From an uncultured Candidatus Saccharibacteria bacterium (lineage in GTDB: Bacteria > Patescibacteriota > Minisyncoccia > Phycocordibacterales > CAIZLB01): a stretch of 64,000 nucleotides of DNA. The notes below the pieces were generated by a model. The model made no database searches. It was not told where the DNA came from and saw only the letters and a program-made list of their open reading frames with translations. The position numbers were made by a program, and so were the translations under genes. Where the stretch lies: contig CAZSLF010000004.1 in NCBI GenBank assembly GCA_964607805.1, positions 7,477 through 71,476 on the forward strand. Reading direction: 5' to 3'. This document shows, one piece after another, positions 1 through 64,000 of this stretch. Within the stretch, counting starts at the first letter, position 1; each line of letters begins with the position of its first letter.

Positions 1-259
1 AGCTCTGGACAACCAAGGAAAACATTCTTGGGCGATTTTCTGTGTCTGCAAATAATGCAGGCCCAATCAATATTTCGCTTATCTCGAGCCAAGGCAGTTG
101 TAGTGTGATTATGTAACAGCAAACTCCTTAATATCCTTTAAAAAGGCCCTGGCTCGATAAAAGCCATGCTTTTTTTCGTGCAAAAACACCAAAAAATCAG
201 AAAACCTAAAATCTCAGAAACTCAGTTAACTCAGTATTAGTTCTTTACCACAATTAAAA

Positions 260-1495
260 ATGAAAACCGCAATCGATTCGCAAATCGACAGTAAGAACGA
301 ATCTAAATTCGATCCAAAGCTTGAACGCAACCTAAAGCTTATGATGGTGCATTCGATTTTTCTTGAACCACTTTTTTGGGGTTCAATATTAATCCTCGCA
401 ATGCAAAAGTTGGCACACATGAGTCTTTCTGAAATTTATTTTCAGGAAGCTGTAGTTGTAGTTCTATGTTTAATCATAGATATTCCAACTGGGGCACTCG
501 CAGATATTATTGGCAGAAAGAAAATGATCGTAATCGGACAAATATTCTTATTTTTCGATTTCCTTGTTTTTGCCTTCATGTCAGAACCTTGGCATGTATG
601 GGTTGCAAATATTCTTTGGGCAATTGGAGTTGCTTTCAGATCAGGTGCTGACAAAGCCTTGATCCAAGAAAGCTGCTTAGGAATTGGCAAAGGGAGAGGA
701 TACTATCGTAAATATTCTGGCAAAGCCCAGGGTTTGCGCATGCTTCTCTTTGCAATTTGCGCACCAGCTACAAGCTGGGTCGCAACATATGATTTGCGAT
801 GGCCGATGTTTATGTCTATACCATTTCTAATTATCCCGCTCGTAACAGTATTCATGCTTACCGAGCCACCAAGGGATGATGTGAAAAAGTTAACAACGCG
901 TGAACATATCTCGCAGATGAAGGAAGGTGTTTTAGATATTATCAGAGATAAAAGAATCTTTTGGATAATGTTATACACTTGCATAATCACAGCTGTGCTA
1001 AAGATTTGGTTCTTTGCATATAATCCATATTTCGAACGTGTCAGCTTGCCGCTAATATGGTTCGGATGGATATTTGCTGGATTGAACGTAATTGGCTGGA
1101 TCAGCAGCCAATGGGGATTTAAAGTTGAAAAAAAGTTAGGGGACAAGGTGACACTTTTGTTACTGATTCCCATGATTGGTATTTCAGTAATCCTTATGGG
1201 ACTATTTCCTATTAAATACATGGTGGGAATGGTTTTCTTCGCAAGTATTGTGAGAGGAATGTATATCCCTTTCTTCGACAGCATGTCGGAGCACTATCTT
1301 CGTAATAGTACGAGGGCAACTGTACTTTCTGTGCAATCTTCCGTATCAAGTGCTGTGGGGTCAATTGGACTTCTTGGATTTAGCTTTTTAGTTAAGTACA
1401 CCAGTCTCCTGACTTCATTAATAGTACTTGGAATTACCGCACTTGTTTGTCATCTCTTGTTAATGAGTACATGGAACAAACATTTTAAGGTTTAA
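260..1495 (+). CDS. MFS-type transporter
   Basis: 411-aa ORF, hydrophobic throughout. The loop motif GALADIIGRKKM matches the MFS TM2-TM3 signature G-x-L-A-D-R-x-G-R-K. Confidence 0.75.
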   Translation: MKTAIDSQIDSKNESKFDPKLERNLKLMMVHSIFLEPLFWGSILILAMQKLAHMSLSEIYFQEAVVVVLCLIIDIPTGALADIIGRKKMIVIGQIFLFFDFLVFAFMSEPWHVWVANILWAIGVAFRSGADKALIQESCLGIGKGRGYYRKYSGKAQGLRMLLFAICAPATSWVATYDLRWPMFMSIPFLIIPLVTVFMLTEPPRDDVKKLTTREHISQMKEGVLDIIRDKRIFWIMLYTCIITAVLKIWFFAYNPYFERVSLPLIWFGWIFAGLNVIGWISSQWGFKVEKKLGDKVTLLLLIPMIGISVILMGLFPIKYMVGMVFFASIVRGMYIPFFDSMSEHYLRNSTRATVLSVQSSVSSAVGSIGLLGFSFLVKYTSLLTSLIVLGITALVCHLLLMSTWNKHFKV

Positions 1496-1599
1496 TTTGT
1501 TGTTTAGTTCGTTCGGATTCTGCGAAAGCAAACCCAAAATTCAAAAAGAGCTCGTCAGAAGACGGGCTCTTTTCTTTTGATTTCTGCTATACTAATTTT

Positions 1600-2997
1600 A
1601 TGCACCTTCTCTTGATTAGTCATAATAAAAACATATTTAAAGAAGATGACCCTGCACATAAAGAATTTCTGGCTTGCTCAAAGTTAATTGATCAATTACA
1701 TATTATTGTTTTTACAGATAAAAAAACGGACTCAAATCTGCAGCCAAAAAATATTGAAAACAAGCTTTTCATTTACCCAACTAATTCAAAAAATCGCCTG
1801 GCGTACTATTCTGACGCTTTAAAAGTTGCCAAGTCTCAGCTTGTAATTAAATTTAAATTTCCAATTGATTTGATTAGTTGTGAAGACCTTTATCTATGCG
1901 CACTTGTTGCTTACGCTATTGCCAAAAAGTATAAAAGAAATTTTATTATAAATATTTATACTAATATTTTCTCACCGGACCTCGAGGAGGGCTTTTTCAA
2001 AAAGATTGTTATGCATGATTGGTATAATTTTATTTTCAGGCGAGCGACAGGTATTAGAGTCTTATCTCAATTAGTAGGGGAAGTTTTGTATTCAAGGGAT
2101 ATAAGGCTCCAAAACAAGATTTATATTTTGCCTTTCTTGGCCGAGATTGAAAAGCTGCAGAAATTACAGTCGACTGTAGATATTCATAAATTATATCCGA
2201 AGTTTAATATTATTTTCATTCACATAGCAAAACATATTCAGTTTAAAACTGTTTTGCGGTTGCGAAATATTATGAGATTGGTTAAAAAGAGATATCCTCT
2301 TGCTGGTCTAATTATTGTCGGAAAAGTGAAAAAGCGCTTTTGGCACCCTTGGTTTTATTCTCATATGCCAGAAAATATTGTTTTTGAGAAAATGAGCCTT
2401 GCAAATACTAATAGTGTAAGTGACAATAATACAAATAAAATTCTGTCATATTATAAGACAGCGAACGTATTTCTAGATACTGCATCTCAGAGTTACCCAG
2501 GTGAATCCCTGACTGAAGCGACTTTGGTAGGTTGTCCTGTTGTTGCTTCTAAAACTAAAGCGAGTGAGGAAGCAATTAGGGATGGGGAAAATGGTTTCAT
2601 CGCAGACCCTAGAAACCCACTGGTATTCTTCCAGAAAATTGTAAGTATTTTGGAGACTCCGGGATTACGCGAGTCTATGAGGTATGCAAAGTTTGATATT
2701 GGAGATTCACTTTATGGCCGAACAAACGAGGAATACTATGTACGGCTTGTTGATATATGGAATTTGTGCAAAACAAACGAAGAGAGTTTGCAAGCACCAA
2801 TTAAGGCGGCGGTAAGTATTGACGTTGCTAAACCAAAATTAAAGCCATATCCTATTATCACTATGAATTTAATTAAAAAAGTTCAAGAAAAGATGGAGCA
2901 AAAGAGGGCAGTAAAAGTTGCGGAGTTTACAGATGAAAGTGTAAATCTAGATTCTGTGAAGTCGACTATGGAGGAGGTATTGGCAGAAATTAAATAG
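1600..2997 (+). CDS. GT-B fold glycosyltransferase (family 1/4-like)
   Basis: 465-aa ORF. The C-terminal block ESLTEATLVGCPVVASKTKASEEAIRDGENGFIADP matches the GT1/GT4 E-x7-E nucleotide-sugar binding region. Confidence 0.7.
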   Translation: MHLLLISHNKNIFKEDDPAHKEFLACSKLIDQLHIIVFTDKKTDSNLQPKNIENKLFIYPTNSKNRLAYYSDALKVAKSQLVIKFKFPIDLISCEDLYLCALVAYAIAKKYKRNFIINIYTNIFSPDLEEGFFKKIVMHDWYNFIFRRATGIRVLSQLVGEVLYSRDIRLQNKIYILPFLAEIEKLQKLQSTVDIHKLYPKFNIIFIHIAKHIQFKTVLRLRNIMRLVKKRYPLAGLIIVGKVKKRFWHPWFYSHMPENIVFEKMSLANTNSVSDNNTNKILSYYKTANVFLDTASQSYPGESLTEATLVGCPVVASKTKASEEAIRDGENGFIADPRNPLVFFQKIVSILETPGLRESMRYAKFDIGDSLYGRTNEEYYVRLVDIWNLCKTNEESLQAPIKAAVSIDVAKPKLKPYPIITMNLIKKVQEKMEQKRAVKVAEFTDESVNLDSVKSTMEEVLAEIK

Positions 2998-4045
2998 AGG
3001 CACTTTTCATTCTATTGTAGATGATAAGTGAATAGTCTTGTTGTATTTTTTCAAGGTCTGCGAAATCTTTACCTTCAATCATGATACAGAAAGAGTAAGA
3101 ATCTTCATTGTTATTCAAATATACTAGGCCACACTCATGTAACTGTCTTAGCATAACTTTTTTTGTAATTGGATCTTCTACGGTTCGCTCTGCAAACTTA
3201 TGGGCAACCTTTAGAGATGGTGGTAAGTGCTTCATTGCACCATTTCTATAATCAACTTTCGTTAAAGTCTCAAGAATTTCATTTGAATATTCTGCTGTTA
3301 AGTAAGATGTATTATAAAGTAGTCTAAACAAGTTTGCATATGTTCTCGGCGTAACCAGAATTTCATCTGAACCATCAGACAATTTATACTTTATTCCAAC
3401 CGCGTTTAAAATTAAATCAAAGTATCCAGGAGGTAGATTTTCGTATAAAATTTGAGCAGATATATTATCTGAGTATATAACTGATCTGTCTATTAACTCT
3501 TTAATTGTGTAAGTTACGCCAAGCACGAGCTTGTCACTAACCTCAATGCTTTGATTATCGTTTAGAGACGCTCCTCCGTCATATTTTATATTTTTTGCGA
3601 GTATTTCAGGTTATATCTCAGCTTGCTTATAGCTTGCGATAATTAAAGGTAATTTTAATAAACTAGCTCCATAGAAGGATTCGGTCTCGTTTACACCAGC
3701 AAAATGCGTTGAGCGTAAATCTCTAACTAAGACTCCAAGTCGTGTTGCATTTCCACTGGAGATATTTTTTTCTGTAAGGGCCTCTAACTCAGTTTCTAGT
3801 CTAGCCAATTCTGTTTTTTTTCTGCTATTGTACTCACAGTTAATATTTTGTCGTATAAACTGTAGGTTTGACGAACAACCTTCAACTTCATCAGTTATAT
3901 GGTATCGACTTGAAAATATTGCAGATGTAAAAAACCATCCAATTACAAAGCCAACTATTAGTACTGAGGCAACTAAAAAACAAATTGACCTTTTATTTTC
4001 CTTAAAGTTTAGGGAAGGCTTTTGAAGTAAGTCTTTGTATTTCAC
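2990..4045 (-). pseudogene. Class A beta-lactamase-like serine hydrolase interrupted by one in-frame TAA
   Basis: ORFs 3611..4045 and 2990..3526 are in the same frame. The N-terminal part has a TM segment and an SxxK motif (GASLLK). The C-terminal part has an SDN motif (YSDNISAQIL). My translation of 3527-3610 is open (PEILAKNIKYDGGASLNDNQSIEVSDKL), so the only break is the TAA at 3611-3613. Confidence 0.65.
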
Positions 4046-4069
4046 AATATTAATATCATACCACCAATT

Positions 4070-4528
4070 TTATTTTTTTCTAGACTCTAAGCACTTGGGA
4101 CATTTGCAGCCGTAGGGTTTTATGTGGTGATTCCAATACTCTTTGCCATAATCATATGTGATTTCTTCTCCTTCTTTTATATTTCTTTTAGACATAATAT
4201 AAATTCTTCCTTTGCGAATTTCAGGCTCAGCGTTCGGACGACAAGAGTGATTTATATACCTTGCAATATTTGTCTTTATTGTGCCGTCAATTGTTGTTTT
4301 TGAATTGATTTCGAAGAGATATTTGCTATTACTTGTATATTCTTCTTCGGGTGAAATTACACGGCCAAAGTATTCAATAATACAAACACCTTTTGGAATA
4401 GGGCTAAAGGTGAAAAGACCAATTCCGGCGCTAGATCTCTTTGGTTTAACATCGAAGTCCCCAGGTTCAAATTTACTCTTCTTTTTTGTTGGCTTTGAGG
4501 GCTGCTTTGCTGTTTTCTTAGCTATCAT
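4070..4528 (-). CDS. SET-domain protein-lysine methyltransferase-like protein
   Basis: 152 aa. It has the SET signatures NHSCRPNAE and ITYDYG, a post-SET-like CKCPKC, and a Lys-rich N-terminal tail. Confidence 0.8.
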   Translation of the reverse strand: MIAKKTAKQPSKPTKKKSKFEPGDFDVKPKRSSAGIGLFTFSPIPKGVCIIEYFGRVISPEEEYTSNSKYLFEINSKTTIDGTIKTNIARYINHSCRPNAEPEIRKGRIYIMSKRNIKEGEEITYDYGKEYWNHHIKPYGCKCPKCLESRKK

Positions 4529-4713
4529 GATTTCTGATTTATTATATTTGTTTGTATATTTGGTTGTTGATTAGCTTACATACTAACTTAAATACTTTTT
4601 TAATCCTATATAAATTTCGTTAAAAACAGTGGATTGTGCAGTTCACAAGGAAAAGAATTGTTTGACAAGGTGCGGACACGCAAAAAATAGTAGAAATTTG
4701 ATAGAATGAAAAC

Positions 4714-5370
4714 ATGAAGGATACTACACAGAAAAGAAAAATTGAAAGTAAAATCGAAAATATTAGAAAAAGTCTGACTAGTGAAGAGAAGGTCATTTTC
4801 CAAAAAATTAATACTCCAATTAAGATTCAAAATTTTCTAGATACTTTACCTTTTAATTTTGAAAAGGATGTTGAGACTTATTACTCGCCGCGTGAGGTTT
4901 TGAAGAATAAAAAAGCGCACTGTCTCGAAGGTGCGCTTTTGGCGGCGCTGGCACTTTGGCTTCACGGCGATCAGCCTTTGATTTTAGATCTCAAGGCTCC
5001 AAAGGAAATTGATCATGTTATTGCGATTTATTTTAGAAATGGTTTTTACGGTGCAATCAGCAAAACAAACCATGCATGCTTAAGATTTCGAGATCCTGTT
5101 TACAAAACTGTGCGTGAGCTGGTGCTTTCTTATTATCATGAATACTTTGATAACAAAACAGGAAAAAAATTATTGATGCAGTATTCCAATTCAATAAATC
5201 TTTCAAAACAAAAAATTGATTGGACTATCTCGGGCGAAAAATTGGATTGGATTGTGGACGTGATTGAAGATGCAAAACACTATAATATTGTTACGCCAAA
5301 AAATATGAAGCTGTTAAGGCCGGCGGATAAAGTTGAGAGGAAAGCGGGGGAGATTACGGAGTGGGATTAA
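4714..5370 (+). CDS. Hypothetical protein, possible transglutaminase-like Cys-His fold
   Basis: 218-aa ORF with candidate catalytic Cys (KKAHCLEGA) and His (EIDHVIAIY). The function is inferred only from this motif spacing. Confidence 0.5.
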   Translation: MKDTTQKRKIESKIENIRKSLTSEEKVIFQKINTPIKIQNFLDTLPFNFEKDVETYYSPREVLKNKKAHCLEGALLAALALWLHGDQPLILDLKAPKEIDHVIAIYFRNGFYGAISKTNHACLRFRDPVYKTVRELVLSYYHEYFDNKTGKKLLMQYSNSINLSKQKIDWTISGEKLDWIVDVIEDAKHYNIVTPKNMKLLRPADKVERKAGEITEWD

Positions 5371-5447
5371 AAAGCGGCTGACGAAATTTTTCAAAACGTA
5401 AGCCCCTTCGAAGTCGTAACTTGAAGGGGTGAAAGGTTGTTGTGGAA

Positions 5448-5912
5448 TTATTCTGGAACCTCGCTTGTTTTGGAAACTATTATGAATAGATCTGTTCTAT
5501 TCATTGTTACCGCTGAGCATTTTGTTGTGGTAAAATAGTCGCCAGCGACTATAGTTGTGCACGTACAGTGTTTCAAAGGTTCTGTGTGTTTTTTCACTAA
5601 AATTGTAGGGTGATAACATGTTGTAAAAAATTTTAGCCTCAATCCATTTGCTAAAAAATATTCTTCACAATAGGTTATCAATTCTTTTGAGGATTGATCG
5701 GAAATACCAACAATTACCTCGTTATTAGGGTTTTCTTCAAGCTCTGCCCTTTGGCGTAAGATATCACTCAAATTTGTTCTTTCGAGTAGACTCCATCCGT
5801 CTGCTTGAGAGTAAAAAGAGACTTTAGGAAGTTTTCTGTGAAGATATGCAGTCAGTGTCCTATCTCTCGACTGCAACAAAACAGTTGGAGTGTTCATGGT
5901 AGTAGGGTGCAA
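5448..5912 (-). CDS. Hypothetical protein
   Basis: 154-aa ORF followed by a hairpin (ccccttc/gaagggg) at about 5400-5436. An alternative start at MNTPT (5897) is possible. Confidence 0.45.
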   Translation of the reverse strand: MHPTTMNTPTVLLQSRDRTLTAYLHRKLPKVSFYSQADGWSLLERTNLSDILRQRAELEENPNNEVIVGISDQSSKELITYCEEYFLANGLRLKFFTTCYHPTILVKKHTEPLKHCTCTTIVAGDYFTTTKCSAVTMNRTDLFIIVSKTSEVPE

Positions 5913-6018
5913 TGGGTGGGTGGTTTACAGAATTTGGGAGTATTTCAGAATTCCTGACCGGCAGAAAAATCCGTCAAAAATAGTATCAGAAACCCTTAAT
6001 TTAAGCTACAATTATAAA

Positions 6019-6621
6019 ATGATTGATTTTTTGTCGCAGGCAAACTATCTACCTCTAATTATAGGGTTGTTTTTTGGCGGTACACCAGCTCTGGTTGGAG
6101 CCATGCTCTTGGCAGTGGGTGGAAAGCTAGATATGGGTATTCTCATGATAATTACAATTACTTGTACCTTGGTTTGGGATGCGATTTGGTACGGAATAGG
6201 TAGATTTATTCCAATTGAAAAAGTTGAGCAATGGTCTTTTCTAAAAAGCAGACAAGCCATGTACAAAAGATTTTATTCACAGTATGCAAATCATAAACAT
6301 AAATTACTTTTCATTTCTAGATTTGTTTATGGAATGAACAGTTTGTTTTCAGTCGTCTGTGGAATTATGAGAATGAGACCTTATGTTTTTTTGAGCTTAA
6401 GCGCCGTCAGTATGACTGTTTGGTTTATAGTAATTTACATAATTAGTTTTGTTTTCCAGACTAATGCCGAAATCGCCGGCATATCTGATAACTTAAAAAT
6501 ATTTATTCCATTTACTTTAATTACAATGCTTGCAATATTGTGGGGAATAAAAAAGCTTGCATTTAAGTACTTTATTACGCAAGATGATATGATTGATGAA
6601 GTTGAGGAAGATAATATTTAG
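6019..6621 (+). CDS. DedA/SNARE-associated family membrane protein
   Basis: I used the ATG at 6019 (MIDFLSQANYLP...), which removes the overlap with the divergent gene. The protein is multi-TM with a DedA-like FISRFVYGMNS segment. Confidence 0.6.
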   Translation: MIDFLSQANYLPLIIGLFFGGTPALVGAMLLAVGGKLDMGILMIITITCTLVWDAIWYGIGRFIPIEKVEQWSFLKSRQAMYKRFYSQYANHKHKLLFISRFVYGMNSLFSVVCGIMRMRPYVFLSLSAVSMTVWFIVIYIISFVFQTNAEIAGISDNLKIFIPFTLITMLAILWGIKKLAFKYFITQDDMIDEVEEDNI

Positions 6622-6658
6622 ATAATGTATAAAGTGTTGGCAACAAATAATATTTAAT

Positions 6659-7387
6659 ATGACAAAAATTTCTTGTATTATTCCTGCGGGCAATGAAGCA
6701 AAATTTATTAAGCATGCAATTGATTCTCTTCAGAAATCTGCAAAGTATGCAGATGCCACTTTTGATAAAGATGATCTTGAGGTTATTGTAGTGTGCAACG
6801 GTACAACAGACGGAACAGCTTCAATTGCAGAAGCTGCGGGCGCGACAGTGATTACCCGACCAGCAGGGATAGGGGTGAGTCGCGCCCGCAATATCGGAGC
6901 ATGGCTTGCAAACTCGGAACATGAAATACTAATTTTTTTGGATGCTGATAGTTTTGTTGACGAGCAAGCGATTTCAGAAATTATTGAAAAATTTAAACCA
7001 TACTCATACGGAACTGTACTCGGCCAGCCAGACACTCAAAGCTTTTTATATTCATTTTTCTTTTTTATAAAAAACACTGTGCACCGATTAGGTTTATATA
7101 AAGGTGCACTAGGAGGTCTAATGTTCTTCGACAAACAGCTTTTCCACGATATCGGAGGTTACGCAGAAAATATGGCAGTAGATGAAATATATGAAATTAG
7201 TCGACGTGCCAGAGCGAACGGAGCTAAATATATTTTAGTTAAAGATTCATTTGCCTACACTTCTATGCGACGTTTTGAGAAATATGGCCCGATAAATATG
7301 CTCATGTTTTGGCTAAAAGCTCGATATATGAATATTTTTAAGAAAAAAGTTCCAGGTGCGAATGACTACAAGGCTATCCGCGACTAA
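6659..7387 (+). CDS. Family 2 glycosyltransferase
   Basis: 242 aa. It has an N-terminal SCIIPAGNE motif and an FLDADSF (DxD) motif typical of GT-A/GT2. Confidence 0.8.
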   Translation: MTKISCIIPAGNEAKFIKHAIDSLQKSAKYADATFDKDDLEVIVVCNGTTDGTASIAEAAGATVITRPAGIGVSRARNIGAWLANSEHEILIFLDADSFVDEQAISEIIEKFKPYSYGTVLGQPDTQSFLYSFFFFIKNTVHRLGLYKGALGGLMFFDKQLFHDIGGYAENMAVDEIYEISRRARANGAKYILVKDSFAYTSMRRFEKYGPINMLMFWLKARYMNIFKKKVPGANDYKAIRD

Positions 7388-7402
7388 GTCGCAAAGTTAA
7401 AA

Positions 7403-8698
7403 TTAAAAAGGCTTAACAATTGTAATCTCTACAATTTCACTAACTGTTCCAAATCTTTGAGGCGGTCCCCATGAGCCTGCGCCGCTCGTTGTAAGAACTT
7501 GCATCTTCTTTGCTGGTGCACGCAAGTCGGGAACAGGTATGGTATTTTTCCAATAACCTGAAAAAGTTTTCAATCCGTAGTCATATCCTTTATATATCTT
7601 TTTAGTAATTATTGAAAATGGCCACATCTGCCCACGATGCGCATGTCCTGAAAGTTGGACCGCCATGCCTGCATCTGCTGCGACATCTAAGAGCAAAGGT
7701 GTATGCTTCAAAAAAATAATTGGAGCGTCAGAAACTTCTTTTGATTTTACTTCTGCTAACATCTGATCAGGTTCGCTTGCATATGCTTGATTTTTATCAG
7801 CATTGATCTCCGCACGAATCTTTTTCATAGCTTCTCTTTGTTTTTCAGCTGTTGTTCCATCCGCATAGCTTATTCCTGCAATACGAAGACCTCGAACAAG
7901 TACTGAATTGCTATCCAGGATTTTTACTCCAATATTTCGAAGTGGTGCTAGATACATTTCCTTATCCTGATATTCCTCGTGATTGCCTGTTACAAAAAAT
8001 ACACCTTCAGGAGTTGATTTAACTAAAGGCTCGAAAACTTGTGCCACCTCGTCAAAATTAATTTTAGGGCCATCAAAGAAATCACCTGAGATTAAAATTA
8101 TATCAGGATCCATTTTTTCAATCTTCTCAACAATTCTTTGTGCAGCATTTACATTCCAAATATTTCCAAAATGCGTATCAGCGATAAAAACAATCTTTCT
8201 ATTCCACCAAGTCTCAGGAATATTAGGAATTACAATATTATATTTTGTTGTGCGAATAAATTGTGCATTTATTACTCCATAAACATTTATTGCTAAAACA
8301 ATTGTCAACAAAATCAAACCAAAACTTTGCCGCGTATGAATCTGGCCTAGATATGTTGAAATTGCAGGGAATACATTGCCCAGAATATTCCCAAAAATAT
8401 ACTCAAAAGAAAACCATAGAAGAGAACCAATAACCGCCATAGAAAAAAGCCAAAACAGAACACCGAGCCAGATAGCGGCAACCGTGTAAACACTTCGCCC
8501 AATCAGAGAATATCCTTGAGCGGTAATAATTGACCCAATCATGAAAAAAATGGACAGACCAAGGAAACTTAGCTTTGTCACAAGTGCAGCTTTCCCGTCA
8601 ATATTGCCAAAAAACAGCACAGCTTTGTATACGACAAAGTGGGCTAAGAAAAGTATGCCTTGGACTATGCCAATAAAGAGTATAAGACCTGAATTCAT
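7403..8698 (-). CDS. Membrane-anchored metallophosphoesterase
   Basis: 431 aa. The N-terminal part is multi-TM. Calcineurin-like motifs are present: IADTHFG, SGDFFDG, GNHE and GHAHRGQ. Confidence 0.85.
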   Translation of the reverse strand: MNSGLILFIGIVQGILFLAHFVVYKAVLFFGNIDGKAALVTKLSFLGLSIFFMIGSIITAQGYSLIGRSVYTVAAIWLGVLFWLFSMAVIGSLLWFSFEYIFGNILGNVFPAISTYLGQIHTRQSFGLILLTIVLAINVYGVINAQFIRTTKYNIVIPNIPETWWNRKIVFIADTHFGNIWNVNAAQRIVEKIEKMDPDIILISGDFFDGPKINFDEVAQVFEPLVKSTPEGVFFVTGNHEEYQDKEMYLAPLRNIGVKILDSNSVLVRGLRIAGISYADGTTAEKQREAMKKIRAEINADKNQAYASEPDQMLAEVKSKEVSDAPIIFLKHTPLLLDVAADAGMAVQLSGHAHRGQMWPFSIITKKIYKGYDYGLKTFSGYWKNTIPVPDLRAPAKKMQVLTTSGAGSWGPPQRFGTVSEIVEITIVKPF

Positions 8699-8910
8699 GA
8701 GCTTTTTATCAGTATATCACCTATATACCGCCCGGATAGGACCATGATACTGCCCGTCTGCACTTTATCTCATTTTACTAGGCAAATACGCATATGCGTG
8801 GTACGCTGGTATATAAGGGTTTTCGCACTATTGCTTCGTAAAGAGTAATTTTCGTTCCCTTGTTATTAAATTACTTAGATGAAAGGGCCTCTCAAGAGGC
8901 CAGAAATTAA

Positions 8911-9327
8911 ATGAATAAAAAGTTATATGTAGGTGGTTTGCCTTACGCAACTACTGAAGACGCATTACGAGCAGCATTTTCACAGGCAGGTACTGTGGAC
9001 GCAGCTCAGATTATTATGGACAAGATGACAGGCCGATCAAAAGGTTTCGGATTCGTAGAAATGTCAACAGATGAGGAAGCTCAGGCTGCTATTGATATGT
9101 ATCACGGAAAGGATTTTGAAGGACGAACTCTTACTGTAAACGTAGCTCGACCAAAGGAAGAAGGCGCACCGCGACGATCTTTCGGAGGTGGAGGTAACCG
9201 TGGAGGTGGAGGCTTCGGTGGTGGCCGTGGAGGCGACCGAGGTGGATTCGGAGGTGGTGATCGTGGCGGCCGAGATTTCGGTGGCAACGGTGGCGGAGGC
9301 GACTTCGGTGGCCGACGTTCTTGGTAA
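8911..9327 (+). CDS. RRM-type RNA-binding protein with Gly/Arg-rich tail
   Basis: RNP-2 (LYVGGL) and RNP-1 (KGFGFVEM) motifs, followed by about 50 aa of RGG/GGF repeats. Confidence 0.9.
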   Translation: MNKKLYVGGLPYATTEDALRAAFSQAGTVDAAQIIMDKMTGRSKGFGFVEMSTDEEAQAAIDMYHGKDFEGRTLTVNVARPKEEGAPRRSFGGGGNRGGGGFGGGRGGDRGGFGGGDRGGRDFGGNGGGGDFGGRRSW

Positions 9328-9451
9328 TATTACCCGGAAATCATTCCAACTATCTCAACTAATTTAGTCTCAAACTATAATTAGCTAAGAAAAGAAAAGA
9401 CCGGCTCGCAAGAGTCGGTTTTTTCTTTTGTTTATTTTACATACCTACTGC

Positions 9452-9697
9452 CTAGAGAATCAATCTAGCGAGAGCGATCAATATAATTGATCCAATAACA
9501 GCTACAACAAGACTATAGAGGTTAAATCCATCTACACCTGCTTTGCCAAAATACTGCATAACATATCCTCCAATTACTGCACCTATAATACCTGTGATTA
9601 TTGTGCTTAGCATACCCTGACTTGCTTCTGTACCCATAAAGATAGAGGCAATCCATCCTGCAATACCTCCAAATACGATCCAAATTAGTATGTTCAT
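9452..9697 (-). CDS. GlsB/YeaQ/YmgE family small membrane protein
   Basis: 81 aa with three Gly-zipper-rich TM segments (GGIAGWIAS, GIIGAVIGG). Confidence 0.75.
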   Translation of the reverse strand: MNILIWIVFGGIAGWIASIFMGTEASQGMLSTIITGIIGAVIGGYVMQYFGKAGVDGFNLYSLVVAVIGSIILIALARLIL

Positions 9698-9844
9698 ATT
9701 TTTTATAGTTACTTAATAAGTATTAAGCTCAAAAATTCTTAAGAGCTTGGGTTAACTGGTAATGCTTTAATTATAGCACTTTTTAAGGCATGTCAATCAA
9801 TGATATAATAAAGGTATTAGCAGAGAATAATTTAAAGTAAAGCC

Positions 9845-10198
9845 ATGAAAATAATTGTCAAAGGTTCACATATTGAAATAACTGAGGCGATTCACGAGTA
9901 TCTTGAAAAAAAGGTACAAGGAATTGAAAAGTTTTTAGGTGAAGAATCAATTGTTGAAGCTGATTTAGGTAAAACTACGAATCATCATAAACACGGAGAC
10001 ATTTTCAGAGCGGAACTTAATATCTCGAATAATGGGGACTATACAAGGGTTGTAGCAGAAAGTGGGGATTTATATTCTGCTATTGATATGGTGAAAGACG
10101 AAGCACATAACGCACTAAGTTCTAAGAAAGATAAAAAGCATTCTTTGTTCAAAAAGGGTGCTGCCAAGATTAAGAATTTGTTTAGGAAGGGGGAGTAG
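9845..10198 (+). CDS. hpf: Ribosome hibernation promoting factor (short HPF/RaiA)
   Basis: 117 aa. The N-terminus MKIIVKGSHIEITEAIHEYLEKKV is typical of the S30AE/HPF family. Confidence 0.85.
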   Translation: MKIIVKGSHIEITEAIHEYLEKKVQGIEKFLGEESIVEADLGKTTNHHKHGDIFRAELNISNNGDYTRVVAESGDLYSAIDMVKDEAHNALSSKKDKKHSLFKKGAAKIKNLFRKGE

Positions 10199-10285
10199 AG
10201 GTCAGTGGCAAAAGTTTAGGCTGGGGTTTATTTTCTCGATTTTATATTTGAGAATGGTTTTTGGTTTGCACAAATTATATCAGTA

Positions 10286-10313
10286 TTGACAAAACTATAA
10301 AAAAGTGTATAAT
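10286..10313 (+). promoter_or_regulatory. Near-consensus sigma70-type promoter of orphan unit A
   Basis: TTGACA (10286-10291), a 16-nt spacer, then TATAAT (10308-10313). It lies about 165 nt upstream of the ATG at 10478. Confidence 0.6.
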
Positions 10314-10359
10314 ACTGTGTGATAGTACATTGTAATGACTTGTTCTAGATATTGTTTTT

Positions 10360-10409
10360 CGCCACATTAGAGGTTGTATGTATTTATACACATAACCTCT
10401 ACTGTGGCG
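10360..10409 (+). other. 16-bp leader hairpin in the 5' UTR of unit A
   Basis: cgccacattagaggtt (10360-10375) pairs with aacctctactgtggcg (10394-10409) with one mismatch and an 18-nt AT-rich loop. Confidence 0.6.
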
Positions 10410-10477
10410 AAGAGTCCAGTGAAAACAATCGAGCAAACTGAGTAGTCAGTAAACTCATAACCAAAATAGATCACACT

Positions 10478-11116
10478 ATGAAAAGTGACCTTTCGTTAAG
10501 GCAAAGCACTGTTGAATCGACTGTGCAACCTCCAACTGATTGGACTGTTGATTGTATGGGCAATATCCGCTTCACGCTAATCTCGAATGGTTTTACCTGC
10601 GAACAGTGGGAACAACATCTAGAGCGGCGTGGTTGGAAAATCGACGGCATTGTACGTCAGATTCTGCGCATGGCGAGCGCTGAGCCTACCAATGGCGTCA
10701 CTTACAACATTGTTGTACGCCGAAATGCAAGCAAAAGCGACCGTATCACAAAGAAGATTTATGCTTCTGGTGAGTATTATGGTTGGGTCAAACCTCATTG
10801 GGAGGTTGCCTGTTTAATACGTGATACTTTCACAGACGAGCAGTTGGAAAAAATGCGTCTGTGGTATATCGTCACAATGCACGAACCTATCGAGAGTTTC
10901 GACGATCAGTTGTGTTTGCTAGTCTCGAACAGGAGAAATGACGGTCGTTGGATCAACGCCTGCTCAGGCAGGCCTGACGATTACTGGGGCGATGGTGATG
11001 GTGGTGGATTCACTTTCGAAGTCCCTCATCAGCCGGTGGCTGAGGTTTTAAAACCTAATACTCACAGGACATCGATCTTGAGAAACTTAGCTATTTGGCT
11101 GAAAACAAGGTTCTAA
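10478..11116 (+). CDS. Hypothetical protein, paralog family member A
   Basis: 212-aa ORF, visibly more G+C-rich than its neighbours. The C-terminal block LWYIVTMHEP..LCLLVS..DGRW aligns with the proteins at 18305 and 35478. Confidence 0.7.
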   Translation: MKSDLSLRQSTVESTVQPPTDWTVDCMGNIRFTLISNGFTCEQWEQHLERRGWKIDGIVRQILRMASAEPTNGVTYNIVVRRNASKSDRITKKIYASGEYYGWVKPHWEVACLIRDTFTDEQLEKMRLWYIVTMHEPIESFDDQLCLLVSNRRNDGRWINACSGRPDDYWGDGDGGGFTFEVPHQPVAEVLKPNTHRTSILRNLAIWLKTRF

Positions 11117-11129
11117 CCTAACCTCTCGA

Positions 11130-11155
11130 CCCCGATGCAACCGCATCGGGGTTTT
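11130..11155 (+). terminator. Intrinsic terminator (CCCCGATGC/GCATCGGGG type)
   Basis: A 9-bp GC-rich stem with a 4-nt loop and a TTTT tract. The same stem recurs at 18948 and 36219. Confidence 0.8.
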
Positions 11156-11186
11156 ACTATTGAAAAATAAATACAAGTGTAAAAAA

Positions 11187-12107
11187 TTAAGTCCTCTTCA
11201 AAAACTCTGAATATTCAACCTCCTTCTGTCCCTCAGGAATTACTTTTAAAATCTTCATAGTATTTTCCTCTGCAGACCAAATTGCGTCTGTGATTTTTAC
11301 ACGCATCGGCGTAACCGTCGCATCGCCCCCGTGCATCTTATCAACAAAAAAGAAACATGTTGGCCAAGTGTGAAAAGCATTGAACTTTAAGAATTGTTTG
11401 TAGCCTTCGTCGGCACCGAGCTTATTAATATGAATTAAACCATCAGGTTTTTGAATCTTTTTTGTAAATGTCGCTTCAGCATGATTCTGTTCAACTGGCA
11501 CAATTTCGCCGCTTAAAATTTTATCAATATTTTGGCCGAGAATATTTGCAGCTTGAACTGCTAATTCTTCTTCGAGATCATCGTATTTTTTTGGCCAGCT
11601 TAAACCTGGAACTCCAGCAATATCAATTCTTTTTTCTTGAATGAGAACAGGTCCATGATCCATCTTTGCGTCCATTAACATAATTGTTATTCCGGTATTT
11701 TTTTCATCATCTAAAATTGCTTGTTGAATTGGTGTGGCTCCTCTATATTTTGGAAGAAGTGATGGATGTATATTTAAAGTGCCAAATTTTGGAATATCCA
11801 AAACCGCTTGAGGAATAATCAGACCGTATGAAGCGACGAGAAAAAAATCTATAATACTCGGCCCACAAATACTTTTAATTTTATCTATCGCATCGCTATC
11901 TAATTTTTCAAATTGTAAAACAGGAATATTTTGTTTATCGCCGTAAATTTTTGTTAATGGGGGAGTGAGAATTAATTTTCTTCCTTTAGGTCGGTCAGGT
12001 GAAGTGATAATTGCTTTTGGAATCAGGCCGTGAATAGCAAGTGTTTCAAGAACTATAACTGAGAGTCGAGAAGTTCCAAAAAAGATAAATGATGATCGCA
12101 GTGACAT
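11187..12107 (-). CDS. fmt: Methionyl-tRNA formyltransferase
   Basis: 306 aa with the NIHPSLLPKYRGATPIQ motif. It is adjacent to def. Confidence 0.92.
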   Translation of the reverse strand: MSLRSSFIFFGTSRLSVIVLETLAIHGLIPKAIITSPDRPKGRKLILTPPLTKIYGDKQNIPVLQFEKLDSDAIDKIKSICGPSIIDFFLVASYGLIIPQAVLDIPKFGTLNIHPSLLPKYRGATPIQQAILDDEKNTGITIMLMDAKMDHGPVLIQEKRIDIAGVPGLSWPKKYDDLEEELAVQAANILGQNIDKILSGEIVPVEQNHAEATFTKKIQKPDGLIHINKLGADEGYKQFLKFNAFHTWPTCFFFVDKMHGGDATVTPMRVKITDAIWSAEENTMKILKVIPEGQKEVEYSEFLKRT

Positions 12108-12126
12108 AAAGATTAATATTTAGTAT

Positions 12127-12885
12127 TTAGCGATTATCTCGATCTAGTTTTGCTTTTCTAGCATCTTCTTTAATTTCTTCTGGATCAAATTCCTGAATAT
12201 CTTTTGCTTTTTCAATAAAAAGAATACCGTCTAGATGATCAACTTCATGCTGGAATATGTGAGCCAAGATTCCACTGGCACCTCGCTCTACAATTTCGCC
12301 CTTTTCATTGTATGCACGAAGGGTTACACGGGTTGAGCGACGTACTTTTCCATATAGCCAGCGAACTGAGAGGCATCCTTCGCCATCCATCCACTTTTTC
12401 TCTTTAGATTCTTTTACTATTACAGGATTGATAAAAATTTGATGAGGACTTTTGGTTGCGGCTGCGCCTTTTGATTTTAAGCTAGTCTTATTATTCTCGT
12501 CATTTAAATGCGTTTCTTCTGAAATAATATTTTCATGTTCATTTTCATGATGATCATCTTCGTTATTCTCGTTGCTCGCACCACCACTAATATCTTTCTG
12601 TGATGCCTTAAGTGCTCTCTCCTCCGCGCGCTCTTCGGCGCGCTTAATCCTGTCAAAAATAAACCCGGCAACAACAAAAATTCTAAGTGATACGCCGATT
12701 TGTGGCGCAGCAAGTCCTACACCGTCTTCTTGAGATTCAAGCGAAGCTACCATGTCCGCTATAACCTTCTGAACCTTTGCACTTTTTATTTCAGAGAAAA
12801 TAACCTCCTTAGCAGGGGTGTGGAGGGCAGGGTGTCCAGCCTGGACAATTTCAGAGATATTCTCTTTAGGATTATGTTTAGCCAT
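12127..12885 (-). CDS. def: Peptide deformylase with an acidic/His-rich insertion
   Basis: Motifs GLAAPQIG, EGCLS and HEVDHLDG are present. About 60-70 extra low-complexity residues sit between motifs 1 and 2. Confidence 0.92.
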   Translation of the reverse strand: MAKHNPKENISEIVQAGHPALHTPAKEVIFSEIKSAKVQKVIADMVASLESQEDGVGLAAPQIGVSLRIFVVAGFIFDRIKRAEERAEERALKASQKDISGGASNENNEDDHHENEHENIISEETHLNDENNKTSLKSKGAAATKSPHQIFINPVIVKESKEKKWMDGEGCLSVRWLYGKVRRSTRVTLRAYNEKGEIVERGASGILAHIFQHEVDHLDGILFIEKAKDIQEFDPEEIKEDARKAKLDRDNR

Positions 12886-12995
12886 GTTTTTCTATGTATT
12901 GTCAATCTAATATAGCTCTTTTTAGGCCTAATATCCACTGGTTGGCCGTCCACAGTCATTTCCATGATAATTCTAATTGTGCCATAATTGGGGAC

Positions 12996-13697
12996 ATGAA
13001 TACATATCACCACAAATCAGGCAAAGCTGCTGTCGGACCGATTATCGGAATCGTCATCGCTCTTGCTCTAATTATTAGCGCATCGGTTGTTCAATCAAGT
13101 TCAGCGCCAGCTGGAGCGATCGATGTCGAAGTTCCTGCGATCAGTTCTGCTGATCATGTAAGAGGAAACGCAGATGCTCCAGTTAAAGTAATTGAATATT
13201 CAGATTTAGAATGTCCATACTGTAAAAATTTCCACGAAACTATGTTACGAGTATTTACTGAATATGGTCCAACAGGAAAGATTCAGTGGGTATATAGACA
13301 TTTTCCGCTTACACAACTTCATAAGCAAGCAAGAGGTGAAGCAATTGCAACTGAGTGTGCGGCAAAAGCTGGTGGAGAAGATGGTAATCAAGTTTTCTGG
13401 ACAATGGTTGATAATATTTTCATGACAACTAAAGCAAATGACGGTCTCGATCTAACAACTCTTCCAGCTCTTGCTGAACAGGCTGGTGCAAACCGAGCTG
13501 AATTTATCAAGTGTTACAACGCCGCTGAAACTGCTGCAAAGGTAGACGCTGACGCTGCTGGTGGAGCTGCAGCTGGTGGTGAAGGAACTCCTTACACACT
13601 TGTAATCTCTGCTAAAGGGAATATTTTCCCAATCAATGGCGCCTATCCATATGAAGAGGTAAAGGCTACTATTGAGAAGGCGCTTGCTGATAACTAA
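12996..13697 (+). CDS. DsbA-family thiol:disulfide oxidoreductase
   Basis: I used the ATG at 12996. The protein has an N-terminal TM anchor and a CPYC active site (DLECPYCKNFH). Confidence 0.8.
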   Translation: MNTYHHKSGKAAVGPIIGIVIALALIISASVVQSSSAPAGAIDVEVPAISSADHVRGNADAPVKVIEYSDLECPYCKNFHETMLRVFTEYGPTGKIQWVYRHFPLTQLHKQARGEAIATECAAKAGGEDGNQVFWTMVDNIFMTTKANDGLDLTTLPALAEQAGANRAEFIKCYNAAETAAKVDADAAGGAAAGGEGTPYTLVISAKGNIFPINGAYPYEEVKATIEKALADN

Positions 13698-13727
13698 TAG
13701 ATACTGCGCGCAACAATTGGCGCGAAA

Positions 13728-15794
13728 CTAAATAAATGATTCAGGATTAATCTGAATCGGCGCAACTTCCGAGACGACGCTGAGTTTTTTCCAAAGCTCA
13801 TGCGTCGTTCTTGTTTCTTTATTCCAAATTTCGGTTGGAAGTGTAAATGTAATATTAATTATTGAACCTTTGCCACGAGGGGCCGGGATCATTGCAGGGA
13901 AAACGAGGGGTTCATAATCTTTTAGTGCAACTTCAATTTTCTTTGCTTGCCTTGTAATTGAATCACTTGGACCCATTAGACTAACTTTGCCCATGATTGT
14001 ATATGGGGGATAGTTGAGTGCTTGGCGAAGGTCCATTTCTTCCTTAACAAAATCTGCTAAAGTCTTTGCGGAAATTGCTTTGATAATTGGAGTCTCTGCG
14101 TTTCTCGTTTGAATTAAAAGATATGATTCAGCAATATCAATTAGTCGCAACAAAATATGTGCGATGCGTTCGTTGATTCGGAAATCCGGAATTGAAAAGA
14201 GGGAATCCATAGATGCGATACTTACCAACTTAACTTTCTCAATATATGAAAGAGCAGTTTCCGTGCCGATTAGAACTGCACCATTTTCCTTTTGAAAATC
14301 GGCTGCAATCTTTTTGGCTTCTTTGTCGTTTTTTGCACTATCTTTATCAATTTTATAAATGGCCAAATCTGGAAACCTTTTCTCAATTTCTTCATAAACA
14401 GTATCCGTGCCAATTCCGAGCGTCACTAAATTCCAGCTTTCGCATTTTACACAAGCCTCAAGTGCACCACGCTCACGTCCACAGTGATGACAGAGGAAAA
14501 ATCTGTCGTGGTTTATGCCTCCCAGACTGCTCGCGCCACCCGAAGTGCCGCCTTTTTCCGCAGACTTGTCAGCACCAGCTGCCGCGCCCTTTTTCGAAGT
14601 ATGCAGCACCACAGGCGCACTACATGTTTTACAAATAACAGTATTTCCGCAATCCCCACAAACAATTTGAGGAGAGAGCCCGCGACGTGATGCAAAGATA
14701 AACATATTCTGTTTTTTCTTTTGAGCATATTCGATCATTGAAACTAATTCTTCGCTCAAAACTTCGAATTTACTTGTTTTTCTTTTGTTCTCAATCATGT
14801 CCACAACAATTGTTTCAGTTTCTTGTTGGATACGATATGAGACAGGAAAAATTTCATTTATCTCAAAGTTTTCAATTCTATGAAGTGCTTCGAAACTCAA
14901 AAGTTGGTCACCATAAACTAATTTACAATGCAATTCTCTCGCATAATTTTCTGCAATTCTTCGCCAATCATAATATGGCACATGAAAAGTTCGGTATGCG
15001 CGCGATGATTCCATTTCCAAAATAATTGTTTCAATATCTTTGCGAGGGACTGAAAGAAATTGTGGAGTTACAATTATGACGACGTTTTTTTCTTGCTCAA
15101 TCGCTTGTTTCCAGGCTTCGTCAATTTTCTTTTTTGTTAAGCCTCCGTGGATCATAATCACAACATGTTCAATGCCTTTTTTTATCGCCTCATACAGCAT
15201 CTCAGTCGTGCGAGTTGTCGGCGCAATCATGAGCACAGATTTTTTTCTAGCCAGCTCTTCACGAATCATACTTTTATATGAGCTCATGCGATCTTCTGTA
15301 TTTACGGAAATTGCTACGAGGTCGAAAGGTTTTGTTTTGGTTAATGAAGTCGATGCCGAAGTCTGCGCCCCGCTCAATGATTTTGCAGGAATTTTCTCTG
15401 TGTCAGAATCTTCAATTGCGCCGTCCAATTTCACTTCGTATTTTTCCGAACTAGTGGGACTATACGAAAAAGCACAAGCTGGAATTGCGCTACGTAACAT
15501 TGCCCCAAAATTCTGTACAAAATATGAAGATGTATTTTGCACTGCCCGAATATATTCTGGTCGAACAATATGCAAGACGTGAGAGGAATTTATTTTTCGA
15601 GTTTTAAATTCTGCATCTTTAATTAAAGCTTTGGCTTCACTAAGTGGTACAGACGAAAAGACCAAGGCAGGAATACTTTTGCCTCGAAGGGGAGTTTTGA
15701 TAATAGATCCAGGAGCAATATGCGTCGCTGACCAGTATTGGAGTTCGGTTGCCCAGTTTCCCTTTATGATTGGGTATACACTAATTACATACAC
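13728..15794 (-). CDS. priA: Primosomal protein N' (PriA helicase)
   Basis: 688 aa with helicase motifs and a Cys-rich zinc-binding region (CGDCGNTVICKTCSAPVVLH ... CHHCG ... CVKC). Confidence 0.88.
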   Translation of the reverse strand: MYVISVYPIIKGNWATELQYWSATHIAPGSIIKTPLRGKSIPALVFSSVPLSEAKALIKDAEFKTRKINSSHVLHIVRPEYIRAVQNTSSYFVQNFGAMLRSAIPACAFSYSPTSSEKYEVKLDGAIEDSDTEKIPAKSLSGAQTSASTSLTKTKPFDLVAISVNTEDRMSSYKSMIREELARKKSVLMIAPTTRTTEMLYEAIKKGIEHVVIMIHGGLTKKKIDEAWKQAIEQEKNVVIIVTPQFLSVPRKDIETIILEMESSRAYRTFHVPYYDWRRIAENYARELHCKLVYGDQLLSFEALHRIENFEINEIFPVSYRIQQETETIVVDMIENKRKTSKFEVLSEELVSMIEYAQKKKQNMFIFASRRGLSPQIVCGDCGNTVICKTCSAPVVLHTSKKGAAAGADKSAEKGGTSGGASSLGGINHDRFFLCHHCGRERGALEACVKCESWNLVTLGIGTDTVYEEIEKRFPDLAIYKIDKDSAKNDKEAKKIAADFQKENGAVLIGTETALSYIEKVKLVSIASMDSLFSIPDFRINERIAHILLRLIDIAESYLLIQTRNAETPIIKAISAKTLADFVKEEMDLRQALNYPPYTIMGKVSLMGPSDSITRQAKKIEVALKDYEPLVFPAMIPAPRGKGSIINITFTLPTEIWNKETRTTHELWKKLSVVSEVAPIQINPESFI

Positions 15795-15921
15795 ACTATA
15801 ATATTGGCAGACTTAAGAGGGGAATGGAATACTTGACAGGTGCACAATTGAACGCGGAATGTTGCCGACCAATTATAAATTTAAGATTGTTTTAAAGCCT
15901 AAAAAAGAGTAATATAGCGCC

Positions 15922-16935
15922 ATGGCATTTTTCTCTAAGAAGCTTGGAATTGACCTTGGAACAGCGAACACCCTCGTGTTTTTGCCTGGCAAAGGAATTA
16001 TCTTAAATGAGCCTTCAGTAGTTGCTGTTTCTGAACAAGACAATCGAATTTTGGCTGTAGGAATTGAAGCAAAAGATATGATTGGAAAAACCCCAGATAG
16101 TATTATTGCGTATCGACCTATGCGTGACGGTGTTATCGCAGATTATCGTGTGACTGAAGCCATGCTTCGTTATTTTATTAATAAAGCACTTGGAAAATGG
16201 AATATCTGGAAACCCGAAGTTATGATTTCCGTTCCAGCGGGAGTTACATCGACCGAGCGCCGCGCCGTAATCGAGGCAGCAATTAAGGCCGGTGCCAAGC
16301 AGGCATATGTTGTGAAGGAACCGATTCTTGCGGCAATTGGTGCCGGTATTTCAATACAGGAAGCTGTGGGGCATATGATTGTTGATATCGGAGGTGGCAC
16401 GACAGACGTTGCGGTGATTTCGCTGGGCGGCATCGTGGCATGTACTTCGGTTAAGTGCGCCGGAAATCGAATCGATGCTGCCATTGCAGACTATATAAAG
16501 AAAACATATAACCTGGCGATTGGTGATAGAACTTCTGAAGATATTAAAATTCAAGTTGGTTCTGCTGTTCCACTTGAAGAAGAATTGACGATGACAATCA
16601 AGGGTCGAGATTTTCTAACCGGTCTTCCACGCTCAGTTGAAATCAAGTCGAATGAAATTGTTAAGGCCATTTCCAAAGAACTTCGCGAGATGATCAAGGC
16701 TATTAAAGATGTGCTTCAAGAAACTCCTCCAGAACTTGCGAGTGATATTATTGATAATGGAATAACGATGACAGGCGGATCATCGCAGCTTCGAAATCTC
16801 ACTGAACTCGTATATCGCCGAACAGGTGTAAAAGCCAATCTCGCAAATGACGCCCTATACTGTGTAGTTAAAGGAACTGGGGAAGCACTAAATCACTTGG
16901 ATACTTACAAGAAGACGATTATTAGTAAGCGGTAA
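15922..16935 (+). CDS. mreB: Rod shape-determining protein MreB (paralog 1)
   Basis: 337 aa with actin-fold phosphate motifs GIDLGTANT and DIGGGTTD. Confidence 0.93.
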   Translation: MAFFSKKLGIDLGTANTLVFLPGKGIILNEPSVVAVSEQDNRILAVGIEAKDMIGKTPDSIIAYRPMRDGVIADYRVTEAMLRYFINKALGKWNIWKPEVMISVPAGVTSTERRAVIEAAIKAGAKQAYVVKEPILAAIGAGISIQEAVGHMIVDIGGGTTDVAVISLGGIVACTSVKCAGNRIDAAIADYIKKTYNLAIGDRTSEDIKIQVGSAVPLEEELTMTIKGRDFLTGLPRSVEIKSNEIVKAISKELREMIKAIKDVLQETPPELASDIIDNGITMTGGSSQLRNLTELVYRRTGVKANLANDALYCVVKGTGEALNHLDTYKKTIISKR

Positions 16936-16942
16936 TTAAAAT

Positions 16943-17446
16943 ATGTTAAAAATTAATTTTTTTCCTGACTCCGATAAGCTGGATATAAGTAGTCATGTAA
17001 ATGAATATGAAAATATTTGGAATGAATTCGGTGAGAAAATTGTCAAAGCTTTTGAAAAATACTCAGGTTTAAAATTTAATGAGACATATGTAAATGCACT
17101 GGTTTTTGGAGCAGGAAATTTGAGTCAGTCGCACCCACTATGCTTAAGAGCAAATTGTGAAACTGACGAAAAAAAATCCTTACTCATACATGAACTTGCA
17201 CATAGAATAATTTATCGAAAAAGAAAACTTCCAAATATCGAGGATAACAAGGATGGTACTTTACTTCATTTCCATATGAACTTATTTTTGTTTGACGTTT
17301 GGAAAGAAGTTTTTGGAAATGAATTCGCTTTACAATCAATTGAAAGAGAAAAACTATATGCTGAAAAGTATAAAAATGCTTGGGAGAAATTTGAACAAAA
17401 TACAGAAGAACAGCGTCAACAAATTTTAAAAGAAATATTACTTTAA
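16943..17446 (+). CDS. Hypothetical protein with HExxH motif
   Basis: 167-aa ORF containing LIHELAHR. There is no other recognisable similarity. Confidence 0.5.
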   Translation: MLKINFFPDSDKLDISSHVNEYENIWNEFGEKIVKAFEKYSGLKFNETYVNALVFGAGNLSQSHPLCLRANCETDEKKSLLIHELAHRIIYRKRKLPNIEDNKDGTLLHFHMNLFLFDVWKEVFGNEFALQSIEREKLYAEKYKNAWEKFEQNTEEQRQQILKEILL

Positions 17447-17455
17447 GGATTTAGA

Positions 17456-18139
17456 ATGCTCCATCATCACGCACAATTAATAGAAGGGGATATAGAATCA
17501 TATAATCGTATTCTTGTTGATCTTGAATCCAAATTTGGCCTTCATAAAAATCATCCCGACCTAAATGCTTTTTCTTTTATTCATGAGAAACTCGGTATAG
17601 ATGATGCGCATAAAATTCATCATGTTATGTTGCGAAATCCTGCCTCTTCGCCTCAAACCGTCACAATTATTTACGCACATACTTTAACTGAAACCGCGCA
17701 AAACGCACTTCTTAAAATTTTTGAAGAACCACCACAGAACTCATATATTTTTCTAATAACAAATTTCTTACCTCACTTGCTTCCAACTTTGAGATCTAGG
17801 TTTGTGATGTATAAAAGTGAGAAAAGTGGTGCGTTTAGCGAAAAAAATAATAAGGTAGATAATTCAGATTTACTTCCAATCCTTTCAGTTCAAACTTTTA
17901 TAAAAAGTGGCATAGAAAAAAGATTAGCAATCGTAAAAGATATTCATTCGGCACTTGATAAAGAGAATATTTCAATTGGAGATGTTTGGAATTTTGCAAA
18001 TGAACTTGAAGCAGTCGCCAGACAAAATGCAAAAGGTGATATTGATACACTTGATGCACTCGTACGAACTCAACAATATATGCATGTTCCAGGGAATTCA
18101 GTGAAGATGTTGTTAGAGTATTTGGCGGTGCGAATTTAA
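17456..18139 (+). CDS. holB: DNA polymerase III delta'-like subunit (truncated clamp-loader AAA+)
   Basis: The block AQNALLKIFEEPP ... LLPTLRSR matches sensor-1/SRC-region motifs of HolB. Confidence 0.7.
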   Translation: MLHHHAQLIEGDIESYNRILVDLESKFGLHKNHPDLNAFSFIHEKLGIDDAHKIHHVMLRNPASSPQTVTIIYAHTLTETAQNALLKIFEEPPQNSYIFLITNFLPHLLPTLRSRFVMYKSEKSGAFSEKNNKVDNSDLLPILSVQTFIKSGIEKRLAIVKDIHSALDKENISIGDVWNFANELEAVARQNAKGDIDTLDALVRTQQYMHVPGNSVKMLLEYLAVRI

Positions 18140-18304
18140 GAGGGTATAGACAAGTATCCAATTTTAATGCATAGTGTGTTTAAATAGCACTTTGATTTCG
18201 GTTCTAACTTTTGCCTTGGCATATAGCGGTTAATAGATAATTCACCTTTATATGCTGTGGCGAACGTTAGTACCCACACATTCACAACGAAAACAAAACT
18301 GACC

Positions 18305-18871
18305 ATGAATACCATGCTTAGTGGCGCTTTGGAGATTATCTCCGGACCGCTCAAAAACCTGCTCGATCAGCTTGCTGGCGAGAAAAACGAGATTTGGGTA
18401 AAAATTCTGAATCTCATGTCTCGATTCAAGCCTGAGGAAATTCTGTATAGGCTGATGAAAAAAATCGACTTGATCGATCTAGGGGTCACTCCTTTTAATC
18501 CATATGGCTGGAGAGTTGAGGAACATACAACGGGTGGATTGGTTGAGTGGAACCCGGGAAATGTCGCACTCTACTTATCTGTCAGTCAGTCCGACGGAAA
18601 GTCAATCGTTGGCAGAGAACTCCGTAGGGAGCTTACAGGAAGACCTGTCTTCAACGCCAACCTTCTGGACTACCTTCACGAGAATCCAAATCTCATACCT
18701 GAGGAGTGGAAAGGACAGAGGATATTCTTTTGGGGGACAATATACAGTAACGCTGCAGGTCGCTTATGTGTTCGTTGCCTCGTCTGGGACGGGGCCAGGT
18801 GGCGCTGGAACTATGAATGGCTTGAAGGTCGGTTGGACAGCGGCAGTCCGGCTGCTATGGCTGCAAATTAG
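18305..18871 (+). CDS. Hypothetical protein, paralog family member B
   Basis: I used the ATG at 18305. The upstream ctgtggcgaa is non-coding leader in unit A. The C-terminal block RIFFWGTIY..GRLCVRCLVWDGARW aligns with members A and C. Confidence 0.65.
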   Translation: MNTMLSGALEIISGPLKNLLDQLAGEKNEIWVKILNLMSRFKPEEILYRLMKKIDLIDLGVTPFNPYGWRVEEHTTGGLVEWNPGNVALYLSVSQSDGKSIVGRELRRELTGRPVFNANLLDYLHENPNLIPEEWKGQRIFFWGTIYSNAAGRLCVRCLVWDGARWRWNYEWLEGRLDSGSPAAMAAN

Positions 18872-18947
18872 TCCTGGGTTCTAGTTCACTTTGGACACTT
18901 TGAACTTTGCTCTTCGGCTACAAAAAAGTTCTAACCAAACCTCACGA

Positions 18948-18972
18948 CCCCGATGCATCCGCATCGGGGTTC
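18948..18972 (+). terminator. Intrinsic terminator (CCCCGATGC/GCATCGGGG type)
   Basis: It has the same 9-bp stem as 11130-11151, but the T tract is weaker (ttctc). Confidence 0.65.
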
Positions 18973-19061
18973 TCACTTACCTAAATTTTCCCGCCCCTGC
19001 CCATTTTCCAAATTAATAAAAGTTTTCAAACCTTAAAACTATGCTAGAATACCACCCATAT

Positions 19062-19613
19062 ATGGCATACAACTTCACGCAATTTCAATCAAAATTAAAA
19101 GGAACAGAGGAGTGGCTCGCAAAAGAGTTATCGGGTATTCGAACTGGCCGAGCTTCGGTGACTTTCCTAGACAATATCAAAGTAGAATCGTATGGATCAG
19201 AGATGGCGATTTCAGCAGTTGCATCGATAAACACTGAAGATCCAAAAACACTTCGAATCACTCCTTGGGACAATTCACAAATTAGAAATATCGAAAAAGC
19301 AATTTCAATTAGTAATCTTGGCGTATCAGTTGTGGTGGACGATAAAGGTTTGCGTGTAATTTTCCCAGAACTAACAGGTGAGAGACGACAGCAACTAGCA
19401 AAAATTGCAAAAGAAAAATTAGAAGATGCACGTGTTGGACTTCGACGAGAGCGAAACGAAGTTATGTCTGATATTGAAAAGAAGCAAAAGGAAGGGGAAA
19501 TGGGTGAAGATGAAATGAAACGCAACAAAGAGCAAGTTGAAAAGTACATGCAGGAAGCAAACCGAAAACTAGATGAAATTTTCGCCAAGAAAGAAGCAGA
19601 AATCATTAACTAA
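19062..19613 (+). CDS. frr: Ribosome recycling factor
   Basis: ELSGIRTGRASVTFLDNIKVESYG and the overall length match Frr. An alternative start lies at 19041. Confidence 0.93.
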   Translation: MAYNFTQFQSKLKGTEEWLAKELSGIRTGRASVTFLDNIKVESYGSEMAISAVASINTEDPKTLRITPWDNSQIRNIEKAISISNLGVSVVVDDKGLRVIFPELTGERRQQLAKIAKEKLEDARVGLRRERNEVMSDIEKKQKEGEMGEDEMKRNKEQVEKYMQEANRKLDEIFAKKEAEIIN

Positions 19614-19658
19614 AAAATTGCTAAAAGCCGCGCGCAATAAATAATTCAAAATTTTTAA

Positions 19659-20792
19659 ATGGTAACAACAATAATTTTTCTACTAGTTCTAACCCTTCTT
19701 GTTTTTATACATGAACTGGGGCATTTTTCTGCTGCCCGATACTTTAAAATCCGAGTAGATGAATTTGCAATTGGTTTTCCTCCAAGAATTTGGAGCTTTA
19801 TGCGGAAGGGAACAAGGTTCGCTATTAATATAATTCCTCTTGGCGGATATGTAAAAATTCATGGTGAAAGCGAAACAGATGAATTAACTCCTGATAGTAT
19901 TCTTGCGAAACCAAGATGGCAGCAGGCAATTGTTTTAGTTGCTGGTGTTACTTTCAATATTGTTTTAACTTGGCTTCTTCTTTCTCTTGCTTTCATGATT
20001 GGTGCAAAATCAATGAGTGAAGGTTTTCCTGCTGACAAAGTGCAAGATAAAGGAATTGAGGTTATGTATGTGGCACCAGAAACTCCAGCAAGTGAAGTTG
20101 GGCTTAAGAGGGGAGATGAAATTATTTCAATCTCTACATCGAATACATATTTAGCAACAAGCACTTTGCAAGTTCCTGCAATTCAAGAAACTATTCGAAA
20201 TAGCAGTGGAACAATTATTCTAGAAATAAAACCAGCAACTGATAAAGCTGGAATCGGTCAATCTTCAACAACTACATCACTAACAATTCAACCAAAAGAA
20301 GGCGTTGTGCCAGGATATCGTGCAATTGGAATCTCCATGAGCGAAGTAGGCATAGTTAAGTTAGGATTCTTCGAATCTTTCTACTACGGTGCAAAAAACA
20401 CGGTAGTCATGACTCAAAATATTGCAGTCGGACTTTGGGATTTCTTTGGTGGAATATTTAAATCTGGTACTGGAGCCAAAGAGGCACTTAAAAGTGTGGC
20501 TGGACCCGTTGGAATTGCCGTTGAAGTTGGGGACTCTGCTAAACGAGGCTTCTCATCTCTCCTTGTTATCACTGCAATAATTTCCGCTAACCTTGCTGTG
20601 CTCAATCTCGCTCCTTTTCCGGCACTCGACGGAGGACGTCTAGTAGTTGTTGTAATTGAAAGTGTAATTCGCCGCCGTCTCAATCCAAAAGTTGTAGGGT
20701 ATATAAATATTGCAGGATTTCTTTTCTTGATAACTCTTATGTTGGTTGTAACAGGAAAAGATATTTGGGTTTTGATAAGTAAGTTTTTTTAA
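19659..20792 (+). CDS. rseP: RIP metalloprotease RseP (site-2 protease, M50)
   Basis: HELGHF motif, a central PDZ-like region, and NLAVLNLAPFPALDGG. Confidence 0.9.
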   Translation: MVTTIIFLLVLTLLVFIHELGHFSAARYFKIRVDEFAIGFPPRIWSFMRKGTRFAINIIPLGGYVKIHGESETDELTPDSILAKPRWQQAIVLVAGVTFNIVLTWLLLSLAFMIGAKSMSEGFPADKVQDKGIEVMYVAPETPASEVGLKRGDEIISISTSNTYLATSTLQVPAIQETIRNSSGTIILEIKPATDKAGIGQSSTTTSLTIQPKEGVVPGYRAIGISMSEVGIVKLGFFESFYYGAKNTVVMTQNIAVGLWDFFGGIFKSGTGAKEALKSVAGPVGIAVEVGDSAKRGFSSLLVITAIISANLAVLNLAPFPALDGGRLVVVVIESVIRRRLNPKVVGYINIAGFLFLITLMLVVTGKDIWVLISKFF

Positions 20793-20821
20793 TGGTGGAG
20801 GGGTGCGCATAATATAAAGTA

Positions 20822-20860
20822 AAAAAAAGAGGACTCACCGACACGAGGTCGGTGAGTCCC
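20822..20860 (-). terminator. Intrinsic terminator of the orphan gene at 20924-21505
   Basis: A perfect 12-bp stem, ggactcaccgac/gtcggtgagtcc (20832-20860). On the minus strand it is followed by T8 (A-run at 20822-20829). Confidence 0.8.
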
Positions 20861-20923
20861 TGCAACCATCAGACCCTGGATGCACAAGTCTGTTTGGTGA
20901 GGACGCATCCTTTAACCCTTAGG

Positions 20924-21505
20924 TTACTGGTAACGTGGTTGCAAATCTTTAGGTGGCGAGCTCCAAAGGCTTTGAAGATGCTTTCTCCGTCTATCATTTT
21001 CTGGAATATTGAGAGTCGCTACAAACAAGTTGGCCATATCATCCAGACGGCTATCGAACTGTCTTTTGGTGACAATAATTGTATTGAAGTCAACCATCCT
21101 CCTCCAAGTCAGCCTGAGATCAAAGGGTACAGCGGACTTGGTTGGCCAATCTTCATATGCCAAAAATCCATCTGCACAATAACCGATATCCAAGTGGCTT
21201 CCAGCTGCGCAGTAGATTCGCAATCGACTAGATTGAGAGCCGGGCAATTTTCGCATAATAGCTCCGAAGAGTATAAGCGCGGAACCCCGCGGATGTTTCG
21301 GATCCCAGTGCAAAGCTTCCTGAGATTTGATCACTTCTGACAAAGCATCTTCATACTTTGGTGGATCCTCATCGAATCCCACGACTGGGACAAAATTTGC
21401 TCTCAGAAAAAAATCACGTTGCCACTGGATACCTTCGGGTGTTTTCAAACCTCTCCGACTTGGTGCCGGTATAAGATTTGGATGTGGATGTAGGATTCGG
21501 CTCAT
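20924..21505 (-). CDS. Hypothetical protein (G+C-richer orphan with canonical SD)
   Basis: I chose the ATG at 21505 because AAGGAGG (complement of 21510-21516) lies 4 nt upstream (21506-21509). The ORF has its own terminator. Confidence 0.6.
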   Translation of the reverse strand: MSRILHPHPNLIPAPSRRGLKTPEGIQWQRDFFLRANFVPVVGFDEDPPKYEDALSEVIKSQEALHWDPKHPRGSALILFGAIMRKLPGSQSSRLRIYCAAGSHLDIGYCADGFLAYEDWPTKSAVPFDLRLTWRRMVDFNTIIVTKRQFDSRLDDMANLFVATLNIPENDRRRKHLQSLWSSPPKDLQPRYQ

Positions 21506-21777
21506 ATTGCCTCCTTCGTTTTTGTGTATGTGAAGTTTGTTTGAGGGCCAGGGGTGACCCTTTGAAACCAATATAATCCTTATCACATTTTTAAGGATCA
21601 ACTGTTATTACATTTACAATAATTAAAGGTTTTGTCAACTCTAGCAGAAATTCTGAGGAAGTTTTAGTAGAATTGCATGAAAATTGGCAGAAATTGGCCA
21701 GAAAGTCCATTTTCCTATAAAATAGCCCCAACCAACCTCACAACAACCCTTTATAAATCTCAAATAAATCACATAAT

Positions 21778-23079
21778 ATGCGCCAATCACATCTTTTCAC
21801 AAAAACTAGAAGGGAAGCCCCAAAAGACGAAACTTCAAAAAACGCGGAGCTTTTAATTCGTGCTGGGTATATTCATAAGATGCAGGCAGGAGTTTATGCA
21901 ATTTTACCTTTGGGGGAAAAAGTAATTTCAAAAATAACAAATATTGTTCGATTGGAGATGAATAGTATTGGCGGACAAGAATTAGAATTGACTGCCCTTC
22001 AAGATAAAGAAACATGGCAGAAAACTGGGCGGTGGGACGATGCAGTTGTTGATAATTGGTTTAAGACAAAGTTAAAAAACGATACAGAGGTTGGACTAGC
22101 ATTTACTCATGAAGAACCACTTACTTTACTTATGCGAGATCATATTCGGTCTTTTCGAGATTTGCCTGTTTATGTTTATCAATTTCAGAAAAAATTTAGA
22201 AATGAAAAACGTGCTAAGAGCGGAATTTTGCGTGGACGAGAATTTTTGATGAAAGATTTATATTCATTCTCTCGAACTAATGAAGAACATGCAGAGTTTT
22301 ATGAAAAAGCAAAGGTTGCATATATGAATATTTTCAAGAAAGTAGGTATTGGAGAGAAAACATTTATTACATATGCATCGGGTGGATCTTTCTCAGCTTT
22401 TTCAGACGAATTTCAGATGTTAACAGATGCTGGCGAAGATACAATTTTCGTAGACACTGCAACAGGATTCTCTGTAAACCAAGAAGTTATGGACTCAATA
22501 TCAGATGAAGAAATTGCGAAGAATAAATCAAGTCGCGAAGATTTGGTTGAACAAAAAGCTGTTGAGGTTGGAAATATATTTAGTTTGGGCACAAAATTCT
22601 CAGAACCACTTGAATTAAATTTTAAGAACGAGGCAGGAGAAAATACTCCAGTAATTATGGGTTCATATGGAATAGGTGTTTCAAGACTTATGGGTGCGGT
22701 AGTTGAAGCACTTTCAGATGAAAAGGGAATTGTTTGGCCAGAATCTGTTGCTCCTTTTAAAGTACACCTAATTCAGATAGGTGGCACAGAAGCTGGTGAG
22801 CGAGCAGAAAAGCTATATAAAGATTTGACTGCAAAGGGAATTGAAGTAATCTTCGACGATCGGGACGCTCGTCCAGGAGAAAAGTTTGCAGATGCAGATT
22901 TAATTGGAATTCCATATCGGGTGATAATTGGCGATAAAGTGCCAGAAGGAAGTGTTGAATTTAAAATGCGAACAGATTCAGATGCCGAAATAATTTCGAT
23001 TGATGAATTTTTTGAAAAAGTTCAGACTGGTGGCGCGGGTCCAGGAGTGAGTGCAAATGCGCCGCACAAAGCAGCATAA
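21778..23079 (+). CDS. proS: Prolyl-tRNA synthetase
   Basis: 433 aa. It has class II motif 2 (FRNEKRAKSGILRGREFLMKD) and a ProRS-type N-terminus. Confidence 0.92.
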   Translation: MRQSHLFTKTRREAPKDETSKNAELLIRAGYIHKMQAGVYAILPLGEKVISKITNIVRLEMNSIGGQELELTALQDKETWQKTGRWDDAVVDNWFKTKLKNDTEVGLAFTHEEPLTLLMRDHIRSFRDLPVYVYQFQKKFRNEKRAKSGILRGREFLMKDLYSFSRTNEEHAEFYEKAKVAYMNIFKKVGIGEKTFITYASGGSFSAFSDEFQMLTDAGEDTIFVDTATGFSVNQEVMDSISDEEIAKNKSSREDLVEQKAVEVGNIFSLGTKFSEPLELNFKNEAGENTPVIMGSYGIGVSRLMGAVVEALSDEKGIVWPESVAPFKVHLIQIGGTEAGERAEKLYKDLTAKGIEVIFDDRDARPGEKFADADLIGIPYRVIIGDKVPEGSVEFKMRTDSDAEIISIDEFFEKVQTGGAGPGVSANAPHKAA

Positions 23080-23084
23080 TAACA

Positions 23085-24152
23085 ATGTTAAAAAACCTCA
23101 AACATAAATTTCATAAGATGACATCAAATGAGATCGGTATCGATCTTGGCACGGCTAATACCCTTGTATATGTTTCAGGTCGTGGTGTTGTTATAAACGA
23201 ACCATCAGTAGTTGCAGTTAATCAAAAGACTGGACGTGTAGTTGCTGTAGGAACTCAAGCAAAAGATATGTTAGGTAGAACGCCTTCACATATTGTTGCT
23301 GTGCGACCACTTGTTGACGGGGTAATTTCAGATTTTGAAATTACTCAGGAGATGCTCTCATATTTAATACGAAAAGCAGAAGGTATTTCAAAAAAGATGT
23401 TTGGTCCAAAAGTTGTAGTTGGTGTGCCATATGGTGTTACAAACGTAGAGCGAAGAGCTGTTCGAGATGCTGCAAGAAACGCGGGTGCTCGAGAAGTTCA
23501 TATTGTTGAAGAACCTATGTCAGCAGCAATTGGAATTAGACTTCCAATCCATGAAGCGACGGGAAGTATGATAATTGATATCGGAGGTGGCACAACTGAT
23601 ATTGCGGTGATTTCACTTGGTGGAATTGTTCGAGCTAAAAATTTGAAAGTGGCGGGGGACAAGATGAATTCAGATATCATTTCATATATTAGAAATGAAT
23701 TTAAGATTTTAATTGGAGAAAAAACAGCAGAAGAAATTAAAATTGCAGTTGCAAGCGTGATTCCTATGAGCCCACCACTTGAAGCTACAATTCGAGGACG
23801 AGATTTAGTTACGGGTCTTCCGCGTGAAGTAGTTGTAACAGACGCTGATATTCGCGAAGCAATAGGTGCTTCGATTGATACTATTTTAGATGCAGTAAAA
23901 GAAGTTTTGGAAACAACGCCACCAGAAATTCTCTCAGACACTATGAAGAACGGAATATATGTGACGGGTGGAGGCGCACTAATTAGAGGTTTTGCAGAAG
24001 TACTTCACGAGTATGTTGGAATCCCTGTTCATATTGCGGACGATCCATTGACGGCTGTTGCGCGAGGGGCGGGGATTATTCTTGAGGATCTTAATCGTTT
24101 TGCTGATATACTAATCCAAAACGAAGATGAATTACCTAGATCGCGCCAGTAA
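23085..24152 (+). CDS. mreB: Rod shape-determining protein MreB (paralog 2)
   Basis: GIDLGTANT and DIGGGTTD motifs. It heads the mreC-mreD-mrdA cluster. The start may be the ATG at 23118. Confidence 0.93.
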   Translation: MLKNLKHKFHKMTSNEIGIDLGTANTLVYVSGRGVVINEPSVVAVNQKTGRVVAVGTQAKDMLGRTPSHIVAVRPLVDGVISDFEITQEMLSYLIRKAEGISKKMFGPKVVVGVPYGVTNVERRAVRDAARNAGAREVHIVEEPMSAAIGIRLPIHEATGSMIIDIGGGTTDIAVISLGGIVRAKNLKVAGDKMNSDIISYIRNEFKILIGEKTAEEIKIAVASVIPMSPPLEATIRGRDLVTGLPREVVVTDADIREAIGASIDTILDAVKEVLETTPPEILSDTMKNGIYVTGGGALIRGFAEVLHEYVGIPVHIADDPLTAVARGAGIILEDLNRFADILIQNEDELPRSRQ

Positions 24153-25074
24153 ACATATAGTTTCTTCACATCATTTAAAGGGTAGAAAAAAGCCTTTAAG
24201 TTTTTTTCATATTCTTTTAATTTTTTTGGTAATGGTTCTCATCTTTTTCATTGCTCGTAGTTTTATTGGAGATTTACTTTTTAGTATCCGAGGTTTAGTA
24301 CTACCAAATGCTCAGTCTGAAATAACTTTGCTTAGTGGTGCCTTCGAATCAAATACAAAAGCTCTTGAAGTTGAAAACGCTCGATTAAAACTTCTGCTTG
24401 AAAAATCAGGTATACGAGTTCCAAATTTTAATTCTGATGTAAATCTTGATGAGGTAGATTTTACTGCCCCTAATGACAATTCTTATGAAGATTTTAGTAC
24501 AAGTACTGCCTCAACGACTTCAACAACAGGATCAACAAGTTCAAATACTAGTTCAAATACTAGAGTCGTTAAACAAGGTGAGGGGCCATTATCAAGAAAA
24601 ATAAAATTAGCTGATGGAGATGTAATTTCAACTGTTCTAATTAGACCACCTCAAAGTCCTTACGATGTAATAGTAATTGATCGCGGACAGGATATTGGAA
24701 TTTCAGAAGGGGATCAAGTCTATGTTTGGGAAGGATTTCCAATTGGAGAGGTTGTTACCGTGCATAAAAATAGATCGATTGTAAAACTTTTGTCCGCACC
24801 GGGAAATAAAGTGGAAGTATATATTGGAACAAGTACGACGGCAGTAATTGCGGAAGGAAAGGGTGGAGGAAATTTTTTCCTAAAATTGCCAAAGGTTAGT
24901 GATATTAAAAATGGCGATTTAGTTGCTAGAAATTTTTTGCCACCTGAAGTTTTTTCAACAATTGAATCGGTCGATTCAAACGATGGTGAAGCATATACAT
25001 ATGCGTATTTCAAATTACCCATTAACCTAAATAATCTTGTCTATGTCTTGGTTAAAAAGAATACTGCTCAATAG
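24127..25074 (+). CDS. mreC: Rod shape-determining protein MreC
   Basis: N-terminal TM, a coiled-coil (ALEVENARLKLLLEKSG) and a beta-rich C-terminus. Its position after mreB supports the call. Confidence 0.8.
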   Translation: MNYLDRASKHIVSSHHLKGRKKPLSFFHILLIFLVMVLIFFIARSFIGDLLFSIRGLVLPNAQSEITLLSGAFESNTKALEVENARLKLLLEKSGIRVPNFNSDVNLDEVDFTAPNDNSYEDFSTSTASTTSTTGSTSSNTSSNTRVVKQGEGPLSRKIKLADGDVISTVLIRPPQSPYDVIVIDRGQDIGISEGDQVYVWEGFPIGEVVTVHKNRSIVKLLSAPGNKVEVYIGTSTTAVIAEGKGGGNFFLKLPKVSDIKNGDLVARNFLPPEVFSTIESVDSNDGEAYTYAYFKLPINLNNLVYVLVKKNTAQ

Positions 25075-25348
25075 TCTTTTGCTTGTTTGCATACTTTTCT
25101 TGCCTTGGTGGGTAAGTGCTATTTTGATTCTTTGGTATATATGGAAATTTGATATGTTAGAAGTGATTTTTTATGCCATGTTAATGGATATCCTATATGC
25201 ATCATATGAGTCCCTCAGTGCAATACATTATCCGCTATTATTTGGATTAGGATTTGGTTTGGAAGTACCTCCATTTCCAATATTTACCTTAATTACTGCA
25301 CTAATTGTCTATATTTTGAGTTTAGTCAAAAAGCGTATAAGATTCTAG
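25037..25348 (+). CDS. mreD: Small multi-TM protein in the MreD position
   Basis: 103-aa hydrophobic ORF between mreC and mrdA. The assignment is positional only. Confidence 0.45.
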   Translation: MSMSWLKRILLNSLLLVCILFLPWWVSAILILWYIWKFDMLEVIFYAMLMDILYASYESLSAIHYPLLFGLGFGLEVPPFPIFTLITALIVYILSLVKKRIRF

Positions 25349-25351
25349 CTA

Positions 25352-27301
25352 ATGAATCTTTTCAGAAGAAATAATAAATTATTAAAAGGTAGCGCTTTGC
25401 CAAGTTATAGAATATCTTGGTTTAAAAAGATATTTAATAAATTTACTTCTCGTGGCCGAAAACAAGGTGATATTGGAAATTTTGGTGGCTTTGGCGGCGG
25501 AGGTGGTAGTAGTTATGTCGGCTACAGTGGTATGGGCGGAGCAAATGGCGAAATAAATCCTGAAGAAATTTTTATTGATTCTAAGAATCTGCCCCAATTT
25601 GACACGGATCAGTTCGAGGGAAGAATTGAAAAGCCAATTTCTGCTAGAACTGTATATTTTTTAGCCACTTTATTTGTTCTAATTGGGATTGTATATGCTG
25701 GGCAAGCTTTTAAACTGCAAGGTGTTGAAGGTTCTTCTTGGAAAGAGAGAGCAGAAAATAATCGGTTGAATCATAGTTTAATTTTTGCTGAGCGAGGTGT
25801 TATTCAAGATAGAAATGGAATTTTGCTGGCTTGGAATCAAACTGCCGACGCTCAAAATGATTTTCCACTTCGAAGATATCGCTCTGAACCTGGGACACAT
25901 AATTTAATTGGTTATGCGCGTTATCCTAAAAAGGATAAATCCGGGTTTTACTACAATACGGATTACGCCGGCGCCGACGGCGTGGAGGAGTATTTTGACC
26001 ACGTTCTGAAGGGCGGCGCCGGCGTCAAACTAACCGAAACAGATGTTAAAGGTGACATAATCTCGGAAAGCGTTATGCGGCCAGCACTTAAGGGGACAAA
26101 TATCACTTTAACAATTGACGCGCGGATCCAAGAATATTTATATAAATCGATCGAAGAGGTTGCAAACCGATCAGGATTTATTGGCGGAGGTGGAATTATT
26201 ATGGATATAGAAACAGGAGAAGTTTTGGCAAGCGTCTCATATCCAGAATATGATTCAAGTATTTTGACAGCAGGAACAAGTACAGAAATTATAAATGCAT
26301 ATTTTAAGGATCCAGGAAAGCCATTTCTCGATAGAGTTACACAAGGACTCTATACTCCAGGATCAATTATTAAACCATTTTTAGCTTTCGCAGCTCTACA
26401 AGAAAAAGTTATTACTCCTGAAAAATCAATTGAGAGTACGGGAGAATTACGATTGCCAAATCCTTTTAAACCTGGAGAATATTCAATATTTAAAGACTGG
26501 AAGGCTCATGGATTTACCGATATGCGTCGGGCCATCGCCGTTTCGTCCGATGTTTACTTCTATCAAGTCGGAGGAGGATTTCTAAATCAACAAAGAGGAC
26601 TTGGAATTACAAATATAGAAAAGTATGCAAGATTTTTCGGTTTAGGCGAGCCGGTTGCTGAAGGTTTTTTCAAAAGTAAAGCAGGAGTTATTCCAAATCC
26701 CGAGTGGAAAGCTAAAAATTTCCAAGGAGATATTTGGAGAGTTGGAGATACATATAACACATCCATCGGTCAGTACGGTTTTCAATTAACTTTGACTCAA
26801 GCAGTTAGAGGTATGGCAGCTTTGGCAAATGGCGGCAAAGTAATCGATCCACATATTTTCAAATCAATTGGAGTAAATCAAGAAAATCTAGATGCAATCG
26901 CAAAAAACGCGAGCACAAGTGCAGGAATTAATAGCACGTCTATTCCAGAAGATAAAATTGAACCAAAGGCTCCTGCACGAACAATACTTGCTGATAATCC
27001 TTCATATTTTAAGGTGGTCCAAGAAGGTATGCGTATGACTGTTACTGATGGAACTATGACAAGTCTAAACGTTCCATATGTAGCACTTGCAGGAAAAACA
27101 GGAACAGCTCAGCAAGGTGTGAACAATGAATTTATCAACTCTTGGGTATCAGGATATTTTCCATATGATAAGCCAAAATATGCCTTTGTTGTGATGATGG
27201 AGCGAAGTCCGGCCAGCGCCACTTACGGTGCCTCAGCCGCTTGGAGGGAGCTAATAGAGAAGATGAACCTATATGCTCCAGAATACTTCAGGGCGGAATA
27301 A
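25352..27301 (+). CDS. mrdA: Penicillin-binding protein 2 (elongasome transpeptidase)
   Basis: SxxK (GSIIKP), SxD (SSDVYF) and KTGTA motifs. The cytoplasmic N-terminus is Gly-rich (GNFGGFGGGGGSSYVGYSGMGG). Confidence 0.9.
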   Translation: MNLFRRNNKLLKGSALPSYRISWFKKIFNKFTSRGRKQGDIGNFGGFGGGGGSSYVGYSGMGGANGEINPEEIFIDSKNLPQFDTDQFEGRIEKPISARTVYFLATLFVLIGIVYAGQAFKLQGVEGSSWKERAENNRLNHSLIFAERGVIQDRNGILLAWNQTADAQNDFPLRRYRSEPGTHNLIGYARYPKKDKSGFYYNTDYAGADGVEEYFDHVLKGGAGVKLTETDVKGDIISESVMRPALKGTNITLTIDARIQEYLYKSIEEVANRSGFIGGGGIIMDIETGEVLASVSYPEYDSSILTAGTSTEIINAYFKDPGKPFLDRVTQGLYTPGSIIKPFLAFAALQEKVITPEKSIESTGELRLPNPFKPGEYSIFKDWKAHGFTDMRRAIAVSSDVYFYQVGGGFLNQQRGLGITNIEKYARFFGLGEPVAEGFFKSKAGVIPNPEWKAKNFQGDIWRVGDTYNTSIGQYGFQLTLTQAVRGMAALANGGKVIDPHIFKSIGVNQENLDAIAKNASTSAGINSTSIPEDKIEPKAPARTILADNPSYFKVVQEGMRMTVTDGTMTSLNVPYVALAGKTGTAQQGVNNEFINSWVSGYFPYDKPKYAFVVMMERSPASATYGASAAWRELIEKMNLYAPEYFRAE

Positions 27302-27411
27302 CTATTGACCTGGGGCCAATTTGAGCCTTGGAAATGCCAAAGAATGGCCATTCCCATAATAAATAGCCGAAATTTGCCAAAACCCTTAAAACAGGCTATG
27401 ATTTCCCGCAT

Positions 27412-27876
27412 ATGGCAGCAAAAGAATATCTAACAAAAGAAAAATTTAAGGAACTAACTGAGGAGCTAAATGTCCTTAAAACAGAAAAGCGAACTAAAAT
27501 CGCAGCTGAACTTGAATATGCAAAGTCTCTTGGAGATCTTTCAGAGAACGCTGAATACCACGAAGCACGAGAAGAGCAGGGTGCACTCGAAGATCGAATC
27601 TCACAGCTTGAAACTATTCTTGCATCTGCAGAAATTGTTGAAGTACACCATAGTAATACTATTGAAATTGGATCAAAAGCAACTGTTACTAAGAAAGGAT
27701 CAAAAGATTCTCGAGTATTTACAATTGTAGGATCTGAAGAAATCAATACTGAGGCTGGTAAAATCTCATTCAAATCTCCACTAGGAAGCGCTCTTCTTGG
27801 AAAGAAGAAGGGTGAGGAGTTTTCACTAAAAACTCCCGGAGGTGATGTTACATATACAGTTGTATCTATCGCTTAG
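27412..27876 (+). CDS. greA: Transcription elongation factor GreA
   Basis: 154 aa. It has the coiled-coil motif GDLSENAEYHEAREEQ and a C-terminal FKBP-like domain. Confidence 0.93.
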   Translation: MAAKEYLTKEKFKELTEELNVLKTEKRTKIAAELEYAKSLGDLSENAEYHEAREEQGALEDRISQLETILASAEIVEVHHSNTIEIGSKATVTKKGSKDSRVFTIVGSEEINTEAGKISFKSPLGSALLGKKKGEEFSLKTPGGDVTYTVVSIA

Positions 27877-27949
27877 CTTGTAGAATATATTTGCTATAAT
27901 TTAGCAGATAATCATTTCTATAATAATTTCTAATATTTAACTAATTTTT

Positions 27950-29542
27950 ATGTACTGGGTTGATAAAACGGTTGAGGAAATTTCGGCTGCATATGCAAAA
28001 GAAATCGAGAGCAAAGAAACTCTTATTATTCGTGATGAGAAAACAGCCTCTGGCCGAGTTCATGTAGGCTCTTTAAGGGGTGTAGCAATTCACGGTCTTG
28101 TTGCCGACGTTTTAAAAGAAAAAGGAGTTGCTTGCAAGTATCTTTTTGAGATAAATGACTATGATCCTATGGACGGACTTCCTGTCTACCTCGATCAGGA
28201 AACTTTTTCGCCATATATGGGTAGATTACTTTGTGATGTCCCATCACCAGACGGTAAAGCTGCTAATTTTGCAGAATTTTATGGAATGGAATTTGCAGAA
28301 GTTATAAAAGAAATTGGTTTCGAACCAGAATATTATCGATCTTCAACTTTATATAAAAACGGCTCATACAACGACGCAATCCGCATGGCTCTAGAGGGTG
28401 CTGATAAAATCCGAGAAATATATAAAAGAGTTTCAGGAGCTGATAAAGCAGCTGGATGGTTGCCGCTAAACGTCGTTTGCGAAAATTGTGGCAAAGTAAG
28501 TACAACAAAAGCAACAGATTTCGATGGCGAGACAGTAGCATATGCTTGCTATGATTTAGATTGGACAAAAGGTTGCGGACATAAGGCGAGAATTTCACCT
28601 TTCAATGGAACAGGAAAGTTGCCATGGAAAGTAGAGTGGGCAGCAAAGTTCAAAATCTTAGGAGTTCATATTGAGGGAGGAGGAAAGGATCATTCTACAA
28701 AAGGTGGATCACGCGAAGTGGCTGAAGCAATTTCTCGTGAGGTTTTTATGCATGAGCCACCCTTCAATATTCCTTATGAATTCTTGCAAGTTGGTGGAAA
28801 GAAGATGTCTTCTTCAAAAGGTAAAGGATCTTCGTCTCGAGATATGGCAGATCTGCTTCCGCCGGAGATGCTACGACTTCTTTTACTACAAAAAGATCCA
28901 ATGCGTGTAATTGAATTCGATCCAGAAGGAGATACTATGCCAGTTTTATATGATTCTTACGATAAATTTGCAGTAAATTATTTTTCTGGAAATACGGACG
29001 ACTATAGTCGCATGTTTAAACTTATTCACATGCCTGAAGATAGAGAATCTATTGTGCAAAGACACTTACCGCGATTTTCTATCGTTGCTTTCTTGGCACA
29101 GATGCCTCACTTAGACACAATTAAAGAAGTTGAACATATTGTTGGAGCAACTTTAGGTGAAGAAGATAAAAAAGAACTAACAAAGCGACTTCATCATGCG
29201 AAAATTTGGATAGATACATATGCACCAGAGGATTATAAATATGAGATGCGCGAAACTTTGCCAGAAAATGCAAAAGATTTTTCTGATTTGCAGAAAAAAG
29301 CATTGAAAGATATTTTGAATTTTATTGAAGAGAAAACGAAGGGCGGAAAAACTATAGATGGTCAAGAATTTCACTCTGAACTTCACGAAATGAAAGAGAG
29401 ACTCGGAATTGAACCAAAAGAATTATTCGAAGCAATTTATCTTTCTATTTTAGGTAAAAAAAGCGGTCCAAAAGCGGGTTGGTTTTTAAGTGTTATTGAT
29501 ACAGAGTGGTTGAAAAAGCGACTGGAAGAGGCTTCGGCATAG
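27950..29542 (+). CDS. lysS: Class I lysyl-tRNA synthetase
   Basis: 530 aa. It has a HIGH-like SGRVHVGSLRG and a KMSKS-like KMSSSKG, with class I LysRS architecture. Confidence 0.88.
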   Translation: MYWVDKTVEEISAAYAKEIESKETLIIRDEKTASGRVHVGSLRGVAIHGLVADVLKEKGVACKYLFEINDYDPMDGLPVYLDQETFSPYMGRLLCDVPSPDGKAANFAEFYGMEFAEVIKEIGFEPEYYRSSTLYKNGSYNDAIRMALEGADKIREIYKRVSGADKAAGWLPLNVVCENCGKVSTTKATDFDGETVAYACYDLDWTKGCGHKARISPFNGTGKLPWKVEWAAKFKILGVHIEGGGKDHSTKGGSREVAEAISREVFMHEPPFNIPYEFLQVGGKKMSSSKGKGSSSRDMADLLPPEMLRLLLLQKDPMRVIEFDPEGDTMPVLYDSYDKFAVNYFSGNTDDYSRMFKLIHMPEDRESIVQRHLPRFSIVAFLAQMPHLDTIKEVEHIVGATLGEEDKKELTKRLHHAKIWIDTYAPEDYKYEMRETLPENAKDFSDLQKKALKDILNFIEEKTKGGKTIDGQEFHSELHEMKERLGIEPKELFEAIYLSILGKKSGPKAGWFLSVIDTEWLKKRLEEASA

Positions 29543-29616
29543 ATATTGATTTAGTATAATTATTGTGGTATTGTGCACCGAATTCAGAATACCGAAACTC
29601 AACCCGAAATCATATT

Positions 29617-30771
29617 ATGTTCGTTACAAAAAGCGCGCATGAGGAAGCGTTGGTCAAAATTTCTCAACTTGAGAGCGATCTCAAGAATGAACGTTCACTT
29701 CGTGAGGAGCTTGAAAAACAGCGCTCTTTCCAGAATGACCAGTACTCACTTGAGTTTGCTGCCTTAAGGCTTGCTATCTCAAAACACAAACCACTTGATC
29801 CTGCTTCACAGCTGGCATCAATCGGAAGATACGGAAAAAGGAAGATTTTGCTTCTCGTCGAAGACTCTTGGAGGAATCTGATGGAGGCACGAAATACTGT
29901 CTTAGGTATTCACGTCTCATTAAAAACGGATATCCCTGATATTTTGCTCGCAATGGATATTGAGGATGCCTTACTTTTCATTGAATCTGGAAAAGTTGAC
30001 ATGGTTATCACTGATCTAGGGCTTCATCGACGCGGGATCAGTATTGAACCTAAAAGCATCCTAGGTGGCGGTGAAGTATTACTGGAGAATGTTAATTCAA
30101 TTGAAGAGTTTGTCGTAGGACAAACGATTAGGGGGCATAAAATTGATATCCTAGCAAACTGTCACGTTATTGAAGTTTTACTTTATTCTATTGCGAAGAG
30201 CACATGGAAATCTGTACGGGCTTTCAGGGGAAGTTTGCTCTGGGAAGATATGGCGACTCCGACCCTTGATGGACTGTCGTTGCTTAAACCGCTTGATCCT
30301 GGAGTTCATGGCACAACTCCGGTTTCAGACAAAGAAGCTGTTTACAGTCTACTGTGCGAGGCGCTTGTTGAAGGTCTTCATGGGTACAGCCTTGAACATC
30401 GTCAAGTTGACACCGCTACGCTTAGAAATGAAGTTCTCACCAGAGCCGATAATGGTATAAGCTGGGAAGCTGTTCCTTGTGCAATGGGTCTCCTAATTGT
30501 TAAGGAGTGCGATAGGAGAAATATCCCTGTCGTATATCACAGTGCACTCAGTCACTCCGAAAGTAGCCTCCTGGTTCCAGTCGTAGTTGGTGACGCCGAC
30601 AAGGAAGAGATTCTGCAGATCCATGCAAAGTCGAGACGTAAGAGTCAAGAAGAAGGAGGACAACTTATCTCACTTGAGACTAAACGAGGACTGCTGGTAC
30701 TGGATAAAAGTCCTTATTGGTGGATTAAAGCATGGGAAAAGCTTGAATCCTTGTTACCTTCTGTTATATAA
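29617..30771 (+). CDS. Hypothetical protein with receiver (CheY)-like motifs split by a large insert
   Basis: I used the ATG at 29617. The N-terminus is coiled-coil. KILLLVEDS and VDMVITDLGL resemble receiver beta1 and beta3. IPVVYHSALS and LVLDKSPY could be beta4 and beta5. Confidence 0.55.
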   Translation: MFVTKSAHEEALVKISQLESDLKNERSLREELEKQRSFQNDQYSLEFAALRLAISKHKPLDPASQLASIGRYGKRKILLLVEDSWRNLMEARNTVLGIHVSLKTDIPDILLAMDIEDALLFIESGKVDMVITDLGLHRRGISIEPKSILGGGEVLLENVNSIEEFVVGQTIRGHKIDILANCHVIEVLLYSIAKSTWKSVRAFRGSLLWEDMATPTLDGLSLLKPLDPGVHGTTPVSDKEAVYSLLCEALVEGLHGYSLEHRQVDTATLRNEVLTRADNGISWEAVPCAMGLLIVKECDRRNIPVVYHSALSHSESSLLVPVVVGDADKEEILQIHAKSRRKSQEEGGQLISLETKRGLLVLDKSPYWWIKAWEKLESLLPSVI

Positions 30772-30788
30772 ATTAAATTTTTCCTTCG

Positions 30789-30819
30789 AACCCCGAGACC
30801 ATTATGGTTTCGGGGTTTT
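30789..30819 (+). terminator. Intrinsic terminator
   Basis: aaccccgagacc/ggtttcggggtt stem followed by tttta. The trailing cggggttttactatt is identical to 11147-11161. Confidence 0.8.
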
Positions 30820-31183
30820 ACTATTAGTTATTTTCTAAATAATTTTATTAATGTATTAAAATCAAGTTGACTGAGTTTGATAAATATTAAATAAATTTAA
30901 GGAAAAACTGAACGAATTATGAAGGAAAAATGAAATTCCCTCTTGACTTTTATTTTTATTTTTTAAAGCGCGTAGAAGACCAAAATTAGGGCTATTTTAG
31001 GGGTGTGGTTGACGATTTTTTGCACATGTTTTATTTAGTGTTTTTTGGGCATTTTTAGGCTGTTATCCACACTCAAAAGCGCAGCTCCGGCGTATAATTC
31101 AAAGCATAAAAGTCAGTCAGGAAGTTGGTCTTGCACCTACTTGTACCCAATTTAAAAATCATTAATTTACCCATAATAAAGTC

Positions 31184-34100
31184 ATGGATCTTTCAATCAC
31201 TAAGAGTAACGGAACACGTGTCCCTTTTAACGCTGATCTAATCAATAAATCGATCGAGCGAGCCTGTGAAGGACTGATGGATCCGGTATCTATGGTGGTA
31301 CAGATTGCGACTGAAACTAGATTGACTCTCTACGATGGTATTACGACTGAAGAACTCGATCAGGCAACTATAAACGCAGCTCTTCAGAACGTAAAAGAAG
31401 ATATTGCATATGATACTGTTGCTACTCGACTTTTGCTTAAGACTATTTATCGTCATGTTTTGAAAGAATGGGACAAAGAAGACCGAGACGATCTAATCGA
31501 AAAGCACCGAGATGGCTTTGAAGGATATATCACTCGTGCTGTAGCTGAAGGAAAGCTTGAAAACCGTATGATTGAAAAGTTTGATTTGAAAGAATTGTCT
31601 CGAGTACTTGATATTAGCCGAGATGAGCTTTTTCAGTATGCTGGACTTTCAACATATCTAAGCCGATATGCACTAAAGAATATGGATCAGACTCCACGTG
31701 AGACTCCTCAGTATTTTTTCATGCGTGTTGCTATGGGTCTTTCATTCAATGAGGAAAACCCTACACTTTGGGCAAAGAAATTCTATGAAAAGATGTCTCG
31801 TTTTGAATATATCGCTGGAGGATCAACAAATCTAGGTGCCGGAACAGTAAACCCTGCGCTCTCGAACTGTTTTCTTCTAGAAGTACACGACGATATGGCA
31901 CATATCGCAAAATCAGTGTCTGACGTCATGCTCCTGTCAAAAGGTTCAGGAGGACTTGGTGTTTCTATGACAAAACTTCGAGCCTCAGGATCACCGCTTA
32001 AGTCAAACAATGGCTCTTCAACTGGCCCTACGCCATTTGCAAAAATTATGGACACTGCTATACGAGCAATCCAGAGAGGAGGCAAGAAAAAAGGTGCAAT
32101 GGCTTTCTATATGGAACCTTGGCATATTGATTTCCCAGAATTTATCGATTGGAAGCAAAACTCTGGAGACGACTATATGCGTATGCGAACTGCAAATACT
32201 GCCGCATATATTCCAGATGAATTTATGAAGAGAATTAAGACAGGACAGGAGTGGTATCTTTTTGATCCAGCAGAAACTCCTGATCTTTGTGAATTATATG
32301 GAAGCGCTTTCAGTAAGAGATATGCAGAATATGTTCATATGGCAAATGAAGGCCTGCTTCGAGTATTCCACAAGATGCCAGCAACAGAATTGTATAAAAA
32401 GATGTTAGTTTCTTTGCAAACAACAGCTCATCCTTGGATTACATGGAAGGACACTATTAATTTGCGTGCCTTGAACAATAATACTGGTACGATTCACATG
32501 TCGAATCTTTGTACTGAAATTTGTTTGCCACAGGACAGGGACAACGTAGCGGTTTGTAATCTTGCATCTCTTAACCTTGCTGCTCATATCGTAAACAAAG
32601 AAGTATTGTGGGGAAGACTTGAATCTTCAGTTCGTCTCGCAATCCGACAATTGGACAATCTTGTTGATATAAACGTTCTTCCAATTCCAGAAGCCGCTAA
32701 ATCTGATAAAGAAAATAGAGCAGTAGGTTTAGGGGTAATGGGCCTCGCTGATGCACTAGAGAAAATGGGACTAGCATATGAAAGTGAAGCTGCATATGAC
32801 TTTACTGATCGTATCTTTGAATTCGTAAGTTATATGGCATATGACGAAAGTGCGAACTTGGCACAGGTTCGTGGAAGTTATACTCACTTTGAAGGGTCTG
32901 AGTGGTCAAAAGGCTTAGTTCCTTTCGATACAATCGACCGTGTTGAACAAGATCGAGGTGTGAAAGTAACTGTAACTCGAGAGAGTAAGCACAAGGGTCT
33001 TAATTGGGATATTTTGCGAGGTAAAGTTAAGAACGGTATGAGAAATGCCACACTCCTTGCAACCGCACCAAACGCCAATATCGGTCTAGTAGCTGCTACA
33101 ACTCCAGGTATGGATCCACGATTCGCTCAAGTATTCTCAAGAAATAAAATTTCAGGAAAATATTTGGACCTAAATCACAATCTCGTAAAAGATTTAAAGA
33201 ATCTTGGTCTATGGGAAAGTGTGAAAGGAGATTTGATTGAGCATCAAGGAGATATTTCAGAGATTGCAGCTATTCCTCAACACCTGAAAGCTATTTATAA
33301 AACTTCTTTCAGTACTTCTCCATATGCCTTTATCGAAGTTGCAGCAAGAGCACAAAAGTGGATGGACCAAGGTATCTCTAGAAACATGTATCTCGAAACT
33401 CGAGATATAAATGAAATCATGGATATCTATACAACTGCTTGGGAAAAGGGTGTGAAGACTACATATTATCTTCACATGAAGCCTTTGCACACAGCTGAGC
33501 AGAGTACGGTAAACGTAAACAAGTCAGCTAAGATGGGCAAGCTTGGCTTCGGTGCACTAAAGAGTAATTCAGCTAGTGCGGCCGCTGCTGGTGCGGTTTC
33601 AGGTGCTACTATTGGTGGAGTTCAAACTTCTCCAATTGAATCATATGAACCAATTCCATCTCCAATCCAAGTTGCCCCAAGTCCTGCGCAAATCGTAACT
33701 GAGATTGTTCAGGAGATGGCTGATGCAGAAATTAAACAAACATCTATTTTCGGAGGAACAGTTCCTGCTTCACAAATTGCTGTGCAAGAAATTCCTGTTG
33801 TCAGCATGCCAAGTGGGGCAACACAAATTGTAGAAGAACCAGTGAAGAGAGGATTCGCTGCAGTTACAAACGGAGGAAGTAATAGCTTGAGTAGTACTAT
33901 AGTTTCAAATTCTAGTTCAACTACGCCAAATGTTTCGGCAACTGCATCTGCACCAAGTACTTCAAATTCTTCAGCACAAATTTCAAGTGCCTCAGCGGCG
34001 TCTCATACAGCAACCGCAACTCTCACAAAGCCGAAATACCAATCACTTTCGGAATTAAAAGTTGCGCCTCAGGTTACTACTCAAGCTCAAGCGCAACCAA

Positions 34101-34249
34101 TTATGCAGACACAAACATATGCAGCGCCCGTCTCTGCACCTGTGGCCGCACCTGCACCTGCGCCTGCACGACCAAAAGTTATCATGTCGAGTAACAAGAC
34201 CTGTCCAACAGATCCGGCGGAGCTCGCACAGTGTGACTCATGTCAATAA
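31184..34249 (+). CDS. nrdA: Class I ribonucleotide reductase alpha subunit with ATP-cone and long low-complexity C-terminal tail
   Basis: ATP-cone (ITKSNGTRVPFNADLINKSI) and catalytic motifs NLCTEI and CNLASLNL. About 250 aa of S/T/A/P/Q-rich tail end in QCDSCQ. Confidence 0.93.
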   Translation: MDLSITKSNGTRVPFNADLINKSIERACEGLMDPVSMVVQIATETRLTLYDGITTEELDQATINAALQNVKEDIAYDTVATRLLLKTIYRHVLKEWDKEDRDDLIEKHRDGFEGYITRAVAEGKLENRMIEKFDLKELSRVLDISRDELFQYAGLSTYLSRYALKNMDQTPRETPQYFFMRVAMGLSFNEENPTLWAKKFYEKMSRFEYIAGGSTNLGAGTVNPALSNCFLLEVHDDMAHIAKSVSDVMLLSKGSGGLGVSMTKLRASGSPLKSNNGSSTGPTPFAKIMDTAIRAIQRGGKKKGAMAFYMEPWHIDFPEFIDWKQNSGDDYMRMRTANTAAYIPDEFMKRIKTGQEWYLFDPAETPDLCELYGSAFSKRYAEYVHMANEGLLRVFHKMPATELYKKMLVSLQTTAHPWITWKDTINLRALNNNTGTIHMSNLCTEICLPQDRDNVAVCNLASLNLAAHIVNKEVLWGRLESSVRLAIRQLDNLVDINVLPIPEAAKSDKENRAVGLGVMGLADALEKMGLAYESEAAYDFTDRIFEFVSYMAYDESANLAQVRGSYTHFEGSEWSKGLVPFDTIDRVEQDRGVKVTVTRESKHKGLNWDILRGKVKNGMRNATLLATAPNANIGLVAATTPGMDPRFAQVFSRNKISGKYLDLNHNLVKDLKNLGLWESVKGDLIEHQGDISEIAAIPQHLKAIYKTSFSTSPYAFIEVAARAQKWMDQGISRNMYLETRDINEIMDIYTTAWEKGVKTTYYLHMKPLHTAEQSTVNVNKSAKMGKLGFGALKSNSASAAAAGAVSGATIGGVQTSPIESYEPIPSPIQVAPSPAQIVTEIVQEMADAEIKQTSIFGGTVPASQIAVQEIPVVSMPSGATQIVEEPVKRGFAAVTNGGSNSLSSTIVSNSSSTTPNVSATASAPSTSNSSAQISSASAASHTATATLTKPKYQSLSELKVAPQVTTQAQAQPIMQTQTYAAPVSAPVAAPAPAPARPKVIMSSNKTCPTDPAELAQCDSCQ

Positions 34250-34312
34250 AAAGGATACAATAGCCATCCAAAACCATTAACCAGAAATAAACCCTTAAAA
34301 TAAACTAAAACT

Positions 34313-35335
34313 ATGTCACTCATCGGAAAAGCAACACCAGACGATATGAATCTTCACCCAATCAAGTATCAGTGGGCATATGATTTGTACAATCAGGCCG
34401 TAAGAAATACTTGGTTTCCTTTTGAAATCGCTCTCGGAGAGGATTTAGCAGATTGGGCCAAGATGACTGACGAAGAAAAGCATGCCGTTTCTTTCCTTAT
34501 GGCTTTCTTCAATCCTGCTGAACTAATTGTAAATAGATCTCTTGCTCTTGGTGTTTATCGATACGTAAAAGCCCCTGAGTGTCACTTATATCTAGCGAGA
34601 CAAATGTTCGAGGAAGCAAATCATTGTGTATCTTTTGAATATGTTTTGGAGACTTTTCCATTTGATAAAGACAAAATCTATAACGTTCACCTTGAAGTCG
34701 CTTCTATGCAAGCAAAGGAGGAATATATTATGAAGTATATGAGACGAATGACTGAAGATAGTCTCGATATCGACTCTGTAGAAGGGAAGAAGGATTTTAT
34801 TCGAAATCTAGTTGCAACTAACATAGTTATGGAAGGTATTTGGTTCTATTCTGGCTTTATGGTGGCGCTTTCTTTCCGTCAGAGAAATCAGTTGAGGAAT
34901 TTTGGGTCAATGATCAACTGGGTGCTTAGAGATGAAAGCCTTCATCTTAAGTTCGGAATCAATTTAATACAAACAATTTTGGAGGAAGAGCAAGAACTTT
35001 TGACTGAAGATTTTGCAAATGAAATCCGCAATATAATCATCGAAGGTGTAGACAAAGAAGTGGCATATAACCGTGATCTTTTCCCGAACGGTATTCTTGG
35101 ACTAAACGCTGACTATGTAAATCAATATGTTCAGTACGTAGCTGATCGAAGACTTGAAGAACTAGGTCTCGAAAAGCACTACGATGTAACAAATCCAGCT
35201 AAGTGGATGAGTACAGCAACAGATGTACATGAACTTGTAAACTTCTTCGAACAGCAAAACACTAGTTATGAAGTAAATGCTAAGGCGACTAGTACAGCTC
35301 CTAAGGCTGAGGCTACTGTGAGTACAGAGGCCTAA
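34313..35335 (+). CDS. nrdB: Class I ribonucleotide reductase beta subunit
   Basis: Ferritin-like di-metal ligand motifs (EEANHCVSFEY, DESLHLKF) and a radical-site region GIWFYSGF. Confidence 0.92.
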   Translation: MSLIGKATPDDMNLHPIKYQWAYDLYNQAVRNTWFPFEIALGEDLADWAKMTDEEKHAVSFLMAFFNPAELIVNRSLALGVYRYVKAPECHLYLARQMFEEANHCVSFEYVLETFPFDKDKIYNVHLEVASMQAKEEYIMKYMRRMTEDSLDIDSVEGKKDFIRNLVATNIVMEGIWFYSGFMVALSFRQRNQLRNFGSMINWVLRDESLHLKFGINLIQTILEEEQELLTEDFANEIRNIIIEGVDKEVAYNRDLFPNGILGLNADYVNQYVQYVADRRLEELGLEKHYDVTNPAKWMSTATDVHELVNFFEQQNTSYEVNAKATSTAPKAEATVSTEA

Positions 35336-35355
35336 TCTAGACTAGACGGTAATAT

Positions 35356-35384
35356 TTGACCCCTTCAATATCTAAAGATATAGT
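35356..35384 (+). promoter_or_regulatory. Sigma70-type promoter of orphan unit C
   Basis: TTGACC (35356-35361), a 17-nt spacer, then TATAGT (35379-35384). Confidence 0.55.
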
Positions 35385-35477
35385 GTTCTTGGACAGTATT
35401 CACCCGAAATCAAATATAGCCTGCCTTTGGTACCGACATGTGTCGGCGCTTTAGGGAAGCTACAACCAAATAATATT

Positions 35478-36191
35478 ATGAGCTCTTATAAGCCCGTAAC
35501 TTCTGCACAAGCTGAGTGCTTGCGTAAGATGGCTATTGAAAAAGGAATTAGTCGTGCACTATTCCAGAGTGCACTCGATGGCGGACAATTTGCTCGATAT
35601 CTTGATTCACTCAAAAAGAACCCACTTAAAAAGGATTGTGACTCCGTTCGCTATATCCCTTTCAGTAGGTTCCGAATTGCAGAGATAGAAAGGAAGGCGG
35701 CATCAGAAGGTGCACGAATTTATGTGATTCGTCGAGTTCACATATTGCAAGATCGAGAGTGGCAGGAAGTGATCAATCAGGGAGGGCCAAACACTCCGAG
35801 TGACTACATTGTACGTAAACCTGAAGTTAGTGCGATGTATCCGCCGATCTGTCAAGCATCAGGCGTGAAAGATATCATTCTCCTCAATTATCCAAAGGCA
35901 GGCCAACACTGGGGAGAGGACGGAGGATGGGAAAAGGCTATTGCATTTGGCAAGTCAACTTCAATGGTAGTCACAAATCCTCGTGAAGTATCAGCTATCG
36001 GCGAACAGAATCCTAACCTTCACAATATTCTCGGTCAAGATCCAGTGTTTGTTGCATCGACAACAGAATGTCGATTTGGCGCTAAACGGCAGGTGTTCTA
36101 TGTCTGTTGGGCTGGCTTTGGTCGCAGGGTGAGATTGGGTTCATTCGACAGTTTAAATACTTCCAGCGACTGGTTTGCATTCAGTAATTAG
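35478..36191 (+). CDS. Hypothetical protein, paralog family member C
   Basis: I used the ATG at 35478. NPNLHNIL..PVFVASTTE..KRQVFYVCWAGFGRR aligns with NPNLIPEE..RIFFWGTIY..GRLCVRCLVWDGARW of member B. Confidence 0.65.
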   Translation: MSSYKPVTSAQAECLRKMAIEKGISRALFQSALDGGQFARYLDSLKKNPLKKDCDSVRYIPFSRFRIAEIERKAASEGARIYVIRRVHILQDREWQEVINQGGPNTPSDYIVRKPEVSAMYPPICQASGVKDIILLNYPKAGQHWGEDGGWEKAIAFGKSTSMVVTNPREVSAIGEQNPNLHNILGQDPVFVASTTECRFGAKRQVFYVCWAGFGRRVRLGSFDSLNTSSDWFAFSN

Positions 36192-36218
36192 TTATCTTGT
36201 TTATTTGTTTCGATACGG

Positions 36219-36244
36219 CCCCGATGCGCACGCATCGGGGTTTT
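36219..36244 (+). terminator. Intrinsic terminator (CCCCGATGC/GCATCGGGG type)
   Basis: Identical 9-bp stem to 11130 and 18948, followed by a TTTT tract. Confidence 0.8.
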
Positions 36245-36327
36245 GCTATAAAAATTTTTACAACATATTATTTTCAAAAATCTACCTGTGCATAACTATG
36301 GGTTTTTGTGTTTGCGAAGGGGAAGTG

Positions 36328-36362
36328 AGTGGTATAAAATGGTTGTTAGTGGGACAAAGTGG
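36328..36362 (+). promoter_or_regulatory. Four 10-nt-phased A(G/A)TGG repeats, candidate MraZ operator
   Basis: AGTGG at 36328, AATGG at 36338, AGTGG at 36348 and AGTGG at 36358. They lie between a TTGCTA-17-TATTAT promoter (36243-36271) and mraZ. Confidence 0.5.
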
Positions 36363-36443
36363 TAAATTTCTGAAAACATTTTAAAAATGAAATTCGCAAA
36401 TAAGCCTTATTTATAGCCCCACAAATCAGCTACCACAAATCAA

Positions 36444-36878
36444 ATGCTCATCGGCGAATATACACATACACAAGATGAGAAAAAACGAATATCGCTACCT
36501 GCGAAATTTCGAAAAGAGCTCGGGAAGAAAGTGGTAATAACTCGAGGTCTCGATAATTGTCTGTTCATGTATACGATGAAAAATTGGGAGGTTGTAGCTG
36601 AAAAACTTGGTTCTCTTTCTATGGGTGCGTCTGATACAAGAGGATTCAACCGATTTATGCTCGCCGGAGCGGTAGAACTCGAAATAGATTCAAACGGTAG
36701 AATCCTTATTCCAGAATTTTTACGAGATTATGCAGGACTTTCTCGCAACGTGGTGTTCGCAGGAGTTCACAGTCGAGTAGAAGTATGGAACGAAGACAAA
36801 TGGCGTGAGTATCAGTCTAAAATACTTAAATCAGCTGATAGCCTCGCTGAAAAGCTTGGTGAGATCGGAGTAATTTAA
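36444..36878 (+). CDS. mraZ: Transcriptional regulator MraZ
   Basis: 144 aa with duplicated SpoVT/AbrB-like halves (DEKKRISLPAKFRKEL and DSNGRILIPEFLRDY). Confidence 0.93.
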   Translation: MLIGEYTHTQDEKKRISLPAKFRKELGKKVVITRGLDNCLFMYTMKNWEVVAEKLGSLSMGASDTRGFNRFMLAGAVELEIDSNGRILIPEFLRDYAGLSRNVVFAGVHSRVEVWNEDKWREYQSKILKSADSLAEKLGEIGVI

Positions 36879-36898
36879 GAATACTGAAGAATACCGAA

Positions 36899-37861
36899 AT
36901 GACTGATGAAAAAAACATACCATTGCCCAAAGGAGAAAGACATAAACCAGTTCTTTTAAATGAAATATTGGACATTTTCGCCCTGACAGAAGGAGCAGTC
37001 GTGGTGGATTGCAACTTAGGAGATGGTGGCCACAGCGAAGCCATCATCAAGAAATTAAACGGAAATGTCCACATACTAGGATTTGATCTCGATAATGAAG
37101 CGATTGAACGCACATCGCATTATTTAAATTCTTTAACCGAAAAATCTTTCGATTCAAAAATTTTGTCGAAAAAAAGTTTGAAAACTGGATTAACTCCAAT
37201 TCAAGCGAATTTCAGTGAGATGGATGTGAAGTTAAAGGAGTATGGATATGGCGATAATAGTGTTGATGCAATTCTTTTTGATCTAGGGCTTAGTACGCAT
37301 GATCTGATTAGTTCAGGAAAAGGTTTTACATTTAAAAATGACGAACCTCTACTTATGACTTTCGGGCCTGCGTCCTCATATGCCTTTACAGCCAGCGACA
37401 TAGTCAACGGTTGGGATGAAGAGGATATAGCCAATGTAATTTATGCATATGGCGAAGAACATGCATCACGCCGAATAGCGCGCATGATTGTCAATTATCG
37501 AAAAACTAAGAGGATTGAGACAAGTAAAGAATTAGCCGACCTGATTTCAGGAGGTAAACACTTTAAAATTCATCCAGCTACAAAAACATTTCAAGCCTTA
37601 AGAATAGCGGTAAACGGCGAGTTAGAACACTTAAAAACTGCTCTACAAAAAGCCCTAATCGCACTTAAGCCTGGAGGAAAGATGGCTGTCATCTCATACC
37701 ACAGTTTAGAAGATCGAATCGTAAAACAGTTTGTTAAACAATGGGCAAAAGATGAGGAAGTCATAGAAGTTACAAAAAAGCCGACGGTGCCATCTCCAGA
37801 TGAAATTTCTATAAATCCACGTTCTCGAAGCGCAAAGTTGAGGGTCATTATCAAAAAATAG
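36899..37861 (+). CDS. rsmH: 16S rRNA (cytosine1402-N4)-methyltransferase RsmH
   Basis: HKPVLLNEILD and DCNLGDGGHS motifs. It has the conserved dcw position. Confidence 0.93.
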   Translation: MTDEKNIPLPKGERHKPVLLNEILDIFALTEGAVVVDCNLGDGGHSEAIIKKLNGNVHILGFDLDNEAIERTSHYLNSLTEKSFDSKILSKKSLKTGLTPIQANFSEMDVKLKEYGYGDNSVDAILFDLGLSTHDLISSGKGFTFKNDEPLLMTFGPASSYAFTASDIVNGWDEEDIANVIYAYGEEHASRRIARMIVNYRKTKRIETSKELADLISGGKHFKIHPATKTFQALRIAVNGELEHLKTALQKALIALKPGGKMAVISYHSLEDRIVKQFVKQWAKDEEVIEVTKKPTVPSPDEISINPRSRSAKLRVIIKK

Positions 37862-37897
37862 TTCGTTCCGTTAAACCATAGTACAAAAAAATAGAAT

Positions 37898-38221
37898 ATG
37901 AAGCACGCACATACAGCAATCAGAAAGATCGAAAGACTTTCCCAATTTATTTTTATAAGTTTATTTGTGTTGACAATACTATTTTCTTGCACATATATCT
38001 TTTTGGTTAATAAAACTGTACTAAACGCGGTAGCAAAGGAGAAAATCGAACATGAAATCGCTTCAATCAATTCAGATTTGAGCGAAAAAGAATTTCAATA
38101 CATAAGTTCAAAGGGAAGTGTGACTAGAGACCTTGCTACAAATATGGGTTTTGTTTCTGCTGAAGACAAAACATCATTTGTAACAGTTTTCAAGCCAAAT
38201 GCGAGTGTAGCTATTCGATAG
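37898..38221 (+). CDS. ftsL: FtsL-like single-pass division protein
   Basis: 107 aa with one TM followed by a short coiled-coil. The call rests on its position between rsmH and ftsI. Confidence 0.5.
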   Translation: MKHAHTAIRKIERLSQFIFISLFVLTILFSCTYIFLVNKTVLNAVAKEKIEHEIASINSDLSEKEFQYISSKGSVTRDLATNMGFVSAEDKTSFVTVFKPNASVAIR

Positions 38222-38321
38222 TTTAGCAAGGTTAAGAGCAAATATGGGCGGATCTTATAATTTAGCGCGAAACTTTAAAAACTCTCGGATTTTTCTAACT
38301 AAAGTGCTAAAATAAGTAGAC

Positions 38322-40040
38322 ATGAATACGCCTAAAGGACGGATTAGATTTTTATCAATTTGTATTTTGCTTGTGGCAATGGTTTTAGTAGCAAAATTAT
38401 ATTCCGTTCAAATAATTCATGGCGGAGATTTTGCTGAGCGTGCTGACAGACAATATCAAAGGCCAAGCGGAAATATTTTTAGTCGTGGAACAATATATTT
38501 TACTGAAAAAGGTGGTAACTTTATCTCTGCAGCCACAGTAAAAACTGGTTTTGTTCTTTCAATCAATCCGAAACTTGTTCAAAAAGCGGGTGTTGAGGTT
38601 GTATATGAAAAACTGAAAGAAAAAGTGCCCGATATCACATATGAAGATTTTGCTGCAAAAGCAAATAAGCAGGACGATACATATGAAGAGCTTAAAAAGA
38701 AGGTTGATGAAAAGTTGGGAACTGAAATTGCAGCTCTAAAAATTCCTGGAGTAAGTCTGTATAAGGATAAGTGGCGATACTATCCTGGAGGATCTCTCGC
38801 ATCTCACTCTTTAGGCCTTATGGGATTTGATAAAGATGATAATTTCGCAGGGAGATACGGTTTGGAGCGAAGTTTCGAAGAAACCTTGGGTCGTGATGCT
38901 GAAAGTGTCTATGTGAATTTTTTCGCTGAGCTGTTTTCAAATATTAAGAAGACTGTTGTTAATGGCGAAAAGCTAGAAGGCGACATAGTCACTACAATTG
39001 AACCAGACACACAACAATATATAGAGCGTATGCTTGAGCAAATTAGGAACACATATAGTTCTGAAAGTGCTGGGGCGATAATTGTTGATCCATTGACCGG
39101 ACAAATTGTCGCTATGGCCATGGATCCAAATTTTGATGCAAATAATTTAAAGGAGGTTAAGGATCCAGCCATTTTCTCAAATAATTTAGTTGAAAGTGTA
39201 TATGAAATGGGTTCCGTAGTTAAACCCCTAACCATGGCTGTTGGAATTGACACAGGAAAAGTAACAGCAAACACTGTATACAACGACAAAGGATCAGTGA
39301 CACTAAACAACAAGACAATGTATAACTTCGACAAAAAAGGTCGAGGAGATATCACACTTCAATATGCTCTTTCAAAATCTCTAAACACTGGTTTTGTTCA
39401 TGTTGCGCGTACTGTTGGCAATGAACAATTCGGAAAATACTTCTTGGACTTTGGAATAGGAGAAAAGACAGGTATTGATTTGCCAAATGAAGCATCTGGT
39501 CTTGTCAAAAACTTAAGTACAAATCGAGATGTAGAATATGCGACAGCCTCTTTCGGACAAGGAATTGCTATGACACCTCTTGAACTAGTTCGTGCCTACT
39601 CCGCGATCGCAAACCAACAAGGAAAATTAGTTTCGCCATATGTTGTAAAGCAAATTAATTATCGAATTGGCACAACAAAAAAGATTGAAAAAGATTTGGG
39701 CAAACAAGTGATAAAACCTGAGACTGCGCGAGCGGTTACGGATATGATGGTTTATAACGTGGACAATTCACTTCTAGATGGCAATGCTAAAAACGAAAGA
39801 TATGCAGTTGCCGCAAAGACAGGAACTGCTCAGATGGCTTTGAAGGAGGGGGGATATTCGGAGGATAAATATTTGCACTCATTCGTAGGGTTCTTACCCG
39901 CATATAATCCGAAATTCTTGGTATTTATTTACACAGTGAATCCAAGAGGGGTTAGCTATGCATCGGAGACCTTGGCGAAGCCATTTATCGAGCTAACAAA
40001 GTTTTTGATCAATCACTTTGAGTTGCCGCCGGATAGATAG
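38322..40040 (+). CDS. ftsI: Division transpeptidase FtsI (PBP3-like)
   Basis: N-terminal TM, SxxK (GSVVKP), SxN (SKSLN) and KTGTA motifs, in dcw context. Confidence 0.9.
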   Translation: MNTPKGRIRFLSICILLVAMVLVAKLYSVQIIHGGDFAERADRQYQRPSGNIFSRGTIYFTEKGGNFISAATVKTGFVLSINPKLVQKAGVEVVYEKLKEKVPDITYEDFAAKANKQDDTYEELKKKVDEKLGTEIAALKIPGVSLYKDKWRYYPGGSLASHSLGLMGFDKDDNFAGRYGLERSFEETLGRDAESVYVNFFAELFSNIKKTVVNGEKLEGDIVTTIEPDTQQYIERMLEQIRNTYSSESAGAIIVDPLTGQIVAMAMDPNFDANNLKEVKDPAIFSNNLVESVYEMGSVVKPLTMAVGIDTGKVTANTVYNDKGSVTLNNKTMYNFDKKGRGDITLQYALSKSLNTGFVHVARTVGNEQFGKYFLDFGIGEKTGIDLPNEASGLVKNLSTNRDVEYATASFGQGIAMTPLELVRAYSAIANQQGKLVSPYVVKQINYRIGTTKKIEKDLGKQVIKPETARAVTDMMVYNVDNSLLDGNAKNERYAVAAKTGTAQMALKEGGYSEDKYLHSFVGFLPAYNPKFLVFIYTVNPRGVSYASETLAKPFIELTKFLINHFELPPDR

Positions 40041-40200
40041 TTGAATAATGGTCAATGGGAAATTAAAAAACCGCTCTTGACGGAGTTGTTTTTGCATTTA
40101 TGAATGCTAAATTCATAAATATTTTATGGAAAGTTATCAAAAATTTAATGTCAGGTGAGTAATATTACATCGAACATAAACAGTGGTTAGTTTATGTTGT

Positions 40201-40269
40201 TGGCACGCCAGTGGTTGGAGCTTTGAGCTTACCATTCAAGGCTTGCGGGTTCGATTCCCGTCGTGTCCA
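40201..40269 (+). tRNA. Atypical D-arm-less tRNA-like gene (TAC at the anticodon position, G3:U70)
   Basis: Canonical T-arm GCGGG-TTCGATT-CCCGT. The acceptor TGGCACG/CGTGTCC has 6 pairs including G3:T70 and a 1:72 mismatch. The 7-bp anticodon stem has loop CTTACCA. Only 37 nt lie between the acceptor and the T-arm, and no D-stem forms. Confidence 0.35.
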
Positions 40270-40328
40270 CATGTATATTTACAGGTAAATACCTTGACAC
40301 TAATTTAAATTATAATATTATTGAAATT

Positions 40329-40371
40329 GGTAAGCTCAAGGCTCCTAAACCGCACGTAACTGTGCGGTTTT
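40329..40371 (+). ncRNA. Candidate small RNA antisense to the tRNA-like anticodon arm
   Basis: TTGACA (40294-40299), 16 nt, then TATTAT (40316-40321) predicts a TSS near 40329. ggtaagctcaaggctcc (40329-40345) is the reverse complement of 40217-40233 with one G:U position. The terminator hairpin at 40347-40371 follows immediately. Confidence 0.3.
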
Positions 40372-40425
40372 GGCGTTTAAGAGATACATGGTAAAGCGAC
40401 GAAAGAAGAGGAGGTTTTCTTATTT

Positions 40426-41625
40426 CTATTTATAAACTTCCAAAGTTTTCTCAACCATATTCTCTACAGAAAACTCTTTACTCACTCGCGCACATGCAGC
40501 ATCCGCATATTTATTAGCTAATTCCGGATTATCAATATAATTATAAATTGCATCTTCAATTGCTTTTGGATTTTGGCTTGGAATTAGTTTTCCTTCCAAG
40601 TTAGTTTCGATAATTTCGGGAATACCGCCGACGTTTGAGGCGATTATTGGAAGATTTGCAAAAGCTGCTTCAATAACCGCATAGCTTAGACCTTCAGAAA
40701 GAGAAGGGAAGAGATATAAATCAAAGGCCTTCAGATAATTAGAAGCATCAAGAATACTTCCAACTAAAAATACATGTGATTCAAGGCTAAGTCTTTTTAT
40801 TTCAGCATTTAGAAAATGTCGAATATCACCATCGCCGATAATTACGTATATGAAATTTAGCTCGGGTCGGTTTTTCAAAATCTGCGCAAAAGCTTCAAGT
40901 GCGAACACGTGACCTTTTATAGGGTGGAGCTCGCCAACACTTCCAATCCAAATTGTATTCGCAGATTTTTTGGAAGTTTCTGAAATTGCTTCGAAAATTG
41001 CAGGTGTAGTATGTGAAATTTTTTCACGTGCCTCTTCTTTTGTTAAGAAGTTTGGCGAATGAATGCCATTTCTAATAACAGAAAATTTATTTTTATTTAT
41101 TGACCAATCTTTAATTTGATTTATCATGTTCTCTGACACACCAATAATCTTGTGAGCTGAAAGCATGGTGATCCAGTACAAAAATTTGATTATGGATTTA
41201 GATGCATAGGATCTGTCCTCATTGAAAGCCCAGCCATGGGCTGTGAAAATTATCTTTTTTACGCCTAGCGCACGGCCAATCACAGAGCCGAGGCCACTAA
41301 TCTTTGTACTGTTTAAGTGTAAAATATCTGGCTTTTCTTTTCGAATGATTTCGAAGGTGTCTATCAGGGCGAGAAGGTCATTTTTAAAACTAATATCACG
41401 CTCTAAACCGTTTACCTCAATAACATGAATACCTTTTTCTCGAAGCCGAGTAGCTAGGGGGCCGTCGCCGCCGAGCGCAACCTTCACTTCATATTTGTCT
41501 TTTGGCAGACTTGTGGCCAAATCAAATACATATTTTTGAGCACCACCCCAGTTGGACTTGGTTATTAGATAGAGGACTTTTTGCTTTTTTTTACCAGTTA
41601 GTGCTTGATTTTCAGCTTCTGTCAT
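40426..41625 (-). CDS. Family 4 (GT-B) glycosyltransferase
   Basis: 399 aa. EGLSYAVIEAAFANLPIIASNVGGIPEII matches the GT4 EX7E region. Confidence 0.85.
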   Translation of the reverse strand: MTEAENQALTGKKKQKVLYLITKSNWGGAQKYVFDLATSLPKDKYEVKVALGGDGPLATRLREKGIHVIEVNGLERDISFKNDLLALIDTFEIIRKEKPDILHLNSTKISGLGSVIGRALGVKKIIFTAHGWAFNEDRSYASKSIIKFLYWITMLSAHKIIGVSENMINQIKDWSINKNKFSVIRNGIHSPNFLTKEEAREKISHTTPAIFEAISETSKKSANTIWIGSVGELHPIKGHVFALEAFAQILKNRPELNFIYVIIGDGDIRHFLNAEIKRLSLESHVFLVGSILDASNYLKAFDLYLFPSLSEGLSYAVIEAAFANLPIIASNVGGIPEIIETNLEGKLIPSQNPKAIEDAIYNYIDNPELANKYADAACARVSKEFSVENMVEKTLEVYK

Positions 41626-41770
41626 ATGGGGAAAAGTATAGCATATTAAATTCTCATCAATTTCTCATAAATTTTAGGTCAAGTTTTCATTAAATCTTCC
41701 TCAAATTTAGTGGCTTTTTTACCAAATATGAATACAATAGAGGTGACGACTTATATATTGTTAAATATCA

Positions 41771-43135
41771 ATGGCCGCCGTACCAAAAATTGTATATAGA
41801 GAAAAAGCCATCCTACTTTTCGGGGATATTTTTGTATTATTGGCATCCCTTTGGTTGACGATTGCAGTTCGAAGGTTGACTATCCCATCGACAGCGGACT
41901 TTTTGGATTTTACAAGTTCATTTTCAGTCATATTTATAGTTTGGATTATTGTTTTCTTTATCTCAGGCATGTATGAGGCGCAGACTTTGCTTACAAAAAG
42001 TAGAGTGCCGCGTATTGTAATTAGTACCCAAACAATAAACGTAATTGCAGCCGTCGTATTCTTTTATTTATTTTCTGAATTTCAAAAGTTCGGCATAACT
42101 CCTAAGACTAACCTTTTAATATATTGTGTAATTTCAACTTCTCTAATTGTTGCTTGGCGATTGTTTCTATATGACAAGATTTCTGGCAGTAAAAGGACTA
42201 GTGCGATTTTAATTAGTTCTGGCGATGAGATGAGAGAGTTAAAAGATGAGGTAAATGGAAATAATCGTTATCCATTTCATTTTAATACCGTAATTGATTT
42301 GGATAGCGAAGCGGACTGCCTAAAGCTTCGAGAAATCACTAAGAGTGGGGCGGACGAGTATGGGGTGATTGTGCTCGATGTAAGTCACCAGAGTGCTAGC
42401 CCAATACTTTCTGATTTTTATAGCCTCATGTTTTTGGGAGAAGGAAAGACATGTATAGAATTTGTGAAATTGTACGAAGAAATATTTAGAAGGATTCCGC
42501 TCTCGTCACTTAATCATCAGTGGCTACTTCAAAATATGACAATCACTCGTAAAACTATTTACGATATTATTAAAAGAATAATGGACTTGGTTTTGTCAGG
42601 TGTGCTGTCAATTCCATTTTTCATAATTTACCCTTTTGTAGCACTGGCAATTAAATTAGAAGACAAAGGCGAAGTTTTGATCGCACAAGATAGAGTAGGG
42701 GAACATGGACAATTAATTCGACTTCTAAAATTTAGATCTATGACGGGGAACGAAGATGGAAAATGGGTTTCAGAAGGCACAGTTCGAGTTACAAAAGTCG
42801 GAATGTTTTTGCGAAAAAGTCGAATCGACGAATTGCCGCAATTAATTGCTGTTTTTAAAGGTGATATTTCTTTGATTGGACCAAGACCGGATATAAAGGG
42901 ACTTAGCGATAGATTAAGAGAAGAAATTCCATATTATGAAGTGCGAACAATTGTTAAACCAGGACTTTCCGGTTGGGCACAAATTACACAAGAGGGCAGA
43001 CCACCTCAAACAGTGGACGAAACAAAACTCCGTCTATCATATGACTTCTATTATATAAAGCATAGATCGGCATGGCTTGATTTAGCGATTGCACTAAAGA
43101 CTATTAAGACTTTGATTATGAGGGTAGGGGTTTAA
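41771..43135 (+). CDS. Polyprenyl-phosphate sugar phosphotransferase (WbaP/bacterial sugar transferase family)
   Basis: 454 aa. The N-terminus is multi-TM. The C-terminal domain has KFRSM and DELPQLIAVFKGDISLIGPRP motifs. Confidence 0.88.
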   Translation: MAAVPKIVYREKAILLFGDIFVLLASLWLTIAVRRLTIPSTADFLDFTSSFSVIFIVWIIVFFISGMYEAQTLLTKSRVPRIVISTQTINVIAAVVFFYLFSEFQKFGITPKTNLLIYCVISTSLIVAWRLFLYDKISGSKRTSAILISSGDEMRELKDEVNGNNRYPFHFNTVIDLDSEADCLKLREITKSGADEYGVIVLDVSHQSASPILSDFYSLMFLGEGKTCIEFVKLYEEIFRRIPLSSLNHQWLLQNMTITRKTIYDIIKRIMDLVLSGVLSIPFFIIYPFVALAIKLEDKGEVLIAQDRVGEHGQLIRLLKFRSMTGNEDGKWVSEGTVRVTKVGMFLRKSRIDELPQLIAVFKGDISLIGPRPDIKGLSDRLREEIPYYEVRTIVKPGLSGWAQITQEGRPPQTVDETKLRLSYDFYYIKHRSAWLDLAIALKTIKTLIMRVGV

Positions 43136-43154
43136 AGCTTAACTTGATTCAAAA

Positions 43155-43212
43155 GCAAAAATCGGAAAAAGAAAAAGCCCCGCGCATGGTGGTGGGGCTT
43201 TCGGTTGGAGGG
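43155..43212. repeat. 58-nt repeat copy 1 (bidirectional terminator-containing 3' flank)
   Basis: gcaaaaatcggaaaaagaaaaagccccgcgcatggtggtggggctttcggttggaggg. It matches 43736-43793 at 57 of 58 positions. Confidence 0.9.
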
Positions 43213-43241
43213 TAATCTGAGATATATTACTTCAGGCTCGA

Positions 43242-43601
43242 TTAATCATCCTTTAATCGAAGCATCTCCTTTTTCTCGAGGGCGTAATCGAGTTCTTTGA
43301 ATTTAGGTTGCCAACTTCTTCGAATAGTACCCAAGGCGGCCGTCGAAATCATTAATACGGAAAGGAGCGAAGTAAGTGTATATTTTGATAATGGATTGCT
43401 GAAAGTAAGATAGGATAATCCAATCACAATAAAAAGATAAAGTATTGGAAGTGAATAAACTCTGATGTAGAACTGATAGATATTTTTTGATTTCAGGACA
43501 TAATTTTCATACACTGGAATCAAGCGATACAATATGATCGCTATGATCAGTGGAGGAATTGTCGACAAAAGGACTTCCATAGAAGTAAGAGGTAATTTCA
43601 T
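43242..43601 (-). CDS. Small membrane protein (tandem pair member 1)
   Basis: 119 aa with 3 predicted TM segments and a charged C-terminal tail. Confidence 0.6.
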   Translation of the reverse strand: MKLPLTSMEVLLSTIPPLIIAIILYRLIPVYENYVLKSKNIYQFYIRVYSLPILYLFIVIGLSYLTFSNPLSKYTLTSLLSVLMISTAALGTIRRSWQPKFKELDYALEKKEMLRLKDD

Positions 43602-43735
43602 TGGATTTTCGGAGTGTGGGTTGGAACTGACAGAGAGCTGGGACTGATAATATGTTTATAATATCGTACACATATTGTCAAACTAATATGTAAATTAATA
43701 CTTTGTTAATGTTAATGATTGAGGGGGTATGTCCG

Positions 43736-43793
43736 GCAAAAATCGGAAAAAGAAAAAGCCCTGCGCATGGTGGTGGGGCTTTCGGTTGGAGGG
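43736..43793. repeat. 58-nt repeat copy 2
   Basis: Matches 43155-43212 except for one C/T difference. It lies just 3' of the minus-strand gene 43815-44186. Confidence 0.9.
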
Positions 43794-43814
43794 GACAGTG
43801 CTAGAATTGTTCCC

Positions 43815-44186
43815 TCAGATATAAGGATTCATGTGCCAATTTTTCCTTTGTAGATAAATTCTCAGTGCCATGATCTCTACTTTTCGCAGGCGTGTATACA
43901 CCCAAACGAAATAGGTCGCTATCCAGAGTGGGACAATAATCGTGAATATTGCCGTTCTCACAGGAACTGGAAGTAAGTGCAAATAGTAAAATGGAATTGC
44001 GCCCACAATACACATTACAATCAAAGGGAAAGTGTACAGTTTGAAATAAAATCCTCCTATCGTATTTGAACGCTCGAGGATTTTGACATGGAGTTTAAGG
44101 AAGAAGTCGGCTGTATACAAGCTTAGCAATCCAGCTACAGCACTACCGAGCAATGATAATAGAAATGATTGGAGCAATTGTTGCAT
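43815..44186 (-). CDS. Small membrane protein (tandem pair member 2)
   Basis: 123 aa with the same TM and charged-tail architecture as 43242-43601, but little sequence identity. Confidence 0.6.
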   Translation of the reverse strand: MQQLLQSFLLSLLGSAVAGLLSLYTADFFLKLHVKILERSNTIGGFYFKLYTFPLIVMCIVGAIPFYYLHLLPVPVRTAIFTIIVPLWIATYFVWVYTRLRKVEIMALRIYLQRKNWHMNPYI

Positions 44187-44449
44187 CTGAGTATTTGGTT
44201 AAGCGAGGGAATCATTCCAACGCATCTTGGATTGTACATATGCAAAATTAGACTCGAATGAGTATTAATTAATATACAATTTAAGATGTGTTGGAATCCT
44301 TACTACATGTTGGTATAGAGCAAAATCTGGTTATATTTGTATAACATTATATTAGATATGTCAAGTTTCCGTTCTGCATTTACAATTGTTTACAATACCC
44401 GGAAAAAACCTCTACCTCATTTTCATAAATTAAGATATAATCTTGCAAT

Positions 44450-45577
44450 ATGGAATCAATCAAAGAATCACCTATGGAATCACCAAAACACACACTTTTT
44501 ATCACAGGAGCAGCCGGATATGTAGGCACCATGCTTGTTCATCAGTTCTCAAAACGGGCCGATGTGGATCATATGATTTGTATTGATAAAGAGCCTTTGC
44601 CAGAGATGATTAAGGAATTGGTAGACGCTTCCAAATATACTTGGATAAATGCAAATATGAGTGACGATGGTTGGCAGGAAAAAGTTGCTGCAAAAAATCC
44701 TGATATTGTAATTCACACTGCATGGCAAATTCGTGAGATGTATGGAGATCAAAAAACTCAGTGGAAATGGAATGTAACAGGCACAGACATGGTTTTTGAT
44801 TTTGCATTTAATACTCCTTCGGTTAAGCGATTGATTCATTTTTCAACTGTAGCTTCGTATGCTGCATATGCAGACAATACTATTGATCACTTCTTTACTG
44901 AAGCAGAACCTTTTAGGGAGAGTGATTATTTATATGCAATTGAAAAAGATGCATCGGAAAAACATCTTGAAGAAAAATATCAGTTGGCGATTGAAGCTAA
45001 AAGAAAAGCTGGTGTGTCAGATCCTGAAAAAGCAATTCCACAAGTTGCGATTATTCGTCCTGCCGCAATTACAGGGCCTCGTGGACGATATACAAGAATT
45101 CGATTTGGTTTGCAGTCAGCGCTTTCTGGGCAGCTTAATAAATCAAATCTATCGCATAGAATAGTTTCAAAATTAGTTTCTTGGGTGCCGATTACTCCAA
45201 AGTGGTGTCGCCAGTTTATTCACGAGGACGATATTACAAATATCACTGAGATTTTGGCTTTTGATAATTACGAGGATAGATACGAAGCGTACAATGCTTG
45301 TCCTCCAGGTGAAGTAGTTCTTGGAAAGGATATGGCATCAGCTGTAGGGAAGAAAGCTTTGCCTGTTCACCCATGGTTAATTCGAATTGTATTTTTCTTT
45401 GCATGGCACTTGTCGCAAGGCGCAATTCCAACTTCAAGAGGTGGATGGAAAAGTTATTCATATCCAATTGTTGTAGATGGTTCAAAATTCTCTCGCAAGT
45501 TTAATTATAAATATTTCATGGCTCCAAAAGAAGCATTTGTAAAAAAAGAGGGAAGGTATATGGAGTTTGTTAAGTAG
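44450..45577 (+). CDS. NAD-dependent epimerase/dehydratase family protein
   Basis: Rossmann motif ITGAAGYVGTML and SDR-like length. The start may be the ATG at 44471. Confidence 0.8.
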   Translation: MESIKESPMESPKHTLFITGAAGYVGTMLVHQFSKRADVDHMICIDKEPLPEMIKELVDASKYTWINANMSDDGWQEKVAAKNPDIVIHTAWQIREMYGDQKTQWKWNVTGTDMVFDFAFNTPSVKRLIHFSTVASYAAYADNTIDHFFTEAEPFRESDYLYAIEKDASEKHLEEKYQLAIEAKRKAGVSDPEKAIPQVAIIRPAAITGPRGRYTRIRFGLQSALSGQLNKSNLSHRIVSKLVSWVPITPKWCRQFIHEDDITNITEILAFDNYEDRYEAYNACPPGEVVLGKDMASAVGKKALPVHPWLIRIVFFFAWHLSQGAIPTSRGGWKSYSYPIVVDGSKFSRKFNYKYFMAPKEAFVKKEGRYMEFVK

Positions 45578-45719
45578 TTTAGAAGTAGTTTGAGGAGTGG
45601 TTTGTGAAGCGCAGGATTTTGTATATACTATTTGAGTCTAGGTCTTTCTTTAATTTAGTCAACTTCACCCGATCTGTCAGACCCGCCAACTCGAAACCAC
45701 TGAACCAAACTGTAATCCT

Positions 45720-45932
45720 ATGAAGACTGAACATATTGTATTTTTCGCACTGACTATTGTCGGTTTGCATATTGGATATGTGTGGAGGAATGGTTTTGAT
45801 CGATACAGACGTTCCTATCTCGATACTGATCCAAGAGTAAAGCGCAACGGTCAGATTCTACAATTCCTTGGGATCTTCTGTATCTATGAATCCTGCCTCG
45901 CAGCAGTCTATCTCGGGGCGAATTTATTCTAA
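45720..45932 (+). CDS. Small two-TM hypothetical protein
   Basis: 70-aa ORF ending in ttctaacc, followed by the hairpin aaaacccc..gggggtttt at about 45955-45990. Confidence 0.45.
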   Translation: MKTEHIVFFALTIVGLHIGYVWRNGFDRYRRSYLDTDPRVKRNGQILQFLGIFCIYESCLAAVYLGANLF

Positions 45933-46087
45933 CCCTCCTGTCCATGCGACAAATTTAAAACCCCTTGACCAATTGGTCGGGGGTTTTGTGTTTGGGATTT
46001 GTAGAGGGTAATGAATATTAGGGAATTATCCAATATATTTCAGCATAGCTTTATTTTTTAAGGAAAATATGTACAATTGCTGGTAAT

Positions 46088-46159
46088 GGCCCTATCGTCT
46101 AACGGTTAGGACGAAGCGTTCTCAATGCTTAAATCAGAGTTCGATTCTCTGTAGGGTCA
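46088..46159 (+). tRNA. tRNA-Glu (anticodon CTC), CCA not encoded
   Basis: Hand-folded cloverleaf. Acceptor GGCCCTA/TAGGGTC, D-arm GTC-TAACGGTTAG-GAC, anticodon arm AAGCG-TTCTCAA-TGCTT, T-arm CAGAG-TTCGATT-CTCTG, discriminator A. Confidence 0.9.
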
Positions 46160-46188
46160 CAGCGGGAGCAAACGGAGTGCAGCGACAA

Positions 46189-46237
46189 GCTGTGACCCTA
46201 AGCAAGCAAACTGCTTTGCTTGCGTCAGAGAATCGAA
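46189..46237 (+). other. Antisense copy of the tRNA-Glu 3' end, split by a 25-nt insert containing a 9-bp hairpin
   Basis: gctgtgacccta (46189-46200) and cagagaatcgaa (46226-46237) together are the exact reverse complement of 46140-46163. The insert at 46201-46225 contains the 9-bp hairpin gcaagcaaa-ctgc-tttgcttgc. Confidence 0.85.
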
Positions 46238-46307
46238 AAGCTTTTCTATGTTTTGAGAATCTTTGATTCGATAAAACAAGAAAAGGTGTACAGCCCCTGT
46301 AAGGGGA

Positions 46308-46327
46308 GATTCTCTGTAGGGTCACCA
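46308..46327 (+). repeat. Second sense copy of the tRNA-Glu 3' end, carrying CCA
   Basis: gattctctgtagggtcac (46308-46325) is identical to 46143-46160. Here it continues as ..TCACCA. Confidence 0.9.
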
Positions 46328-46353
46328 TTTAGGACCAGCACGATAATAATCAC

Positions 46354-47166
46354 ATGCCGAACATAAAATATAAAACAGCTCTAGAAAGATTAATTAATAA
46401 TTTTAAGAATGACTTTTTGGGTTTTTCAAGAGAACAGTATACTTCTGATGGTAAACTTATACATCCAGGTGAATTTGGAGCATCAAGAGAGATTATTTCT
46501 AAAAAATTTATTGAAGACGTAGTTCCTATTTCCAAAAAAATTATAACTAAGGGATTTATTTTAAACTCAAATAACGAAACAACCACTGAGCAAGATTTAA
46601 TTATTTACAGTACTAATGATACACCTGTTCTTACTTTAGAAAATACAAGCTTTCTTCCGGTCGAAACAGTAGTTTCAGTGGGACAGGTAAAGTCAGTGAT
46701 ACAGTCAAAAAAAGATCTTAAAAAAATATTAGATAATTTAGTTAAAGTAAAAATGGTTAGAGATAATATGGGACACAGCTCAGTAATTTGGAGGAATCAT
46801 GAGCTATTTAACGGTAGCTATGGGTACTATAAAGATAATGCTTTTGATCAGGTTTTTACATTCGTTATTTGTGAAAAACTTAATTTTACTATTACACCAG
46901 ATGAAATAGATAAGTTGTATGATAGCGGCACTAAGGAATATTTAAAACATAATTTAATTTTAGACATAAGTAACGGTTTGTACGGTTATCAAATTAAAGA
47001 AGGGGATCCTTTTTTAGCGATACCATATACTATACACGGAAATAGTACACCAATACTCGTTGGTACCGAGAACGAATGGCACTTTAAACAATTTTTGACC
47101 AATATACACATTCATACTTCATCGAATACAGTTTTTCATCCAAATATGGGTAAATACATAAATTAG
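46354..47166 (+). CDS. DUF6602-like protein with restriction-endonuclease (PD-(D/E)xK)-type motif pattern
   Basis: 270 aa, AT-rich. GEFGASREIISKKFIEDVVP ... TEQDLIIYS ... LPVETVVSVGQVKS follows the G-x-x-RE / Q-D-hhh-Y / E-x-hhh-(E/Q)-V-K pattern that I recall for DUF6602. Confidence 0.6.
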   Translation: MPNIKYKTALERLINNFKNDFLGFSREQYTSDGKLIHPGEFGASREIISKKFIEDVVPISKKIITKGFILNSNNETTTEQDLIIYSTNDTPVLTLENTSFLPVETVVSVGQVKSVIQSKKDLKKILDNLVKVKMVRDNMGHSSVIWRNHELFNGSYGYYKDNAFDQVFTFVICEKLNFTITPDEIDKLYDSGTKEYLKHNLILDISNGLYGYQIKEGDPFLAIPYTIHGNSTPILVGTENEWHFKQFLTNIHIHTSSNTVFHPNMGKYIN

Positions 47167-47356
47167 ATAGTCGCACAAGAATGGTTGTTGTGATAAGGAA
47201 AAAATATTAGAAATGATCTAACAGGATAAGGTACCAATAAGTTCTATCTCGAGAAGGCTCACTAGAGAGTAAAATTCAAACTGCTTTGAATTATCCGTGA
47301 CCACAATTTAAACCCCTGTATTCATTAATTTATACAAAAAGTGCTAAAATGAATTT

Positions 47357-47938
47357 ATGGAAATTAAATTTCTCCTAGGAATTATCTCTACAGCAATTGC
47401 AGTCATTTGTTTCATTCCATACATAAAAGATATTCTTCGAAGGAAGACTGAGCCCCACACCTATTCTTGGCTCATATGGACAATACTTCAAACAGTAGGA
47501 GTAATGGCCCAGTTGAAAGAAGGGGCAGGTTACGGTGCATGGGCTTTAGGTGTGGGTGCATTATTCTGCTTCACTATATTCTTATTCTCCTTTAAATACG
47601 GAACAAAAAATATTTCAAAGTTTGATTTACTTTGCTTGATTGCCTCACTGTGCGCAATTGCAATTTATCTTTTTATAGAAAATCCTGTTTATGCAATTGT
47701 CGCAGTAGCACTTATCGATTTTGTTGGTTTCTTACCAACATTTAGAAAAGGATTTGAGGAACCGTTTACAGAAACAGTGAGCACATTCATTTTGAGTGCT
47801 ATGGCAAATGTTTTAAGTATTCTAGCACTTCAAAACTATACGGTTACAACTGTACTTTATATAGCAACCCTTTTCTTTACTAACTCTTCTTTTGCAACCA
47901 TGATCTTGGTTCGTAGAAAGTTTTTGCGAAAGAAGTAA
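47357..47938 (+). CDS. PQ-loop-like 6-TM membrane protein (paralog 1 of 3)
   Basis: 193 aa. The N-terminal FIPYIKDILRRKTEPHTYSW resembles a PQ-loop motif. Paralogs lie at 53080 and 53824. Confidence 0.6.
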   Translation: MEIKFLLGIISTAIAVICFIPYIKDILRRKTEPHTYSWLIWTILQTVGVMAQLKEGAGYGAWALGVGALFCFTIFLFSFKYGTKNISKFDLLCLIASLCAIAIYLFIENPVYAIVAVALIDFVGFLPTFRKGFEEPFTETVSTFILSAMANVLSILALQNYTVTTVLYIATLFFTNSSFATMILVRRKFLRKK

Positions 47939-48064
47939 TTTAGAGATTATTAAAAAAACCCAACCCCTTGACTTTTACAACCAAGTGTTGTATCTTATTT
48001 CCGCTGATCAGGAATGCACTAGGCCCAGTAAGCCTTAGCAACACCCCTGGCAGCAAACGCAGAC

Positions 48065-48742
48065 ATGTCCATTAACATACTACTCGACGAACAAAAGCTC
48101 CGGGAAGCCCCGGGGTTCAGTGATACTACTCGAACAGACGGTGGCGGCGGGATGATACTTGATAATACTCGTATTCCTGTCTCAGTCGACAACCTTGGCC
48201 GAATTTATATTACACTCAGCGATCACGCGAGCTTGGCCCCTTCGATCGAACCTTTTGTTACTGAGGTTTCCTTTTTTGTGTATGTTTCCGCTCAGCGGAC
48301 GCATCGTGAACTGGGTATCTATCGCCATGCAAGTGCAGAAGGCGAGGTTGATCTCCAAGAGGGAAGAGACAGTACTCAGTACTGGATCAAAGTAAGTGCC
48401 AAGAAGCTTGAGGATGCTCGTGAGCTGGTCAGACTATTTAAGATCGGCTCGATTCGTCCCGCCGACAGCTTCGAAGGGAGGCAGCAAGGCGAATCGAAAG
48501 AAGAGCTTGAAGCAAGACTTCGAACTGTTCTGGAAGAACTTGAGAGTTTGAAAGGGGAAAACGCTCTAAATGAGACTAACCTCGAGCATACAAGAGGCAT
48601 GCTGGATATAAGCCTTGACCGTGTTCGTGAGGTTTTCAAATTATCGGCAGCGCTCAGCAATCGACGTCTCAAGTGGCCCTGGTGTTCCAAACAAAAAGTT
48701 GCGTTGCTAATCAACTGTGCACTTAACAGAGAAGGTAAGTAG
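48065..48742 (+). CDS. Hypothetical protein with C-terminal coiled-coil
   Basis: 225-aa G+C-richer ORF with a TTGACT-type promoter about 90 nt upstream. The terminator cgacccaagcc..ggcttgggtttttttt lies at about 48783-48812. Confidence 0.6.
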   Translation: MSINILLDEQKLREAPGFSDTTRTDGGGGMILDNTRIPVSVDNLGRIYITLSDHASLAPSIEPFVTEVSFFVYVSAQRTHRELGIYRHASAEGEVDLQEGRDSTQYWIKVSAKKLEDARELVRLFKIGSIRPADSFEGRQQGESKEELEARLRTVLEELESLKGENALNETNLEHTRGMLDISLDRVREVFKLSAALSNRRLKWPWCSKQKVALLINCALNREGK

Positions 48743-48889
48743 CTAGTCTACAGTTTAGTTCCAAGAGTTTATTCTTTAAACTCCGACCCAAGCCATCCGG
48801 CTTGGGTTTTTTTTATTTAAGCCAAATTTTTGGTGAATGGTTGTTTGCACCCATTTGCCCACACATCTTTTATATAAGATAATACCCAC

Positions 48890-49705
48890 ATGAACAAATC
48901 TTTTCTTAAAACTCTCGCAATCTCACTTTTGCTATTGAGCATTTTTATCGGAAACACAGCGGACGCTTGCAGAGTTAAATCGTATCCATGGTTCATAACT
49001 AATACAACTATTGATACGAGTACATTACCTCCTGGTATAACTTTTGTAAGTCACACTCTAAATCATGAATATGGACCAGATGGAAAATTTACAAGCACTA
49101 CAACTACACCATTTTATCTTCTACGACCAGAATCTGATAGAAAAAATGAAGCAGCAATTATTGACGGAGGTTACACTGAATTACCAGCACATGAAATACC
49201 ATTGTATAAATTAGTGGGAGGTGATCAATATTATTGGGATGGAGAAGATGGATGGAGTACGTATTACTGGTATGGAACAACTTCAAAGAAAGAGATGGAT
49301 CTTGTACTTAGAAATTCTGATGTAGGAATTAAGAATAAATTTGGAGGAAAACGACCAAAAAATGTAGAAGTTCCCGAACCTCATGATATTTCTTTTAAAG
49401 CGTACTATGGCTCCGAACCAATTTATATTAAGGGTAGGATGGAATATGCTTTAAACGAGGGTTTTTACCCAACAAATCCAAATGGTTGTAATAATATTTA
49501 CGGATCTTTGACTGGTTTGATAGTTGGATTAGGAGTTCAATTGTTGATAATCGGAGCAATCATATTTAGTCCAATTTTATTGTATAAGTTCTTAAGAAAA
49601 AGAATTTCAAGTGCGGTTACATCAAAAATAATAGTTGCAATTTATTTATTGTTAGTAATAGTTATCGTCTACGGTTTATTGCATTTATTCGGGTTTGTAT
49701 ATTAG
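48890..49705 (+). CDS. Secreted/membrane-anchored hypothetical protein
   Basis: Signal-peptide-like N-terminus (LLLLSIFIGNTADAC) and two C-terminal TM helices. Confidence 0.6.
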   Translation: MNKSFLKTLAISLLLLSIFIGNTADACRVKSYPWFITNTTIDTSTLPPGITFVSHTLNHEYGPDGKFTSTTTTPFYLLRPESDRKNEAAIIDGGYTELPAHEIPLYKLVGGDQYYWDGEDGWSTYYWYGTTSKKEMDLVLRNSDVGIKNKFGGKRPKNVEVPEPHDISFKAYYGSEPIYIKGRMEYALNEGFYPTNPNGCNNIYGSLTGLIVGLGVQLLIIGAIIFSPILLYKFLRKRISSAVTSKIIVAIYLLLVIVIVYGLLHLFGFVY

Positions 49706-49840
49706 ATGAAACTCTTATCACTAAAATTGCAAAAATGAGAGTAAAAGAATTGAAGGAGATGGATGCAAAGTGGATGTAATGAAAAACCCGCCAGAACCTA
49801 AGTTCTGGCGGCGTTCGTTTTCGGCTAGTGTTAACTAGCG

Positions 49841-50338
49841 TCAGGGGTCAGGAAGATCATAGTCACCCCTGTTGCGGCACATCCGCTCTGCCTCTCTCTC
49901 AGCCCTTTCACTTGAATAAAATGCATATGATGAAAGAGGTTGGTTTGAGTCTGGATGCAAAATACTCGCATCCTTAATATCATGGCGTCTCGCAGCTTCA
50001 TGCTCTATAGCTTCCTCTTCATCTTGGAGACTTTTTATTAGCTTTTCTTTCTTTCGCCCCAAGGTAGCGGCCCTCTTCACACCTATTAAAACTTGTTTGA
50101 AGTACTCTTGAGCGAGGGCGACTTGGTAGGGTTCTAGGGCGGCCTTTCCCTCATTTCTCCTATTTTCCTTTATTATCTCTGCCAGGCATGCGGCTTTTTT
50201 TGCTTTGAGAACCGCCCCTCTGTTCTTAAAGCGTTTTTCCACGACACGTAAATCACGCTGTGCTTTATCGATCATATCTATTGTGATGTAGATCTTAAAA
50301 TCGATTTCAGGCCCATCTTCACCTTTCTTCATTTTCAT
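49841..50338 (-). CDS. Hypothetical highly charged helical protein
   Basis: I used the ATG at 50338 (MKMKKGEDG...). The terminator aaaaacccgccagaac..gttctggcgg lies at about 49783-49812. Confidence 0.5.
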   Translation of the reverse strand: MKMKKGEDGPEIDFKIYITIDMIDKAQRDLRVVEKRFKNRGAVLKAKKAACLAEIIKENRRNEGKAALEPYQVALAQEYFKQVLIGVKRAATLGRKKEKLIKSLQDEEEAIEHEAARRHDIKDASILHPDSNQPLSSYAFYSSERAEREAERMCRNRGDYDLPDP

Positions 50339-50522
50339 AACAAATCGAGGTTGAAACAAACTAGTAGGGAGCTGTCACCATGCAAAAAGCACGATGTTTC
50401 CGAAATATAGAGTACAACACGTAGATGCTAGTCGTCAAATTTAACAAAAAAAAGAGACGAAATAAAAAGCCCTGCTGTTCACGCTTTTTAGGCGTTACTT
50501 AGCAGGGCTTCGAGATTAGGTC

Positions 50523-51083
50523 TTAGAGGAGACCCCATCGTTGGTGTCGGCTTTCGGCAAAGCGGATTTCAGCTTTATCTCGGTGGATAAAAATCTCCAC
50601 CGTGAGACCGTCGTCTGTCTTGCACAGCTCCACCCATGTCCCTTCTCGAGTTTCTTCGGGAAGAATAAGATATCCGACAGGTACTCCGGGAAAAAAAGTT
50701 TCTCCCTCGGGGTTTTTTCCAGGCTGATACAAGGTTTTGGTAAGAAGGTAACGGCCTGGACCGATTCCTGGCAGCCATCGAGAGATAGTGATATCTCCCC
50801 CGAAGCCCCCGGCAGAACCGGAGAATTTTAAAATAAATTTCTCCGGTTCTCCGCTGCTTACCGTTCGGCTGGCATAATTCTGTGTCGAAGTATCACCGGC
50901 ACTGCCAGCAATACTAGCCGATTGATGACCAAGGGAGTAGAACCCTACTTCATTTTTCCAGTTGCACTTGGACAGATTGTTGTTCGTGATCATTGGATGG
51001 TAATATTTTAGGTTGATTTGTTTGGAAAGATTCTCTTTCAGACAGTGCCTTTCGGCTATGCTGTTTTTAGGTCTACTTTCCAT
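50523..51083 (-). CDS. Hypothetical protein
   Basis: 186-aa ORF. The ATG at 51083 is the first one downstream of a consensus promoter. The terminator agccctgct..agcagggct lies at about 50469-50508. Confidence 0.55.
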   Translation of the reverse strand: MESRPKNSIAERHCLKENLSKQINLKYYHPMITNNNLSKCNWKNEVGFYSLGHQSASIAGSAGDTSTQNYASRTVSSGEPEKFILKFSGSAGGFGGDITISRWLPGIGPGRYLLTKTLYQPGKNPEGETFFPGVPVGYLILPEETREGTWVELCKTDDGLTVEIFIHRDKAEIRFAESRHQRWGLL

Positions 51084-51175
51084 TTCAGACCCAGCTTTAT
51101 GAATACAAATTAGTTATATTTATACGTATAAAGCTAGGCCTAAACAACCCCTATATTCAATGTACTTATGGATAT

Positions 51176-51203
51176 ATTATATCATAGTATAACTATTTGT
51201 CAA
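51176..51203 (-). promoter_or_regulatory. Consensus sigma70-type promoter
   Basis: On the minus strand: TTGACA (complement of 51198-51203), a 16-nt spacer, then TATAAT (complement of 51176-51181). Confidence 0.6.
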
Positions 51204-51268
51204 GTTTGAAAAGTAACATAAAAATCGTTCAGTCATGTCAAAATGAGGGCTAATATTTTATAAAAAAC

Positions 51269-51721
51269 CTAAAACAGCGAATCAACAACCTCCTTCACAT
51301 CCATACCATCCGCTTTACCTTTCAAATCTTTCATAAGAGCACCAGTCAAAATACCAGCCTTAGCCTTATCAGTTACACCAAGCTCGGCTTTCTTAGCTTC
51401 AGCAAGTGCCCGAATTTCATCACGAGACATCATTTGAGGTAAATATGTTTCAAGAACAGTTAGTTCAGCTTGCTCAGATTCAGCAAGATCTGATCGTCCA
51501 GCTGTTGTAAATTGAGCAATAGAATCCTTTCGTTGTTTAACACCACGGCGTATTAGAGTGAGCACCTCTTCGTCTTCTAGCTCAGACTGAGGAGTGCGGC
51601 TAGTGGCAACCAATTCGTTCGTCATAGCACTCATAAGACCACGGATAACAGATAATTTAACAGCATCCTTAGCCATCATTGCTTCTTTTAATTGAGATTT
51701 AAGATCGTTTTGTAGTGACAT
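51269..51721 (-). CDS. yqeY: GatB/YqeY domain protein
   Basis: I used the ATG at 51721. LKEAMMAKDAVKLSVIRGLMSAMTNE is typical of YqeY. Confidence 0.85.
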   Translation of the reverse strand: MSLQNDLKSQLKEAMMAKDAVKLSVIRGLMSAMTNELVATSRTPQSELEDEEVLTLIRRGVKQRKDSIAQFTTAGRSDLAESEQAELTVLETYLPQMMSRDEIRALAEAKKAELGVTDKAKAGILTGALMKDLKGKADGMDVKEVVDSLF

Positions 51722-51853
51722 GGTAGTTAAAGTTGGTATTTTTGGGCTTTTAGATTTGCCGCTTATTAATTTTGATAATGGGATTGTAGCATAAAATTGG
51801 CATAAATCTCCATAAATTCTCAAAATTTCAGTACCCTGATATACTCAATACAT

Positions 51854-53020
51854 ATGGACCAAAACCTACTCATCATATTAATTGTTATCCTGGCACTTAT
51901 CGTCATCGGACTGGCTATAGCCATTTTCATAATTTTTAAAAAGTTTAATAGTCAAAATGGCGATGCAACCGGAAACGCTAATTCTGCCTCTCAAGAACTA
52001 CAATCTTCGATTGGTCTTGTCATGCAGCATATTTCGGAGCTTGGGCGAACTTTCGATAATAAAATATCTGGCATGGAGCGGGCAGTGGGGGATAAATTGT
52101 CATATTCTGCGAAGGAGATGAACGAGAATATGCGTCATCAAACTTCTGAATCTTTCAAAGTACTTCGGGATGTGACTGAGAGACTGACAAAGCTCGATGA
52201 GACGAATAAGCAAGTGATTTCATTTACAGATCAATTGCAAAGTCTTCAGGATATTTTGAAGAATCCGAAGCAGAGAGGGATTTTAGGTGAATATTATTTG
52301 GAAACTCTTTTGAAAAATGTATTACCGCCAGGATCCTTCGAGATGCAACATAAATTAGGGCAAGATGAGAACGGTGCTGATTTAATTCCCGATGCTGTAG
52401 TTTTTGTGCGAGATAAAATTGTGCCAATCGATTCTAAATTCTCACTTGAAAACTATAATCGTATTATTGGCGAGCGTGATCCCGTCGAAAAAGAAAAATT
52501 GGAAAAACTTTTTGTTAGTAATTTGAAAGATAGAATTACTGAAACATCTAAATATATTAAACCATCACTCGGAACTGTTGATTTCGCTTTTATGTTTATT
52601 CCGCATGAAGCAATTTATTATGATCTATTGATAAATAAGATTGGAGTGCTTAAAGAAGATAGTGAAAGCCTGATCCAGCGTGCCGCTTCTAAGTATCATG
52701 TGATTATTGTCTCGCCAACTTCTTTCTTGGCATATTTGCAAACTGTTCTGCAAGGTTTGAAGGCGCTTCAGATTGAGGAACAGGCTAAGGATATTGTGAA
52801 GAGAGTAGGGGAACTGACGCTCCATCTAAAGAAGTATGCTGAGCACCAGGATAAATTAGGACGATCAATTAGCACCGTTGTAAATCAGTACAATGATTCA
52901 AGCCGCGAATTCAAAAAAATCGATAAAGATATTATGCGTTTGACGGAGAAGGAACAATCGCTTGAATATGAGATGCAATTGATTGATAAGACAGGAGATG
53001 ATGCCGAGGGTATGAAATAA
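51854..53020 (+). CDS. rmuC: DNA recombination protein RmuC
   Basis: N-terminal TM, a long coiled-coil and an RmuC motif NPKQRGILGEYYLETLL. Confidence 0.88.
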   Translation: MDQNLLIILIVILALIVIGLAIAIFIIFKKFNSQNGDATGNANSASQELQSSIGLVMQHISELGRTFDNKISGMERAVGDKLSYSAKEMNENMRHQTSESFKVLRDVTERLTKLDETNKQVISFTDQLQSLQDILKNPKQRGILGEYYLETLLKNVLPPGSFEMQHKLGQDENGADLIPDAVVFVRDKIVPIDSKFSLENYNRIIGERDPVEKEKLEKLFVSNLKDRITETSKYIKPSLGTVDFAFMFIPHEAIYYDLLINKIGVLKEDSESLIQRAASKYHVIIVSPTSFLAYLQTVLQGLKALQIEEQAKDIVKRVGELTLHLKKYAEHQDKLGRSISTVVNQYNDSSREFKKIDKDIMRLTEKEQSLEYEMQLIDKTGDDAEGMK

Positions 53021-53031
53021 TTTCAGTAATG

Positions 53032-53067
53032 AAAAAAGCCCCCAACCGAAGTTGTGGGCTTTCGAAA
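53032..53067. terminator. 36-nt terminator repeat copy 1
   Basis: aaaaaagcccccaaccgaagttgtgggctttcgaaa, identical to 53757-53792. The hairpin gcccccaac/gttgtgggc is flanked by A6 on one side and by ttt on the other. Confidence 0.85.
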
Positions 53068-53079
53068 TTTGCACTGATA

Positions 53080-53652
53080 CTATCTGATTGCAATCAAAGC
53101 AACGACAAGATGTGTCCATGTGCAATTTATTGGATAGGCCAGATCACGTGCCTGACCTTTCCATCGTAGTAGCACCACGATAATTTGAACTGCAGATGAG
53201 ATCGTCCACATGAACCAGCAGACGGGAATCTCGCTATCGGGTCTGGCCCATACACTTTGGAAAGTGGGTATGAAACCAACTGCTATTGCCACCTGAAGCA
53301 TCATGTTGGTTATCGTCGGAGATTTTAGACTCCACCACAAGTAGCTTGCGGTAAGTCCTATTGACATGACTACGTAATCGCTACCTACAAACCCTTTGAA
53401 CTTACCCTGAAATAAGGCGAGAACTAGAGTAAGGATGCATAGAAGACTACTTATTGTTGGGAGGATACTCTTCATCCAATCCTTACTCATCGCCCTGTAA
53501 GAGGTGAAGTTAAGAATGGTAATAAAGCTCCATATTGCCCACGATGTGATGTTTGGATTCGCATTTCCTGCAAAAATTTCCGTATTGTAGATTCCAAACG
53601 CAATGATATTGAGAATTCCTGCTACAGCGCTCAGGATAATATCCAGTTTCAA
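53080..53652 (-). CDS. PQ-loop-like 6-TM membrane protein (paralog 2 of 3)
   Basis: 190 aa. It has a TTG start at 53652, with AAGGAGG (complement of 53658-53664) 5 nt upstream (53653-53657). Confidence 0.6.
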   Translation of the reverse strand: MKLDIILSAVAGILNIIAFGIYNTEIFAGNANPNITSWAIWSFITILNFTSYRAMSKDWMKSILPTISSLLCILTLVLALFQGKFKGFVGSDYVVMSIGLTASYLWWSLKSPTITNMMLQVAIAVGFIPTFQSVWARPDSEIPVCWFMWTISSAVQIIVVLLRWKGQARDLAYPINCTWTHLVVALIAIR

Positions 53653-53756
53653 AATAACCTCCTTGGTTTTGACCAGCGGGATTACCGATCTAAATATATA
53701 GTGACATGAATATGGAAAATGTCAAATCATTACAATAGACTTAGTAAATAAGCAAC

Positions 53757-53792
53757 AAAAAAGCCCCCAACCGAAGTTGTGGGCTTTCGAAA
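53757..53792. terminator. 36-nt terminator repeat copy 2
   Basis: Identical to 53032-53067. It lies 3' of the minus-strand gene 53824-54429. Confidence 0.85.
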
Positions 53793-53823
53793 ACGATGGC
53801 GAGCGACTTTGAGGTTCGCTTGC

Positions 53824-54429
53824 TTACGTGAACTTGTAACTGGACAAGTCACTAAAGTCGGGGACCAGCACTGGCTTTTGGAGCCAGAACTTTCTCATCG
53901 CTATGAGTACAAGTACTCCACAGTAGACTGCACAGCAAGAAGGGTAGAATGCCTCCTCGATTGACCAATCTTCGGCACCGATTACACTGAGAATGTTTGC
54001 CACAAAAAAGCCAAAGTAGACAGGGAGCGGCGCAGACCAGGGGTCTTTAGCAGTGTCTCTCAACTGGGGTTCACCGGCTATTACCACTGCAATCGAACTC
54101 AAAATTGTGGCAGTCCTAGGACCGGATAGGATCCAGCCAATAAGACATATAACAACCATAATGGTCACTCTTGTCTCGACTTTAGTCCAGGAAAAATTTC
54201 CGGATTTTGCGATGTATATGGTAATCCAGAAGCTACCGAGTGTGTAGGCGGCTACCATCAGAAAATTTCCTTGTTGGATAATTAGTGAGATGACAGCAAT
54301 AGCATCGAGTGTTGCCCACAAGAGCCAGGTGGCAAGATTTTGCTTGGTTTGCCCTTTGCGTATTTGATTACGGAGCACGAAATACAAGTAGATCGCTAAG
54401 CAGGCACTCAAAATGGTGTAAATATTCAT
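53824..54429 (-). CDS. PQ-loop-like 6-TM membrane protein (paralog 3 of 3)
   Basis: 201 aa. Its minus-strand promoter is TTGACA-17-TATTAT at about 54478-54506. Confidence 0.6.
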   Translation of the reverse strand: MNIYTILSACLAIYLYFVLRNQIRKGQTKQNLATWLLWATLDAIAVISLIIQQGNFLMVAAYTLGSFWITIYIAKSGNFSWTKVETRVTIMVVICLIGWILSGPRTATILSSIAVVIAGEPQLRDTAKDPWSAPLPVYFGFFVANILSVIGAEDWSIEEAFYPSCCAVYCGVLVLIAMRKFWLQKPVLVPDFSDLSSYKFT

Positions 54430-54525
54430 TAGGGAGTCGGGTTGGTAGGGAACAAGGTTTCAGAAGTGAATTCTGCATATATAATATGACAGATATAGGG
54501 GTTTGTCAATGTGGCTATTACAGCA

Positions 54526-54553
54526 TTGACTTTTCCACCATTTAATGTATATT
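54526..54553 (+). promoter_or_regulatory. Sigma70-type promoter of the small ORF
   Basis: TTGACT (54526-54531), a 16-nt spacer, then TATATT (54548-54553). The predicted TSS is only a few nt before the ATG at 54564. Confidence 0.5.
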
Positions 54554-54563
54554 ATTAACCACT

Positions 54564-54695
54564 ATGAAATCAACACGTAGTCAATTCAATAAACGAAATA
54601 ACGGCCGAACAGGCTTTGCCTTTTCTGTTGCCTCACTTATTTCGTATGACTCTGCAAATAAGACAGGGTTCTGGCGCTGTGTTCAAAGATTTTAA
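54564..54695 (+). CDS. Unannotated 43-codon ORF (candidate exported or precursor peptide)
   Basis: My translation is MKSTRSQFNKRNNGRTGFAFSVASLISYDSANKTGFWRCVQRF. It is absent from the ORF track, presumably because the track lists nothing shorter than 60 aa. It is bracketed by a promoter and a terminator and lies just upstream of an ABC exporter. Confidence 0.4.
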   Translation: MKSTRSQFNKRNNGRTGFAFSVASLISYDSANKTGFWRCVQRF

Positions 54696-54720
54696 AGATA
54701 TCTACTCTTTTAGGACTTTG

Positions 54721-54746
54721 AACGCCGCGTCAATCGCGGCGTTTTT
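54721..54746 (+). terminator. Intrinsic terminator between the small ORF and the ABC gene
   Basis: aacgccgcg-tcaat-cgcggcgtt stem-loop followed by a T tract. Confidence 0.8.
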
Positions 54747-54801
54747 AGTTCTTTAGCTCATTACAATTCAACAACCAACCAAATAAAGAGGAAGACATGT
54801 T

Positions 54802-56598
54802 ATGTCAGATCCAAAAATCAGCAGAAGTCAGGGAGGAAATCCATTGACCTACTTGTTCGCCAAGACATGGCAATATTCAATCGGAAATAGAATTAAACTC
54901 GGGATTTGCTGGGCGATGTTTATCTTCGCCGAAACTATCCAGGTTTTAGTCTACCCACTTATCTGGGCAAGGATAATGAACGTAGTACAAGTGGAAGGTA
55001 TTACAAAGGAAAGCATCAGCTCTCTTTTGTGGATGCTTGGCGCTTTGCTGCTAGCAACAATTACCTTCTGGTGTATTCATGGTCCAGCAAGGTTGCTTGA
55101 GAGGTCGAACGCATTTAAGGTGCGGTTGAACTATCGAAAGTATTTATTGCGTGGCGTTATGACATATCCCATGGACTGGCACTCGAATAATCAGTCAGGA
55201 GACACGATTGATAAAGTTGAGAAAGGAACTTCAGGATTGTATAGCTTCTCAGAAGAAACATTCGAGGTGATCTATTCAATTGTGAGATTGTTGATCAGCT
55301 ATTGTATGCTGTTTTACTTCTTCTCGCATTCTTCGTACATCGTGTTAGCCATGATGATAGTGATGTTTTTTATTGTCACAAGATTCGACAGGGTGCTTAT
55401 CAAGCAATACAAGGAATTGAATAAAAATGAAAATCAGGTTACTGCTAAAGTATTCGATTCCATTAGCAATATTACAACCGTAATTATTTTGCGAGTTGAG
55501 AAGCTTGTGTTCGACGCAATCATAAAAAAAGCGGAGGAGCCGTATAAACTCTTTATTAGAAATAATAATCTAAATGAGCTTAAGTGGTTTCTGACTTCAG
55601 TTTGTTGCACAACCACAGTTATTGTCGTCATGGGCGCATACTTTGTGTCCAATATAGGTGTAGCCGGCGGGGTATTAATTGGAAATGTCTGGCTGCTGTA
55701 TCGGTATCTTGGAAATATTACCGAAATATTCTCACGATTCACTCATATGTACGGTGGCATAGTTAAGCATCGTGCACGTGTGGCTAATTCTGAAGAGTTG
55801 ATGGAACAATCGACGAATGAAAGTTTTTCGAATCATGTTCTGCCGACTAATTGGAAAGAGCTTAGGGTCCAAAATCTTAACTTCACATATGGTGAGGGTA
55901 CGGATCTAAACCTGAAAAATATTGAGCTTACTTTGAAGCGAGGCGAAAAAATCGCTTTCATCGGAAAGAGTGGTAGTGGAAAAACCACATGCTTAAGGGT
56001 GATGCGAGATTTGTACCATCCTCAAAGTCTAAGTCTATATGTCGATGGAGTGAAAATTGATCAAGGTTTCGACGGAATATCCAGAGCAATAGCTTTGGTG
56101 CCGCAGAGCCCTGAGATCTTCGCCTCAACTATATTGGAAAACCTTACGCTTGGCGCAGAATACTCAGAAGAGTTTATTCTTCGATTTACTAACATGGCAT
56201 GCTTCACTGAAGTTGCTCTGGCTTTGCCAAATAAGTTTGATTCCACAATCAATGAAAAGGGAGTCAATCTAAGTGGTGGTCAGCAGCAAAGGTTAGCTCT
56301 CGCAAGAGGGTTAATTGCTTCAAGTGATAAAGATATAGTCCTTCTGGATGAACCAACCAGTAGTTTGGATGCAGATACGGAACGGAGGATTTACGAAAAT
56401 CTTCTTCGAGAATTCGGAGATAAGACAATTGTTTCTTCGGTACACCGTCTGCATCTTCTTCCTCTCTTCGATCGTATTGTTATGTTCGATGATGGAAGAA
56501 TTGTCGGCTCTGGGACTTTCGAAGAAATGTCCTCGGGCTGTACAGAATTCCAAGACCTCTGGAGAAGATATGAAGGAGGGTCGGGAATGGTTGATTGA
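54802..56598 (+). CDS. ABC exporter (fused TMD-NBD half transporter)
   Basis: 598 aa. It has a 6-TM N-terminal domain, Walker A GKSGSGKTT, signature LSGGQQQRLALARG and Walker B IVLLDEPTS. Confidence 0.9.
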   Translation: MSDPKISRSQGGNPLTYLFAKTWQYSIGNRIKLGICWAMFIFAETIQVLVYPLIWARIMNVVQVEGITKESISSLLWMLGALLLATITFWCIHGPARLLERSNAFKVRLNYRKYLLRGVMTYPMDWHSNNQSGDTIDKVEKGTSGLYSFSEETFEVIYSIVRLLISYCMLFYFFSHSSYIVLAMMIVMFFIVTRFDRVLIKQYKELNKNENQVTAKVFDSISNITTVIILRVEKLVFDAIIKKAEEPYKLFIRNNNLNELKWFLTSVCCTTTVIVVMGAYFVSNIGVAGGVLIGNVWLLYRYLGNITEIFSRFTHMYGGIVKHRARVANSEELMEQSTNESFSNHVLPTNWKELRVQNLNFTYGEGTDLNLKNIELTLKRGEKIAFIGKSGSGKTTCLRVMRDLYHPQSLSLYVDGVKIDQGFDGISRAIALVPQSPEIFASTILENLTLGAEYSEEFILRFTNMACFTEVALALPNKFDSTINEKGVNLSGGQQQRLALARGLIASSDKDIVLLDEPTSSLDADTERRIYENLLREFGDKTIVSSVHRLHLLPLFDRIVMFDDGRIVGSGTFEEMSSGCTEFQDLWRRYEGGSGMVD

Positions 56599-56854
56599 TA
56601 CCTAAGGGTATTAGAAAGCGCTCTGGAGAATAGCGTAAAAACTCCTCGCTCCAAACCAAACGGTTTGGAGTTTTACTTTTTCTTTTTTTTCGTGATTGAC
56701 AATCTCAAACCCAAAGCGCACCATATTACCATCGGCATGTTAATAACTGTCGGGCTGTCAATGTTGCTCTACTCGAGCGCTTATTGCGAGGGTGATGTTT
56801 CGCCCATGCAATGCATAATGCTGATAGGAACCTGTCCTTAAGGAGGATTGGAAA

Positions 56855-57397
56855 ATGAGTGCATACAAAATAGAAGGAACCTTGGATCCGTCCGCTATGA
56901 CCAACCGTGTTGCTCATGCGATCGGTAAACGAGGCATAGATCATTTAAAGAGTCTATTTGAACCAAAAATCAATACTGGACGAGGGGTAGATATTAAGAA
57001 TGTTACAAGTAGAGTTTTAAATTCATATTTTCCCTTAATTCAAAAATATCTCTTGGAGTTTGGTCCATCAATGTTGGGAACTATCTCAGCGCATCTGGTG
57101 GAGACTCCATATCATCCTCTTGGCTTCAGTCTCATGTTCCATGACCCTGAATCCGTTCTCGGAGTAACGGTCAGTAGGGCTACGACATGGGATTTTCATC
57201 ATAACGATTTAAAATTTATGGACCGGGCTCATAATCGTGAGATGGCTGGTCTGTCTCAACTGCGCTTTCTTGCAGCCTTGGCAATGGTAAACGGCTGCGC
57301 TGACGTCGCCTTGCAAGAACAGTATAGGTGCCAGGAACGCCAATATGTTGCCAATGCGCGTGCAAGGTTAGCTAGGGGTGACAGTTTAATTCCTTAG
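56855..57397 (+). CDS. Hypothetical protein (orphan with canonical SD)
   Basis: 180-aa ORF. AAGGAGG (56840-56846) lies 8 nt upstream of the ATG. The terminator gcgggccgtc..gacggcccgc lies at about 57415-57441. Confidence 0.6.
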   Translation: MSAYKIEGTLDPSAMTNRVAHAIGKRGIDHLKSLFEPKINTGRGVDIKNVTSRVLNSYFPLIQKYLLEFGPSMLGTISAHLVETPYHPLGFSLMFHDPESVLGVTVSRATTWDFHHNDLKFMDRAHNREMAGLSQLRFLAALAMVNGCADVALQEQYRCQERQYVANARARLARGDSLIP

Positions 57398-57572
57398 TTC
57401 TTTAGCTTTTTCAAGCGGGCCGTCGTCAGACGGCCCGCTCTTTCATACCCTGACTTTCATACCTAATAAATATCAAATTAGCACTAATTTACACCCAGAT
57501 TTACTCGCTTTGACCTGCCTTCAGGCACCCCATTGCATTATCCAAAAAAATTGGTATTATATGACCCTATAT

Positions 57573-57938
57573 ATGGCAACAACACTTACACCTGCAAAAG
57601 CAAAGAAAGCGGCAAATACCGACTCTTTTGTTGTATTTAAAACTGGCGGAAAGCAGTATCGTGCTGCCGTTGGTGATTTAATTAAAATTGAGAAGATTAA
57701 GGGCGAGCATAATATCGGTGATAAAATCGAATTCAATGAAGTCCTTCTAGCTGAAAAGGGTGGAAACACTACTATTGGTGCTCCAACTATTGCTGGCGCT
57801 AAAGTTACAGCTGAAATCAAGGATATCGCACGAGCAAAGAAGGTAATCGCTATGCGATATATTCAGAAGAGTCGATCAGGACCAAAGAAGAACGGTCATC
57901 GACAGCCTTATTTCCAGGTTGAGATTCTTTCAATCTAA
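57573..57938 (+). CDS. rplU: 50S ribosomal protein L21
   Basis: I used the ATG at 57573. FVVFKTGGKQYRAAVGDLIKIEKI matches the L21 N-terminal core. No rpmA follows it. Confidence 0.9.
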   Translation: MATTLTPAKAKKAANTDSFVVFKTGGKQYRAAVGDLIKIEKIKGEHNIGDKIEFNEVLLAEKGGNTTIGAPTIAGAKVTAEIKDIARAKKVIAMRYIQKSRSGPKKNGHRQPYFQVEILSI

Positions 57939-58124
57939 ATTTTCTAAGATTTCTAGGTTTTAAATTTTGAAAATGAACCGCAAAAGCATCCATTACCCTG
58001 GGTGTTTTTGTTTTAATATGTCTGAAATGTTGACTGACAACACTTAGTATATTAGTCTTTTTTTGGACTAGGATTAATCCTAATGCGGTCCTGCATCAAA
58101 TTAGATATAAAAGGAGGGTTTTAT

Positions 58125-58391
58125 ATGCCCAGAACAAGAGAAGGAGTTATAAAACAACCAAATGGTGTCGAGGAACATCTGACACCAAATAACCGTGCAC
58201 TTGCTGAGAAATATTACTCAGATGCAGGTCTAGGGCCTACTGCTGAGGAACGTTATGAGCATTTCAAAACAGACCCTGTTCTGTCCAGGAGCTGCTATTA
58301 CAATATCAATTACGATCCCGAAACCGAGGAAGATGTTTCCCGTCTTTCGGTGCTAGAATGGTTTGCCTGGCAATGGGATGGGGCCTGCTAA
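58125..58391 (+). CDS. Hypothetical small protein (orphan with canonical SD)
   Basis: I used the ATG at 58125, with AAGGAGG (58111-58117) 7 nt upstream. The terminator ctgcgc..gcgcag plus T6 lies at about 58424-58450. Confidence 0.55.
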   Translation: MPRTREGVIKQPNGVEEHLTPNNRALAEKYYSDAGLGPTAEERYEHFKTDPVLSRSCYYNINYDPETEEDVSRLSVLEWFAWQWDGAC

Positions 58392-58536
58392 TTCGTTTTA
58401 GCGGATCCTAAAAATGAAAAAACTGCGCACCCGAGGGGCGCAGTTTTTTGTTTTCTGTAATTTTTTACTTTTGACACATAAAAGATATTAGATATACTAC
58501 TTTCGGCAATTTTGCCATAAAAAGGAGGTGAATTAA

Positions 58537-58875
58537 TTGATACCAATAAGCTCTTGTCTTTTTTTGTTAGGAGGATGCGCCTTGGGTGTATTGCTCATGT
58601 GCATGTCTCCTTTTTTTCCAGCCATTGCAACTTTTTGGTCACGACTGAAGGGTTATTGTGGAAAGTGGAAAATGGTACCAGGATTGGTCGTCCGTGTGGG
58701 CGCGGCAGCTTCCACAGTATGGCTTTTGTACCATGTCAGGCCGGTGCGATGTAGTGATGATGTGGCGCTGCAGAAGATTCAGAAGACAGTTCCATTCGTT
58801 GCGAAGATCACAGCCAAAATGCCAGTGACACAAGGTTGCTGTCCTTCCACCGGTCATCATGCTAATACAAAATAG
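58537..58875 (+). CDS. Small Cys-rich membrane protein (orphan with canonical SD)
   Basis: TTG start at 58537, with AAGGAGG (58522-58528) 8 nt upstream. A TTGACA-16-TATACT promoter lies at about 58473-58500. Confidence 0.5.
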   Translation: MIPISSCLFLLGGCALGVLLMCMSPFFPAIATFWSRLKGYCGKWKMVPGLVVRVGAAASTVWLLYHVRPVRCSDDVALQKIQKTVPFVAKITAKMPVTQGCCPSTGHHANTK

Positions 58876-58972
58876 TCTGTGTTAGCAGAGTCTCAAAATA
58901 GGCTCAAGTAAAAACCATCTGTCAGATAATTTCCAGGGTTCTGGATAATGCTGGGGTGGTTTATTTTTTTAA

Positions 58973-59608
58973 TTACCTCCTATTCTCCAATGCACTCTTA
59001 AGCGTCTCAGCATCTGAATACTCCAATTCCGTCCCTGTAGAAAGACCTCGGCCAAGTGTCGTAATTCGGACACTGGAAGGTGCTTGGGAGGCCAAAATTT
59101 GGCTTTTAAGGAAGGTTTTAGCTATTTCCGCAGTATGTTCGCCCTCGGTATTAGCATTCATTGCTAGGATGATTTCTTTGACTTCTTTTCGCTCCGGAAT
59201 TTCACCCTCAAATTGCTTTTTTAGATCATATAGGCGGGGAAGCTCGGCAGGATCAGTTGATGAAAGTTCAATATTTTTGCCGAGGATAAAGTAGAGACCA
59301 TTGTAAATTCTTCTTTGTTCAATGGCCGAAATATCCGTATCCTGCGTCAGTAACATAAGGATTTGTCGATCGCGATTTTGATCCGTGCAAAGCGAGCATC
59401 TTGTTTGATTTTCAAATCGGGGAGCAAAAAAACGAAAACATAAATCGCAACTTTGAATTCCAGTTTTTAGTTTTTTAATTAAGTCACTGAGTTGCAGGGC
59501 ATTTTCGGGGGATTCATTTAGAATATGATATGCAAAACGCCTCGCTTGCCGCGGTCCAATTCCAGGAAATTTTTTAAATGCTTCTACGAGTTTTTCGAGG
59601 GTGTCCAT
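58973..59608 (-). CDS. recR: Recombination protein RecR
   Basis: HhH motif FPGIGPRQARRFAYHIL, a Cys4 zinc finger (CDLC...CSLC) and a Toprim region. Confidence 0.93.
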   Translation of the reverse strand: MDTLEKLVEAFKKFPGIGPRQARRFAYHILNESPENALQLSDLIKKLKTGIQSCDLCFRFFAPRFENQTRCSLCTDQNRDRQILMLLTQDTDISAIEQRRIYNGLYFILGKNIELSSTDPAELPRLYDLKKQFEGEIPERKEVKEIILAMNANTEGEHTAEIAKTFLKSQILASQAPSSVRITTLGRGLSTGTELEYSDAETLKSALENRR

Positions 59609-59661
59609 GTGATATTAAAGTAGGGGATATAGGGGTATTAAGCGTATGATATCATAATTAT

Positions 59662-59895
59662 ATGAAGCTCAATCCTTTACATCCAACTGAACAAATAGTG
59701 CAAATTCGCAATTTTGAGGAGGAGCAAAAGATTAAACATCAGGCAGAAGCCTTGGTTCGAGTTTGGTTTGATATAAAAAATAATCCTGACCCGGTAGCTA
59801 GAGAAATTTTAGATTTTATGGATAAATTAAAGGTGGATGCGCGGGTGATTGAGGAGGCGTATAAGTTGTTGGCGGTGGAGTTGAATAAGAAGTAA
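59662..59895 (+). CDS. Hypothetical small helical protein
   Basis: 77-aa ORF. I recognise no motif. Confidence 0.4.
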   Translation: MKLNPLHPTEQIVQIRNFEEEQKIKHQAEALVRVWFDIKNNPDPVAREILDFMDKLKVDARVIEEAYKLLAVELNKK

Positions 59896-60013
59896 GTGGT
59901 GCTGATTGGTTTTTTCAATTTATAATTAGCAGACGAAAAATTGACATTTTACAAAAAAGTCTTATTATTTTTTTGGAACTAATTTTTCCTCATTCAGAGG
60001 CAGTGATAAACGC

Positions 60014-60466
60014 TTGTCTACACAGGCACTTGTGGACTATTTGAACATTGTCCGAAAAGTGTGTTCCTTTTGTGTTATGAATTACAAAATTAAATTTCGT
60101 TTTGACTGTAGTAGCAAAGGTGCAGGCGGCTTCAGTGCGCTTTTTGAAGCTGATATGGCATCTGATCCTATGCCTAGTTCCGGGAATACGATTGTAGTAT
60201 CGAGAACTAACCGTACATCTTTGAAGGTAATGGATATTATTTATTCTGGACACGGGGCTCCTGGTATTATTACTCCCGCTCTAGTTCTTTCCAGGCTGCT
60301 TGACGAGAGTTATTTCGGATTCAATGGGTCTGATGCTGATGCATACGAAGCTGCTGTTAAAAAATTTTTTGAGGTTCAAAAGATTGATTTTGAACGTAAT
60401 GGCTACATGATGAAATACTTCTTTAAGTGGCCAACAAATGAAGTTCAAGAGCTTGCTCTTGAATAA
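60014..60466 (+). CDS. Hypothetical protein
   Basis: ORF downstream of a TTGACA-16-TATTAT promoter at about 59950-59977. The start is ambiguous: TTG at 60014 or ATG at 60077. Confidence 0.45.
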   Translation: MSTQALVDYLNIVRKVCSFCVMNYKIKFRFDCSSKGAGGFSALFEADMASDPMPSSGNTIVVSRTNRTSLKVMDIIYSGHGAPGIITPALVLSRLLDESYFGFNGSDADAYEAAVKKFFEVQKIDFERNGYMMKYFFKWPTNEVQELALE

Positions 60467-60543
60467 GTTGTTCGAAATCACACATTGTATTGTTAAGAAA
60501 AAAAACGACGCACCGACTCTCTCGAGCACGGGCGTTTTTCTTT

Positions 60544-61977
60544 TTATAAATGCCCCTCAAAATCCCCGAAGTCACTCTTCTCAAGTGACAAGAAAGTTGT
60601 GTGTTGACCGTCGAACTTAAGCTGTGCAACACCTGTTGGACCATTTCTATGCTTTTCAATTAAGATCTCTGCGATACCGTCTTTTTCATTTTGATCTTTG
60701 TAGCGATCTTCACGGTGAATGAACATAACCACATCGGCATCCTGCTCGATTGAACCTGAATCTCGAAGGTCAGATAGTCGAGGGCGACCTCCACGTTTTT
60801 CAACTTCTCGGGATAGCTGTGAAAGTGCTAGAACTGGTACATCGAGTTCTCGAGCAAGATTTTTTAGTGATCGTGAAATTTCAGTAACTTGTTGCACCAT
60901 ATTGTCACTGCCTTTTGATTGAACAGGGGCCATAAGTTGCAAGTAGTCCACAACAATTAGACCAAGACCTTTTTCCATTTTCAATTTTCTTGCAAAACTT
61001 CTCATCTTTAAAATATTACTTCCAGGTTGATCGTCAATATATATCGGTGCGTCAGAAAGGCGACCGATACCGTCTTGAATAAATCGGAAGTCGTTGTCGT
61101 TCAAACCTTTTGAAGTACGTAATTTCCAAGCATCAACTCTAGATTCAGAAGATAGCATACGCTGGGCTAATTGCGCTGAGCTCATTTCCAAAGAGAAAAT
61201 ACAAACTGGAATCTTATGATCAACAGCAGCATGCCTTGCAATATCAAGTGCGAAAGTTGTTTTTCCCATCGAAGGTCGAGCGGCAAGAATAATTAAATCT
61301 GATTTTTGTAAGCCGGCTAATTTATCGTCGAGTGCTTTAAATCCTGTTGGCACACCTCGCATGGCGTCACCGGCCTGGTGAAGACGATCAATTGTTTCCC
61401 AAGTCTCGATCAAAGCCGCTTTGATATCTGTAAATTTATGTTTATGACCTTTTCCTGTAATTTCAAAAATACTTTTTTCAGCTTGATCCAAAATTTCTTC
61501 AAGCGCACCTTCTTCGTTGTATCCTAAATGATTAATATGCTCAGATGCTGCGATCAAAGTACGCATTGCAAACTTTTTCTGAACAATTTCGGCATAATAT
61601 TGTGAGTTTGAAGCAGAGGGAACTGAGTTTACAAGTTCAGCAAGATAACTAGAACCACCAATTGTGTCCAGATTCTGTTCTTCTTCTAGTTGAGTTTTAA
61701 GTGAAAGGAGGTCGATAGGGCTAAGTGCAGTGTGCAACTTCATAATTGCTCGATAAATAATTTTATGTCGTTCACTGTAAAAGACTTCATCCGCAATTAC
61801 ATCCATGAGGTCATTCAAAATATCAGAACGAAGCATGATCGAACCAAGCACAGCTTGCTCAGCGTCTATGCTATGTGGAGGAATACGAAGCTCACGACGA
61901 TTCATATCGCCACTACCAATTGAAGAATTAGAAAAATTTCCTTTTGTATATGGAGATTTCTTTTTTCCTGTGTTCAT
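60544..61977 (-). CDS. dnaB: Replicative DNA helicase DnaB
   Basis: I chose the ATG at 61977 because GAGGAA lies 6 nt upstream. Walker A ARPSMGKTTFAL, Walker B LIVVDYLQLM, and a DnaB N-terminal domain are present. Confidence 0.93.
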   Translation of the reverse strand: MNTGKKKSPYTKGNFSNSSIGSGDMNRRELRIPPHSIDAEQAVLGSIMLRSDILNDLMDVIADEVFYSERHKIIYRAIMKLHTALSPIDLLSLKTQLEEEQNLDTIGGSSYLAELVNSVPSASNSQYYAEIVQKKFAMRTLIAASEHINHLGYNEEGALEEILDQAEKSIFEITGKGHKHKFTDIKAALIETWETIDRLHQAGDAMRGVPTGFKALDDKLAGLQKSDLIILAARPSMGKTTFALDIARHAAVDHKIPVCIFSLEMSSAQLAQRMLSSESRVDAWKLRTSKGLNDNDFRFIQDGIGRLSDAPIYIDDQPGSNILKMRSFARKLKMEKGLGLIVVDYLQLMAPVQSKGSDNMVQQVTEISRSLKNLARELDVPVLALSQLSREVEKRGGRPRLSDLRDSGSIEQDADVVMFIHREDRYKDQNEKDGIAEILIEKHRNGPTGVAQLKFDGQHTTFLSLEKSDFGDFEGHL

Positions 61978-62226
61978 AGTTTGTTCCTCAGCGTATTGCA
62001 TGTAAAGATTATATATTATGAATCTAGATAAGAAGAATTTTGACAATGTCGTACCGTGGCTAAGAATATAGAATCAAAAATTTTTTCGCCAAAAACTGTG
62101 CACAAGGTGTTGATAGGTAATATTGACAAATTGTGATTTAGTTGTATTCTGTCTGCTGGGAAATGATTCCCGAAAAAACAAGCTCAAAGCTCAAAACTCA
62201 GAACTCAGAAAATTCAGCAACAACAT

Positions 62227-62748
62227 TTGAATATGCAAACAGAACCAGCAAATAGAAAAGTACTTTGTGTCTGCACTCGCGATACTAGCCGTGCCCCGAT
62301 GATTTCATTTGTTCTCAGTCAATATCTCGCAACCTGTGGGATGAATGATGTGGAGATCAAAAGCGCAGGAGTCCGCCCGAACTGTGGTGGCCAACCAGCC
62401 AATGAAATGGCCACCGAATGCATGGTGATGGAAGGTGAAAAGTATGGCGATTTCATGCGCAATCATGAATCGACTTTCATCGATGATCTTGTCCTTGGCA
62501 ATTACGATTTTTTCATCGTCGCCGACAGGAAGGTGAGAAAAGAGTTGCTGGAAATGCGTCCTGCGATTAATCTTGAAACCATCCATGTCATTGGAGGCAG
62601 CAAAGGGATCATGGACCCGTTTGGACTCGGCGCGAGAGCATACCAAGTGTGTCTCGTCCAGATCAAAACTGCAATGCCGGCAATCGCTGATTTTGTCTCG
62701 CGGGGCATCCTCGACGTCGCCGTCAGTGCTGAACTTGTACACGTATAA
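62227..62748 (+). CDS. Low-molecular-weight phosphotyrosine phosphatase/ArsC-like protein (divergent)
   Basis: CX5R P-loop (VCVCTRDTSRAP) near the N-terminus and a DP general-acid loop (GIMDPFG). Confidence 0.55.
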   Translation: MNMQTEPANRKVLCVCTRDTSRAPMISFVLSQYLATCGMNDVEIKSAGVRPNCGGQPANEMATECMVMEGEKYGDFMRNHESTFIDDLVLGNYDFFIVADRKVRKELLEMRPAINLETIHVIGGSKGIMDPFGLGARAYQVCLVQIKTAMPAIADFVSRGILDVAVSAELVHV

Positions 62749-62878
62749 CTTCTGCGTGAATTAGTACTGGGCTGATATGCCCGAAATCAAACCCGCGGAC
62801 CCTTCTTGGGCTCGCGGGTTTTCCATTTTTATAAAAACACTTAAAAATTAACAATTTTTTCTCCGCTTTTTAAATTCG

Positions 62879-63448
62879 CTACTTACCTCTCCGATGCAAA
62901 ACTTTATTCTTAAGCAACATGAAAAACCAACTAGCTACAAGACATACTGCAATATATGTAAGAATTGTGGCACTGAAACCAAAGTTCGATGCAGTTCTGT
63001 CAAAAGCAGCAGAAGTGATTAGAATAATAAAGCCCCAAGAAACCATTGAAGTTATACATGTACCCACCAAACTATTTGAATGTTCAACAAAAGAATCCGA
63101 TAGATGTCCATATGTATGTTGGTGTCGGATTAGGGCAGGGAGGTGCATTTGCCTAATTAAAAGAGCACAGAAAAGTACAGTGATTTCGATAAGTAATTTT
63201 GCAACTGTTACGCCGAGAAAGGAATCAAGTGAGAAGTTTTGGATTTGGAAAGAGAAAAATACAATTTCGCAGAGAATTACCCATACAATCAAGAAAACCT
63301 GAATATTATTTAATTGTTTAAGGATTACTATCTCATGTCTTTTTAGAACATGATGCTTAAGTGAGATAATAAAGAAAAGATCATTTATAAAAGCTGCGCC
63401 CGCACCAATTGATATTGCAATTAGATATGTAGCAAATAAAGTTAACAT
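62879..63448 (-). CDS. Multi-TM hypothetical membrane protein
   Basis: 189-aa hydrophobic ORF. Confidence 0.55.
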   Translation of the reverse strand: MLTLFATYLIAISIGAGAAFINDLFFIISLKHHVLKRHEIVILKQLNNIQVFLIVWVILCEIVFFSFQIQNFSLDSFLGVTVAKLLIEITVLFCALLIRQMHLPALIRHQHTYGHLSDSFVEHSNSLVGTCITSMVSWGFIILITSAAFDRTASNFGFSATILTYIAVCLVASWFFMLLKNKVLHRRGK

Positions 63449-63508
63449 ATAAATATTATATCAAATATTTATAAAGAATATGTGAAGAATGGTCGAATTA
63501 AAGGTGAA

Positions 63509-64000
63509 TTAAATAGTTTTAGAAATTGTATAGCTATTTTCTTCATCTTTAATTTCAAATCCCTTCATCTTAATTTCATCACGGATCTGATCCGACTCAG
63601 CCCAATTTTTTTCTTGTCTAGCAAGAAGTCTTTTTTCAGCCAGTTGGCGAATTTCTTCAGGAATTGGAGTATTTTCAGCTGCTTCAAGAATTTTTGCTTT
63701 CTCAGTTGCAATCATAATTAATTCAAGACCAAAAACTTGATCAAAACTTTCAATTAATTTTATCTTTGTCGATGCTTCAAGTTCAGGATTCTTAAGCATG
63801 GTGTGGAAAACTGCTAATCCACTTGCTGTGTCCAGGTCATTGTTAATTGCTTGAGTAAAATTTTCTGTCCAATGATCAATGTGCACGGCCTCCTGAACCG
63901 AATCGTCAATATGTTCAAAACCTTCTGTGCCATCTGCTACTTCGTCTGATCCTTCAATTTCATCTTCTTGTCGAATTATTAGCGCGATTTTATCAATTAA
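63509..64000 (-). CDS. cysS: Cysteinyl-tRNA synthetase, C-terminal part (5' end beyond the window)
   Basis: The frame stays open to position 64000. AINNDLDTASGLAVFHTML matches the CysRS DALR-2 region. The C-terminal RLLARQEKNWAESDQIRDEIKMKGFEIKD matches the CysRS tail. Confidence 0.85.
   Translation of the reverse strand, partial: LIDKIALIIRQEDEIEGSDEVADGTEGFEHIDDSVQEAVHIDHWTENFTQAINNDLDTASGLAVFHTMLKNPELEASTKIKLIESFDQVFGLELIMIATEKAKILEAAENTPIPEEIRQLAEKRLLARQEKNWAESDQIRDEIKMKGFEIKDEENSYTISKTI

Follow-up and report, generated by a model that had tools for sequence, protein, structure and literature searches.

A probable ribosome-dependent transcription attenuator upstream of an ABCB-type exporter gene in Patescibacteria

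Introduction

In Bacillus subtilis, bmrB (YheJ) is a leader ORF of 53 codons with a ~70-nt 5' UTR and a terminator located inside the ORF (PMC4191407). Induction of the BmrB-BmrCD system by antibiotics has been shown, and the ribosome translating the leader was proposed to be the sensor (PMC4191407). The attenuators trpL, pheL and hisL and the macrolide-inducible leader of mef(E)/mel (PMC4335068) follow a three-state logic built on a leader peptide, hairpins that exclude one another and an intrinsic terminator. Mycobacteria possess attenuators with leaderless polycysteine sORFs (bioRxiv 10.1101/834739), in which runs of Cys codons sense cysteine and the regulated genes belong to cysteine metabolism. 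The order of small ORF, hairpin and ABC exporter is also found in bacteriocin and RiPP loci of the PCAT/SunT/LanT type.

Patescibacteria (CPR bacteria) are mostly uncultured and have reduced genomes with few recognizable regulators; to our knowledge, almost nothing is known about their gene regulation. We analysed a 64,000-nucleotide stretch of DNA (the window) from an uncultured Candidatus Saccharibacteria bacterium, in which positions 54526–54801 probably constitute a ribosome-dependent (leader-peptide) transcription attenuator of a single ABCB-type exporter gene. All features described here are on the + strand.

The locus resembles BmrB-BmrCD in having a short ORF, of 43 codons versus 53 in bmrB, directly upstream of, and co-transcribed with, an ABCB-type exporter. 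In both, the 3' part of the ORF holds alternative anti-antiterminator, antiterminator and terminator structures, the exporter would be expressed through terminator read-through, and the ribosome is the proposed sensor. The leader sequences, however, have no detectable relationship. Unlike bmrB, the window sORF is leaderless or nearly so, and its terminator lies past the stop codon and not within the ORF; the exporter is a single, presumably homodimeric half-transporter instead of the BmrCD heterodimer; the phylum is Patescibacteria; and antibiotic induction, shown in B. subtilis, is something we only infer here. As in the mycobacterial attenuators, the transcript opens with an unannotated leaderless cistron, a sORF whose translation would set downstream expression. 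In contrast to them, the sORFs of this family contain at most 1–2 Cys codons (none in the orthologous loci L001 and L096), the regulated gene encodes an exporter, and a covarying terminator/antiterminator pair forms the core. The three-state logic is that of trpL, pheL, hisL and mef(E)/mel, but the window sORF has neither a run of regulatory codons nor a Shine-Dalgarno (SD) sequence, and the first hairpin strand contains the start codon itself.

The transcription unit and its orthologues

A sigma-70-type promoter, TTGACT-16-TATATT, matching 10/12 consensus positions, was found at 54526–54553; the promoter scan also returned an alternative -10 box, TATTAT, with its 3' end at 54555. An ATG follows only 8–10 nt past the -10 box, which would make the mRNA leaderless or almost leaderless. 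This ATG opens a 43-codon sORF (54564–54695) that encodes MKSTRSQFNKRNNGRTGFAFSVASLISYDSANKTGFWRCVQRF, the proposed regulatory leader peptide. An intrinsic terminator (54720–54746), the SD region of the ABC gene (AAAGAGGAAG, 54785–54794) and the ABC gene itself (54802–56598) come next, and a second terminator at 56648–56671 closes the sORF-ABC transcription unit. The promoter at 54526–54553 is predicted to drive the sORF, the rest of the leader and the ABC gene. A scan of the + strand from 54556 to 54802 detected no promoter-like site; because the ABC gene has no promoter of its own, its expression very likely depends on terminator read-through.

The regulated gene encodes an ABCB-type half-transporter of 598 aa with TMD-NBD architecture, presumably a homodimeric exporter. 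Pfam analysis found the ABC_membrane and ABC_tran domains and nothing else, hence no C39 peptidase domain. NCBIfam bacteriocin-exporter models scored far below their cut-offs, with alignments limited to the TMD-NBD part. More than 1300 relatives of the protein were obtained at E <= 1e-50, and the few named ones were from Patescibacteria or Paceibacterota. The preliminary description of this DNA had already outlined the promoter, the nearly leaderless 43-codon ORF, the GC-rich terminator behind it and a TMD-NBD exporter of 598 aa that may depend on read-through. The sequence features of this outline were borne out, and the peptide was exactly as quoted there.

For comparison, we assembled 14 orthologous ABC loci, whose ABC proteins are 50–64% identical to that of the window. 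Twelve of the 14 had a leader containing a short ORF and a terminator, and some orthologues (L098, L002) had no sORF at all. Leaders of the L003/L102 type come from Saccharibacteria. A promoter equivalent to that of the window lies 7–15 nt 5' of the sORF start in L001, L003, L008, L094, L096, L097 and L099, and across the orthologous leaders the sORF usually starts 7–11 nt past the -10 box. Neither the window sORF nor those of the orthologous leaders are preceded by an SD sequence; a strong purine-rich one precedes the ABC gene in all orthologues. In three loci, a structured 5' region of ~90 nt precedes the sORF, and leaderless initiation cannot apply there.

A scan of genome contigs yielded only three true orthologues. 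A metagenome scan with the ABC alignment gave 80 loci, all distant ABC transporters (22–36% identity), because the back-translated patterns represent a generic ABC signature; used as negative controls, these 80 loci gave zero matches to an nhmmer profile of the leader. Pattern scans of viral contigs returned one chance match in a GC-rich coding region (L101) and were otherwise empty.

The open frame is selected, the peptide apparently is not

The frame is open over 34–46 codons in 11 of the 12 leader-bearing orthologous loci, and the product of the per-locus shuffle probabilities was 9e-11, a value that needs qualifying because these 11 loci are partly dependent on one another. In the same loci, 0–6 stops interrupt each of the other two frames. 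The sORF is a genuine, selected feature. It is also one that gene prediction passes over: 9 of 10 sORF peptides were never called as genes in a collection of ~15 billion proteins, and a profile search of 5.8 billion proteins with the sORF peptide alignment found only four unnamed relatives, indicating that gene calling essentially never captures the family.

The peptide sequence behaved differently. Mean column identity in the alignment was 30%, and only M1 and N9 were near-invariant. Codon 9 specifies N in 10/11 loci and D in the remaining one, and codon 7 specifies Q or K in 10/11; both keep a constant spacing from the invariant start codon, even where ~90 nt of extra leader has been added 5' of it. 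The sORFs differ at 384 nonsynonymous versus 33 synonymous codons, and variability at third codon positions was not raised. The amino-acid conservation in related genomes that the preliminary description had named beforehand as its test was not found, and the peptide is free of purifying selection. An open frame that is kept while its peptide is otherwise unconstrained typifies an ORF that matters through being translated and not through its product.

The apparently conserved C-terminal end provided a further example. The residues RCVQRF are replaced by HDVISI or HFVLSI exactly where the sequence of the terminator arm changes, and their apparent conservation follows the terminator arm. The conserved N9 (AAU) and Q/K7 did not match any arrest motif that we could name, and the sORFs contained no run of regulatory codons.

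Alternative hairpins overlap the small ORF

Folding of the leader gave z = -5.05 relative to shuffled sequences, and none of 200 shuffles was as good. In the MFE folds, 54565–54583, which includes the start-codon region, is predicted to pair with 54672–54694; this helix (P1), whose 5' strand falls in codons 1–7, is the proposed anti-antiterminator. With the window included, an analogous helix between the two ends of the sORF was predicted in six loci, the others being L099, L003, L093, L094 and L095. P1 encloses two hairpins within the sORF. P2 (54593–54645) has a GC-rich counterpart at the equivalent place in other loci and shows compensatory changes between L003 and L102. P3 (54648–54670) lies directly 5' of region 2; every window-type locus carries a counterpart, and covariation of the outer pairs was seen in the window, L099 and L003.

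Region 2, GGCGCUGUGUUCAAAG (54673–54688, codons W37–R42), can form the 3' strand of P1 or, alternatively, the 5' strand of an antiterminator, whose 3' strand is region 3, CUUUGAACGCCGCGUC (54716–54731). In an alignment of only six sequences, 86.5% of the antiterminator cells were paired and seven pairs had changed on both sides; neither the covariation score nor the percentage paired was reached by any of 500 shuffles, and the pairing collapsed once the partner strand was slid. The duplex of regions 2 and 3 was scored in five window-type loci and gave z-scores between -3.5 and -6.5. The free energy of the antiterminator hairpin (54672–54732) in the window was -25.2 kcal/mol.

Region 3 overlaps the 5' arm of the intrinsic terminator, in which 54720–54729 pairs with 54735–54744 (10 bp, 7 of them G-C) and is followed by a U-run to 54746. 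The terminator core has a free energy of -17.2 kcal/mol and the extended stem (54713–54751) one of -22.8 kcal/mol; in the same six sequences, 100% of the terminator cells were paired, with four covarying pairs. Terminator and antiterminator, which share one strand and both covary, are mutually exclusive.

The stop codon starts 4 nt 3' of region 2 in the window, and in 6/6 window-type leaders it occupies the same alignment position, a few to ~10 nt 3' of the region-2 core. Since region 2 and the 5' strand of P1 both lie within the sORF, the position of a ribosome can decide the fold.

Against Rfam, the window and nine related loci gave no riboswitch, T-box or leader family covering the leader at gathering score, and a permissive search of the window leader (E <= 10) returned only chance matches to the terminator hairpin. 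The switch element is essentially unannotated and matches no Rfam family.

Proposed mechanism

From this arrangement, we infer a transcription start site, translation of the sORF, a role for P1, a stalling site and an inducing signal as follows. Transcription would begin at, or a few nucleotides from, the AUG of the sORF. On a leader free of ribosomes, the start-codon region would pair with the 3' end of the sORF to form P1 around P2 and P3; region 2 would then be sequestered, the terminator would form and the exporter would be OFF. Smooth translation to the stop codon should have the same outcome, because a ribosome at a stop only 4 nt past region 2 covers region 2. A ribosome that is slow or stalled early in the sORF, possibly near codons 7–9 ((Q/K)-x-N), would keep P1 open and leave region 2 free. 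As soon as the 5' arm of the terminator has been transcribed, free region 2 could pair with it, and the resulting antiterminator (-25 versus -17 kcal/mol for the terminator core) would let RNA polymerase read through into the exporter gene (ON).

Two observations bear on the details of this attenuator model. With a ribosome placed on nt 1–42, the thermodynamic MFE still contained the terminator, so the model must rest on co-transcriptional kinetics. In the L092–L095 group, the stop codon lies 13–20 nt past region 2, which makes the OFF state under smooth translation less clear there.

The sensor would be the ribosome, responding to impaired translation. If BmrB-BmrCD is taken as a guide, a ribosome-targeting compound is the most likely signal; a shortage of a specific aminoacyl-tRNA is also possible. 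We rejected three more specific ideas. Pausing at rare codons, as in BmrB, does not explain induction, since the only rare codons of the sORF (CGC-UGU) sit in region 2, where a pause would favour termination. Cysteine sensing through the conserved UGU was discarded, since Cys codons are missing from L001 and L096 and the UGU belongs to a covarying helix. For T-box-like tRNA sensing, the leader had no T-box match, no specifier loop and no T-box sequence.

The element would represent a conserved, unannotated cis-regulatory device before one of the most widespread ABC exporters of Patescibacteria. It suggests that induction is sensed by the ribosome and that the inducers may be translation inhibitors made by hosts or neighbours.

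Alternative explanations

We considered whether the leader might instead be a riboswitch or factor-binding RNA, which we regard as unlikely. In that case, a metabolite, ion, tRNA or protein would bind the P1-P2-P3 junction as its aptamer, stabilizing or destabilizing P1 and so choosing between terminator and antiterminator, and the ORF would play an incidental or secondary part. A three-stem junction closed by P1, with the 3' strand of P1 feeding the expression platform, is indeed classic riboswitch architecture; P2 and P3 are kept by compensatory changes despite amino-acid change, a conserved CAA-NNN-AAUA stretch falls within the predicted unpaired junction, and the sORF has no SD sequence. 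Furthermore, the first 14, promoter-proximal codons of L003 and L102 are 100% identical in nucleotide sequence, with zero synonymous changes. An incidental ORF, however, would not account for a frame open in 11 loci (~1e-10), for an invariant start codon whose spacing to codons 7 and 9 is constant whatever 5' sequence is added, or for the conserved position of the stop codon. Unlike in known aptamers, invariant nucleotides outside the switch helices are very few, and an Rfam match is absent. The logic would also be odd for an exporter induced by its ligand, because stabilizing P1 would turn it OFF.

The preliminary description had favoured a bacteriocin or RiPP precursor as cargo of the exporter. 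In its general form, this reading has the adjacent ABC protein secrete the sORF product, be it an unmodified bacteriocin, a signalling peptide or a RiPP-like precursor, with the terminator setting the peptide:exporter ratio. We consider it very improbable. The order of small ORF, terminator and ABC exporter is kept in 12/14 loci, as in bacteriocin and RiPP loci, and the L003 and L102 peptides have invariant flanks around a central segment that differs at 18/57 nt (P = 3e-9) and diverges ~5 times faster than 4-fold degenerate sites, resembling the leader/hypervariable-core pattern of RiPPs and bacteriocins. Unlike in such loci, the hairpin belongs to a covarying switch overlapping the ORF, and the peptide is free of purifying selection; its conserved ends fall in RNA helices and show covariation with the terminator. 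Neither a double-glycine leader nor any other recognizable leader was seen, and the C39 domain is missing. No modification, immunity or regulator gene is common to the loci: the neighbours in the window are RmuC, L21, RecR and unknown proteins, and those elsewhere are housekeeping genes that differ between loci. The exporter family is widespread in Patescibacteria, in housekeeping or cell-wall neighbourhoods, and the orthologues L098 and L002 lack any sORF. The selected sORF and the dependence on read-through therefore stand, and the precursor reading does not. A regulatory leader peptide in a transcription attenuator accounts for the layout better than a bacteriocin locus does; a small ORF, a terminator and an ABC exporter in a row do not automatically make one.

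The divergence pattern of L003 and L102 might also reflect a combination of both functions, in which the sORF is the sensor of the attenuator and also encodes a peptide for secretion or signalling, its flanks conserved and its core diversifying rapidly, that is exported by the ABC protein. We give this little credence. If true, synthesis of the exporter would be coupled to translation of the peptide it carries, and the locus would represent a new unmodified class of peptide-exporter module in episymbiotic CPR bacteria.

Least probable is a small intracellular or membrane protein acting in trans on the transporter, like AcrZ or CydX, behind a simple partial terminator: conservation of the ORF and its tight linkage to the ABC gene speak for this, but the sequence is almost unconstrained, the length ranges from 34 to 46 residues, the peptides inspected contain no hydrophobic stretch as long as a transmembrane helix, and the covarying antiterminator would be left unexplained.

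A motif downstream of the terminator

The conserved motif AGUUCUUU (GUUCUUU), at 54747–54754 just 3' of the terminator, is possibly an anti-SD element or an extension of the terminator base. The motif is not enriched across the window as a whole; in degenerate form, it occurs in 1–3 copies in 10/12 leader-bearing loci. Its pairing with the SD is plausible, though short of significance: it carries most of the predicted SD pairing in 6/10 loci, with SD pairing probabilities within ~1 SD (standard deviation) of shuffled controls.

A small ORF and a terminator precede the ABC exporter gene

The window sORF (54564–54695, +) encodes exactly the 43-aa peptide quoted in the preliminary description. 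Its promoter was also found as reported there, with TTGACT-16-TATATT at 54526–54553 and a gap of only 10 nt to the ATG, and the GC-rich terminator proved to be a 10-bp hairpin followed by a U-run at 54720–54746. A promoter scan from this terminator to the start of the 598-aa ABC exporter gene (54802–56598, +) detected no site; thus, the suggested dependence of the exporter on read-through is very likely. The product contains ABC_membrane and ABC_tran and no further domain; among proteins of solved structure, its best matches are ABCB-type exporters. The leader RNA (54558–54760) folded at −60 kcal/mol versus −40.5 ± 3.9 kcal/mol for dinucleotide shuffles (z = −5.05). The surrounding genes are housekeeping genes (RmuC, L21, RecR). 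Back-to-back with the sORF promoter lies a divergent promoter, TTGACA-17-TATTAT at 54481–54509 (−), with 11/12 consensus matches; it presumably drives a 201-aa ORF (53824–54429, −), for which Pfam and NCBIfam searches gave no match.

More than 1300 proteins are related to the ABC protein at E ≤ 1e-50, mostly with about 55–64% identity. The few named ones belong to 'Patescibacteria group' or 'Candidatus Paceibacterota', and one orthologous locus came from a Saccharibacteria MAG. We compared the window with 14 orthologous loci (given L numbers). Across this set, the 370–730 nt 5' of the ABC gene carried no called gene, except in L098, which has only 132 nt there, and in L102/L103, where the sORF itself had already been called as a gene. 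In 12 of the 14 loci, the ABC gene is immediately preceded by a strong terminator and, upstream of that, a short ORF, the two forming a leader; the exceptions, L098 and L002, have no such leader. Eleven of the 12 leader-bearing loci, with ORFs of 34–46 codons, were used for detailed sORF analysis; L100 is an outlier with a 51-codon ORF and no (Q/K)-x-N motif.

The sORF frame and its start are maintained

The preliminary description was right in treating the ORF as real: its frame was open in 11/11 analysed loci, and the two alternative frames contained 0–6 stops each. Per-locus dinucleotide-shuffle probabilities were 0.05–0.42, and their product of 9e-11 overstates the significance because the loci are not fully independent, but the pattern is still clear. 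Another open frame (54646–54756; 36 codons, MTLQIRQGSGAVFKDFKDIYSFRTLNAASIAAFLVL), +1 relative to the sORF, overlaps the sORF 3' half and the terminator; the +1 frame is stop-free across the sORF in the window, and this openness is not kept in other loci.

A usable Shine–Dalgarno (SD) sequence was found at no sORF, and a strong one at every ABC gene. The start codon lies 7–11 nt past the −10 hexamer in the window, L001, L003, L008, L096, L097 and L099, implying a leaderless mRNA with a putative transcription start close to the ATG. Leaderless sORF attenuators have been documented in mycobacteria (bioRxiv 10.1101/834739). L094 has 15 nt between the −10 and the start, and L092, L093 and L095 carry about 90 nt of additional structured leader. 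With or without this extra leader, two conserved codons keep the same distance to the start in all analysed loci: codon 7 is CAA or AAA (Q/K) in 10/11, and codon 9 is AAU (N) in 10/11 and GAU in the remaining one. The stop codon (UAA/UGA) occupied one alignment position in 6/6 window-type leaders, between a few and about 10 nt past the region-2 core.

The extra element lies between promoter and sORF at about 2180–2274 in L093, 2215–2301 in L095 and 2225–2310 in L092. L093 and L095 share it in well-conserved form (CCUGACUUUU.GUCAUUA…GUCCGAAAGG.C…GGUAAUCAAA.UCGUAAAAAAUG, including a GAAA-tetraloop hairpin). The element had no Rfam match and may be a second regulatory input.

The end of the sORF pairs with the terminator arm

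Conservation in the leaders lies in an RNA switch. The final sORF codons (region 2, 54673–54688, GGCGCUGUGUUCAAAG) are complementary to region 3 (54716–54731), which comprises the terminator 5' arm and a few bases before it. Region 2 varies in step with this arm: GGCAUGAUGUU accompanies AACAUCGUGCC in L001, and GGCAUUUUGUUU accompanies AAACAGCGUGCC in L096, so that the 'conserved' RCV of the peptide becomes HDV or HFV. In an alignment of the six window-type leaders, 86.5% of antiterminator cells were paired, and both sides had changed in 7 of 16 pairs; 0/500 shuffles reached this covariation score or percentage paired, and sliding the partner strand by 1–3 columns reduced pairing to 33–56%. 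The terminator helix was paired in 100% of cells, with 4 covarying pairs. One strand is common to both helices, so only one of them can form at a time. For the window sequence, the antiterminator hairpin (54672–54732) reached −25.2 kcal/mol, making it more stable than either the terminator core (at −17.2) or its extended form (at −22.8). In most loci, the duplex between sORF 3' end and terminator arm was more stable than its shuffled counterparts: z-scores ran from −3.5 to −6.5 in the five scored loci of the window type and from −2.2 to −3.3 in L097, L093 and L095, with a weaker result in L094 and L092.

In predicted folds preceding the terminator, region 2 paired with the sORF 5' end in the window, L099, L003, L093, L094 and L095. 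This long-range helix, P1 (54565–54583 with 54672–54694 in the window; AUGUCUAA with UUAGACAU in L093), encloses hairpins P2 and P3. Region 2 paired with the adjacent hairpin instead in the predicted folds of L001, L096 and L097.

A leader-peptide attenuator is the probable reading

These parts probably constitute a leader-peptide attenuator with three-state logic. When no ribosome is present, P1 would sequester region 2 and the terminator would form; a ribosome reaching the stop codon would cover region 2, with the same outcome. If a putative signal slowed a ribosome in the first part of the sORF, perhaps near conserved codons 7–9, this ribosome would keep P1 open and region 2 free to capture the emerging terminator 5' arm, allowing read-through and exporter expression. 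Within this scheme, the sequence comparison shows the helices, that they exclude each other and that the ORF is kept, and the transcription start, sORF translation, the part played by P1, the stall site and the signal are inferred. BmrB–BmrCD of B. subtilis provides the characterised precedent: a 53-codon ORF lies upstream of ABCB-type exporter genes together with three alternative stem-loops, and lincomycin, chloramphenicol and erythromycin act as inducers only when this ORF is translated (PMC4191407). The mechanism class is well known, and the leader element is a previously undescribed family. It occurs widely among CPR bacteria and lends itself to direct testing. To our knowledge, cis-regulation in this phylum (CPR/Patescibacteria) is essentially uncharted.

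A riboswitch, in which a ligand-binding P1–P2–P3 RNA controls the exporter, is unlikely. The junction is compatible with it, and compensatory changes keep P2 and P3 though the amino acids change; however, it does not account for why the frame is kept open, why the start codon is invariant and at a fixed spacing to codons 7 and 9, or why the stop position is fixed, and ligand binding would switch an exporter off.

The peptide sequence is poorly conserved

Amino-acid conservation, proposed in the preliminary description as a check on the sORF, was not borne out. It was limited to M1 and N9, with a mean column identity of 30%. The six leaders of the window type showed equal conservation at all three codon positions (0.70, 0.63 and 0.66 for positions 1, 2 and 3), and their differing codons comprised 384 nonsynonymous versus 33 synonymous. 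Nine of 10 sORF peptides were not found among about 15 billion collected proteins, the tenth being present and unnamed, and a profile search with the peptide family returned four unnamed relatives.

A fast-changing sORF centre was seen in L003 and L102, the only pair of this kind available. Their ABC genes are 98.3% identical (94% at 4-fold degenerate sites), but codons 15–33 (2750–2806 in L003, about 3043–3099 in L102) differ at 18/57 nt (P = 3e-9 assuming the neutral rate). Almost no change was seen in the promoter, in codons 1–14 or from region 2 to the end of the terminator, and compensatory changes preserve the RNA fold. The divergent centre could be a short recombination tract or reflect diversifying selection. 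The window and L007 showed nothing comparable: they differ at about 7 of 276 nt, versus 4% at 4-fold sites.

This above-neutral divergence in L003/L102 is the sole observation still favouring the preliminary reading of the peptide as a bacteriocin or RiPP precursor carried by the adjacent exporter. That reading is now very improbable: the exporter has no C39 domain, the peptide no double-glycine leader, the loci share no accessory genes, and purifying selection on the peptide was not seen. A trans-acting small protein is likewise very improbable, given this lack of constraint on the peptide sequence.

Further features of the leaders and their loci

A conserved (A)GUUCUUU motif, matched as a degenerate pattern in 1–3 copies, lies between terminator and ABC SD in 10 of 12 leader-bearing loci (window 54747–54754; L001 2928/2937; L003 2893/2935; L008 2951; L096 2447/2457; L099 1501; L094 1990; L100 2387/2413). 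It was not enriched across the rest of the window (8 matches versus 5.5 expected). The motif could pair with the SD, whose purine-rich sequence (AAAGGA or AAAGAG) it complements; predicted SD sequestration was not significantly above shuffled controls.

L002 (JABMQF010000124.1) encodes an ABC orthologue of 50% identity with no leader, on a contig binned as 'Candidatus Woesearchaeota archaeon'; this bacterial (CPR-type) exporter in an archaeal bin could reflect mis-binning or horizontal transfer. In the flank of L093 (5886–5940, +), the type III hammerhead ribozyme model (RF00008) scored 34.7 bits (E = 4e-4), below its gathering threshold of 48.5. The L098 ABC gene has its own promoter and no sORF/terminator leader; a MraY-like gene lies on one side of it and FtsW on the other, and the locus also has an S11 D-Ala-D-Ala carboxypeptidase. 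The order in L100 is S11 peptidase–ABC–MraY-like, and L008 has Ddl upstream of the ABC gene. The position of the orthologue among cell-wall genes in these three loci hints that the exporter substrate may be a compound linked to the cell envelope and not a drug or a peptide.
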